Positions 1 to 64,000 of a stretch of DNA of 64,000 nt are shown here, piece by piece. The stretch is taken from contig NC_087245.1 of assembly GCF_037042905.1 (NCBI RefSeq), forward strand, positions 18,540,001 through 18,604,000. Reading direction: 5' to 3'. This DNA comes from Lytechinus pictus. Taxonomy: Eukaryota. Positions within the stretch are counted from its first letter, which is position 1. Every line of letters begins with the position of its first letter. A program made the translations under genes and the position numbers. The notes under the pieces were generated by a model. The model saw nothing but the letters and a program-made list of their open reading frames with translations, ran no database searches and was not told the DNA's origin.

Positions 1-1075
1 TTTAAGCATGTTTTAAATGAATAAAGAACAAGCTGTTAGCTGTGTATCTCAAAAAAATGCGTGCGTGTGATAAGATTTATACCTAGTATCTGGGCATTTT
101 TATTTTTTTATTATGAAAATCAATAATGTGATCGCGAAGCGCGAGCTGAAAATATTTGATATTCCTATCTGAAAAAGGGTCAATTTAAGCACTGATTCAA
201 GCACTGTGTAGGAAAATTGTGAAGTGGATATTATGGATCGCTCTTAACAAATGATGTGAGCGCGAAGCGCAAGCTGATATTTTTGCTATTTTTATTTTGA
301 CCTAGGACCCGGACATTCAAAGGACATTTTGTCATCATATGAAAATGATTACTTTTTTCTATTCCTCTTCCTAAGCGCGAGATATTCCATTCTAAAAAAA
401 AAGGACAATTTGATTATTAGGAATTTATGAAAATGTTATATCAATAGTATTTATTAATCTAATAAGCCTATAGCATATTAAATTTTCAGGAAAAATACAT
501 TAAAGTTTTTTTTAAAATCGCTCGCGCTCCGCGCTCGCGCTTTTTATATAAGCTTATAAGAATATTTATGTTATTTTTACTTTTAGGTCTAAAATCTCAA
601 TTTTCTTCCTCTCTTCGCGCTCGCATCAATAATTGTTTAGTTACATATATACTTATCCCATTTATGTCAAAAAAATTTAGCTCGCACTTCGCACTCCAAT
701 TATTTAAATATATACCGTCTTCGTGGGTAACTGCATGTAAACAGGCCTTAACAGGTCCCTTTCAATCATTCTAGAACAGTTATTAAAAATTTCTGCTCGC
801 GCTTGGCGTTCGCAGTAATTATCTAGTTACATACGCATCTTGTTCAAGATCACAAATTACATTGCCCAGTATATTAAATTTTCAGGACAAAAAAAATGAA
901 AGTTCAACAAAAAAAAATCGCTCGCGCTCCGCGCTCACACTTTTTATATAGGCTTATAAGAATATTTATGTTGTTTTATAAGAATAGGCCTAAAGCTAAA
1001 AAGTGACTGATCGGGGGAAATGTAGGTGCAGATAATTTCGGGCCCCACCCCCTATGCGAAAGTCGGATCCGCCCT
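1..1075. mobile_element. Partial non-autonomous DNA-transposon-like repeat, runs off the window start
   Basis: Recurrent subterminal motif GCTCGCGCTCCGCGCTCGC and its complement, internal duplication (~470-570 vs ~870-970), terminus-like ...GGATCCGCCCT near 1075; no credible ORF. Confidence 0.5.
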
Positions 1076-2002
1076 TAATTGTGACACATACACACACACA
1101 CAGAAAAAAAAGGTTGCCCCCCTGAAAAAGCAAGGACCCCCCAGTGCCCCCCAGGAAAAAATCCTAGCTACGCCACTGATTGGGTGTGAAACCAACCCCC
1201 CCCCCCCCCCCCCCCGCCGCCTGTAAGCCAGGGATTGAACGTAAAGCTGAATCTAGGAAGGGTCCCTATGGCGTCATAGAGCCATTGGGAGGTTATAGAG
1301 GAATGAGACCCGAATAGACCCTACTGCGCGTGGGGCAGAGCCCCAGTAGCTCATCATTTGCATAACATTTAGCAAGCTTATAGCACAATGTTGTATGCAG
1401 TCCATCTTTCTTCCTGCTCTTTATTTTCAATCCTCGGCAGCCCGGTCGTATTGTTAAGTTCACTTTTATTTTCTTGTCCCTTTTCTTCGTTTCATCCAAT
1501 TTAGCTTTTGGTTAAATCCATTCTACTTTCATTTCCCGCTATTGTTTGAGATTTTTTCATCCTTTACTTTGTTTCCCTTTCTTACTACTCATGCTACTGC
1601 ATTACATAGGTCTATTTCGGAATGATTTGTTCTTTCTCACATGTTCTTCTTTCGTTCCTGTTCCCGCTTTCCTTCCTTTTCCATGAAAAAAAATATTTTT
1701 TCTTCGTTTTATTTTCACTTTTCCCTTTCCCTTTCCTTTACCCCTCTCCTCCCCTTTCTCTATCTTTCTACCTCCCTTTACTCTTTTTCCCGGTTTTTTT
1801 ATTTTCCCGGTGAAATTCGCCAGGGGGCAGCTTGCCCCCCCCCCCCCCCTGCCCCCGCCTGTTACGCCACTGGTTTCATTAATATTAGCCTATAAGTTAA
1901 AAAGCGCCTCATCAATAATGGTTCTGCTCGAGCCTTGTCTAGTGTCAAGTAAGTGTCAGCGCGCCATCTAGCTTGCTAGCTAGCTAGCTGATCGATCGCC
2001 GC

Positions 2003-2028
2003 GGCGCGCCAATTTTGAAGGGCGCGCG
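2003..2028 (+). promoter_or_regulatory. Cell-cycle promoter module: E2F/CDE-like site, CCAAT and CHR (TTTGAA) in a CpG-rich island upstream of the Emi1-like gene
   Basis: GGCGCGCCAATTTTGAAGGGCGCGCG; TTTGAA at 2014-2019 directly after a GC-rich E2F-like core; local CpG island ~1960-2150. Confidence 0.55.
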
Positions 2029-2099
2029 ATTAATAATAGCGAGCGAAAATGGCTTTACGTTTACGTGGCCGTGGCCGGCCTAGCTAGCTACCTAGTATA

Positions 2100-2434
2100 C
2101 CGCCGCGCCGTGGACGTACCCAGTTAGTACTCACGAACTCCGGCCGCGGTGACCATAAACACACAATTGTTGGGGAATTTTATGGACTGAGTTGAGAAAA
2201 CCGAGTGTACTATCAAACTTTTCGAACCTAAACAGATGCCGATTAACAGCTTCAACCAGTATAAAGTTAGTGAATTCGAGTCAAGCCGGATTCAAGTCTC
2301 CGGTCATCAGATCATGCCGGTGGAAGTGGAACAGAATCTCAGAGTCAGATACTTTTGATAGCTCAGCCCAGCTCATCAGACGAGCGAGCAACATAAACGC
2401 AATCCTCTGCTGACCCATCGAATTTGATTGACAG
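2100..2434 (+). other. Probable non-coding first exon of the Emi1-like gene (5' end approximate)
   Basis: Follows the CpG island, higher GC, ends in ACAG|GTGTGG; next acceptor at 4933. Confidence 0.4.
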
Positions 2435-2531
2435 GTGTGGAGCGGAGCTGAGTGATGCTGAGCTGAGACTGGATCCAGGTTACAGTGCAGGACACCAGAC
2501 TAGTGATTATTTTTGTGTCTCTAACTAAGTA

Positions 2532-2997
2532 TAAAGGCGACCGCACACCTTGTCCTTAGGTCCTTACGATTGGTCTGTAACCCGATTTCAGAATAAAATG
2601 TAGAATTTGATGCTAATAATTGAGACTTGGAATATCTTCTTATTCTTAAATAATGTTCGATTCATTGTACGAATACCTATATTTATATTCAAATCAATGA
2701 CTATGCTATCATCCAAAAAAGCGAATTTAATATCTAGTCGTAATGACGTCATAGCAGTCGTACGATTGGCTACGATTTGAAACTAATTCGGCCTTTTTTT
2801 ACTCCAAAATAAAGGTTTGCAATCTTTCAAAATGTTATATTACTAATACTATTCTTTCAATCATTATTAATTTTAAATTTAACCTCAAATAAAATGATGA
2901 TATGTTCTATTCACATTTTCAGAAAATGAGCAAAGTGCGATTTGTTCCAAAATCGGATCGCGAACAGTCGTACTCGTAAGGTGTTCGGTGGCCTTAA
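2532..2997. mobile_element. MITE with imperfect TIRs and T(T)AA-type ends
   Basis: TAAAGGCGACCGCACACCTT ... AAGGTGTTCGGTGGCCTTAA. Confidence 0.6.
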
Positions 2998-3015
2998 CGT
3001 TAAATAGATCTAAAT

Positions 3016-4244
3016 TAGCCTTGAGGACTCCATGATGATATTTTTAAATATTTTGACATATACTTCTTCATCATGGAGCCTTGAACCCCGGGGGGGGGGG
3101 GGGGGGGGGCCACTTCCATTGACGAGTGGATACCATGCGCGACCACGGGGTCTTGAAAAGCACCCTAAACACTTATTTTCCATGTTCTGAAAATGCACCC
3201 CTTAACAAGTATTGGTGTCTGAAACCCTACCCTTAACAAGTATTGGAAACAAAACTATACTCTTGGCAAGTATTCCCTGAAATGAATCCCTAAACAAGTA
3301 TACAGCGATATTTTATTGTTGTGTCACGCGTCCGTCGGTCGTCGGTTTTACCTAATTTACACACCATTTGGTTTATACGGCCCCACTTTCCTCACCTCGC
3401 GCAAATCGGGACTCTAAACATGTAGTGTTGGGGCAAAAAGGACATCCTTTATACAACATTTTAATTTTGTTTCATCATCCCCGCAAATTTGACCCTAAAC
3501 ACGTAACTTTCCTAGCGAAATAGATACCCTTTTTTCATTATTTTTGTGTTTTTGACACCCTTATCACGTTACGTACGTAACGTGCCCTATCTTGAAAAAG
3601 ACATCCTTTTTACATGTTTTTTTGGTCGCGCATGGTATCCACTCGTCAATGTAAGTGGCCCCCCCCCCCCCCCCCCGGGCTTGAACCGCCTCCCATATAT
3701 GCATAAGCGAGACCTCCACACCCGGATGGATTTCCCTAGGAAATCCATATTTACAGGGTGAAATCAGTGTATAAGTGTGAATTTTATTGATATTTGAACC
3801 TTCAAACGCCTAATGCGTATGAAGGGACAAAATTAGTTCACTATGAATGGCGAAAATGAGAGGTTTCTTACCAGACCGATCTCGTGTAGATCCCTCGATC
3901 CGTTTGTCAACAAAGCAAATACAATAGGTCTGACTCTTGAACCGCTTCGTTATGACGTACCTTCGATTAGCTATGTTACAAAATGCTGTTTTGAAGAACA
4001 ATTTATAGACAAAAATTATTATTTAACAAATACTAAAATTTAAGTATTTCTGCCATTCATATCAAATATCAATAAAATTCACACTTATAAACCGATTTCA
4101 CCCTGTAAATATGAATTTCCTAGGGAAATCCATCCGGGTGTGGAGGTCTCGCTTATGCATATATGGGAGGCGGTTCAAGGCTCCCATGATGAAGAAGTAT
4201 ATGTCAAAATATTAAAAATTATCATCATGGAGTCCGCAATGCTA
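3016..4244. mobile_element. Long-TIR (~190 bp) foldback MITE, left arm interrupted by another MITE
   Basis: 3016-3087 plus 3680-3797 is the reverse complement of ~4060-4244; TA at both ends. Confidence 0.8.
3087..3679 (+). mobile_element. hAT-type MITE family A, copy 1 (CCCGGG-polyG TIRs)
   Basis: TIR CCCGG(G)nCCACTT(C/A)CATTGACGAGTGGATACCATGCGCGACCA at both ends; TSD CTTGAAC(C); further copies at 49914 and 55019. Confidence 0.85.
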
Positions 4245-5000
4245 GATCTTAATACCATTCCAATACAATGCATAGCCAGATAGCATAAATGTTACTGTTT
4301 GACCCCTAGTATTAGTCTGTCTTTCTTAGCCTCGGCTACCTTAGACTAGTTTTAGTCTTAGAAAACTAAAAAGTTATGAATTTTATGCCAAGAAGCAAGA
4401 TAAAGTCTACCTAAGCCTAGGCTAAGTTAAATGCATGGTGCTGGTGGACACTGACAGACACAGCACATGTGTTTTATTGTCAAATTAACTTGTTAGATGT
4501 GCTGGTCATCTTGACTTTGTTTAAACTTTGTTGGGAATGGGATAGGAACCGCATACTATTGAGATTGCATGTAAATAACTAAGCACATAACTTTCAAGCG
4601 TCATAAGTAATTCTTTAATTATGACCCCCTCCCTCTGGGTCTTTATATTCAGCATTCAGTTTTGCAGTCATCAGGGTGTCGAGACAGTCCATGGCAATGA
4701 CATTGATGATAGCTTTTGGTTGAGTAATGAATGTAAACCCTGATTGTTATTGAAAGGAGAAATTAAGAAAAAACATAAGAGAAAGAGACAATCTAGATCT
4801 ATATTTTATTGTCACAAAGTCAAAAATGCAACTCCTGTTTAAATACACAATGCAGGCGATACTACCTTGGCATGGGCATTCCATTAGTTGATTTTTTTTG
4901 GTAATCATTTTAATTTTCATTTTTTATCAACAGGGTGGAATATTGCAGTCTGAACTCAACAACTGATGTTTGAATGATCCAGTGAGCAAACTTTGTGGAC

Positions 5001-6226
5001 ATGCTTCACTTGAGATTTTCTCAGCTGAAGCTTAGACAAGATCCAACTCGACAGAGAACTGCATCAGATTTTTCTGGAGAAAAGATTGATATAGCAATGG
5101 ATCTTGTCAGTGATGAGACAGATAAAGCAGGGCAGCCAGGTGAAAGTAACTTTCTGGTTCCAGACATTTCAACGAGATCCAGCTTGGATAGCATGAAAAA
5201 GAAGCTAGAAAGGATGAAGCACTTCAGGTCTACGCCAGGCCCTAGACCAAGTCCTACAAAGGGATGGGATCAGACTGAATCAGCTGGACATAGACATGAT
5301 AGAGATATTTCTCCTCTTGCATTCGGTCGAGTTCCAATGTGTAGTCCAAACTATTTGGGACGAAAGCCACCAATGTCTGAAGAGCTGGCTAAACTCTGTT
5401 CAGATTCCCCAATATCCCCTTTCAAGTCTGACTCGGACAATTCCTCATGCCTTTTCGCAGATGATTCTTTCCTGTCGTCGGCTGATTTTGCAGACGATGT
5501 TTTTGATATTTCCTCTAGAGATGCCAGATTTCATAATGAACGCTCCCATTGGAACAGGCATGATTCTGAGGTTTCCTTTGATAAATATGGAAGAGAAAAT
5601 GAATCTGCAGTGACGAAAGGGGCAGCAATCGCAGGCAGTCCTAGCAAAATAAGGCACAAAAACTCCCGGGCGATCCGACGCATCAAGAGTGCATCCTCCT
5701 ATCGCTATTGTCCCTTTAAATCCTCTCCACAAAAAGCAAATACGACATACTCTGGCACAAGATGGTATAAAGCCCCAACAGACACACAACTCTATGAAGT
5801 AAGGAAAAGAGAACTCAAAGAATCTAACCAAGCTGCTTCTAATGCCATCACCTTGCCAAAAAGGGTCTTGCAATTTGGAGTTTGTGACAGTCAAGCCAAT
5901 CAGCAAGATCATTTTGTAGAAAAGGCCAAGACTGAAATCCATGTTGAGCTAGCTACCAGTAGGACTGAAACTCCTGAATCAGGCTATGGTTCATTGAATA
6001 CTACCCGTCAAACTCCAGATTTGGTACTCAGCGAAACCCCTGTGACCAGATTACCATTTCCAAGAACTGAACATGTTCCTTCAAAGAACAATTCTTCGTA
6101 CAGGATCATCAATACCCATGCTGTCCCTTGGCTTGAGAAGTTTGACATTATATCCAAACTTTATGGTATAGCATCCCATGTTGTGGAAAAGATCTTCTCC
6201 TATTTAGGACCAAAAGACCTTGTGTT
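5001..6226 (+). CDS. FBXO5: Emi1/Emi2-family F-box APC/C inhibitor (FBXO5/FBXO43-like), coding exon 1
   Basis: Long ORF; ATG 5001 follows in-frame stop at 4983; acceptor at 4931-4933; ESGYGS degron-like motif; F-box start HVVEKIFSYLGPKDLV; donor GTAAGT at 6227, phase 2. Confidence 0.85.
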
Positions 6227-6983
6227 GTAAGTAGTACATTCTTATTTCATGGTTTTATATGTCCTGCTTGCAAAATGCAAAGTTCTGTAAGTCATTGATG
6301 ATAGACGCACTTTAAAATCTATCAACTAGAATCAACTATAAGATTTTGAGAGACATAAGTCTCAAACTTGCTACCACAGACTTAAGTTGCAGGAGCACTA
6401 TGCTTTTGTGTTTTATCTTACTTGACAGACTGAGACTTCATTGAATCTCTTTTCTATTGGTTATCTGGCATTTATACTGTATGTGATAATAATTTACTGT
6501 CTTTAGTGGGTTATATTATGGTAATGATGACTTTTAAGTTATTAACCAAGAAAGGAATGTATTATCATTCTGTCAAGAAAATATCCAATAACCTACTAAA
6601 ACCTAGTGATCTACACTTTAAAAAGCTAAATGAGTGAATATTCTTCCTGATCTGTTATTAAAGCTACATGTATATTATTTGTTGGGATTGATTTATTTCT
6701 CTTTTTTTTTGGGGGGGGGGTGCAAGTTCAACACCCATTGGTTTCTTTGTTTTGGGTGACTAAATGAAATTTAGTCTTGATACTCTTGAAAAATGACAGA
6801 GGATGATTACCAATTCCATTACATGTACAGTATCAACTAATCATTCCATGAGAAATATTCACTTATAGAACATGGCAGTGTGAGATGTGAGTGACCAATA
6901 CTAATCCAATAAAAATCAAAAGTATGGTAATAAATTTCTATGCTAACAATTTTGCATCGTTACTGTTTCATCCCGTTGCCCAG

Positions 6984-7095
6984 ATTCTCTTCAGTAAGCC
7001 CAAGATGGCGCCATATATGCTCATCGCATCCCCCTACAGCAAAGATCAGGGACCACTACCTCAAAGCTAAGGAAAATGATTTCCAATTAAGGAAG
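6984..7095 (+). CDS. FBXO5: Emi1-like, coding exon 2 (rest of F-box, KEN motif)
   Basis: CAG acceptor and GTAAGC donor; reads (L)FSSVSPRWRHICSSHPPTAKIRDHYLKAKENDFQLRK in phase. Confidence 0.85.
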
Positions 7096-7504
7096 GTAAG
7101 CAGATTTTTTTGTGTTTAGATTGCCAAAAATACATTTATAACCAAAATAAAAACCAGCATTGAGTCAAATAGAACAGCATATTATAAAAATACATTCATA
7201 AAATTGAATATTGGCTGTTATAGGTCAACATCATTGTTTTCCAATTTCTAATGAAACAATTTTTGCTTTTGGAAATTTTTGATATTTATAAGCATAGTAA
7301 ATTACAGTGAAAATTGGCAAGAAAGATGTCATGTTATCGATGATTCCATATACATGTAAAGCATGTTAAAGTCCCATTACAAATGTCATGATTTTTATAT
7401 TTTTTAATTTCGTAAATGCGCTATAAAACCATCCATTAACGTCCTCCTTTACAGTTATACCTGTCAGAGTTCAAATCAAATCATATTCATTTCCCTTTTT
7501 ACAG

Positions 7505-7654
7505 GAGAACATTCCATCATCATCTGGCTTACCAAACCGAGGACGTGTTGTAACAGGACCTGGAACACCCTTGGCTTCTGTGCAGACCTTAGGTACACCA
7601 ACCTCTTCAAGTACTCCAACCATGAAAATGACCCGAATTGATAAATTCTATGAA
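7505..7654 (+). CDS. FBXO5: Emi1-like, coding exon 3 (D-box-equivalent region)
   Basis: TTTTTACAG acceptor, GTAAGT donor; ENIPSSSGLPNRGRVVTGPGTPLASVQ...TRIDKFYE; TPLASVQ matches the vertebrate Emi1 D-box context. Confidence 0.85.
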
Positions 7655-7860
7655 GTAAGTCAAATATGTTTGCTAATGTTAATGTTATCTTCTGTTGTAA
7701 AAATACAAATACTCTGCCCAAGTCAAATCTCTATGGACCATAGAAATCTGTTTGACTTGGGGATATCGACTCATGAGAAGTATATAATTATAATAAAATT
7801 AGTTATAATAGCTGGATTTATATAGCACTTTTTGCCTGAGGATACAAAGTGCAACTATTA

Positions 7861-8029
7861 TTATTCCCTAATTCGACTCTCAATCGTGAATAAATTATTT
7901 TCAGTCACGCCTCACTATCCTTAAGCACAACCAGTGCAACAACATCAACACCTGAAATAGAAAACATTTATATACTTTACAAAAAACATACCTGTTTCGA
8001 GGGGAGCACCAAGCTTCGACGGCAAGACA
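7861..8029. repeat. DIRS split direct repeat B2, identical by eye to 8320-8488
   Basis: 169-bp direct repeat, offset 459. Confidence 0.9.
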
Positions 8030-8191
8030 GCACGAACGGTACTTACTGACGAATGTACTGAGGCCTCCCTCTGAGTTCAGATCTCGAAGAACTCATCAAT
8101 GTACTGTACATGCTGTAAGGCCTATTCATCCATCAGAATTCTCTTTGCTCTATCTTCTTGCATCCAGTCAATCGTCCACATATCCATCCCG

Positions 8192-8321
8192 AATAAGACG
8201 TCCGTACTGTGCTGTGTCGAACTCGGTCAGTGAATTCCGAATCGTTTAGGAATTCAGACACTCCTCACGCAAGCATTGTTATGCTAATCGGATACTTCTG
8301 CTAAGAAAAGAAAATGTATTT
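8192..8321. repeat. DIRS split direct repeat A2, identical by eye to 13724-13853
   Basis: 130-bp direct repeat, offset 5532. Confidence 0.9.
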
Positions 8322-8709
8322 ATTCCCTAATTCGACTCTCAATCGTGAATAAATTATTTTCAGTCACGCCTCACTATCCTTAAGCACAACCAGTGCAACA
8401 ACATCAACACCTGAAATAGAAAACATTTATATACTTTACAAAAAACATACCTGTTTCGAGGGGAGCACCAAGCTTCGACGGCAAGACAAGCTAAACTTAT
8501 AGCTCCCCCTCTCAGTCAATCAAAGAACGGGTAAACAAGAAAATGAGTTACACAACGCAATCATTTCAATTTAACCAACTTTAAATGTATAATGATAATA
8601 ATACATGTCTCATTCAACAATCTCATCGAACGTCTACAATCCATCTTTAACAAAGTTATACGTATAATCATACTAGGCTGAGGCTAATTTACCCGGTATA
8701 AAAATAATT

Positions 8710-9620
8710 CTAAAGCCCCAAATTCATAGAAATTGAAAGACAATCCTTCATATTGTCTTTAATATATCCATCCTTAGCAGTCTCCGACCTCCACCTACCA
8801 TGTTTCTTAAACAACCTGTCTGGAACACCACAGTTCGCTGCTGCTGTGGCTCCGTCACTTCGGAGGCTATGCATGCCAAAACTCTTTGGATTCAACCCTA
8901 CTTTCGCCAACGCCTCTCTCAATAATTCTAAACATCTAGTATAAGACAACTGTCCACGTCTTAACTTGTAACTATTACTGGATTTACAGTAATTTAGAGG
9001 CCTAAAAAGAAATACTTCATCAGAGGCATCGTTAAGCCCCGCTGCAATCAAATATTTCCTCAAAGCTAATACGGGGCAGGTGGGGAATTTGTAGCACCTA
9101 TAAGAACCCTGTAAATATCGGTTTTACTTTTCATGATGAAAGTATTCACATGAGACAAATACAAGTCTAAATCACATTTACGAATATGTATCATTTCATC
9201 AAATCGTAGAATGCCTGCGTAGGAAATCAAAATCATAGCACATAATCGAATATCTAATAGACTCGTTGAAGATCCATACTTCTCAACAACTGCTTTCAAA
9301 ATGTCTGGGGTTATAACTTCTTTCTTAACGATCGGTTTGTTTAGTAATTTCTTTAAACATTGTAAAACAATATGTATGAACTTGCGATCACAGGGATTAA
9401 CATTCATCCTTGGCTTGCAGTCAAAATGCCACTTAATGGCGTAAAAAGCCGATTCTATCCTCGAATAAGGAGCTTCTCTTTGATACAAATGAATAAGATA
9501 GCGACTAATATCTTCTGGTTCTGCTGTGTCAGAATTTACTTTATTTTGCTTACACTAATCTCTCCAGGTATTCAACGCTCTGTTGTATTTACTCATAGTG
9601 TTATCAGCTCTCGAAGCTGT
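8710..9620 (-). pseudogene. DIRS tyrosine recombinase, disrupted
   Basis: YAGILRFDE (catalytic R), HSLRSDGATAAA (HxxR), HGRW, KDGY; split over ORFs 9066-9488 and 8710-9063. Confidence 0.85.
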
Positions 9621-10499
9621 CAAGACCTTGTTCAAAGTTATATCATATCCTTCATGAAGAGAATTTCTGGATTTAAGAAAAATTAAACAAAAACTTATAA
9701 GCTGGTATATATTTATCTCAACACAATATATTCAAATTGTGATAAATTCTCAAGTTCAGTCATTCTTATCAAATTCTCAAAATTTAATCACTTCTAATAC
9801 GTTTTACAGCCATGACAGCAAAATTAAACATTAACTATGCAGCTATCCTCAAACCAGGTGGTTTTATATTTTCACTAAAATTTCAGTATGAAATTCATTA
9901 GATCACAAATCCATATCATAATTCGTTTCAATCGTCTTGACGGCTTAGCAAAACAATAGCTTTGGGATTCATTTCCTTTGCGAAAATATTTATTTTTGCC
10001 TTAAAACACTTGCAAAAAACTTTCTGAAACATTTCATTCACAAGAATTCTGTAATTTTGAGACTTTGAATGTTTTCAATCATCACCAATTTCTTCATTCT
10101 GAGCTCCGCCGCCAGTAAATTATAACTAATTTGAGAATGAAATCTCATATCAATTCCTTATCAACCTTTACGATGGTTATCCTTTTACATAATCATAACA
10201 TTCTCCAATTTCCATCACCACTTCTTTGCTCTGCAGCATAAGTGGATCCTAGCTATGCAGCTATCTGCCATGCGGCCGTGTAAAAATTACATGTTGCATT
10301 CCAACAGTATAATTTTGAATTAACCTCCATCAAATGGATTTATTACATACCAGCATTCATGTCAGCCATCTCTCACAAACCGTTTTTTTTTTTTTTTTTT
10401 ATTTTTTTTTTTTTATTATTATTTCTGCCTTGAACGAAAATTCCTTGAGGATTATCAATTTTGAAGTATTCAGAGAATAAGGAACGAAAATCACTTTGT

Positions 10500-12150
10500 T
10501 CAGAGAAAAGAATCGGCCAGAAGGGTGCAGACGGCCAGAAGGGAACAACCAAAGTCCCCCTAGCAGAACAAAACCTTCAGATGCTTAAGTACTTGCCCTA
10601 TACATGCTATACATTCGATAGGTGGAACCAAACCAATTATTCTCGCCCGACCAATCACATGAGAAGGGATCAACATGATCTATTAGGGGACACCAATATT
10701 TAGAATTGAACTTCTTAATTTTGAAATTAAAATCGTCCGCAAGTCTGTCCACAGTGTGAGGGCCCCAGATTTTGTCCAAAAATCCGACAAATTCATCTGA
10801 CACACCCCAATCATCAAAATCTATCATGCGACTTAGTGCATCTGCAAAACGGTTCTCCTCTCTGGGAGCCCAATGAACGTGAAGACTAATGTTGTTTCTT
10901 TTACACAACTCAAAGATGTGTAAACTCATCTCATGCAATTCTGCAATCATACTTCCTTTATTTACAATCGATCCTACTCCTTTATTATCACAGAGGACCT
11001 TGACAGTTTTATGTCTCATGTGAGATACAACTGTTTGCAGTGTCATACCATGGACCTATTACTTGAGTTCTCTCCAAGTGGAGTTTTTAACCATTTCAAA
11101 CTCAAACCAATCTCATCCCATTTCATGCCTGCGCACTCAGAAACCCAGGCCCCGCAGCCTGATGGACTTGCATCAGAATAGATGAAAGTCTGTGGAACTG
11201 AATAAGCAGAAATAATGTTTACGTTAAGAATATGCAAATTCTTCTCCAGAAGAAGAACACGAATATTAATTCATCACTATTGATCACATTATGTCCTATC
11301 CCAATGTACCCTCCGGATGATTTCGTGATGCATAAATCTGGTTTTAATTTGAGTAACTGTGCCAAACACTGGATACAATGTATCTTTCCAACTATAACTA
11401 CGATCTTTCGTTCTGAAACCTCAGGCAATTCTGCTTGAAATGAATCTGAACATAACTCAAGATCCTTCATCCTTCTTTCAGTAATCTTTATATAAGCTAC
11501 TCTGCTTTCCCGTGGTAATCCTAACCAATCCAAACACTGGACAGGAGTCCATTGAGATATTTCTCAACATTTGGTATCAAACCTGTTTCAAGTAAGTCAT
11601 TTTTCACCGTCTTGACCATAGTATCATACGAATCAAAGGAAGCAGCACGACCCAATCATCTATATACAAAAAAAAAATGAAAATACCATTTCTATACGCC
11701 AATGATTAACGATAGGCTTAAATCGTGTAATGAAAACAAAGGTAGCTGTTGCCAACCCAATGACAACACCTAAAAGGAGAAAAACCTTGTACCACTACCA
11801 AAATCCCAACTAAAGCCTACAATTTTTCATGCACTTGAAAAATGTAATAATGATGATAACCTTGCTTAAGTTCAAAGGAAAGCATAAATTCTCCCTGTTT
11901 TAAATAAGACATGACTACATTCCAGTCTTCAAGTATAATAGTGTTCTTCCACAAGTGTTAGTTGACATAACGTTAACCAAGAATCAGTCTCTTTTTATAT
12001 CTGAACTCTGAATTGAATCTGAAAGGGGGTAACATCATGGGGTGCAGTGGTGGATTCAACAACCAAACCCTTTTTAATAATAATTCGTTAATGGCTTCAG
12101 AAACGAAATCGGGATCGATGTCAATGCTGACTTATCATCTTATTGTAAGG
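10500..12150 (-). pseudogene. DIRS pol: reverse transcriptase, RNase H and methyltransferase-like domain, many frameshifts
   Basis: RT: LKQGYHH and YIDD (~11660); RNase H: YSDASPSGCG, VLCDN, WAPREENRFADALSR; MT-like: WGPHTVDRLA...FNSKYW...DWSGENNW then VPP after a frameshift. Confidence 0.8.
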
Positions 12151-12689
12151 TAATTTGTAACCATGTTCATTGACATCTACAACAATTTGAGATGCATCAG
12201 TTGATTTCCAAATTGTAAGGAAGCATTCAATCTACCTTTAACCAAAGGTTCTGAATTTCATTGATCATACTCATAATTTCTCAAATAAAATTCTTCCTCC
12301 TACCCTGCACATCTTGTCGAATCAACACTAACGTTACTCGATGTTTCCCAACCGAAACAATTTCAACAATGCTCTGTTTCTGTATTTCTTAATTTAGAAG
12401 GGCCCGCTGACGGACCAGGAGTAGTCAATATATTCCAGATTGTTTGATCTGTGTCATATCTATGTCTAGGTTCATTAGTAAGAGGTGGAATTCAACCAAA
12501 ATAACACATCTTTTCTTAACATATAATTATGGACTAGGTAGAATCAAGAATAGATTCCTTTGCTACGCCCTTCTGATCATTCTACTCTTCAGTTCTCAAA
12601 TACCACACTTCGTCAAATACAGAACAAAACTGACATTTACCTTGCTCAGTTTGACCATGATCAATGGATCATTTAACTCTGTTGAGCAT

Positions 12690-13620
12690 TGTTATCTCTG
12701 AAGGATGAATCTTGCTGGGATCTTGCTTCCTGATACCTGGGCAACTTCTCCAGTGCCCATGTCTACCACAGGCAAAACGTTCGTCGGTGGTCTGAGGCAA
12801 CTTGCATACCCGCGCCAACTATTTTGTACATATAAGTTGGCGACACTGCCAAGCGAATATCGATTTCTTGACCCAAAGGGTATACGAAATAAGTTGTCGG
12901 AAGTAGTAGAAGAACCTTGAAAATTTCCAACATTCTTGCCCAATATAACCTTTGTTTGTTGAACGAAATAACTTACGCTTTCTATTTACACAAGCCTGAG
13001 CTTGCCTCATTCTTTTCTCCCTCATCAGTATTCATCCAATGCGGACCAACCTAAAATATAAAAATGATCTCTATATATTTATTTGATTAATCTCCCATAA
13101 TTAAGTCATAAAGTAATTCCGCTGAAAAACGAACAGCTTCCATTAACAACATAAGGCCATATCTATTATGTACAACCGTTCATAAATTTCAAAAGCAATA
13201 GCCTAGTTTGGAATTTTCATTCATCTTTATCTCACTAACCTGCTTCAGATTCATCTGCTTTTCTGATATGTTTCTTCCTTTTAATTATATCTGCAATACC
13301 TTACTTCAGCAAAGCAAGGGCTGCGCCCGCTGCTTACCTTACTCTAATAAGGCAAATTTCTTATCCAACTCCTCCTGGCGTCTAGAATTATATTCATATT
13401 GAACCTTATTACCTTTCGAAAGACATCTCCGACGCCCTTTTTTAGTTGTAGAAGCTCCGCTGACCCGGGCAATGTATCGAGAATCAACATAATGAAACAG
13501 CCAGCCCAATCTTTAAACGAGCCAATGCTTCCTTTGTAGCATTGCTTACAAGAAGGCGAAGAGACTCCAGATTATTGAGTAAAATTTTCTGAAACTGCCT
13601 TTAATTTGTGGCATAACCCG
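12690..13620 (-). pseudogene. DIRS gag-like ORF remnant
   Basis: Degenerate zinc knuckle RFACGRHGHWRSCP at ~12738-12782; EKRMRQAQACVNRK segment; position 5' of RT. Confidence 0.55.
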
Positions 13621-14071
13621 AGGTTAATTTCTTGATTCGGCATTATTTTATATTTAACATCGAATCCAAACGTAGATCTATTACGATAAGGCCTTTAGTT
13701 TAACACGTGGAAGAAGCGTTGAAAATAAGACGTCCGTACTGTGCTGTGTCGAACTCGGTCAGTGAATTCCGAATCGTTTAGGAATTCAGACACTCCTCAC
13801 GCAAGCATTGTTATGCTAATCGGATACTTCTGCTAAGAAAAGAAAATGTATTTGTCTTGCATAATCTGGTTTAAAAAAACTATTTCCTTTTTGGAGATAA
13901 TTCAACCTACATGCAGCTTCTGTTGTTAGGCAGAGTGTACTATGTTTCTGTCTACTTATCTTCGGCACTTTCTAATAAATTTTAGGATTCTATTTGAAAT
14001 ATTTCTTTTCCAAACGTTAGCGCACTTTGGTACATCCACATGTAGCACGTCAGAGAACTTTGGCTTTTTAA

Positions 14072-14858
14072 CAGGGTTTTAACAGTAGGGAAAAATCAGG
14101 GAATTTGATTTTAAAAATACCTCAAATCAGGAAAAATGCCTCAAAATGAGGGAAATATCAGGAAATTTTGATCAGCCCACAAGTCGAAAGCACAGTAGTC
14201 AGTCAGACTCAGTTATATTTTGTTGCATATCAAATCGACATCCATTGCAGGGTGCTACATAACTTTTTAGAAGAACTTGCCCAATCGGGCAAGTAAATTT
14301 TTAAATAGTTGGAATATACTTGCCCAAAAATCTTTTTCACTTGCCCGAAAAAATCCTTGAAAAAAAAGTTTTACCTCTTGAAAAGAAAGTTTTGCGGTTT
14401 TATAAACCATTGACCCTTTTCTCTCTTTTGTAATGAACTGATCTACCTTGTTATTACATTTCTTTTTCCAAGGTGATTTTATCTTGTCTGCCATGACCAA
14501 AATTAGGGTCAATATCATATCATATCGACCCTAATTTTGGTCATTCTGTGATAATGCTTGCCCAATTCGGGCAAGTAGTTCTGGTCTTTACTTCATAACA
14601 CTTGCCCGACTCTAACTTTTACTTGCCCCGCCCGGGCAATCGGGCAAGTGCTTATGTAGCACCCTGCATTGAATGACTGGTTATGGTGGCACTAATTAGT
14701 TTTACATTATTGTTTTATACTGAAAATACATGTAATTCACTGCAACAACTTAGAAAACATGCAAACTGGGAATGGGTTTAAATAATTATCAGGGAATTTT
14801 TAAACTTCATCAGGGAAAATTCAGGGAGTTTTGTTTTCTTGAAAAGCTGGGAACCCTG
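14072..14858. mobile_element. Non-autonomous CAGGG...CCCTG element with 5-bp TSD
   Basis: Termini CAGGGTT / AACCCTG, CAGGGAA subterminal repeats, TTTAA on both flanks. Confidence 0.65.
14248..14666. mobile_element. Nested MITE with 5-bp TSD
   Basis: TIR CAGGGTGCTACATAA / TTATGTAGCACCCTG, ACTTGCCC repeats, CATTG on both flanks. Confidence 0.8.
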
Positions 14859-15105
14859 TTTAAAGAATTTTCATATTTCAACTCAATATCTTGAGCTAGA
14901 ATTTTGAATTCTGAATCATTGTTTAGTTTGTAGAATTGTTTCCTTATATTTTAAGAATAGAGGTTTCGAAAAATGTAGATCAAATGAACTTGATTAAACT
15001 CTTTGTAAATTTCTCTCTGTTCTTTTGTTAATTGCCTTTTAATTTGATGCTCTTATATATCTATGATAAGACATTTTTCTATTATCTAATCATTTCTCTT
15101 TTCAG

Positions 15106-15369
15106 CTCGGAAAACAACTTCAGCATGGGGAAAAGCTTGAGAAATGCAAATGTGGATCACCAGCTCGGATTGAAACCAGGACAAGGAAGGCCTCCTGCTC
15201 CAGTATGCATTGCCAGTTTGAATTCTGCATCAAGTGCAGGATGAATTACCATGGCAACAGCCCTTGTTTGTCATCAACCAGTGCCAGACGGGCAAGAGGA
15301 CCAAGTGTTGGATCAAAGAAGAGTAAGAATAATTTACGACGCCACACTCGTCTCTCTGCAAATGATTGA
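15106..15369 (+). CDS. FBXO5: Emi1-like, last coding exon (zinc-binding region and basic tail)
   Basis: TTTTCAG acceptor; LGKQLQHGEKLEKCKCGSPAR...CSSMHCQFEFCIKCRMNYHGNSPC...GSKKSKNNLRRHTRLSAND*; ZBR and GxKKSKxNLRR are diagnostic of Emi1/Emi2. Confidence 0.9.
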   Translation, partial: LGKQLQHGEKLEKCKCGSPARIETRTRKASCSSMHCQFEFCIKCRMNYHGNSPCLSSTSARRARGPSVGSKKSKNNLRRHTRLSAND

Positions 15370-18300
15370 CAGTTCATTGTTAGCTGCATGCAAAGTATTG
15401 CCTTTTTATGTCACTTTGTTTTGTTAAATAATCTTCAATGTCAGATCATTAGTATTACCTCAGTCACATTCAGAATTCCAAGCTGACTTGATCTGACTCG
15501 TTGCTCCTCAACTGTTTTACCCCAATGCCTACTTTGACTTTTGTAAGTAGCCCATGTTCATTCTTTATTTCTTTGTATGCCCACCTCACAGAATAATGTG
15601 ATAAGAAGACAACAATTAACATATTAATGTATGACAAAAATATGAAACAAATTTTATGGAAATTATTTAAACCGTAGCATTTAAAACGTTGCCATCCTGT
15701 GCCAGTTTTCAATTTCATTCCAAAATGTTATATTCTAAAATGACCAAATGGCATTGATGATGATTTTGAATGCCTTGATTTTATACCAATATGATGTGTT
15801 GCGATTCAAACAGTTAAGTTGAGTCCAAGATGTGTCACATCACACATATCAATTTTTCAGATTTTTTAGTTTCCAAAAAATTTTCAACTATAAATCGCAT
15901 TGCCTATCAAAGTGTGCCACGGACCACTGGTTGAGAAGTATTTATCTAACTCACTTGAATTTATCTGATAAATACGATTCTCCACCATGTAGAAGTTATC
16001 AGTATTGGGTTGTCTTGGTGATAAATGAGACAGAGATGACTGAATAAGTAACATATCTGTGCCCTGTGACATCAAAGATACAATCAATTTTAAAATAAAA
16101 TATGACCGTAAGCCTAAGGCAAATGATTTACAAACAGTTATAATCAATCAATTGTTTATATTAGCCTATCTTGGTATCTTGGCGCTGTTACATAATATAT
16201 CAAATCAATTTTATAATCAGTTATAATTGTAAGTCTAAAGTAACTGATTTACAAATGGTTACAATCCAACTAGAATTACAATTAATTTGAAATATTGATT
16301 GTGTCTCCTTACATTGTATGTTACCCCCAGCATCTCTTGAAGCTGGGATCAGTGCAAATCTTTGCATACATGTACATACATGGCATTAGATGGTTAAAAC
16401 AGTAATGTCTTGTGGAAACATTCGTTTTTCAGTATTAGACATTTAAACCTTGAGTGAGTCTTGTTTTCCTTATCAATTGTGCCAAGAAGATGCTTAAATG
16501 TGGGAAGATGCCTAAGTGTAAAATCATGCTCCAGCATGATGCTTCAATCACATCGTGTGCAGCTGACTGTAAAGACTAGATTCATGCAATTCTTCATGTT
16601 TTAATTCCCTCAGACCAGATCATTGATTTATCTCTTCCATCATTTTACCAAAAGAAGTATTCAGCTCGGTATTAACTATTTACCTTTTTTTTTTAATGGT
16701 TGTCTATTTGTGATTTGTTTTTATATACATGTACAGTATATTGCATTTCTCTGGTCTTTCTTGAATTTCTTACTAGTGTATTTTTGGTTACTTGTTATTG
16801 CTGCATGTACATGCTAATTAAAGACAATTTGTGGTAGTTTGGTATTTTGGAAATTAATTTGTGTATCTCTTGAGACATACGCTAAGCGGCTATGCCATAC
16901 ATTTCATGAATATAGTATTTAATTTGGATGACACAGAATGAGATATAAATATTCCAATTGTTAGGGCCAATATAACATTACACAAATTAATGACTTGCAA
17001 TATTGGCCAGAACAAGTAGAATATTTCTTGTATGATTTAGAAGAACCATCCAATATAAAATCAGAGGCTGTAAAACATTTTTGAAAGTAGGGGATCACCA
17101 TGCAAAATTGGATATGACAAGTTTTTAAACATTTTTTAAACATGTTTGCTGGGAAACGATTTGGGGGAGGGGCTCAAGCCCCCACAGCCCCGTTGGTTCT
17201 GCTGCCTCCTAAATTGGCCTCTTAGTGATCATTATTCATTAAACTGTGCATTGCATGGTTGTCGCACTGCAAGTTTTGTATGGAAGCCTATGGAGAATTT
17301 GTCACATTTTGGCACATCATGTATTATGCTCTGTTACTGCTAGGAAAATCATGCAGAATGTTGCAATATTGGTTTACAGAAAGGGGGGGGGGGGATGGTG
17401 ATCCCTCTATTAGCATACAGTACATGAACATTACATGTATATATACAAAAAAATGTTTTGCAGTGGAAAATAATCCAAAATACATGTAAACAGTACTGTA
17501 TGATTATTCATCACTATCAAATTTTTACCTGTATTGAATAAAAGAAAGGCATACTTGGGTTGGGACATGATTTTTTTCAATGTGGGTGATGTTTGCCTTC
17601 CTAAATGCTTCCATGAAATTATCCTTTTCAATATTGTACCAATGTAAAGTAACAAAAATATTGATGAAAAAGTGTTAAGTGGTGAAGGGAATAATATTGC
17701 CAACCAAATTTGATTAACAATTTTTGTTCACAAGAGAAATGCTCTCAACTATAAAGTTCTTTACAATCCTATTTTAAAAACTGCTACACAGAAGACTTTT
17801 TGTAACCGTCGTTAAGAAATGTGAAGAAAAACTGCAATACGATTCCAGGAAAATTATTCCCGGTGGTCATTTGTAATGTTTGACAACATAATGTGTCTTG
17901 TATTGTGGTTTGTGATGGGAGTTCTTTATTGTTAAATGCACTGCAATATTTTGGTGAAGGTTATGAAATTCTTCTGCTATTTTTAACTTGTAATGAATGT
18001 ATTTTAAGTATTTTTAAATATTGATAAAGCATGAATCTGTATTAGATTGTATTATTCTGTGATAAGGACCTAAATATATCATTGAAAAAAAGTGTTAAAT
18101 GATTGATTATTTACAGGAAGGATAGCATTTACCTGAACAGATTAAACAAACTTTAGGTGTGATTGTACAACATTGACAAAATCATAAAATTCCATAGTTG
18201 CAGTCATACCGTAAGAAAGGAAAAATAAAAAAATAAAAAAGATTTAATCTTACATTTAAAAAAGAATTGATAATATGTAGTTCAGTTTAAACCATCAATT

Positions 18301-19451
18301 GTACTGAATTTCACCAGACATAATATTGAAAAAATTATAAATTTTTTGTGATCATTATACCATATTTCTTTTATATTAGATATGCACTAGAATGTATCTA
18401 AAGTTTTTAAAAGGACTAATTAAAAGTTGTGAGAATAAAAGGAAATTATAAAAAAAATATTGGTCTCCAGTAAATGGAATAGCTGCCTGCAAAAGAAAAT
18501 AACAGGATCCAATTGAGAACTTATGCTTACTCCATTATCACTTGAACCTCAATGATTTTTTTTCTTGACCAAGTTTTTCTCAAAAGTCCACTGATAAATT
18601 TCCCTGTTTTTTATAATTCTGCTGTCAAAACAATGTAATGTCATGATGTCTTCCAATTGAAATATTAATGATGACAGCTGAGTCTTTCATGTATTTGTGC
18701 CAGAATATTTTGGACAATCCTATGTAAATTAATTCGATTGGTAGCAGTACTCAATTGTTGTTGTACGCCTTTTGAAGATTTGTAAATGTTTGTAATGAAA
18801 TAAAATTATTTTTTACAGTTATTCCTTTAATGTGGTGTGTATCTTTGATGGTGGTGTATTTCACAATTAATGTATCTTATTTCTGCTCCCTATTTTGTGA
18901 GATGGCTTCAGGCAATTTTTTTTCCAGGGGCTACTTTTCATAACTGCCTAAAACTCTGGATAAGCTAAACATTGCAATGAAAGCTAAACATTGCAATGAA
19001 TGAGGTTTTCCAGTGCTCCTTTTTAATTTCCAGTCTCTTTTTTGGATTTTGGAGGCTAAATCACTCCAAGCCCTTATGTATTTATTCCCTTGGATCGCTG
19101 TCTCACCTTCAAATAGAAATGGTTTGTGGGTATATCACATTAATGCTACTAAAAACAGTGAATATGAGTGCCAAATTTTGGATTTGACTTAAGCGGAGAA
19201 ACATATTTGGGCATACAGTACATAATTGCACATAACCTTGTACAAACCAATAGCAAATCGAACCTACACGATGTGAAAGACATGATTAGAAAGGGAAGAG
19301 AATGGTTAGAATGCCAAAGAGGAGAGGGAGACATACAATGTATTGTTTGAACTGAGATGGAATCATGATAATAATATATCACATCACATTTTTAAGGTGC
19401 TGATTATCTAGTTGCCTATTCAATGGTGCACTATATATACGCGTAGGGAAA

Positions 19452-19600
19452 CAGGGGCCGCGGAAGCGGGGGGGGGGGGCTTCAGCCCCCCCTACTTTTT
19501 TCCAAAACCGTGTACAAAAACGTAAAAATGACCATATGATTGTGATTTTTTGCATGGTCAGCCCCCCCCCCCCACTTTGAAAACCGTTCCACGGCCCCTG
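19452..19600. mobile_element. Short CAGGGG...CCCCTG MITE with 5-bp TSD; degenerate relative near 28157-28290
   Basis: TIR CAGGGGCCGCGGAA / TTCCACGGCCCCTG; GGAAA on both flanks. Confidence 0.75.
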
Positions 19601-20451
19601 GGAAAGAGGAGTGTATGAAAGAAGCAAGACAGAGGAGAGGGCAATGTACAATGCATTAATATGTATAATTAGAGAGAAAAGGAATGAAAATAAATAAATG
19701 AGAGGGATTAAGGGATGGAAGCTAGGGGGAGACCTAGTAAAGATTTTGTGTTCAATGAATTGTATCTGTGTAGAGTGAATGACGTTAGAAGAGGGGACCA
19801 ATATTGTACAGGGTATCTTTATATGGTATGGAACTGTAAACCATAATATGCCTATAATAGTTCTTTTAAAAATGAAAATTAAAAGTGAAAATCTCGTCAA
19901 ATTATTTCTTTGTGGCAGATCCCCCATGCAATAACCATCTTTTTGTCATTGATTTGACACCACACATGAGATAGACCTATATACTATCCCTTGGCATATT
20001 ATCTGCAACGATTGCAAGCAAAAACATAAAAATGAAATTATAAACATTTTTTTTTCTCATCAGGTGCATAGTTTTGTGAAATTTTCGGCCAAAATTTAAG
20101 ATTGGTGCCAGAAAAAGAGTCACAAATCTGTCCATGAACTTAGTTTGTGTTTGCCACTGATTTGCTTGTTTTATTGTTTGCTGCAAGCCAACATGGAGTG
20201 TTTGAAGTGGTTAAAACTTGGCTTCCAAATATATTTTACGTAAAAAACTTTTGTTTTAAGAATTTCGAAAGAAAAAAATATATCTTGCGTTTAATAATAT
20301 TTTGGGATCCCGTCAAACAAATGAACTCGCCCAAAACTTTTTGAGAGTGGTACCCAATCGTTTTCTCTACTTACGGTGTAAAAATAAAGCATACTTTACA
20401 ATTGTGTGAACAAAGAAATGTTATCATATCGCTGGTTATTTTGCAATAACA

Positions 20452-20589
20452 ATGGCGAATTTCCCCGGACTTGAGAGTCTCTTTGCCAGCATAGAATCGA
20501 AAATTAGGTCGAACTACGATGGATTAATCTGTTTTATCCATTGGAATGTAGTGAACAAGGGATTCAGATGTGTGGGTCATGGCGATGAT
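20452..20589 (+). CDS. PSMF1: Proteasome inhibitor PI31, exon 1
   Basis: MANFPGLESLF...DGLICFIHWNVVNKGFRCVGHGDD (FP-domain start); good Kozak context; GTAAGT donor. Confidence 0.9.
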
Positions 20590-20730
20590 GTAAGTGACAT
20601 GCTCTTAAATTCAGGACAGGACTCAGAGGCGTGATCTATACCGACGATTTTGTCCAACGATCGATGGTCCCATATCATGTATAATTCAATGTACTACTAC
20701 CGGTATTTGGCTATTGTCGCGATTGACACG

Positions 20731-22149
20731 ACGCGTAGGCGTAGCCAGGCGGCTTCTTGAGAGTAAAAATTATTTACTAACGAGTAACGTATGCTTACTC
20801 TCAATGAAGCCAGGGAGTCCTTCCTATTCATCTGCGTGTACCGCAAAAAAACCTGAAACTTTCGCCTCCGAGATTTCTACTCTCCTTCTAAAACATCTAG
20901 ATCTAGCCATAAATTAGACAGGAATAACCGTCGCTTCTGGGGATTTATTCAACAATTTCTGACATTTTACTGTAATCCCCATTTACCGACGGTAGGGTGT
21001 ACGTGTGGGCTCGCATGTGTTCTCATTCCCTCCCTTTTGTCAATTCACAGTCCAAAGTTTGATGTAATTTTACACATCGAATTTACAATCTAAGCCTAAA
21101 GGCTAAGGATGTATAACCAACAAACTTTTAAAACTTGATATTCCATTATCAAAATACTTTAAACGATATAGATGAAAAGGCATGAAAATTATACTTTACC
21201 AATGTTTAATTGGGTTGAACACGATAAAAATGGTCAAAATGGCAGCCAAACTATGAAATATTTACAAACGAAAGGAGAGGGCGTCAACAATCACGAATGT
21301 GATATCGATATTGCTTTCGATATTATACGATCTGCTCCTTATACGATACGATACACTACACAAAGATAAACGATACTAGTTATAATCGCGATATATCGAG
21401 ACATTAAAAACTTAATAACGATAATGACGTCATTCAAGATGGCAACTTGCAAGAAAAACCGTCAGGTCAGGTGAAAATGTCTTAGATGACAGATTTCTCA
21501 ATCATCCAGAGGATTTTTTTCAATAACTCCGGCCCAAGGTATGCAATTACTTAAGTTATTTATATTTCCCTGATAATAGAAACCATGAAACTTTTAAATT
21601 TGCTTAAAAAACTGTTTTAAATCGCGATCTATAAAACGCTACTTCACTATACGTTGGCTGTAGGTACGGGCCCCCATCCTCTTCAGTCTATGTATTGGTC
21701 AGTGAGCCAACGCAGTTCAGCGGAACAACCAAAATACAGAGACTGAAGCTTTTGGTCTAGCCATAAATAAACTTCATTTCCGACATTTCTACGCTCTCGG
21801 TTTTATTTTTAAACAAGAATTCATAAAAAAATGAGAAAAATATTGTGAAAAGACGGAAGAGACTTGCCCGATGTTTACGCCGCCATCATGTTTCCTATTG
21901 TACTTCCCCAACGTTACGCGACGCACGCCGGAAATGAAAGTTATACTTAATAACTTATAGTTATAATCCCATGTACATGATTTATGGCTAGATGTTTTAG
22001 AAGGAAAGTAGAAATCTCGGGGGCGAAAGTTTCAGGTTTTTTTGCGGTACATGCAGATGAATAGGAAGGACTCCCTGGCTTCATTGAGAGTAAGCATACG
22101 TTAGTAGATAATTTTTACTCTCAAGAAGCCGCCTGGCTAACGACGCGTA
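20731..22149. mobile_element. 1.4-kb non-autonomous element with ~180-bp TIRs
   Basis: 20731-20914 is the reverse complement of ~21980-22149; no transposase ORF; TSD unclear. Confidence 0.75.
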
Positions 22150-23044
22150 CAGACAGATGACAGTATCTAAGTCTTATTGTTACTAGATCGAGAATCTTAT
22201 CTCACTCAGTCTCAGCTCAGTTCAGTTAGTTCACTTAACCATGATTACATTCACAACTTTTTAATGTTAGGGCAACAAAACACGATCCACAACAATTGAT
22301 TATTTAAAGGGTAGTTAAACAAGTTTCTGTAAAGACTAAACTAAAAGTAGTGAAAAAATTGACTTCATTTATTTAATCATTTATCATTGGGCTTTGCATT
22401 TGTCATAATAGTCCTAGGCCTAGAAGAGTCCCAGTCTCAAATTTTCACGAAGAGATAAAAAACAAGAGTCACTGGCATGTCAAGACCTGCAAAAACATGA
22501 TTGAATATGGTGAAGTGAAAGCTTCTTATCAAGACCCAATCTGCCATACAAATTTTTGGATCCTCATGCTTAAATTGGGAAAGAAGTCTTTAGACCCTAC
22601 ACATGAATTTTTTGTTTTGTTATTTTTTTAAATAAAAAAGGTAGGATTGTATAAACCTTCATGTTGTACAGACAACAGTAGAATCTTATCTCAGCTAGCT
22701 CAGTTCACTTCACCATGATTACATTCATAACTGTTTAATGTTGGGGCAGCACAACACGATCCAAAAGCACCCCCAAAATTTACCTGGGGGGTGCTGCATG
22801 TATTCTCCATAGGCAGCACCCCCTGGAATTCTGGTAGGTGTGACAAAATGGAGAAATGTAACAAAAGAAATAACCTAACATTTTGTATAGAAACCTTTTT
22901 TCAGGCTTGTCAAATATCTCGGGATCAAAATGACCTTCATTTTTCTGTAGTGAAAACTTTTTTTTTTGCTTGTAAAATTTACATCAGCACCTCCTGTAAA
23001 CAAAAATTGATTTGTTTTTCAAATCAAGAGTTTCATCTATTATA

Positions 23045-24035
23045 CAGTGCGTATCAAAAAAAGTTTACACTTTGAAAAAGCCCTGGGAATTAAAAAATAT
23101 ACAACATGTGGGTAATTTTTTCACATATATATCTTGGGTTTGGGTCTCACTCTCATCTATCCAATGAAAGTAAATGTTTTGACAGAATATTACAATTGAG
23201 TGAGCACTGTCCATTTTTGTAAAGCTCGCAGAAATCTGTTTGCGCAGAAATGCTCGTTTTCACGCTGTGTCAAGGGGAAAGGGCGAAATCAAACTTACCC
23301 TGCGAAACATTTCTCATACATTTCCCTTGCACTTTTAGTCAATTGAAATAAAACAGATACATTCAAGCATTTTGTAACAATTTTGCCACCCTAATTGAAA
23401 TTTAAATGCTTAGTAAGCACAACCTTTACCTTTTGTGTGCCAGCTGGATCTGAGGACATAACTGAATCTGAACAAAAGTTTATATCAAACATCTCCAGCA
23501 TTTTTCACTAAGTTTTTATCATTTGAAGTGGGTTTGCATTTCATTTTTCATTTAATACTTGTTTCTCCACACTTTTCCCAAGCTTGACAATGATTAACAA
23601 AATGAAAATCATGCCTAAGGCATTCCATGTAAATCACAGCTCAGTGTAAAGCAAATGTCGTCACGATGGCCTTGGTGTGTGGGGGAGAGGGGTGGGCGCA
23701 ATGCACTCTTCGAAGTGTTTTGGGCAAGGAAACAAGTTTAAAAAGGTAAAAGATATCTTCAAATCAATTTTACTAGCTAAATTCCACATGTACTTCATGA
23801 TTAAGGTCTACTTTTATTCGCATAACTGTTTCAAAATTCTGCGCAAATCATTTTTCACTAACTTTTCAAAAGTAAGTGGTGCTCACTCAAGCGGAAATAT
23901 TTTTCGACAGTTATATCGTCATTTGCTTAAATGGATCTGTACTAATGTTAAAATGTGGAAAAATGTTCAGGATATTATAAATGTATGATTTTTCAGGATT
24001 TTTTCTAAGTGTAAACTTTTTTTTGATACGCACTG
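23045..24035. mobile_element. Tc1/mariner-type non-autonomous element
   Basis: TA|CAGTGCGTATCAAAAAAAGTTTACACTT ... AAGTGTAAACTTTTTTTTGATACGCACTG|TA. Confidence 0.85.
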
Positions 24036-24180
24036 TATATGTTGATCTGAGAGCAGCCTGTCTGAGAGAAAAGTATTGCAATAAAATAGAATTTCTAAAA
24101 ACTTTTTCTTTGAATAGTTTTGATTAATATTTTTCTAGTTCAATTTTTTTGTGTAATCTTTATTTTGTTTTATTAATCAG

Positions 24181-24333
24181 ACATCATCATCAAACAAGAA
24201 AAGTGAATTATTACCAGCCATGTGGAATAGCTCCCAGGAGGAGTATGTCATCAGATATGTACCTGAAAACTCTGAAGACCAGCACCTGTTGAAATGCATT
24301 GTCATGGGGGACACACTTCTCGTCAATTTTATG
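24181..24333 (+). CDS. PSMF1: PI31, exon 2
   Basis: TSSSNKKSELLPAMWNSSQEEYVIRY...LLKCIVMGDTLLVNFM; canonical splice sites, phase 0/0. Confidence 0.9.
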
Positions 24334-25529
24334 GTATGAACCGAGGGATTTTTACTGAATCTGAAAAGCAGATTGCCGACTTAATTAACTTTACTGGATG
24401 AGTATGTGTTCATGAATATTTTTTTTTAACAGAAATATGGCGCAATGTAAATGCTGTGGATATTCATCATCGTCATGCACATTGAATACTGCTGGCCAAT
24501 TATTGCTCTAAAATTTGCATTAAAAAGTCAAAGTCTTTGATAGGGGCCATGGATGAGACTATGGGTCATTTGGAATTTTTCTTTGCTGTTGCATTTCCTG
24601 ACCAATTTTTCAATTTGTTTTAGAAATGTCTTTGTAAAAAAACATAAGCTCACGTCTTCATAACTTTAAATCAAGCCCCTTGATACACACACAAATTTTT
24701 TTTTCGGGAAAGGGGTGTTCCAATAGAGTAACGTCAGACTGGAATTAAAGCTTCAGTGCCAAAGCTCACATGATATGTATTTCACGCATAATCTCAGTGA
24801 TAAAAGAGTGGATCCCATGAACACAGGTTGACTAATGAGACAATACATCATGTACATGTACCACAAGCAATTGTTGGTTCGTCAGAATCTCTGTGAAACA
24901 CCCCTGCCCCCTCCGGTGTTATAGAACATATCTATTGTTCCATAATCATAATGAAATACTGAATATGCCATAACAAGAGCAATACATCTACCTGGTATTA
25001 TTTTAAAATGTTATTGCCAAACCTCTGATGAATGGTTTATATGTGGCATAGTTACATTATATAATTACATTATCTTTAATTGGGAGTTTGTACATCAATT
25101 TTGTAATTAATTCAAGGGGACACAGTATTTTAACAAGGGCTATTTTCTCTTTTCTGTTTATTACAAGTAATCTTCTGCATTGACATCATTGGTAGTTTTG
25201 CAACTTTTGGTAGCTATTGGTAACATTTCAGTATTTAAATTGCCCTTGGCCCCCAAACCTATATTCCTCAATTTTTTTTATCACAACCAAACATATCGTC
25301 ACTGGGCTGATAAAAAACCTCAAAATTTGAATATTTTGATGACAGTTCATATAAGCTAGATTTTAGAGTTATAACATGGTAGCAACCTTCTTTTGCCTCG
25401 AAAGAGCTCTTCACAGGTATCAGAAGACTGTTTTTAGACAATATGAGACTGCAGCCATTGCTATATTTTTAAAATATAGCTTTTTCTAAGCTGCTCCCAA
25501 TTTTTTGTACCTGATATTTTACAAAATTG

Positions 25530-27835
25530 TTTTTGTCTCACCTGCATAGCAGAGTGAGACTTTAGGCGCCGCTTGTCTGACGGCGGCGGCATCAACACCA
25601 AATCTTAATCGAAGGTTAAGTTTTTGAAATGACAGCATAACTTAGAAAGTATATGGACCTAGTTAATGAAACTTATAAGGTTAATCAAGTATTACTAAAC
25701 ATCCTGCCTGAGTTTCAGGTCACATGACTAAGGTCAAAGGTCATTTAGGGTCAATGAACTTAGACCATGTTGGGGGAATCAACATCAAAATCTTAACCTA
25801 GGGTTAAGTTTTTGAAATGTCATCATAACTTAAAAAAAATATGGACCTAGTTCATGAAACTTGGACATAAGGTTAATCAAGTATTACTGAACATCCTGCC
25901 TGAGTTTCAAGTCACATGACCAAGATCAAAGGTCATTTAGGGGTCAATGAACTTTGGCCAAGTTGGGGTATCTGTTGAATTACCATCATAGCTTTAAAAG
26001 TTTATGGATCTAATTCATGAAACTTGGACATGAGAGTAATTAAGTATCACTAAACATCCTGTGCAAGTTTCAGGTCACATGATTAAGGTCAAAGATCATT
26101 TAAGGTCAATGAACTTTGGCCAAGTTGGGGGTATTTGTTGAATTAACTTCATAACTTTGAAAGTTTATTGCTCTAATTCATAAAACTTAGACATAAAAGT
26201 AATCAAGTATCACTGAACATCCTTTGCTAGTTTCAGGTCACATGATCAAGGTCAAAGGTCATTTAAGGTCATTGAACTTTGGCCAAATTGGGGGTATTCG
26301 TTGAATTACCATCATAACATTGAAAGTTTATTGGTCTAGTTCATAAAACTTAGACATAAGAGTAATCAAGTATCACTGAACATCCTGTGGGAATTTCAGG
26401 TCACATGACCAAGGTCAATGAACTTTGGCCATGTTGGGGGTATTTGTTGAATTACCATCATAACTTTGAAAGTTTATGGATCTAATTCATGAAACTTGAA
26501 CATAAGAGTAATCAAGTATCAATGAACATCCTGTGCAAGTTTCAGATCGCATGATCAATGTCAAAGGTCATTTAAGGTCAATGAACTTTGGCCAAGTTGG
26601 GGGTATCTGTTGAATTACCATCATAACTTTAAAACTTTATGGATCTGATTCGTGAAACTTGGACATGAGAGTAATTAAGTATCACTAAACATCCTGTGCA
26701 AGTTTCAGGTCACATGATTAAGGTCAAAGATCATTTAAGGTCAATGAACTTTGGCCAAGTTGGGGGTATTTGTTGAATTAACTTCATAACTTTGAAAGTT
26801 TATTGCTCTAATTCATAAAACTTAGACATAAAAGTAATCAAGTATCACTGAACATCCTTTGCTAGTTTCAGGTCACATGATCAAGGTCAAAGGTCATTTA
26901 AGGTCATTGAACTTTGGCCAAATTGGGGGTATTCGTTGAATTACCATCATAACATTGAAAGTTTATTGGTCTAGTTCATAAAACTTAGACATAAGAGTAA
27001 TCAAGTATCACTGAACATCCTGTGGGAATTTCAGGTCACATGACCAAGGTCAATGAACTTTGGCCATGTTGGGGGTATTTGTTGAATTACCATCATAACT
27101 TTGAAAGTTTATGGATCTAATTCATGAAACTTGAACATAAGAGTAATCAAGTATCAATGAACATCCTGTGCAAGTTTCAGATCGCATGATCAATGTCAAA
27201 GGTCATTTAAGGTCAATGAACTTTGGCCAAGTTGGGGGTATCTGTTGAATTACCATCATAACTTTAAAACTTTATGGATCTGATTCGTGAAACTTGGACA
27301 TCAGAGTAATCAAGTATCACTGAACATCCTGTGCAAGTTTCAGGTCACATGATCAATGTCAAAGGTCATTTAAGGTCAATGAACTTTGGCCAAGTTGGGG
27401 TTATTTGTTAAATTACCTTCATAACTTTGAAAGTTTATTGGTCTAGCTAATAAAACTTGGACATGAGAGTAATCAAGTATCGCTGAACATCCTATGCGAG
27501 TTTCAGGTCACATGACCACAGTCAAAGGTCATTTAATGTCATTAAACTTTGGCCATTTTGGAGGTAATTATTAGATTGCTGTCATAACTTTGAAAGATTA
27601 TAGATTTACCGTAGTTTATAGAATGTGGATATAGGGGTACTCAAGTATCACTGACAAGTCTGAGGTAACATGATCAAGGTCAAATGTCATTTATTGTCAA
27701 TGAATGTAGTATTGTATCATTATATGAAAGGTGTGTTTTTTGTGAATAATTATTTTATAGTAGTTTTCAAAGTCAGCACTGCTGCTATATTCAATCGCGT
27801 GATGCAGGTGAGACTGCCAGAGGCACTCCACTTGT
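25530..27835 (+). mobile_element. Helentron-associated (HINE/pearl-like) element with an internal ~163-bp tandem array of about 13 units
   Basis: Subterminal inverted repeat GTCTCACCTGCAT (25535) / ATGCAGGTGAGAC (27802), (GGC)n microsatellite near the 5' end, 3' hairpin TGCCAGAGGCA, T-rich flanks. Confidence 0.75.
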
Positions 27836-27915
27836 CTTTTTTTCAAGCCAGAAACTGTTATGGACTCAGTAATTTTTAAAAGTTGTTGCTTTTTAAAATA
27901 TTATGTTTATTTCAG

Positions 27916-27998
27916 CGTCTGAAGGATGAGAAAGTGAGCAGTTTAACACTAGATGTTGATCAGTATGTAAACAAAGAACATCTCAAAGACTATGATCG
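27916..27998 (+). CDS. PSMF1: PI31, exon 3
   Basis: RLKDEKVSSLTLDVDQYVNKEHLKDYDR; TTTCAG acceptor, GTAAGT donor. Confidence 0.9.
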
Positions 27999-28505
27999 GT
28001 AAGTAAACATCTGTTTCAAGTTTAACAGAGTCAGATGTTATAGTAAGACGTAACCTATACAATAAATGATCACAAGAGCTTGAATTATAGATATTACCAA
28101 AGGAAGATTGTGCTTGTGAAGAAGATATTGCAGAATTTTAGAATAATCATAAGACCCAGGTGCCATGGAACAGTTTTGAAAGTGGGGGGGGGGGGCTGAC
28201 CATGCAAAAAATCACAATCAGATGGTAATTTTTATGTTATAAAAAAGTGAGGTGGCTGAAGCCCCCCAGCCCCCGGGTTCCGCGTCCTCTGAGATCTATT
28301 TCTTTATTGTGTATTGTATATTTTTTTTTTTTGTATGTGTGTGTAATCCCAGTAATTTTTTTACACTGATTTTACAGTATTATTATGGAATAATCATTAG
28401 ACTTGATTTCATAATAATTATGTTGATGTCGATTGCATACGTGCACTGTATTACTGGAAAAAATAACCATCTATGATTTCTTTCTTTCACATATGTTTTC
28501 TCCAG

Positions 28506-28745
28506 TATTTATAGAGACAAAGAACTCCTTCACCAGCTGATTAATGATGATCTGATAGCACCTTTAAACAAGAATCAGACCCCCTCAACCTCTTCCCAGC
28601 AGGCACAGCCAACCAGACAATCCACAGAGCAGAGACAGGGTAGGGAGAGGGAGACGGATCCCCTTAGGGACCCTGACCCACTCAGAGACACAGACCCCCT
28701 AAGAATACCCCCTAGACATCCAGGTCAAGCTGGTCGTCCAGAATG
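28506..28745 (+). CDS. PSMF1: PI31, exon 4
   Basis: IYRDKELLHQLINDDLIAPL...DPLRIPPRHPGQAGRPEW; phase 2/2. Confidence 0.9.
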
Positions 28746-29639
28746 GTGAGTGACTAGTGATTTTCCAACAAAACCACTGAACAGAAAGTGATTATCTTTT
28801 TGTTAGATATCTAATTTGAATGGGGAGATTCTCTGCTTTTACTGGAATATATCTCATTGTCCATGAATAATCCTAAACCACATTGCAAAGAATAGAATGT
28901 TGCTTTTGAGTTGCAAGGGATTAAACATTTACCAGTCTATTGAAGCACTCCTACACACCCCCTATTGTGCACAACTAACAGGAGATAATACTCAATACAT
29001 TTTTTTTAAGGAAAGAGTCACCTCATTATAGAGTTGTGTACTGATTAAGCTCATTCTGTTTTTTGTTATTGACAAGAACAATGTATCAATACAAAAGATT
29101 ATCTGTCATTGGGAGCCCAGACTGTGAAGAAGAAGAAAAAATTGGTTTGTATAATGAAGAAGTAAGTAGGACATTATCTTCAAAGAAACACTGTCAAAAT
29201 ACCACCTCAGGGTTGATTGGTACATCCAAATTTCTATGGTATATGTGAAATATATATATATATATATAAATAGAGAAAAAAACAACTATGATTTGATCAT
29301 TCTGAAAAAAAAAACATGATGAGGTTCAACAGAAAAGTATAAAGTATTACAATTTTTGGCATCAAAATACAAGAGCATAACTGATATTTTGTCCAGTCAC
29401 ATCCACTAACAATAATTGTTTGCTAACTAACTAGTTGGTCATTTCAAGATCTGCATCTGAATATTGAACACAACCATAGGTTATCACTCTTATTCTAATT
29501 TTATGTGATGTGAAGCCCAGTCACCAGCAATAAATCAATTATTAATCAATCAATTTCAGGAAGTAAGCAGGAAATTATATGTTTACCAACTTAACTGTTT
29601 TTATCATTATTATTTGTTGGGTGATAAATACAAGAAATA

Positions 29640-29811
29640 AGATATTCATTTTGTCTCCAACGATACCACAAGGGTAACACGTGCTACTGCTGTGTGAAGT
29701 AGAGTTTGACTGCTGTGAAAAGAAATCGTAGGCAGATCGGGCACGATTCGAAGCCCATGACCTCTGGATTACTAGACCAGTGAGTGTCATAACCACTAGA
29801 CCAATGGACTC
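29640..29811 (-). mobile_element. tRNA-derived SINE or tRNA pseudogene (3' extent approximate)
   Basis: Minus strand GAGTCCAT-TGGTCTAGTGG (A box)...GGGCTTCGAATCG (B-box-like); no clean cloverleaf. Confidence 0.6.
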
Positions 29812-30044
29812 TGGAGTGCCCTTAGTGATCTTTTTTTCTGTACTTCCAGCTAAATCTGTAATGCACAATTACTTTATAGGTTTCTTATCCACTTCATTCT
29901 TCGTTCTGAATAAATAGTTCTTGACCTGGATTCAGAGTAATCAACTGTTGCTCAAATCCAAAAGATTCACATGGTTCCAAAAGATTTGACTTAGGTAGGG
30001 AAAATTGTATGATAAATAATTATGAGTGGTATTCTTGATCACAG

Positions 30045-30197
30045 GGGGCAACCTCGGGATCCTTTTGCTGTTGGTGATGATGACCTGGATCCTTTTGGAC
30101 CCGGTGGAGCAGGGATGTTCATGGATCCATTCAGAGGAGGAATGCCACACAGAGGCATTGATCCTGGAATAGGAATGCCTGGGGGAAGATTACCAAG
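30045..30197 (+). CDS. PSMF1: PI31, exon 5
   Basis: GQPRDPFAVGDDDLDPFGPGGAGMFMDPFRGG...GGRLPR; conserved VG..DLDP and GM..DP motifs. Confidence 0.9.
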
Positions 30198-30814
30198 GTA
30201 ACGTTTTTTCAGAATTTAATTTGGTACAATGAATTAGTTATTATCATAGTACTAGTCGTATAATAAGATTAATTACTTCAATGCATCATTCACTAGAAAC
30301 GGCTCAGCTGGAGTGCAAACTGGGGTGATATACAGTGTTCATTTGATTTGAATTAGCAACTAGATAAAAAACAAATTGTAACTGCTATATATTTGCAGTA
30401 GTAGAAAAGTTTGGATGCATTTCATTGGAAGTAATATACCCCAAAAACGGGTTGACCCTGAAAAGGATTGCATGGTGTAGATTTTTTAGTGTTTTCAGTT
30501 TTTTTGTTTACATGAAGAGGTAAATATATTCAACTAGCCAATTTCATTTATTTATTTATCATATCAAATAACCTGAATTATGGAACTGACAATAATACTC
30601 ATTGATTAGTTGTATATATTTCTATTGTTTACTTCTACATCTATCTGCTAAAGAGTAATGTATACACTTTGTACTTTCAAACCTGTTACTCCATAGGATA
30701 TTTCAATGAATCATGCAATCTTTCTTTGAAAATAATGATTTTAAAATAATAGAATCAATGTTATTACCATTCACTCATATAAAAATTGTTTTTCTGTCAT
30801 TGACCTTTTTGCAG

Positions 30815-30959
30815 AGGGGCGGTACCACCAGGAGCCCGATTTGACCCCATTGGTCCACCCCGACCCGGTGGACCAGGAGGAGGACCACAGGGAGGGTTTG
30901 ATGGGGGTCCAGATCCAGATCATCTTCCCCCTCCTGGCTACGATGATATGTTCATGTGA
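30815..30959 (+). CDS. PSMF1: PI31, last coding exon
   Basis: GAVPPGARFDPIGP...GPDPDHLPPPGYDDMFM*; hallmark PI31 C-terminus. Confidence 0.95.
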
Positions 30960-31649
30960 GGGTCACATTGATACAGAGACTGATATGATTGGATTTCATC
31001 AGGAAAGCTTAGGGTCATTTACACTTGATGTAATAAACTGTCAAAACATCTTACTGGGAAGTAAAATTATATGAAATCTGCATTCATCAGCAAAGCTGAG
31101 GAGCATTTACACGAGATGTTTTAATGTTTTAAACTGTCTAGTCTAAACATCTGCCTGTGATGTCAAATTATCTGCCATGTAAATGTACTAGGAATTCATC
31201 AGCAAAGCTCACCAAACTATCTTAACACTGGACAGTGATGTAAATCTTTGAAGAGGTAAAATAAATTGGAATCAGTTGTGAAAGAATAAATGCACTGTTA
31301 AGGCTGGAGCTGATCAACTGGTTTTTTTTTTAACCGTGCCTGTTGGTGATTTTTCGGCGTAGGCCGGTTGACCAGTGAAGTAAAGAAAAAAAAGCATAAG
31401 AAACTCAGTGTTACCAAAGACAGAGAATATCAACCACTTTGAGAATATATTTCCTTATATAGGTCTATATATATCAAAACTTTTACATGATATGTATTTA
31501 AAACCTATAATCAACCAAATAGGACTATGGAAATAAGATACCGATCAAATAAACACTTGCCCACAATGGGATACAGGGTCACAAAGGCGCCCTACTTTCA
31601 GTATGTTCTTGATTTCTTACAGTCATTGGTATTTAACACAGTACAATAA

Positions 31650-32025
31650 TTATACCCCTGCCAAATGAAGTTTTAAGGGGGTATATAGGAATCAGTGTAC
31701 AATCGGTCAGTCCGTTGCAAATCTTGCAATTCAAACTTCTTCCTCAGTTTTTAACCAATTCTCATTAAACTTGGAACACATATTGGTGTTGGGATAATGA
31801 TGTGCAAGATGCATTTTTTGCATAAATCGAAATTGTGTTGCCATGGTAACGGTACATTATTGCAAAAAATAAGGTAAAAATCTTGCAGTTCGAACTACTT
31901 CCTCAGTAATTAACCGATTCTCATAAAATTTGGCACACATATTTGTCTTGAGGTAAAGATGTGCAAGACATATTTTTTGTGTGTGTTGGAAACTATGTTA
32001 CCATGGTAACATTTTCCCCAAAAAT
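31650..32025 (+). mobile_element. Truncated HINE-like repeat with about two internal units
   Basis: 5' hairpin TATACCCC...GGGGTATA, degenerate GGTC/GTCC microsatellite, duplicated unit AAATCTTGCA.TTC.AACT.CTTCCTCAGT at ~31720 and ~31880. Confidence 0.55.
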
Positions 32026-32249
32026 ACTTGTTAGGATGCATGTTCAGATGTATAGCCACCTTTCTTCATTCTACCTTTGTGTTTGCTCTTTTCAAATGGA
32101 CTGTTCCTTTCAGTTCTGCAATGTTGTGCAAAATTATAAATTCCTTTTAATTGCCACCAGCTTTGGAAGATTTTCCTGCAGATAAACATCTTGAGATTGC
32201 AATGGCTTCTTTGGAGCCGGAACTTGAAACAGATTAGAAGCTATGGATC

Positions 32250-32849
32250 TTAAAGGACAAGTCCACCCTAACAAAAAGTTTATTTGAATAAAAAGAGAAA
32301 AAATCCAACAAGCACAACACTGAAAATTTCATCAAAATCGGATGTAAAATAAGAAAGTTGACATTTTAAGTTTCGCTTAATTATAAAAACAATTATATTC
32401 ACATCCTGGTCGGTATGCAAATGAGGGGACTGATGATATCACTCACTATTTCTTAGGAATTTTATTATATGAAATATGAAATGTTGCAATTTCTCATCGT
32501 TGTCCTGTAAAACAAAGTTTTATTCCTCTTCGAACATGTAGCATTACCATTGTTTTAACATTTTATGGTTCAGTCAAGTTGGTCCTTATTGTCAAATATG
32601 TAAAAATTGAAATTTTGCATAATTCAAACAATATAAAAGCAAAAGAAATAGTGAGTGAAGGATATCATTGACTCTCTCATTTAATGCCGCTGAGTTGTGC
32701 ATAAATCTGTTTTTTGAAAAATAAGCGAAACTCTAAATTGTCGTAACTTATTTTACATCTGATTTTGATGAAATTTTCAGCTGTTTGCTTGTTTGATTTT
32801 TCTCTGTTGATTAAAATCAAAATTTTTCTCAGGTGGACTTGACCTTTAT
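32250..32849. mobile_element. TTAA-end MITE
   Basis: TTAAAGGACAAGTCCACC ... GGTGGACTTGACCTTTA with inverted subterminal blocks. Confidence 0.75.
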
Positions 32850-33928
32850 TAAGGTTCGCGAGGGTTGGCAGTTATGAATTAAAGGTATATTGTAACTAGG
32901 GGATGTTCCATCGAAAGACCAAAAGGATTTTTATGACTACCGGGTATGTGTTCCCTTAAATTATGATATGGGCATATGCATTTAGTAACATGTAGTTTCC
33001 ATGATTTGAGAATCTGATAAGTTGTACGGAAACCAATTACCAGAATCAAGTCACAAAGAAATAAAGTGAATGTACCAGTTGCCAATTTTCAGGAAAATTT
33101 CCAAAGTTTGTAATATTGGGACACATAATAAATTAATATTATTTTTATATAGCAATAAACAGACTTTTTACTTTTATTCACAATGAAAGTGAACAGAATT
33201 TGCAACATTAATTTGCAAGCAAACACCATTCTGAAATTTTAGATGTGTTTATTCCTTGGATATGTGATGTGTAAAAATTGAATTAATGAATTAAATGTTT
33301 ATTTGCAAATACTTTAATTGTAAAAGTTTTTCCATGATGTAAATTTGTCATAAAAAAAATGTTTTAAGTGTTTAGGACCTTTTTCGTGGCTTTAGTAGTG
33401 ATTCGATGAAGTAGTGGCTTGTTGGACCTATAGTTTATGGGAAATGTAATCTTGGTAAATAAATTGGTTTATGTTTGAGTAACAGCAGAGCTGTAAGAAT
33501 ACTTAATGGTGTTTGATAGAAATCAGACAAGCAAGAAATGAATTATCACCGACCTTTTGTAAATCAGCAATATTTACTTCCAACATAGATGACATTTTTC
33601 TCTGTCAACTCAAATTACCTTTTTTTTCTGAAGTGGACTTCATCTTTACTATAGGGGCACCACAGTGGAGGCAACTGCCCCTGATAATTTTCAGAAAGAA
33701 AAAGAAAAGAGGGCGGAAATTGAAGAAAGAATAGTATAAAAGGAGAGTTTGGGGCCGTCTTACAAAAAGTTACAATTTGATCCAATCAGTCGTAACTCTG
33801 TAAATCTATCAGTGTCCTAATTTTTCTACAGGATTTTTGCAAAATGTCCCTTGTAAACAAAGGGGAACATACCAAATTGTCAAGAAAATAATGAATTTAT
33901 GAATGTACATAACATTTTGAACTAACAT

Positions 33929-34366
33929 CAGACCTGCCAACCTCTGGGAATGAAAAACTGTATTCTGTGATTTAAAAAAATGTATTTTTCCCCCAAAAAA
34001 GTGTATTTCATAATAAAATGTGTGGTGCACTCGCTCATCGCGGCGCTCAGGCTGCATGCAAGCTAAAATACGCACTGCTCTTGCAGATAAAAAAACAAAC
34101 ATTGAAACATGTGTATATCTCACCCTGGATTTAACAAAATGATTGAAAAAAAACAAGTTACCTGAAATTACATTGATTTAATAAGCATATTTGTGTAAGT
34201 TTTATGAAATAGAGACATACATGTATAGAGATGATTTTTCTCAATAAATTACGATTTTGTAAAAAACTTTTTTACAAAAACGTATTTTTAAAGAAAAAAC
34301 TTACTGCCGTATTTTGGTTGCAAAAACGTACTAAATACGCCAAAAATGTACTGGTTGGCAAGTCTG
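33929..34366. mobile_element. CAG...CTG MITE with 6-bp TSD, nested in an older small MITE (~33750-34452)
   Basis: TIR CAGACCTGCCAACC / GGTTGGCAAGTCTG; TAACAT on both flanks. Confidence 0.75.
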
Positions 34367-34821
34367 TAACATGCATTTTAGAGGTAGGCATTGCTGGCTT
34401 CCCATAGTTGAGGTTGCTCAGATCAATCGCAACTCTTTGTAAGACGGGTCCCGGAGGTACGTACACCATTTTCCTAACAACTGCTCCTTAAATTGGAAAC
34501 AATTACTTTTTATCCAATTCTATAGTAGAAGAGAACTCTATGGATGTCCTTTGTAATCAAAGGAGATCACACCAAGTTGTCAAGAAATAATCAATTTATG
34601 GATATACATTCATATCTAGAAACATTTTTGAGCATGCATTTTATATGTTGACTTTGCTGGCTTTCCATAGTTGCAATTGATCGCATCAATCATAACTCTT
34701 TTAAAGCTGGGGCCCCGGATGCCTCTGCACCATTATATTTTACATAAGAATGTTGAAGAATGAAAAACACATCAAACAACCAACATAAACAAATAAACAG
34801 CAGGGTATTCTTTTTAATGTT

Positions 34822-34827
34822 TTTATT
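34822..34827 (-). terminator. Candidate polyadenylation signal of PTP4A
   Basis: AATAAA on the minus strand followed by U/GU-rich sequence (TGTTTATTTGTTTATGTTGGTTGTTTG). Confidence 0.4.
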
Positions 34828-37212
34828 CTCTCAGATGTCCTCATACTCACATTAACATGAATAAAATCACATTGTTGAAACAACAGTCAGATATAATCTC
34901 AGACAACTAGTTTTTATTTCCTGCAAGTTCATGACCCTCCAGAGTGTACTTTATTAAGTCAGTTTTCATAGATAAAAATAAGTGTTAGAGTATACTCCAC
35001 CCCACAAAATGAAAAATAAAAACAAATTATTATATAATTAACAAATCATATTAAATATCAATATAAGAAATTCTGAATTGAAATTCATAAATATTAAATT
35101 GAATTGATGACATTTACACACTTGTCCCAAATATCAATTCGGCAAAATGAAAACAAGACAAAGCTAGTAACAGCACAATACATGCATGAAGTACATTAGA
35201 GCTTCAGAAGGATGAGATGATTAAACCAACTAGTGTATTATTTCTGTTAATAAAACCAACGATCCCATTTTGAGCATGAGATTTCAGTACAAGTGTGTCA
35301 ATACAGACAATGAAATTGGATAGTCTACAAAAAAAAATCAAATATTCATACATACATGTAGTACAACAAAGGTTGTAAAATACACATTTCAGCAAAGAAA
35401 TGATGGTACCAAAGAATTCAGAAAGTGATACATTTTAAATCAAATTGGAAGGTGTTAATGAGAAAAAGAAAAGAACCCACCAATTGTAACTGCATGGATC
35501 GTTATCATAAACGAGACTATGTTACGATCAGCGACATGTATGCCAAGAACAGTAAAGAGATTTATCTGGAGAAAAGTAGAGAAATACATGTACAGGTGTG
35601 ATATATTTCTAGAGCTAATTCATCCATGAATATTTGAGTTAGTGGCAGTCATTCATTTTAATACATTCATCCAGAAGATCTAATGTACCAAAAATATTCA
35701 TCTGGATTCCCTTGTTCAAAATAAACAAAACCTTGACATTTTTCATTTAGTTCTTTTCTTCAATAAATTCAAACTTGATTCTGACAATGTTGCACACTAG
35801 ATGCATTGTAAACCATCCCATAATACCTTGCTCCTTAAATGCAGTACATATCAATGAAAAAAAAGGATCAACACTTGCAAGATGACAAAATAAGTATTTA
35901 TCACCACGGTTGAAATAAAGGAGAGAATGGAGCACAATTAATTGGATATAATACTGACACACAAGAAAATACAAGATTACTTCATCAAAATAAAGTCTAA
36001 AGTTGAGGTTATAATCTTATCTAAACATACGTATGAAAGTGACGAAAATCAGAAAGTATTGATAAAGTGGAAATTATAAATATGTGTAGGCTTAAATGTT
36101 TGTTTAGTGAGTTAAAGCTTCAATCTGCAACACAATAGACCTTTTAACTATAATGAATGATAAATTTGAATCGCAAAATGGTGCAGGAATGGGGTGGGGG
36201 TGTAGAGGTTGGTACATTTAGGTTTGCATGCTCCTATGAAATTCAACACATTTCACATCTTACCGTACTTAAATTTCATTCTAAGATTAAAATATAAAAG
36301 TTTATAGGTGACCAAACAGAAACATTTCATTTCAAACATCAACATTTAAAGCATCTAGTATGCCAGTCAAGGCAAAAGCAACATTTCATTATCATTTCTA
36401 TGCATTCTGATGTATTACACACAGGAAGCCGAGGGAAGGAACGGTTCTAGAATAAATACATCAATGATTTCACATTCTATCCTTTCTAAATACAATTATT
36501 AAATCACATTTGAATGCCATAATTCGATAGACACCTTTCATAGATGGTCTGGTCTGTATTCGTCCTATATTATCTGTAGCATAGCATGGGCTCTGTATTG
36601 CTGTACATATCATTCCATTCATCTTGCATTGTCACTGCATGCTACAACACTGCTATACTACTCAGGCTCCACTCTAAAGAACAAATACATTAACAAAAAT
36701 CATTGATGCTAGGATTCACAGGCTGAAGGGCACTGGAACTACTAACGTTATCACACACACACAAAATGTTAATTACATTCAGCACCCATTCAACCTCTTT
36801 GATGGCATAATTTAGCTCCTAGTATATTTTTCTTTAACCACAATCTCTGGATACCATCATATACAAAGACACCTATTTATATCCAAGTCTTACAAATGAA
36901 AGCCCACTCAATCTTTCAAAATTCTGAATGACAAGAGCTAATGAAATCAAGAAGTCAATAAGAGGCTAATCTGAAAGAGTCCTAACTGCTTTATCCGTTA
37001 ATTATTTTTGTTCTCTTAAAATTTTAATGCACACTTTCATAAAACATGGAATCAATAGGCAACTGTAGAATTCCTTATCAAATTTGCTCGAAGCCAAATC
37101 GAATTATAGAAATTCAGTTGAATCCAACCACAGCTGACACATTGCAATTGATACCCAAGTTTTGTGAAATGGCACAGTTCCCTTTCCTTTACTATTTCCT
37201 AGGAGACTCTTA

Positions 37213-37626
37213 GGCCTAAATTCACAAAGGTGGTTTTGGAAACCCACGGTTGAGTCCATGGTTTATGCAGATTTCCTGTATAAATTACGCTTAATTTAGC
37301 GCTTATCGGGCGCGTGTATAAAAAATGTCAAATGCTGATGCGCGCTTTGGTCACAGTGCGCCAAATTGACGACTGTTGTCGTGGTTATCCACGCTATTTT
37401 ATTCATGAGTCCACTCTTCAAACAGTGGACTCGTGAATAAAATAGCGTATCTAACCATGGTAACAGGCGTCAATTTGGCGCATTGTGACAAAAGCGTGCA
37501 TCAGCATTTGACGTTTTTTATACACGCGCCCGATAAGCGCTAAATTAAGCGTAATTTATACAGGAAATCTGCATAAACCATGGATTCAACCGAGGGATTT
37601 TAAAACCACCTTTGTGAATTTGGGCC
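37213..37626. mobile_element. Almost fully palindromic PIF/Harbinger (Tourist-like) MITE
   Basis: ~200-bp arms, ~8-nt loop at ~37416-37423, GGCC termini, TTA on both flanks. Confidence 0.85.
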
Positions 37627-40600
37627 TTAGAGTGAAGCCTGAAGACAATGTGAGAAAGGTGACTAAGAATGAATTTCAAAACTACAAGACATCATTTGTG
37701 CACACACATTTAAACAAGATATACATGTACAGACATAAATACTTCATTCTTTCTTTATGTACTACATTTTGTCAATGTATTTCGCACCAACAATCCGTGA
37801 GGTATAAAGTAAGTTCATTGTCTCTCGCTTTTTTTTTCTTCATTAATGACGCTTTAATCATAGTTATCTGATAAAGAGAGATCTATGCATCACTGAAGGT
37901 TGCTCCAGATCGGTCAATTATGATCTCATGAAACCCTGATAACTTCCAACAAAAATGGAGGAGGGACTTTCAGACCTCCCTACCTTTCTAACAGAATAAT
38001 AAGGATGACTTTGCTAAAAAATAAGTAGGAAACAGCATTTCCCATGTTGTATTAAAACTTACCAAGACAAAGCGGAGAGTGGTACAGAATTAAGAGCTGA
38101 GAATTATTAAAATTCAGACAATTTTCTCCAATTTCAGAATGGAAGGGAGGTCTGGAACTTGTCGAAGCTTCATTGAGTTATCTGAAGCATGACCAAGCCC
38201 GTTAATGCACATGGCACAACTATTCCTCTTAATGTGCTATGTGCCAGTGGCAGATCGAGCTGGATTAGATGCAATGCCATTTCTTATTGTTTGTACACAA
38301 TGGTAGGCCCCTCCGAAGTATCATGTCTAATTCCGCTAGATACGCCAGTGCTATGTGCCGAGAAATTTTTGTGCTGGCTGTACAAAGTGGTGCGAGCGCT
38401 CTAATGTGCAGCATATCTTCTTGTTATACAAATCCATTTCCAATATATATATCTATTCTGAAAAAAATACACACATACAATGAGAAATAGAAAAAACATT
38501 GTAGAACAAGATCTACTGCCTTTGGATTGAAATGCAAAAATTATACAAAATTCTTCTATCAAAATCAAAATTAATTATTTCTTTTAAAGTCACAATGGAC
38601 ATGATAATGCATTCTGTAAGGTTAACCAAAACACAGGATTCAAATATTCCTTAAATAATGGCTGAGAGAATGAAATATGTAGGTGGTGGTGAATGGAGTA
38701 TTGTTGAGGTTTGATGAAAACTGCCATTTCCCACGATTTTACAGTATCTAAAAATTTTAATATAGAATACTGCCATTGCACATGGTCAGAGAATTAGATG
38801 TGATAGCGATATTCTTTTTTTTTTAATATTCCCATCACCTACCCCTTCCCCTAAAAAAACTTGGTTTTTGCAAGAGATGTGTTCAAAGAAATGAAAATCA
38901 TGTAAATATACCTTAATAATATCTTTTCAATGATTTCATCCACAAGGTTAGAAATTAAAAGACATATCATACTGTTGAGATAATTAATGTGTATTACCAA
39001 TAAAACATCTTTCAATAATCATTCCAAACTCTTCCTAAACAATCAACCAGAATTTCATGCAAACTCCAACATTCAGAGTACATTCAAGATATATCATTTA
39101 GTCACGCTGAGATAGATATTTAAAAAAAAAAATCAAAATTCTAATCAATGTCAATAAAATAAAAGCCACAATATTAAATCCCAAAATGGTATGCCTACTT
39201 TATAAGAAAATTTATAAGCATTGATTAAAATGATCAAGGCATACAGCTTCAAAACTAAAACAGCTTATCAACCGATAACAGTATAATCAATGTACACATT
39301 TTCAATCCTATGAATTGATATATATTGAAATTTCACACTCAAATGTGACCATTGGGCATCATCATTTAGGGAGACAATGAGTCTCATGAGATATTAGATT
39401 CCATCTGCATCAAACCCATAAAAAATATTAGATATACAGAAGGATGCATACTTGAGTTCAAAAAGAAAATGTTTAGATATGACTCCCTTTTACCTCCACC
39501 AGGTTTGTCACAGGATAATAGAAACAAAAATTGGTTATTTCAAATGTCAACTTTCCCATGACAATGTGTGCTGAGATTCTTAACATGATGCATTTTCATA
39601 ATTGTTCATGTGTCAACAAGAAAATTATTCAAATGAAAATTACAAATGAAACAGACAATATTGGGAGGGGCAAATAGGCCCCTCAATCGTTGCACAAACA
39701 CTCACAAACAATCAAATAACCAACATCGCATATCAGTAATTTATCTACTTGTGCTTACACACGCAACCACACACATTTTGTTTTTGTTTGAGTAGAAAAT
39801 CAAAAATAGAGAATTGTCTGTGTGTGGCTTCCTTTCCCAGTGACATAAGAGCTTTTGATATTGTGTGTATTACCAACAGTAGAATATAGATTAAGGCCCT
39901 TCATCACAAGCTACGCAAACTGATCATAAGAAAGATTTTCACAATTGATAGCATAGATCATTATGTGCAATCAATCATAGAAACCAACTTTAAAATCAAT
40001 TGCTTTGCTTAGTATTGTGGAGCCCAGATACAAGCAAGACTTGATCTCTTGTACTGACGGAAGCATTGCTGAAGTCCTACTTTCATATAAAGCCAAGCCA
40101 ATATTGCCTTGTACAGCCCCTTGATGATACACTGCCGTTAGCAAATACAGCATCTTGTACACCAACATGTCCAACATGCATGTATTGCTAATAATCAGAA
40201 CTTACACTAAGTCCTAACAAGCCAACCCCTAAAAGAGAAAGGTTATCCCTTTACAAGAACATGCAAAGCTCTGCGATACCATTATAAGCAAGCATGAAGA
40301 CCTAAGAGTCAGATTTTTTCATCAATCGCCTAACACGACATATGCCTCAGCTTTACATGAATACTCGACTGTAGGATTTTTTCATTAATATGTACGGAGG
40401 GGGATAAAATAACATCCTTTTCAAGTTGAATGGGTGTGGTCGTCAAAAGAGGGTGTGGTGAAAAGAATGAATACTTCTACATGGTTCTAACAGGAAGATT
40501 AATTCAAAAGATTCTGATGAAAAGTAAACATCCTTCTCGTGTAAAATGGGTGTGGCATCCTTGATTAGTGACGTCTCCATAAGGTTTCAATAGGAAGATA

Positions 40601-40804
40601 ACTTCAAAAATTTTTACTTCTCACTATGACCCCTTTCAGCCTTAGTATGAAAACGACTTGATTTTGTGCTTCCGAGTACAAGTATTTCACAAACACGTCT
40701 TTAAAGGTATTCACATGATGTGCAAATGCAAAATTATGATGACATTTAAATACCAAAAGCTATGAATAATCAAAAATAGTTTGGATCAAGGTATCATTTT
40801 CAGG

Positions 40805-41315
40805 TAAAGTCCCCAGTTTCCACTCTTTTTAAAAAGCAAATTCTGTATTTTCCTCAGTGTTCTAAAATTCAAATTCTGTTTCTTTGGTGACGCAAAACGG
40901 ATGACAAAGTAAATTTAAACAGTAAAATCTGTTTAGAAAACATAACCTACATACCGCAATACAAGTGCAGATGCAACCCTCACTTCACGATTGCACCCTT
41001 AACAATCCAAAAACAGGTTTTATTGAAATTATTATTACAATTAGGCATGCTTGTGTTTTAATGGATTTAGCTGCATTACGGATATCTTTTGCAGGGATGC
41101 CTTTCTTGTAAACAAAATTGCAGTATGATTTTTTTATTACAGTAGATGGGACAATATCATTAAGAAACCTGCAGTATTTTTGTTTAAATCAAAAGCCAGA
41201 ACAAAACACTGAAGAAAAAAGAAAACAATTGACATACATGTAACTATCAGTATATGTGAAATTTCAAGAAATTTTGCTTTTCAGTTTTCTGTATTACTGA
41301 AAACTGGGGACTTTA
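40805..41315. mobile_element. Old MITE
   Basis: TAAAGTCCCCAGTTT ... AAACTGGGGACTTTA inverted termini. Confidence 0.55.
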
Positions 41316-42222
41316 GTTTGAGTGTTCCTTGTGTCAAGACTAATCATTTTGAAGCATTCTGTACTTTAATCATTTCAAAATACTCACAAACAAGAAAAAA
41401 AATCACAACAGATATTCAATGTCAAACTTTTATAATATGAATTCATAATGCTGATATTTGCAGGTATTGAAATCAGATCAGTCAGTAATGTGGAAAACAA
41501 ACCAATCAAGCACTAAAAATAATTATAATTACAGATGAGAAAATTTCTAAGATGTATTTTAAAACACAATCCCTTTAGATTTTCAATACCAGTTAAATTC
41601 AATACTTCTGATGTGGTGCTCAAAGTACTTTTTTTTTCAATCCATGTATGTGTGATTATCCAAGATTGTGGGCTCTTTTTTTCAAGACAGTATTACACCA
41701 TTATCATTCAATTTATATTTTGACAGAAAAAAAAGAATAAATTTAAATACCTCTCCCTCAGCATTATTATTACAAATCAATTATTCCTGTCAAAGGTAAA
41801 TGGGGGAGGGGGGTTACCCCTTTTATTACACCTCTTAGAGGTCACAAAATAATTCATCATAAACTATTTGATCTCATTGTAGGAAATTCCAGAATTAGAA
41901 ATTCATTGTGTTTGGGCACTAGTACACACTTAATACTATATTTCATAAATGCCTCTTTTGTCATTAAATTGTTTTGCATCAATTGATAATGGTGCATTGC
42001 TTTTCATGAAAAAATAATGAACTCATTATTTGTTTCCATTCCAGAACCCATTGCCGTGTGTATTGCTAGTTCAAAAATTCTAGTCAATCGGGTATTTCCT
42101 ACTGCTACAAAATATATGTCTATCAACAAAATATTGTTAGTATATCATGTTATCCTTTGGAGGGTTGAATGAAGGAAGGATGAAGGACTAAATAAGGAGG
42201 AATTGGAGATGGAAGGGTCCAT

Positions 42223-42337
42223 TTACATCAGGCAGCAGCTTTCTCCCTTGCTACCATTCTTGGCTTTCAAGCGAAGACGAGGCTTGTAGCGCTCCAAGAA
42301 GTGAAGCTGTTTGGCATTGATGGCACCACGACGCTTC
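42223..42337 (-). CDS. PTP4A1: PRL phosphatase (PTP type IVA), last coding exon
   Basis: (E)KRRGAINAKQLHFLERYKPRLRLKAKNGSKGESCCLM*; polybasic region plus CAAX box. Confidence 0.95.
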
Positions 42338-42820
42338 CTGAATGCAAACAAGAAAGTTTGATACATATATCAAAGATTATTAAATGAGAATGAAAACAAA
42401 AATTATTCAAATTTTTGGAATTTGAGTTGTACTAAAATATTCCATAAAAGAAGATTTGATTGCACTCATAATTTACTTGTTGGTATAATATATCATACAT
42501 TGCTACATTTCATAAGAAAGATGAATTTCTTGGTACATTCTGGTTTAAATAATATTTATGTCACTCTATAAAACAAACAGATAATGATTTTTATTTTTTG
42601 TTACTTTTCTGTCAACTGCCTCTTTTCTAAACTCTTTGCTTTTTGGAACATGGGTAAATGATTTCTTCAAAACTGTCTTCAACAGCAAATTGTAAGGAAC
42701 TGTTATATGCTCCTGATATTGTGCATTTAATTGGGTAAGACTATACTTAAACATCAGACTTGTCCATTTCTTGATTTTCCTTGATTTTTTTTGTTTTATC
42801 AAATAATGTCCTCAACTTAC

Positions 42821-43026
42821 TCTCGTACAAACGCTACAGCATCCTCGTATGACATGCCAGCTTCCATCAGGGCCAAGGCGACCATGAGAGGAGCTCGGCC
42901 TAGCCCAGCCACGCAGTGCACAGCCACGCAGCTCTTGGGCGTTTCCTTGAAGCGCATCTTCAGGAGGGCCAGCCACTGATCAATGATCTCGGACGATGGG
43001 ACGCCTCCGTCATCAAAGGCCATATC
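42821..43026 (-). CDS. PTP4A1: PRL phosphatase, catalytic exon
   Basis: [10 protein letters not shown]...[17 protein letters not shown]-specific P-loop; CAG acceptor, GTAAGT donor. Confidence 0.95.
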
Positions 43027-43495
43027 CTGTTGACGGCAAGGGGGATAGGAGGAAAGAACCATGTTTTACTTTCTGCTATTAGATGAATCATGTACTGTTA
43101 TTTGAATTACAGTACAAACAGCTGTACAGCAAGATGGTCAAATTGAAGTTGTCAGGGGAGTGTTTCATGAAAGGACTTGCCGGACGTTTTATCATACAGT
43201 TACCATAGTAACAGAGCTTCTTAGCCAATCAAAGAAAGCTGCCAGATCTGACAACTTGTCAGAAAAAAATGTTGAAACTCTCCCCAAGCGTAAAAAGCCA
43301 ATTCAGATCTCTGAGCAATTAAAATAGTGTGTAATGGCAAGTCTAGTATCCCCATAAACGGAACCTGTACCCTATGTTTCTTCCTCACTTCTCTATTTCA
43401 TAAATTGTCGGCAGTGAAACGGTGCTAAATTTTCTACCGCTACAAACAGAATTATTGCTCCAGCTTTTCTTTGGTAATAAAAGTTAACATCTTAA

Positions 43496-44260
43496 CCCTA
43501 ACTCTCCCGGGGTATTTTTATTCTTGTCATTCCGGGGGGGGGGGCATTATGGCATTATGGCCCCCCCCCCTTAAGATCTCAGCCATCACAACGAAAATTT
43601 GCATGATGGTAGAGAATGACGTAATCTACGCAGTTGCATTGGTAAATTTCACTGAATTCATATATTTTTATTTATATGAATTAATCACGCTAATTTATTC
43701 ATGAAATCATACTTTTTGCTCTCATTCACTAAATAAAGCTCCTAAAATGCTATTTTTTTGTGAAAATATTCTTTATAGCATTCCTAACAATTGTGAATGA
43801 AAAAAATTCTGGTACCAAGACCGACTTCTTATGTATTTTGTTTTTTTAATTTCTTATGTATTTCTTTGTTTTTTTTACTTTTTGTTTTTTTATTGTTTTT
43901 TCGATGGAAATCGTTCCAGACTTAATTCTGATCATAAACAAGGCAAAATTGATTAAGTTTAATCAGTAAAAGTAGAAATAATGATACATTTATAAATTTT
44001 GGCTAATACACAATCTGCATTGGATTTGTACATGAAATCACGTTTATGAGCAATTTGGGGTCTGACATGCACATACATAATGTTGCGTAATGTCGTAACC
44101 GCGTACCCGGGCGTCACAAATTTGGTCTCAAAATTTGCGCGAGACTTGAAAGTAAAAAGTCAGTGAGCGGCGAGGTCAACAAATTTTGCGCAGCAGATGT
44201 ATCGCGAAAATTGTAGAGGGGGGGCCATTATGCCCCCCCCCCCCCCCGAGAGAATTAGGG
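43496..44260. mobile_element. piggyBac-like non-autonomous element; relative at ~51150-51810 in reverse orientation
   Basis: TTAA|CCCTAACTCTC ... GAGAATTAGGG|TTAA. Confidence 0.8.
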
Positions 44261-45034
44261 TTAAACTAACCTAACCAGGTTGAGAATGCATTATTCAGAG
44301 GTTTATTACGATATTATTACGATAATTAACTGTTTCACAGCACACAGTTATCATAAAAATATCTCTATTCGCTTTAATTTGTTTACGGAAGATAAATACA
44401 GAACACGATCCAGAGAAGGTAAACATCCTTTACTTGTTCCCCATAATTTCCTTTTATTAGTCTAGAGTGCATGAAGTGTACATTGTGCATGTATTTTATA
44501 TTGCTTTCTATAACAGGAAATAACCTTCTTATATCACGTGTATCAAGAGGTTAACAAGTATTAGAGTCGAAAGGTGTATCTGAACTCTTGGTTCCATTAT
44601 CAAACAGCAAACTAATGTTTAAAAAAAGTCAATTTCAAACTTGCCAAGAATAAGAAAGTTATTTTTTTCAGGACATTAAGTTTCTAACCATGGTTTTAAC
44701 AACATTTTATGCATCTAGACAGATTTCCATTAAAATAACTCTAAGAACATAGATATGTGTAGGCGAGAGTCCTTTCCTTTCCCCACAATTATAGGGACAG
44801 TCCCTTCTATATGGCAGGTATGCATTGCAATTAGTCTGCAGGCACAGACCCTAATTGGCATTGTAAACCAAGCCGGTTCATTATATAAGTCGCAAGTACC
44901 AACTTGCATGCTACAGTACACCATTCCCATTAACAGTTGGTAGTCTGAAAATGCAGACCACTATAGCATGTTTGCCAACTTGGGGTTTGGGCCTGCAAAC
45001 TATATTGCACACATGCTGGTCTTATAGTACTTAC

Positions 45035-45127
45035 CATGACCTCAATGTCTTCTTGCTTCAGGACAGCTGCGTCATACGTAGGCTCGCAAACTCTCACAAC
45101 CTCCTTGATCTGACGCTGTTTCAGCTC
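45035..45127 (-). CDS. PTP4A1: PRL phosphatase, coding exon 2
   Basis: ELKQRQIKEVVRVCEPTYDAAVLKQEDIEVM; conserved VRVCE.TY motif. Confidence 0.95.
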
Positions 45128-46135
45128 CTGCAAAAAAGAAAGTGGAAAAGGGGTGAAATATCATGTTGGGTTTATGAAGGCACCTAGCCTGGTGCCCTGT
45201 GGTAATCCCCATTGTCCCATTGAAAAGTAAATTTTACTAGTTATGCCCTTTTGTGATTAATTAAAAAACGGCCTTGTCCTTTTGAGTTCTTAATTTGAGC
45301 CCTGTATGGCTGTATGAATAAAAACATCTTCTCCAAAACTCAAACAAACCACCACAAATCATCTTCTGTTGCAGATCTTCTTCACAGGTTTTGATTTTGT
45401 ATTTTGATTATTCCATGTTACTTTAATGTCATATAGCTCCTTTGGAAGTTCTAAATTTGAATGAAAATACAAACAAAACCAATCAATCATAAAAATTTAC
45501 TGTACTACTAAAAGGGTTTAGTATACATGTAAATACATTAGTACATTCTGTCTTGCAGACAGAATGGGTTAAAAACCTAGACAAACAAACTCTGTTTCAG
45601 TCGACATGACTTAAAAGCATAAATCAGAACATTTGTATTAGAATTCATATACTGCTACTAATTGCTGCACTCAGACAGCTATTTTCAACTCTCCATCTAT
45701 CACGTACACACTTTAGTATTTGATTACAAAAATAATCTGCACTTAGCTGACAAACATCTTAAGCACATGAACAATGTACAAATAATCAGACAAATTATAA
45801 CTGTAATTGTCATTTCAGTTCACCATTTCCCTCAGCTTGTACTCTGTTTATCATGTACAGGCACAGACACTAATCTAAATTTGAAACTCTTAAGTCTATA
45901 ACATACTACATTTATTTGTCTACAATACTCATTTTTCACAAATGAGTTCCCTGTATATTATTTTGGAAACATTTTTTTTTCTTTTCTGCTGTTGAAAATT
46001 ACATCAATAAGGATTAATTGAAAGATTGCATGAATTGTTTCAGTTTGAAAACCTTAAAAACATAATTATGAGCAAAAATATGTCACTTGAAAACCATCTT
46101 GCTATTTTTTTAATGGTTCAGAACTTCAGATTTAC

Positions 46136-46261
46136 CTTGATGAAATGCTCCATGCCATTCTTATCTGGGTTATGGATGATGAGGAATCTCATGTGCTTGT
46201 GTACAATCTCCACAGGAGCAGGACGTACGCTCCGAATAGAACTCATGTTTTGGTTCTTCAT
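46136..46261 (-). CDS. PTP4A1: PRL phosphatase, coding exon 1 (alternative ATG at 46246)
   Basis: MKNQNMSSIRSVRPAPVEIVHKHMRFLIIHNPDKNGMEHFIK; RPAPVE...MRFLI.HNP motif; AAG|GTAAAT donor. Confidence 0.92.
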
Positions 46262-46595
46262 GGATGGACGACAGTAGAAAGAAAAGGTGCCCTTCCTAAG
46301 GTGGACAAGGAATCTCTTCTGGAAGATCTTGCTGGTCTTATTCCCCTTGGCTCTGTCAGTCCAACTCCACGTCTGAATTGAGAAATACCTCAAAATTCTT
46401 TCTTACTTGTCCGGGTTAATGCTTTGTTGGAGGGGGATGGGGCCAGTGACCGGTTCAATGATAAAATCGTAGCAAAATGAAGTTGATTGGTGAGATGGAA
46501 AGAATGGGAGACAACTCTGAGAAAAGGTTATGAGGATTTTATACAAAAAAAAGAGAACTTAAGGCTACCACGGGGAAAGGGAGGTCCTGCGCTGA

Positions 46596-46751
46596 TTACC
46601 GTGCAGGTCTTCTGACTCTCACACACCTTGGAGGCACCTGCCAGTGCAGTTGGCTCTCGCACACCCGGTCCACCTGAACTTTACCCCATTCGTGGGTCTG
46701 TCCGCGGCAGTGTCGGCAAGCACACGCCGAAGCAACGTGAACGCACCACAT
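46596..46751 (-). CDS. Candidate uORF peptide (51 aa, Cys/His-rich) in the PTP4A leader
   Basis: MWCVHVASACACRHCRGQTHEWGKVQVDRVCESQLHWQVPPRCVRVRRPAR*; GC- and CpG-rich relative to flanks. Confidence 0.45.
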   Translation of the reverse strand: MWCVHVASACACRHCRGQTHEWGKVQVDRVCESQLHWQVPPRCVRVRRPAR

Positions 46752-46987
46752 AGGCGTAGGAATTGCACGTGTAGTTCACACCCCTGATGCCGGGGGCTAA
46801 AAAATTTGAGATTGCGGGGATGAGATCCAACGAACAACCAATCCAACTTGTAGCTCTCTCATGCAAAGAGCCTTTTGGTCTGCTTGGCAGGTGAATGAAG
46901 TACTCTTTGAGTTTGATTTCGCTCTGAGCGAAGAGGCAAGGATAGTTAGTACTTGACAAAAAAGTATTTCTTGATGCTGACAACAAT

Positions 46988-47038
46988 TTATTTGTGTTGA
47001 CTTTGGCAGTATTCTCCAGAGTCCAAAACAGACGCCAT
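46988..47038 (-). CDS. Candidate uORF (16 aa) near the start of the PTP4A leader exon
   Basis: MASVLDSGEYCQSQHK*; first ATG after the strong acceptor at 47066-47068. Confidence 0.45.
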   Translation of the reverse strand: MASVLDSGEYCQSQHK

Positions 47039-48811
47039 AAATGCTTGGTTTAAAATAGCTGAATCCTGAAGAAAGAAAAAGAGAAAATGAAGAGGATGTT
47101 AAATCATGCCACATTTTTTTACCTGAATTAACTTTAATAATCATGCTAAACATACAAAAAAACCAATAACTTTCACAATTCAAACTATACTTTATCAAAA
47201 GAGGATATCAAAAGTATAAGTTACATTTTTTAAGAACGTTTTGATGGCTTCCATTTGATTATTTCATATGTAAGGTTCCTTACATACAAACTCCACATTA
47301 TATTACTCGACTATCAATATTACATGTGTATCAACCCTAAAAAAAATGTATTATCTGCATTTAATAGCAACAGAGTAATGCAACATTACACACAGGACTG
47401 GGTTGGCAGATGATGTCATGAATGAATATGCTGGCAAAAGACAAAAGTAGACGAGGATAACTGCCAAAAGAGCCCCCTAGCTAAACCGACATCCGGCCAT
47501 GGGCGAACAACAGGTCACGAATGAGAAGTTTTCAATTTCCTTTGCCAACCACGCTTTCCCCTCCCTTTCTGGATAAAACTATTAGTGAAAGCTTGAACAA
47601 AAGAATCTCGACTAATTTGTAATTTTTTACAAGTGATCCCATAGGATATGCATATACATACATGTAGGATATGAGTAAATTCCAACAAATTCAGTCGTTT
47701 TCAATTTTGTACCCTTTGGCACACTTTTGAAGTTATTTCATGAGTCATCCACAAACTGTACATTACTTCAACCCTAGTTTTGAGGACAATTTCATAGTAC
47801 ATGTACATGTAAAGTTTTTTAGCTAATGCTGAATTTTTGTAATGAACAATTATTTGAAAAGGCCTTTTTTCTTAAACTGAATCTGTCTCTTTCACTTCTA
47901 AAGATAGAAAGAGTGTAAAACTAATTGAGTGTTGAAGGCATGTGAAATAGCAATGTTCAACTCCACCTTTCTGAACTGTGGTGTGGAACCAGTAATGTTT
48001 CATGTATGAAATGTAATCTTGTAAAAAAAAAGATGTGAGAGAGTGAGGCAAGTGAGCAAAATTCTATGATTTCTATCCTTGATAATACAAAAATATAATT
48101 TTTGACAGATTTTAACATACCGTACATGTACCATATTCAGAAATAAATATCATATTCTCCCATTTTCCTTTCCTCCTTCTCAACTCTTTTTTTTAGACAA
48201 GAAAATTTTGGGGTGGTCCACGGCCCCCAATCCACATCTGTACGCCAGTGGCCTACTGTACATGTTGGCCTACTGTACAGGATTTGGTATTGAAGTGCAA
48301 CACACACTACTTGACATTACAAATTCCTAATTGTTAACACATAAAAACCATTATCTCCTTCCTTCACCCTTGGAGCTTCAGGAAACTTGATCAACAGCAG
48401 ACTCTCACAGTTGTCCCACTTAAAGCCTATGACTTGCTTTCCTTCTTTGAACTCTGTATGACCTTTATACAGACAGACTTGGAGTAATCTAATACCCCCC
48501 TTCCATCCAGAACAAAGGTGGTTTATCCCCTGTACACTACAGTATACGGAACACAGGGTGTAGTGAGGCACACATGATTATAGTCTTATGTACAACTATT
48601 ATTTGTTCCATACATTCAGTTGACTATCATAGATCTGAAGAATTCTAAACTTAGCACCATGGCAAAGAGCTACAGTACACAGTATGTGTGCAGTACACAA
48701 TACACATCATACATGTACAAGTACATCATACTGTACAGTATCATTTATGTGCAGGGTATATGTTTATGGGCATGTACATGGGTATTGACTTCCAATGTAC
48801 ATGTACATGTA

Positions 48812-49673
48812 GGGGAAGGCGGGGTAAGTTGTGACACTTTTTGCATTTTGCATGTTACAATTGATATGACTAATAATATTGTAGAAATAAGTACCTAGCC
48901 TTTAGATTTGATTCTTGGGAAATATTTTTTACCTATATAAAACTTTCTACCCCCACACTGAAAGTCATTGTGACCTTTGAAAAAAACGATGTCAACTTGC
49001 CCCATCTATGGGGTCAATTGTGCCACCTTCTGGGGGTAAGTTGAGCCACAAAAACTATGTACAAAATGTATGCGGGAAGAGCCATCATGTCAATTTTTTA
49101 TTTTAAGTCTTTTCACTTGTTAGTTCTCTATAAATACTAACATCCTCTAAAAGTAAAAGAATTGTCATGTGAATTTGCTCCTTTCTGCCTGCATATTAAT
49201 GGCTTTTTAAGGTTTTTTTAATTATTATTATACATTACCATATAAGAATTACTATGGCTCAACTTGCCCCATGTTGGCTGGCTCAAATTACCCCAGTCCG
49301 AACTTAATGCGATATTTTCACATCCACACATTTCTTATGCATCCATCATCTAAAAGACTATGACAAGAATGAGAATCCATACCTGGACTAACAATATTGT
49401 TCTTATTTCTTTATTATCTTCAAAGACATGTGCAGGTACATGTAAAAAGCATTTATCTATTTCACACCCTTTTTTACCTTTTTTTGCGGAAAATTGTATT
49501 TTTCCCTCTAAAAAAATTACATTTTGTTTCAAAGTTGAAAACAATGTGGTAGGGTTAAGGGTTATGTAATGGGTCATCAATACATGACACCACCACAATG
49601 TCTGACTCATTCATTATTGGCCTAGGGGTGGTGGCTCAACTTGCCCCTATGCTCAACTTACCCCGCCTTCCCC
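48812..49673. mobile_element. TA-flanked GGGG...CCCC MITE
   Basis: TA|GGGGAAGGCGGGGTAAGTTG ... CAACTTACCCCGCCTTCCCC|TA. Confidence 0.85.
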
Positions 49674-49913
49674 TACATGTACATGTACAGTTGTACATGT
49701 ACATATACATTACATACATGTAGGCCTTTACATGTACAATGTATATCTACACTATACACTGCAAAGAATACTAGTACTGTAAACCAAGTTGTTTATAAAT
49801 TTCATATACCGGTGGTGAGGTGAGGTAAGACCATAATTGACTGCCCCCCACCCCCCTGGGACAATAATCAGGCCTGACTGTACAGCATCACTCAAACTCA
49901 TATAATTTTGATC

Positions 49914-50485
49914 CCCGGGGGGGCCACTTACATTGACGAGTGGATACCATGCGCGACCAAAAAAACACGTAAAAAGGATGTCTTTTTCACGATAGGGCAC
50001 GTTACGTACGTAACGTGATAAGGGTGTCAAAAACACAAAAATAATGAAAAAAGGGTATCTATTTCGCTAGGAAAATTACGTGTTTAGGGTCGAATTCGTG
50101 GGGATTATAAAACAAAATTAAAATTTTTTATAAAGGATGCGGGAAAGGATGTCCTTTTTGCCCCAACACTTCGTGTTTAGAGTCCGATTTGCGCGAGGTG
50201 TAGGTGGGGTCGTACTAAATCAAATAAGGTAAAGCCGACGACCGAGGGACCCGTAACAATAAAACATTCCTGTACTTGTTTAGGGGTTCATTTCAGGGAA
50301 CATTTGCCAAGAGTATCGTTTTGTTTCCAATACTTGTTAAGGGTAGGGTTTCACACGCCAATACTTGTTAAGGGGTGCATTTTCAGAATATGGAAATTAC
50401 GTGTTTAGGGTGCTTTTCGAGACCCCATGGTCGCGCATGGTATCCACTCGTGAATGGAAGTGGCCCCCCCCCCCCCCCCCCCGGG
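49914..50485 (-). mobile_element. hAT-type MITE family A, copy 2 (inverted)
   Basis: Same TIRs and body as 3087-3679; 8-bp TSD TTTTGATC. Confidence 0.9.
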
Positions 50486-50571
50486 TTTTGATCATAAAAA
50501 TATAGGCCTATGTCTGCTGTACTTCAAGTACAGCCACTTGGATGACAGCATATTTTGATCTTCAGACAGTA

Positions 50572-52850
50572 GGGGTGACCGGGGTTAGTTGGAACGCGGG
50601 GTAAGTTGAAACATTGTAATTTTCTTTAACGTCTTTAAATAAATTTCTGCAATACTGCCCTCAATTTATTGTCATTATCAACAGCCATTCACCATATTAC
50701 AGACAACACATGTGCAACAAGCCTGGTGAAGTTAGAAAGGAATTTTAGTTTTTAGACCTTCTGAGTAATTTTTTTCTCTTTCAGAAATGTTTTATTATCT
50801 CAGAGAAGTTTATAGATCAAGTTGGCCAGTTTGGGGGTATAATAGACACTTGTACCAAGCTACAAAATGAGGTTATTAATATGCCATGGTGAAGTCCCTT
50901 TTTGTGCTGTAAGCTTATAAACGTCAAATGGGCCTCCGGGGTTAGTTGGAACAAAATTGAAGGGGCTAGTTGGAACATGTTCCTACTTACCCCAAACATA
51001 ATTATGAATAAAAACATTGGATATGAGAAAAAAATATATAAAGTATTTCACACTCTTCTGAACATGTATTGTATACCATGCTTGTTTTGTTTATCAGTTA
51101 ATAGGTCTGAGTGTGCATTTAAGGCCTATTGTAGGCCCCTAATGCAATATTAACCCATATCAAACTGGGGGGGGGGGTTCAATTTGAGCCCCCCCTCGAA
51201 AAATGTCGTCACTACGCCGTCGCGCGAATTTTTTTTACTACACTCCTCGCTGACTTTTTACTTTCAAGTTTTGCGCAGCATTTGAGACCAAATTTGCGAT
51301 GCCTGTGTGCGCGATTTCAAAATTACGCAACATTTTGTACGTGCATGTCGGACCAAAAATTGCTCAAAAACGTGATTCCATGTACAAGGTCAATGCAAAT
51401 TGTGTTTTTCAACCAAAAGTCATAAATGTATGATTCTTTTTTACTTTTGTTGGTTCAAATAGATTTATTTTATGCTACTTATGATCGCAAAAGAGTCCCA
51501 ACAAAGTTCATCGGAAAAAACAAAGGTTAAACAAAACAAAGAAATACAAATAAAAAACAAAAAATACATAAGAAATTATATTTTTTGCAATTTTTGATGG
51601 ATATTTGTTAAAAATGTGAAAATTGATACTCTCACCAAAAATTAGCATTCTACTAGCTTAATACATAGAGTTAAAGGCAAAAACATTATTAAAAAAAAAA
51701 CAAATTTAGGGCAAATTTCATATGCTTATTTGCATAATTAATTAATGAAAAAAATATAAACAATGAATTTTGTCTTGTAATTTTGATGCAGAAGTACATG
51801 AAATTGCTGATAGTACACTTAAAGGAGAATGAAACTCTTGGAGCAAGTTAGCTTTTGTGAAAGCAGAAAAATCAAAGAATAAGATCAACAAAACTTTGAG
51901 TAAAATAGGACTAGCAATAAAAGAGTTATGAGCATTTGAATGTCGAGATCACTAATGCTATGGAGATCCTCCCATTGGCAATGCGACCAAGATCTGTGAT
52001 GTCACACACGTACAACTCTCCCATTTGGACACTGAAAATATACCCCAAAACATCTCTTTTTGCTCATTCTAATCATATGACAAACGATTCATCAATGATA
52101 TAATGTTGTGAAACCTCTGTACTTGTCATCTCATACAGAGAACACGTCACCTTGTGATAGACTCTATAAAAGTGAGAATATAAGTGAAATAAGTACTAAA
52201 GTAATGAGGGAGTTGTACGTGTGTGATATCACGGATCTTGGTCGCATTGCCGATGGGAGGATCTACATGGCACTAGTGATCTCAATATTCAAATGCTCAT
52301 AACTTTCTTATTATTCATTTAATCTTCCTCAAACTTTCAACAATATGTTTCTTTGATTTTTCTCTTTGATATGGATTCAGCTGGTTTCAAGGGTTTCATT
52401 CTCCTTTAATTGCATGTAAAATCAAACGCACCCAAATATGCAGAATTCTACTACACAGTCTGCTTGCGTGAGTGGCTGTATAATAGAAAACATAAAGTTC
52501 AACAAATCCACATTTTGAACTTGAAAAAAATAAAGCAAATAGGCTAAAAGCATGTAATATTACAGTTTTAAGTAGTTTTAGTATAATTCTTAATTGACCA
52601 TGCATTGTTCCAACTTACCCCATACAATGTTCCAACTTACCCCGTATTGGGGTAAGTTGGAACGCTTGCGATGGTCTTGTTCAAGGCGGATTTTTTTCAG
52701 TAACCATAATAGAGTTAAAAATTTTATGGGGTACATTTGAAGCCCTTAGATATATGCTTCAAGCTGATATATTGATTGTTTCTCGAATAAAATCTATTTG
52801 GATTTTACAGCCATTTTTGTCAAAAATGATCCAACTAACCCGGTCTCCCC
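50572..52850. mobile_element. TA-flanked GGGG...CCCC element with nested insertions
   Basis: TA|GGGGTGACCGGGGTTAGTTGGA ... TCCAACTAACCCGGTCTCCCC|TA. Confidence 0.75.
51819..52409. mobile_element. TTAA MITE family B, copy 1
   Basis: TTAAAGGAGAATGAAAC ... GTTTCATTCTCCTTTAA; inverted copy at 57795-58386. Confidence 0.85.
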
Positions 52851-55018
52851 TACCATGTAAAAGTCTATAGGCCACCCAATGAGATAACATGTACATGTAT
52901 CATTGAATGATTGGCATTTGGCAATTTCAAGTGACTCTTAGTATTAAAGCTACAATAATTGGTAGATTTTTTATAAGTATCAAATACATGAAGATATGAA
53001 GGCCTGCATGTACATGCATGCATAACAAATTCTATACTGTTGATGTTTGTACACAGTCAATGCCATATTCCAATTCTGAATGACCCCAAGAATATGCACG
53101 TAAGAGGCTTATGCCTTGAATTATCCTCTAGCGCTCCACTCCCACACATCTTGGGATGAGTGGTAGACGACTTTGTGAATATGTGTACTGTAGAACATGC
53201 ACTACGCAAATTGTTATATGGTATCATACATCATAGAGATAAGACTTGCCTCTGACAATTGAAAAGGTCACATTGCCTACCGGCAGATTGGCCCAAACAA
53301 GAACATTATCAACATGCTCTTCTACACCCTCAAGGACCCAAGTACTGTAGGCCTTTACATACAATACATGTAGACCTGTTCAAATACTATACACCTGCAC
53401 TCATTTGAACAATCTTGAAGAATTGTGACAAGCATGATGTACAATGTACATGTATGTTTCTTTCATGGACCCCAAGGAAGAAAAGTATTGTCATGTCGAC
53501 TAAACTGAATATGGGCTATCCATCCGTTATGATTTTTTTTTATACGGAAAATAACACTATACTATTTCATGCATTGTTTCTACTTTTTATACTTATCTGT
53601 TTTTGATAGCCATGTCTATTCTATCTTTTCCAAAATGCTTTCACATTCACATCTATGTTATATGTATGTCATTTACAATTTAAAAATAATTTTAGTTTTA
53701 AATTGGATCTGAACATTGCCCCTTTTAGTACACCGCATGTACATGTACAATGTATTTCACTCCAATATCAGTTTGTGGAATTACCATTTCAGATAAAATC
53801 ACTGTATAAAGTCCACCCATCCAAAGCACATACATGTATCACATGTAACCCCCTAAATCTCTTAATGAAATATTTAACAAATTAAAATCAAATGTAAATG
53901 TAGGCAAATGAAATCATAAGATATAATGAAAAAATATAATGAGTTGCTGACCTTCAGTAAAATGAAGCATAGCCTATTTCTAGCAATGATCAATGACTGA
54001 CCGCTGAAGACTCAGCTGAAACCTTGACCAAACAATAGCAGATGTGTGGAAAAGTGAAACTGAATACAGCAAACTGTCCAAGCGCTCCTCTCTATTGTTG
54101 TGTGGCATGGCAGAGATCAGTGACAGAAATCAGGTCAATTTGGCAATACAGTTCAAAGCTTTCAAGTACATCTCTATGGTACAAGCAAACAAGATGGGGG
54201 AAGCCTCACAACCAAAATGACAAGTCAATTACCCTTTCTTGAGCTGCTGTGATGTGTAGAGCACAACTGCGTTTGCTTTGAGAAGGATAATGTGCATTTG
54301 TTTCTGAACCTCATTGAGGATGTCATGCACAGCACGGAAGAGGGTATACATGTACAACCATTTCAGATCAGAATTATTTAGACAGGTCTGTAGACATGCA
54401 CATTGTACATACATGTGTACATGCGTTATGTGTACTATCTGAAAATAATGTAAAAATTACATTGTTCTGTTCACCTTCAAAGAAGTCAGGGTTTCATTAC
54501 AGGATATACATGTACATAAATACACTTTATGAAAGCACAAAAATTGAATTTGAAAGTTGCTCTTTCTGATGGTTAACTGCATGTGTATATAATTTTTTTC
54601 TTCATTATTTCATTTAAAACTTTGGCTCAGTATTGTGCTTGCCTTACATGTAGATATTATACCGGCATACATGTACAAGTACATTTGTACATGACACTGT
54701 TCAGCTACATGTACAGTACATGAACATGTAATAAAATGGCAACAAAAATGATCAGGAAGTCCACTGCGGTTTAAATTCCAGTCCCTGGTAACTTTTTCAA
54801 TGGCTTCATGAAACTTGCAAGGTACAAGAAGGAAACGTTCTGACACAAAATATCTGTCTACCATCAATTTTTCCATTATTCACATGGTCTAACTGCCATT
54901 TCATCCACTCACCATTTCTTCTAATAACCAGTACACTCGTCCAATAGCCATTTACATGTAGTCCATACATTTGATCTAATTGGACTGTTAATTCAGCGAA
55001 ATGAATGAAAATAAAATT

Positions 55019-56686
55019 CCCGGGGGGGGGGGCCACTTCCATTGACGAGTGGATACCATGCGCGACCATTGGGTCTCGAAAAGCACCCTAAACACGTATT
55101 TTCAATATTTTGAAAATGCACCCCTTAACAAGTATTGGCATGTGAAACCCTACCCTTAACAAGTATTGGAAACAAAAACGATACTCTTGGCAAGTATTCC
55201 CTGAATTTACCCCCTAAACAAGTACAGCGATATTTTTATTTTTATGTCACTGACGTCGGTCGTCGGTACCTTCATAGTACAGCCCCACCTCCCACATCTC
55301 GCGCGAATCGTACTCTTAACACGTAGTTTTGACTCTTGGGGCAAAAAGTACATGTACATCCTTTATAAAACATTTTAGTCTTAATTTTTTACACCCTCGC
55401 AAATTAGACCCTAAACACGTAGCTTTCCTAGCGAAAATAGATACCCTTTTTTCATTATTTTAGTGTTTTTGACACCCTTATTCCTTTACGTACTAACGTG
55501 CCCTATCTTGAAAAAGACATCCTCTTACAGTCCTTCACGTTTATAATTTCTTGGAGCTCAATAAATCGCTCTCCTTATTTTTTTGAGGAGCTCAATTGAG
55601 CTCCTCAGAATCGCTCTCCTTGAAGAGCTCAAATCAATTCAATACAATACATGTATGATAAATTGTAGATTTTTCTTAACATCGTATATGCAATAGCTGT
55701 GTAGCTATTAATTAATCTGTGGTGAAACTAGGCCTGGGTCAATACGTTTACAAAATATCGCGCTCCTGCTCCCAAAAAAAAAAAAAATTACATCTTTAAA
55801 TCCATGAAATGGCCATCTATTTTCCATAATTCCTTGAAATTATTTTGATTTAGTTGAAAACTATCAGAAAAATGAAGATTATTCACCTCTTTCCCGACTC
55901 TGATTTGAACTTACACTCGGTAAATATTGTAGTCCCAAATGTAGACTTCCATGGTGTTGCCATAAAAATCTACATATGGGACTACAATATTTACCAAGTT
56001 TAAAGAGAAATGCCAGTAGTTGCAGTAAACACTGATTTCATGAGAAAGTCTGTAAACCAGGCTTAATTGTCAGTATATCATCGAGGATCTAGATCTGGTA
56101 CAGTTACATAAACTGAACTTTGTGAAATCTTGAAATCTACGCTGAAAAATGTTCACACTAAAGATCACCAACACAGATAAGCGCACGTGGGACAGTGTAT
56201 TATTATTGCCTTGAATGGCGGCCCGACGCTTGACCCAAATCCTGTGCTTATTCGCTGATTTCTCAGCAATTACATAATTTCTTCCAGAATTCTTTGGTAT
56301 ATACGTTTTATTTATACAAACAGACACTTTGGTGGTCATTTCATTTTGATATCGTTACCACAACTGGCATTTACCTTTAAATTCAAATCAGAGGCGGGGA
56401 AAGAGGTGAATATTCTTCATTTCTCTGATAGTTTTCAACTAAATCAAAATAATTTCAAGTAATTTTGCAAAACAGATGGCCATTTCATTAATTTAAAGAT
56501 CTATGTAAAATGTGAAATTTTAGCAAATTTTTTTTATTAGGAGCGCAATTTTTTGTTCTCATTTTTTTTTAGGAGCGCGGTAGGAGCGCCGGCGCGATCG
56601 CGCTCCTCAAAAATGAAGGTCTGCTTTTTACATGTTTTTTTTATCGCGCATGGTATCCACTCGTCAATGTAAGTGGCCCCCCCGGG
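55019..56686 (+). mobile_element. hAT-type MITE family A, copy 3, expanded by nested insertions
   Basis: Family A TIRs; 8-bp TSD ATAAAATT; 55528-56623 is absent from copies 1 and 2. Confidence 0.9.
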
Positions 56687-57656
56687 ATAAAATTTAACTT
56701 TTTTTTTTGATGAGGTTATTTAGAATTCATTTTTGCCAGGATACGATCACAACGTACTAATCCTTGAACTGTCCCAGAACCGTGGGGGGGGGGGGCTGAC
56801 ACTGCTATGATTTCTTCCAGATACCAGATCGGATTAAACACTAATGAACATATTGCATGTAAATGGGGTAATATCCTACTGAAGTTACATACATGTAAAC
56901 CCAAGTTCTATGACCTTCATCAACACAAAGTTATAACACTGAGAGAATGCATGGCATGAGCTCTCAGCTAACAAAGGCTGAATTAGAGTTGATGGTGGAC
57001 CTTTGACCTAAACCACAGCAAAACCTTCACAACACAGGGCATGCTCTGCCAACTATTCCTTGCAAGAACCCTTCAACATTGGAATACATGTAGCTGGATG
57101 AGATACATGTAATACCCATTGTTACTCAGTTTGAACAACACAGATAAATCAAAGGCTTGATAAAGCCAGAGATGAAATGTGGGGAGAGGTAGGCCTACTG
57201 GGCAGTGATAGTGTGGTGCCATTTGCCAAATGCCAAACAACATCCTAGAATAGCTCTGCGATATACATTAGAGTGTTCCCAGCAGTACACATGTTGAAGG
57301 ACAAACAATAAAAACCTGTGCATCATACCATGATAACTCATTGTTTTTATTGTCTGAAGCTCATTTTTTCATTGATGTGACCTCCATGTGACATCACTTG
57401 AAACTACTTGTTTTGGTTGAGAGTACATGTGTAGGCCAAGATGCAAAAGATTTTACTGGGCTACATGAACGATACTTAAAATTATGCAACGATAGAAAAC
57501 AATGTATCGTGTAAGTACAGGTAATTATGATGTCGCACATGATGATTAATGCGCAGGCTATATATACATGTACGTCAAAGAACAAGTTTATTTTGAATTG
57601 CAAATTTTGGGGGATCCCATTGTTATTGATGCTGGACGTATTCTATAGACCCCTCA

Positions 57657-58623
57657 TACCCCTTTCATAAACCCAATTATGCGGCTAGTAGCAGCATAAT
57701 TTGGTCGTAAAATCGGAGGAGGACCAGAGTTATCCGCATTATTTTGATGCTGCAATTTTCCGCATAATAGCGGCATCGGGACCAGATTTTGACTTTAAAG
57801 GAGAATGAAACCCTTGAAACCATCTGAATCCATATCAAAGAGAAAAATCAAAGAAACATATTGTTGAAAGTTTGAGGAAGATTGAATGAATAATAAGAAA
57901 GTTATGAGCATTTGAATATTGAGATCACTAATGCCATGTAGATCCTCCCATTGGCAATGCAACCAAGATCTGTGATGTCACACACGTACAACTCCCTCAT
58001 TACTTAAGTACTTATTTCACTTATATTCTCACTTTTATAGAGTCTATCACAAGGTGAGGTGTTCTCTTTATGAGAGGACAAGTACAGAGGTTTCACAACA
58101 TTATATCATTGATGAATCGTTTGTCATATGATTAGAATGAGCAAAAAGAGATGTTTTGGGGTATATTTTCAGTGTCCAAAAGGGGAGAGTTGTTCATCTG
58201 TGACATCATAGATCTTGGTCGCATTGCCAATGGGAGGATCTCCATAGCATTAGTGATCTCGACATTCAAATGCTCATAACTCTTATATTGCTAGTCCTAT
58301 TTTACTCAAACTTTTGTTGATCTTATTCTTTGAATTTTCTGCTTTCACAAAAGCTAACTTGCTCCAAGAGTTTCATTCTCCTTTAAGAACGCATTTTCAA
58401 ATAATGCGGATAATTGCCATGGTGCGGTCACAATGTCACCCTTTTCCAACACAACCGCATCGGAGGGGGCGTGTGCAGTTGTCATGACGATTATCCGCCT
58501 TTTTCAGGACGGGCGCAAGTAAAAATAGTGCGGATTATTTTCGGAGTTTGTGAACGCATTTTTATTGAATTATCCGCATTACTCTTAGGTGGCTTATTGG
58601 AGGATGGGTTTATGAAAGGGGTA
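57657..58623. mobile_element. PIF/Harbinger-like MITE containing family B copy 2 (57795-58386)
   Basis: TCA|TACCCCTTTCATAAACCC ... GGGTTTATGAAAGGGGTA|TCA. Confidence 0.8.
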
Positions 58624-58788
58624 TCAGACTACAGGGAAACCACTAACTCCAGGTTCTGTTTCATTTGAGTTACAACTGTTTAAACTTTGCCATTATGGCA
58701 ACTACCATGGTAACCTTGATTTTGATTGGCTGCTGAGTCATTACCATGGCAGTTTCCTTAATGGCAAAGTTACAACCGTAACTCTTTG

Positions 58789-59321
58789 GGTGTGTTCAAC
58801 GGCAATTTTCAAATTTTAAGAGCAATATGAATCATGGTTGAAAACTTAATTCCAAAACACCGAACACAAACACGAACAGCGGTGCACTGTTTAGTGTCGA
58901 AAATATAAAGCTGTTTATATGTTGATCGTCTTTAAATTTCCCGCTTTCGTTAGCGCAGCTTCAGTGCTCAGTTAGGACCCATCACAAGAAAGGTTAGTTC
59001 TGGCACCTGTTTGTGTACAATGTAGGCTTCCACTGCGAGAGAAAATTTAAAGATGTTTCAAAACGCAATTGTGTTCAATGTCGCATTTGCGATGCTCAAG
59101 GTCGTAAATCTTAGCTGATCGTGTTTACAAACGCATCTTTTTCAACGTTTAAATTTTCTTCCAAATCTTGATTTGAAAGAAGTTTACTTTTACGACCAGG
59201 AATTGTGGACATTGATCACACTCTTTGTTTCTCACTATAATTCATATCTGTGTTTTGTAATCACATTTTCGATCATGATCCATGTTGCCGTTTAAATTTG
59301 GAAACCGACATTGAACACACC
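58789..59321. mobile_element. MITE nested in a small older MITE (~58650-59339)
   Basis: GGTGTGTTCAA ... TTGAACACACC inverted termini. Confidence 0.65.
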
Positions 59322-62300
59322 CTTTATGAAACGGGCCCCTGATGTCCAATCACACAGTATAAAATCTGCTGTTAAAGGCCTACAGTCTTGATCATGTTAT
59401 AATCAATTGTAGACCTACTGTACATGCACCTGTTTTTCATATTTATCATGATTGGAAATGTTATCAAACTTGCTAGTGACCACCTGTATAGAAAGATAAT
59501 CAACATGAATATGTATCAGTAAACATGACTACAATTTGTACACATTTTCATGAACATTCAGCAAAGTACAATACATGCACTTATCGTATGTACATGTACA
59601 TAGGGTCTATACTATCGTACTTGTACATGTACATTTACATGTATGTACATGTAACTTGTAACAGTGGGATTACTATACTGCAAAGTATACATGACAAGAC
59701 AATGTGGCCAAAAACTCCTTGTCAATCTGTGAACAATAAAGTACCGGTATTGTATCTTCACACAATGTGTAAGGCCTACATGGACTTACCATGTAAATTT
59801 TCAGTGGAAATGCACACACCCCAATACAATTCATAGGTGCACACTGCACACTGTAGTTGACACAGAAGTTTTGGAGAAATACTGTCCATGGAGGTCTACC
59901 CATTAATATATCAAGAAACTTCTGAAGCCAAAAAGTATACTATTCATGCCACCATGGGGCTACATGTACATATCCATTCTGGGTTCATTCCTCCATCTTG
60001 CCAACACGTTGTGCAATATCTTCTTGCAACACAAAGTGTACATGTACGGTGTATGTACTGTACATGAAGAATGATTCTTGCGTGGTGCAATCTCCATTTT
60101 CCAAAAAAAGCATTACTCATACACAGATCATCTCTTAAAACACTCAAGGAATATGGTTGACTCATATAATTTACATCTACAGACAAGTACATGTACAATG
60201 TGTAACATTTCCCTACTGCAAAATGTTTACATGTACAGTGTTGTGTACAAGGAGCAATGCACATTTCAAAATTCAAATTTTCTATGAAATTGGACTTAAT
60301 TTTTTTTTTCTCACACCAATTTGCATGTCGTTGCTCTGCTGCTCAATATAACTCCAACCTCGAAAAGTGTTACCCAATATATCATTAAGTAATGCCTTCA
60401 TGAATGTATTGTCATGACAACCATGTAGGCCTACATGTATGTATGTATAAATTATAAGGTGTAGTGGTGTACATGTAATAAAAATGAAGTAGAGGACCCT
60501 CTACATCATGGTAACTTTGCTACCACTTATCGAATGTGGTGCAGCTGCATTTTTTTCTGAACCAAGCCTGCAATACATGTAATGTATGTACAATATTAAA
60601 AAAGCTATACAAAGCTGTATGTACACTGTAAGCCTCAATCTGACTACTTTTTAAAGTATTGTAAATTACCATTGGTAATATTTTGATTTAGAAAATAATA
60701 CGGATACGAACATAGAATAAAGATTATTTTACAGCACTGTGGTCAATATGAATGTTTCTTCACATTTAAAGACAAATGAGCTGGACTTCATATCATACAT
60801 GTACATGTACCATACAAATACAAGTACAAGTAGAAAATTGCCATCATTACTAGAAGGCTCATGTTCTAGGTGAAATGATGAAAGGAGGCAAGAATAAGAT
60901 TGTTCAGATTTCAATGAAAAAAAAATACATGTACATAAAAAAGATTTGAACATTTCTAAGGGTCAACCTCTCTGTGAATCCTATCGAAACATGAAGCAAC
61001 ACAAACATAGAAAAGGGAAAATGTATCTGCACACGTACAACGTACATGTACCCTGTACAATTGGAACATGAACAATGCAGTGTAAAAGAGGAAATACAAA
61101 TGAATTTCAATACATATACTGTATGAGGAAGTTTGTCACTGGAAAGTCAATTCTGACAATAAAATCATTGGCTAAAAAAAAAACTAAACCTCCATGAACA
61201 CTTCTCCCCCATCAAAAGCAGGTCAATCTTTGTCCTCTAACCCTTGGAGTTGGAACAATCCTTTAATAAATGAATTGTGTGTCATGCTGCTTTTAACGAA
61301 GCACACAAATAAATGTACATTGGTACATGGCACATAACTGCCTACATGTACATGACATACAGTCCAAACTCCAAAATATTTTATACCAATTCAACTTTTT
61401 CACACTCAGACATGTACAGTACATGTGCATACATGTATGCCTACATATGTGCATGTACACTACAGGTACTAGCCTAGTCTTGTACATTAAAAATACACAT
61501 ACATGTACACTGCATTTCTTCCAAGATCTATGTTTACATGTACATGTACATGTTCACTTTGCCAACAAATCAACCTAATACTGCATATACCGGTAAGAAC
61601 TCTACAAATTTTGTTTGTGCCGCCCCTCTCCTGAACATTTAATTTAAATAGTTCCCTCCAATTTCAACGCCCATTTTGCTTGTTACTGTCACTAGTGCCA
61701 GTTTAGTCAACAAAATTTTACTTTACAGTGTGAGACCCCCCTCTCCCTGGCTCCCTTAACCTGTTTTGCTCGTTTCATAGAAAACTGATATTTCACTACC
61801 CACATCCCAATAGTATACACTGTACAAATCCTGAATCCACCTACATTGTATGTACAGTTATAATGTAAAGGTACACTGTTGGCACTAAATTGATAACTTA
61901 ATTTATTTGAACACACCAAACTGTCAGTAATTCAGCTCATCAGAAATGGTGAGCCTGGAATGTATTCACCATTCATCAGGGTGATTTCATCCTACATGTA
62001 GATTGCAATTACTGAACTATTAGGCGTAGATGCCAGAAGAACACTAACAAGGTTTTGTGAGGTTCATATGTTTTCAAAACATTTTTTTTTTATCAAATCA
62101 CAATTCTAATTGAAGAATACAGGTATATGTAGATGTGAAAAGTGATCAAGCGATTTTGTTTACAATTTGTACATGGATACATTATTTCATTTACTACAAT
62201 GTACTGTTCATGTACACATCATAAACAACATACATTTGTCCAATATGTACTGGATGTTCCAGAATGATAAACTAAAATATCAAGTGGAGAAAAAATTATG

Positions 62301-63508
62301 TATATTTGCATTGTTTGTATCCCGCTATGATTATAAAATTCACTTGTTATTCCCTGATGGATTATAAAGTGATCAAATGTGAAGACAGACATCGTCTCCT
62401 GACAATGAAGATGAGACAGCTATTCCATTTCCACCCACACAAGATCCTAAAATACTTACAAGTCCAAGCTCAATATAATGTAATATACAAGGATTTGGGG
62501 ACACATTAATCTGAATGGTTGTAAAAAGCTTTGGGTGCTTGAAAATGTGAGATTTGAACTGATGGACTGATGGAATATGTTTGAAAATTTCTGCAAACAC
62601 AAAGCCTTGGCAATAAATAAGATGCCATCCGTCTAGTATCCATTTTTCTATCATTCTCCTAAACACACAATATCTCTTTTCATAAATTGAAAGGCAGGCT
62701 ACATAATATTTAAACGTATAAGAGACCATTTGCTTGGTTGGTAAATCGCCAATTTGTCTACTGCCAACTCGTCCACTCACTACATGGTCTACTTTTATTT
62801 AGTCTTATGCCATTCCGTCCATAAACATTTCGTCAAATACATGTAACCATTTGGTCCAATAACGATTTGGTAAAATCATCACTTCGTCTTATCACCAATT
62901 CGTCTATATTCGTCTTATAACCGGTTGGTCTAATACCCATTTCATTTTTTTTTTAAACAGATTGATTCACAGCAGCCTCCAAATATCAGGTATGTTCTCA
63001 GATAATTTAAAAGGATCACATGTACATGTATGCATTGAACAATGTACCCATCTTCAATGAAGTATTTTATCATAAACTATTAATAACAGAAATTCTTGAA
63101 AATCTACCATGCTACCAAACCATGCTGACATCAAAAAACAAAAACTCCGTAAAAGGAAAACAATAGAAAAAATACAAATTGTATCTGAACTTACCCGATT
63201 ATCCATTGATAATTTATGACAATCTTCTATTATGAATAATTTTCTGCTTTTATCAAACCCAAATTCAGTGGAGATTCCCCCCACCCCTTTAATTCTGAAG
63301 TCAAATTACAGGAGAAAATCATTACATATTTGCATTAATAATAGATTTATTCAAAGACTTAATTTTGCTGGTATCAGATTGCAATTTGTTCCACTTTTTT
63401 TAAACAGCTACTACTACTACACAGTCTTCTGTGTAGCAGATTTTACATACTGTAGGACTGGACAGAAATGTAATCATTTGGGAGCTTCTCTTTTATCCTT
63501 ATGACATT

Positions 63509-63970
63509 GAGGCCGTTCTCATTACGCTTTCTAAAACTAGTTTACTGGAAACCGATTCAGGAAACCACTTTGGAAGATCGCTTTGCTAGCGTTCCCACTT
63601 GATCACACGAAAGTGGTTTTCAAAATCACTTCACGTAAAGCGCTCTTGTTGCTATGGAAATGCTCTGTGGGGTGACACGTTTCGCGCGAAATTCGAAACC
63701 GCAGCATAGGCATTCTACACCTGTGGTGTGGAGTAGCGCGCTCAAAATGTGCGAAGATCGCTTCCCGAAGAACGGTTGTGTCCTCACTTACGCTAAAACC
63801 AGTTTAAAGAGGCAAAGCGATCTTGAAAACTACATCGCGAGGTGGTTTTCCAAACTGGTTTGGAAGATCGCTTCCAAGACTGCTTCGACCGTTCTCACTA
63901 CGCGTTAAACTAGTTTCCACTAAACTAGTTTCCAGTAAACTAGTTTTAGGAACGTAGTGAGAACAGCCTC
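63509..63970. mobile_element. MITE with imperfect ~45-bp TIRs
   Basis: GAGGCCGTTCTCATTACG...AAAACTAGTTTACTGGAAAC / GTTTCCAGTAAACTAGTTTT...CGTAGTGAGAACAGCCTC; CpG-rich body. Confidence 0.75.
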
Positions 63971-64000
63971 TAAATGGTAATCAAATTTGGTAAGCAGAAG

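Follow-up and report, generated by a model that had tools for sequence, protein, structure and literature searches.

A conserved-peptide uORF and a two-codon micro-uORF in the PRL/PTP4A leader exon of Lytechinus pictus, with a 51-codon Cys/His-rich frame that is probably a passenger

Introduction

The closest described systems are the uORFs of the mammalian PRL (PTP4A) genes. The human PTP4A1 uORF represses in a sequence-dependent way, as stated in part of Takahashi 2020 (PMC7530721), and uORF repression of PRL in mammals eases with falling magnesium, a result of Hardy 2019 that is related in passages of PMC11855589 and PMC10083557. The action of PRL on CNNM magnesium transport is established, according to the same passages of PMC11855589. 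The conserved PTP4A1 uORF is given a range from human to fish in an excerpt of PMC3914846, and PTP4A1 mRNA is described as resistant to eIF2 repression in a section of PMC4383229. Rows of the supplement of Crowe 2006 (PMC1402274, in part) supplied the conserved PTP4A1 peptide of human and mouse used here, and we infer that the published magnesium-sensitive uORF is the PTP4A1 peptide row of that supplement. The part of the PMC4568590 supplements that was searched holds no uORF row, and PRL is not mentioned in PMC2276209.

The window analyzed here is a stretch of 64,000 nucleotides (nt) from Lytechinus pictus with a PRL/PTP4A gene on its minus strand. An initial annotation, made from the sequence alone, had proposed that a 51-codon Cys/His-rich frame upstream of the PRL start is a metal-sensing leader peptide. 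In our analysis, the conserved control elements of this leader are probably a conserved-peptide uORF (uPEP) and a two-codon micro-uORF, and the 51-codon frame is real, yet probably a passenger, either incidental or lineage restricted.

Results

The features of the PRL leader and the coding exons are collected in Table 1. For PRL coding exon 3, the best solved-structure matches are PTP4A1/2/3 (E value of 5e-28). Alignments of three contig sets and one run of stranded raw reads to positions 45000-48000 provided the RNA evidence; a run search among the indexed rows listed no carrier recorded as RNA. All stranded reads on the leader exon are oriented as minus-strand RNA, and the raw-read depth is 38 to 48 over the 51-codon ORF and 39 to 68 elsewhere in the exon. 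A single joint is listed for this exon, which leads to the next coding exon (33 reads), and none is internal. The reads and the sole listed joint thus bear out the proposal that the 51-codon segment shares an exon with the PRL start (ATG 46261) and stays in the mature mRNA; since the whole exon is present in spliced RNA and has no joints inside, the segment is not spliced out. The loose end at 47065 is identical in the window's organism and in a relative. The upstream exon is represented by a 17-nt piece; allowing up to 3 mismatches, this piece gave 0 matches in the window, which places that exon outside the window.

Table 1. Features of the PRL/PTP4A gene in the window, listed in the direction of transcription
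Feature	Position	Strand	Basis or remark
Leader-plus-start exon of PRL/PTP4A gene, 930 nt	47065-46136	minus	Read depth, joint, loose ends
3' part of uPEP uORF, 25 codons plus stop, internal ATG 47038	47065-46988	minus	Translation; human and mouse rows
122-codon open frame, ATG-free until final Met-Gly, ends at micro-uORF stop	47049-46681	minus	
21-codon uORF, peptide not conserved	46862-46797	minus	Relative: 3 substitutions, 2 non-synonymous
213-nt GC-rich block, no difference to close relative	46806-46594	minus	Contigs of two studies
51-codon Cys/His-rich uORF	46751-46596	minus	Translation gives 51-aa peptide; inside PRL/PTP4A leader exon
Two-codon micro-uORF ATG-GGG-TAA, inside 51-codon ORF, other frame	46689-46681	minus	13/19 clusters
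PRL coding exon 1	46261-46136	minus	tblastn to PRL start exons of at least 27 loci; donor site, joint
PRL coding exon 2, 93 nt	45127-45035	minus	Joint, loose end, sequence
PRL coding exon 3, HCVAGLGR active-site loop	43026-42821	minus	Boundaries read from sequence
PRL last coding exon, basic stretch plus CaaX-like end	42337-42223	minus	Sequence; tblastn to PRL loci

Several further observations concern the gene and its surroundings. The first PRL intron is longer than 16.9 kb. At position 46966, all four runs differ from the window (68/68 raw reads), and because all of them disagree with it, the window base is either a private allele or an error; a one-base insertion at 46544 is polymorphic. 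A second PRL ATG lies at 46246. Its start context is more favorable (A at -3), several other loci have starts that align with it, and it may be the true PRL start. Several inverted-repeat elements lie in the PRL introns between 44005 and 58387, e.g., at 51818-52409 and 57795-58387, with identities of 96 to 97%. Elsewhere in the window, broken tyrosine-recombinase and RNase H-like frames with weak PF00589 and PF13456 hits (8710-11055, minus strand) resemble what we take to be a DIRS-type retrotransposon remnant, and a 414-codon exon at 4986-6230 (plus strand) lacks a Pfam hit and has an end that looks like an F-box start, presumably as in Emi1/FBXO5-type proteins.

The leader exon contains four upstream ATGs, at 47038, 46862, 46751, and 46689, of which the initial annotation had seen only the one that opens the 51-codon frame and missed the other three. 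ATG 47038 lies inside the uPEP uORF, which continues into the upstream exon: in the loose-end consensus, read by eye, an in-frame ATG precedes the junction by six codons, so that uPEP has at least 31 codons. Its start there reads Met-Cys, as it does in two spliced loci (L029 and L033), in which the uPEP Met-Cys likewise stands six codons before the splice position. Aligned by eye, 10 of 20 ungapped residues of the window peptide are identical to the human PTP4A1 uPEP. The two share a core, SG[DE]YCQxQH, and the splice and stop positions are common to PRL leaders of other animals.

A degenerate scan for this core across metagenome contigs yielded 55 loci. PRL coding sequence lies downstream in 28 of them (27 in the main listing plus L017), 7 have the same flanks without PRL being reached, and 20 are unrelated and served as controls; the 28 and the 7 together make up the 35 leaders considered below. 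The scan pattern fixes the core residues, and the upstream Met, the Phe, and the acceptor are free of it. The window and 27/34 loci have an AG acceptor that precedes the core by exactly 45 nt, compared with 0/19 controls; likewise, a Met stands six codons ahead of the core in the window and 32/34 loci, compared with 2/19 controls. Because the acceptor and the Met agree outside the search pattern, the homology of the uPEP loci is confirmed. In most loci the core ends 1 or 2 residues from the stop, and synonymous variation is seen throughout, with several codons per motif position among 18 representatives and Ser drawn from both codon families. The PRL of L017 clusters with an annelid protein and the start exon of L037 matches vertebrate PTP4A1 (E value of 1e-17), and the uPEP uORF therefore spans protostomes and deuterostomes.

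In the window, the uPEP stop lies 726 nt before the PRL start in the same exon, and the uORF has its own stop and is unfused to the main ORF. Judged by its sequence, the uORF ending at 46988 is the orthologue of the mammalian conserved PTP4A1 uORF. The idea of a mammalian type of uORF control in the PRL leader is thus upheld by the uPEP homologue, whereas the ORF chosen for that role was the wrong one: the 51-codon peptide has no SG[DE]YCQxQH core and no likeness to the human uPEP, and its frame and start are not kept across animal orders, so that it is not the counterpart of the magnesium-sensitive uORF of mammals. The window uPEP departs from the consensus at several positions upstream of the core, and for this reason a magnesium response of the window uPEP is an assumption.

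Two variants of the leader were seen among the loci. In a cluster of 13 loci (L008, L009, L013, L015, L018, L019, L024, L031, L035, L044, L047, L051, and L054), an upstream stop shortens the uPEP to about 16 codons, and an invariant ATG-TAG is followed at once by a second ATG that is in frame with PRL and that, as far as the reading frame tells, could yield an N-terminally extended PRL. In L010 (1-80), only 25 nt separate the uPEP stop from the PRL start and the micro-uORF is absent, so that this locus is either a short-leader form or a spliced isoform.

The second shared element is the micro-uORF. ATG-GGN-stop was found in 13 of 19 independent leader clusters (the window included), where 0.2 are expected from shuffles, and in 0/20 controls. 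It stands 42 to 298 nt past the uPEP stop; in the window, it follows uPEP by about 300 nt and precedes the PRL start by about 430 nt. Deep conservation around it spans only about 13 nt. Within 320 nt, the micro-uORF is absent from 6 of the 18 other clusters. In the 13-locus cluster, where it is lacking, ATG-TAG stands about equally far along in 13/13 members, and L017 carries ATG-Asp-stop in place of ATG-Gly-stop. L010, L026, L049, and L053 have no micro-uORF within 320 nt (an ATG-Gly-stop of L053 at 700 nt was left out of the count). A pyrimidine-G-purine triplet usually stands before the micro-uORF in the window and 17 loci, and the micro-uORF possibly occupies the loop of a tiny hairpin (consensus energy of only -1.3 kcal/mol, with no compensatory changes). 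The literature searched, made up of sources other than the primary paper on the mammalian uORF, holds no mention of the micro-uORF.

In the frame of the 51-codon ORF, the bases of the micro-uORF read E-W-G-K. We considered and rejected a conserved W-G-K peptide in this frame, since 10 of the 17 loci with ATG-GGN-stop have lost that reading. The idea that the micro-uORF of other animals is spanned by an unusually long open frame was likewise rejected, both alternative frames being similar in length.

Translation reproduces the 51-amino-acid peptide with its C-x-H-x4-C-x-C-x2-C spacing (6 Cys and 4 His in all), and 334 nt without an ATG separate its stop from ATG 46261, in agreement with the ∼335 nt given initially. 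The start context is weak, with C at -3 and T at +4. A location in a GC/CpG-rich island within CpG-poor DNA had also been described. The first half of this description is accurate, with a GC content of 0.60 (top 0.25% of 156-nt windows) and 11 CpG (top 2.3%) in the ORF; the second half was overdrawn, the background being merely mildly CpG poor (observed/expected ratio of 0.54). When the window leader was shuffled, an ATG ORF of at least 51 codons was seen in 56% of the shuffles and one with at least 6 Cys in 6.9%; a count of at least 10 for Cys and His together, a post hoc measure, was rarer (0.9%). Each of the other two frames over the same bases contains 4 Cys, 5 of the 185 ATG ORFs of 40 to 70 amino acids in the window have at least 6 Cys, and the codon-position GC is flat (0.63/0.56/0.60). 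The length and the Cys count of the 51-codon ORF are unremarkable and near chance. A single-sequence structure model of the peptide was low in confidence (pLDDT of 62, pTM of 0.38).

Comparison with a close relative revealed, outside the two uORFs, three indels and 18 differences in 570 leader sites; the counts are 0/156 in the 51-codon ORF and 0/78 in the uPEP part. Positions 46309/46310, 46524, and 46970 (seen in one run only) and 46966 (shared by all runs) were left out of these counts. The invariance of the ORF and the block has a Fisher P value of 0.018 and a scan P value of 0.034. Measured from the micro-uORF ATG, the block extends 117 nt in the upstream and 95 nt in the downstream direction and is thus centered there; relative to the 51-codon ORF, it reaches 55 nt beyond the start and 2 nt beyond the stop. 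At the leader rate, 3.8 non-synonymous changes (P = 0.02) and 1.1 synonymous changes would be expected in the ORF, and because so few synonymous changes are expected, the block cannot tell peptide constraint from nucleotide constraint. A structured leader RNA is not indicated: the block has a structure z score of +0.92 with no stable fold, the lowest z score among 18 windows (-1.4) lies outside the block, covariation analysis gave 4 weak pairs without a compensatory change, and Rfam yielded no match near threshold. Tandem repeats in the block were not found.

Extended invariance of this kind is not confined to the window. In the L005/L034 pair, no stretch free of differences within 1.3 kb is longer than the one from -26 to +48 around the micro-uORF, and L001/L012 show 11 differences in the first 500 nt compared with 88 in the next 900 nt; the L003/L014 pair was left out, as it diverges 58 nt past the micro-uORF. 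Other lineages thus show similar local conservation around the micro-uORF without any long uORF. These two further pairs, together with the 11 CpG that are unchanged in the relative, speak against the view that the 213-nt block is largely a product of chance and uneven mutation rates, that only about 13 nt matter, and that the 51-codon ORF has no role. That view draws on a scan P value that is modest even under a uniform rate, on a rate-setting pyrimidine-rich spacer that may evolve faster, and on the frequency of 51-codon ORFs in shuffles; we consider it unlikely. Because deep conservation at the micro-uORF covers about 13 nt, the full 213 nt are not entirely explained.

A peptide-level explanation is that the 51-codon ORF is translated and has been selected in this lineage as a zinc- or metal-binding micropeptide or as a nascent-chain sensor on top of an older switch. 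The deficit of non-synonymous changes, the end of the block 2 nt past the stop, the rarity of the Cys plus His count in shuffles, and the presence of the exon in mRNA all agree with selection on the peptide. The invariance in the relative is genuine and is the strongest evidence for the initial proposal. The block, however, begins 55 nt before the ATG and is centered on the micro-uORF, and the weak start context and the flat codon-position GC also count against this explanation, as do the homologue searches. In the 35 PRL-type leaders, searched up to 1,600 nt by blastn with the block and by tblastn with the peptide, only short chance matches were obtained (best E value of 0.02, in an alternative frame of uPEP itself), and no leader has a likeness to the peptide or its cysteines. 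The upstream in-frame ATG of the 51-codon frame is missing in 17/17 loci that share the micro-uORF anchor. A single long ATG uORF, an unrelated 109-codon ORF in L048, was found in 27 leaders, the scan for ATG ORFs having covered only about 170 nt in the 13-locus cluster, with the upstream in-frame ATG taken as the PRL start. Conservation of frame and cysteines is therefore lacking in distant animals and present in a single close relative with identical DNA.

Protein-level searches gave a similar picture. Among 1.8 billion representatives, the peptide matched three long repeat proteins only; protein collections contained no candidate near its length, none that scored among longer proteins, and not the exact sequence; Pfam returned 0 families at an E value of ≤1, known metal-binding families included; and the Atlas search produced no usable hit, which shows neither absence nor novelty. 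Blank protein searches count for little, as uORFs are seldom called in such collections. Taking both sides together, we regard selection on the 51-codon peptide as quite improbable; metal binding found no support.

Equally improbable is the proposal that constraint acts on a long non-AUG uORF (47049-46681), the C-terminal 42 codons of which would explain the upstream half of the block. The frame is open for 122 codons, 4 of its 6 substitutions in the relative are synonymous (P = 0.03), and the same frame is open back into uPEP in L003 (81 codons) and L033 (52 codons). Corrected for three frames, however, the P value becomes 0.09; moreover, the lineages show no peptide similarity to one another, a stop directly precedes the ATG in five loci, no homologue was found, and the 87 invariant nt past the stop are left unexplained. 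Least likely of all, and highly improbable in our view, is that in this lineage the 51-codon ORF is translated across the micro-uORF into a nascent peptide that has been selected for metal binding and grafts a second metal input (e.g., zinc) onto an animal-wide, two-part magnesium switch.

Discussion

Our preferred reading, to which we assign a probability of roughly two in three, is that PRL translation is set by an ancient two-part uORF switch in the leader, with the 51-codon ORF as a passenger. Ribosomes translating uPEP would stall or terminate slowly at the invariant C-terminal SG[DE]YCQxQH and block scanning. Under ample magnesium, uPEP would hold ribosomes near its stop, so that scanning to PRL would be limited. 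Those leaking past or reinitiating would then meet the two-codon micro-uORF, which may fix how many ribosomes regain initiation competence before the PRL start ∼430 nt farther on; the step at which the micro-uORF sets reinitiation or leak-through is the more conjectural part of this scheme. The 213-nt invariant block could then represent nucleotide-level context around the micro-uORF. If used at all, given its weak start context, the 51-codon ORF would serve as an additional decoy whose effect does not depend on its sequence and whose translation runs across the micro-uORF, and its cysteines would stem from TG-rich, GC-rich DNA. The peptide that was flagged initially is itself probably ordinary.

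Read in this way, the leader control of PRL-1/2 that is known from mammals predates the protostome-deuterostome split. The conserved part of uPEP shrinks to a nine-residue core beside the stop, and the two-codon uORF travels with this core. The deeply diverged uPEP copies form a natural alignment that names residues to mutate for magnesium sensing, and the micro-uORF is a second element for such work.

Among known systems, the uORF of human and mouse PTP4A1 is the closest to the window uORF that ends at 46988: the two belong to the same gene and share the C-terminal core and the F-M spacing, and the splice acceptor of the window uPEP is at the same place as in the vertebrate-type loci L003 and L037. 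They differ in the number of residues after the core (1 in the window uPEP, 6 in human and mouse PTP4A1), and the window peptide has diverged upstream of the core. The TRPM7 magnesium-sensitive uORFs (Nikonorova 2014, as cited in passages of PMC11855589) are likewise a case of uORF control of a magnesium-network gene; TRPM7 differs in that competition between the uORF and the main ORF is described there.

With 6 Cys and 4 His in 51 residues, the 51-codon peptide is similar in composition to zinc-binding Cys/His motifs and metallothionein-like peptides; unlike these, it has no Pfam match, and no conserved Cys/His ligands were found in distant animals. Short uORFs that permit reinitiation or consist of a start and a stop are known from systems of the ATF4/GCN4 type. 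By analogy, the two-codon ATG-Gly-stop could work in the same manner; in contrast to the ATF4/GCN4 type, it is the inhibitory peptide uORF that comes first here, with the micro-uORF downstream.
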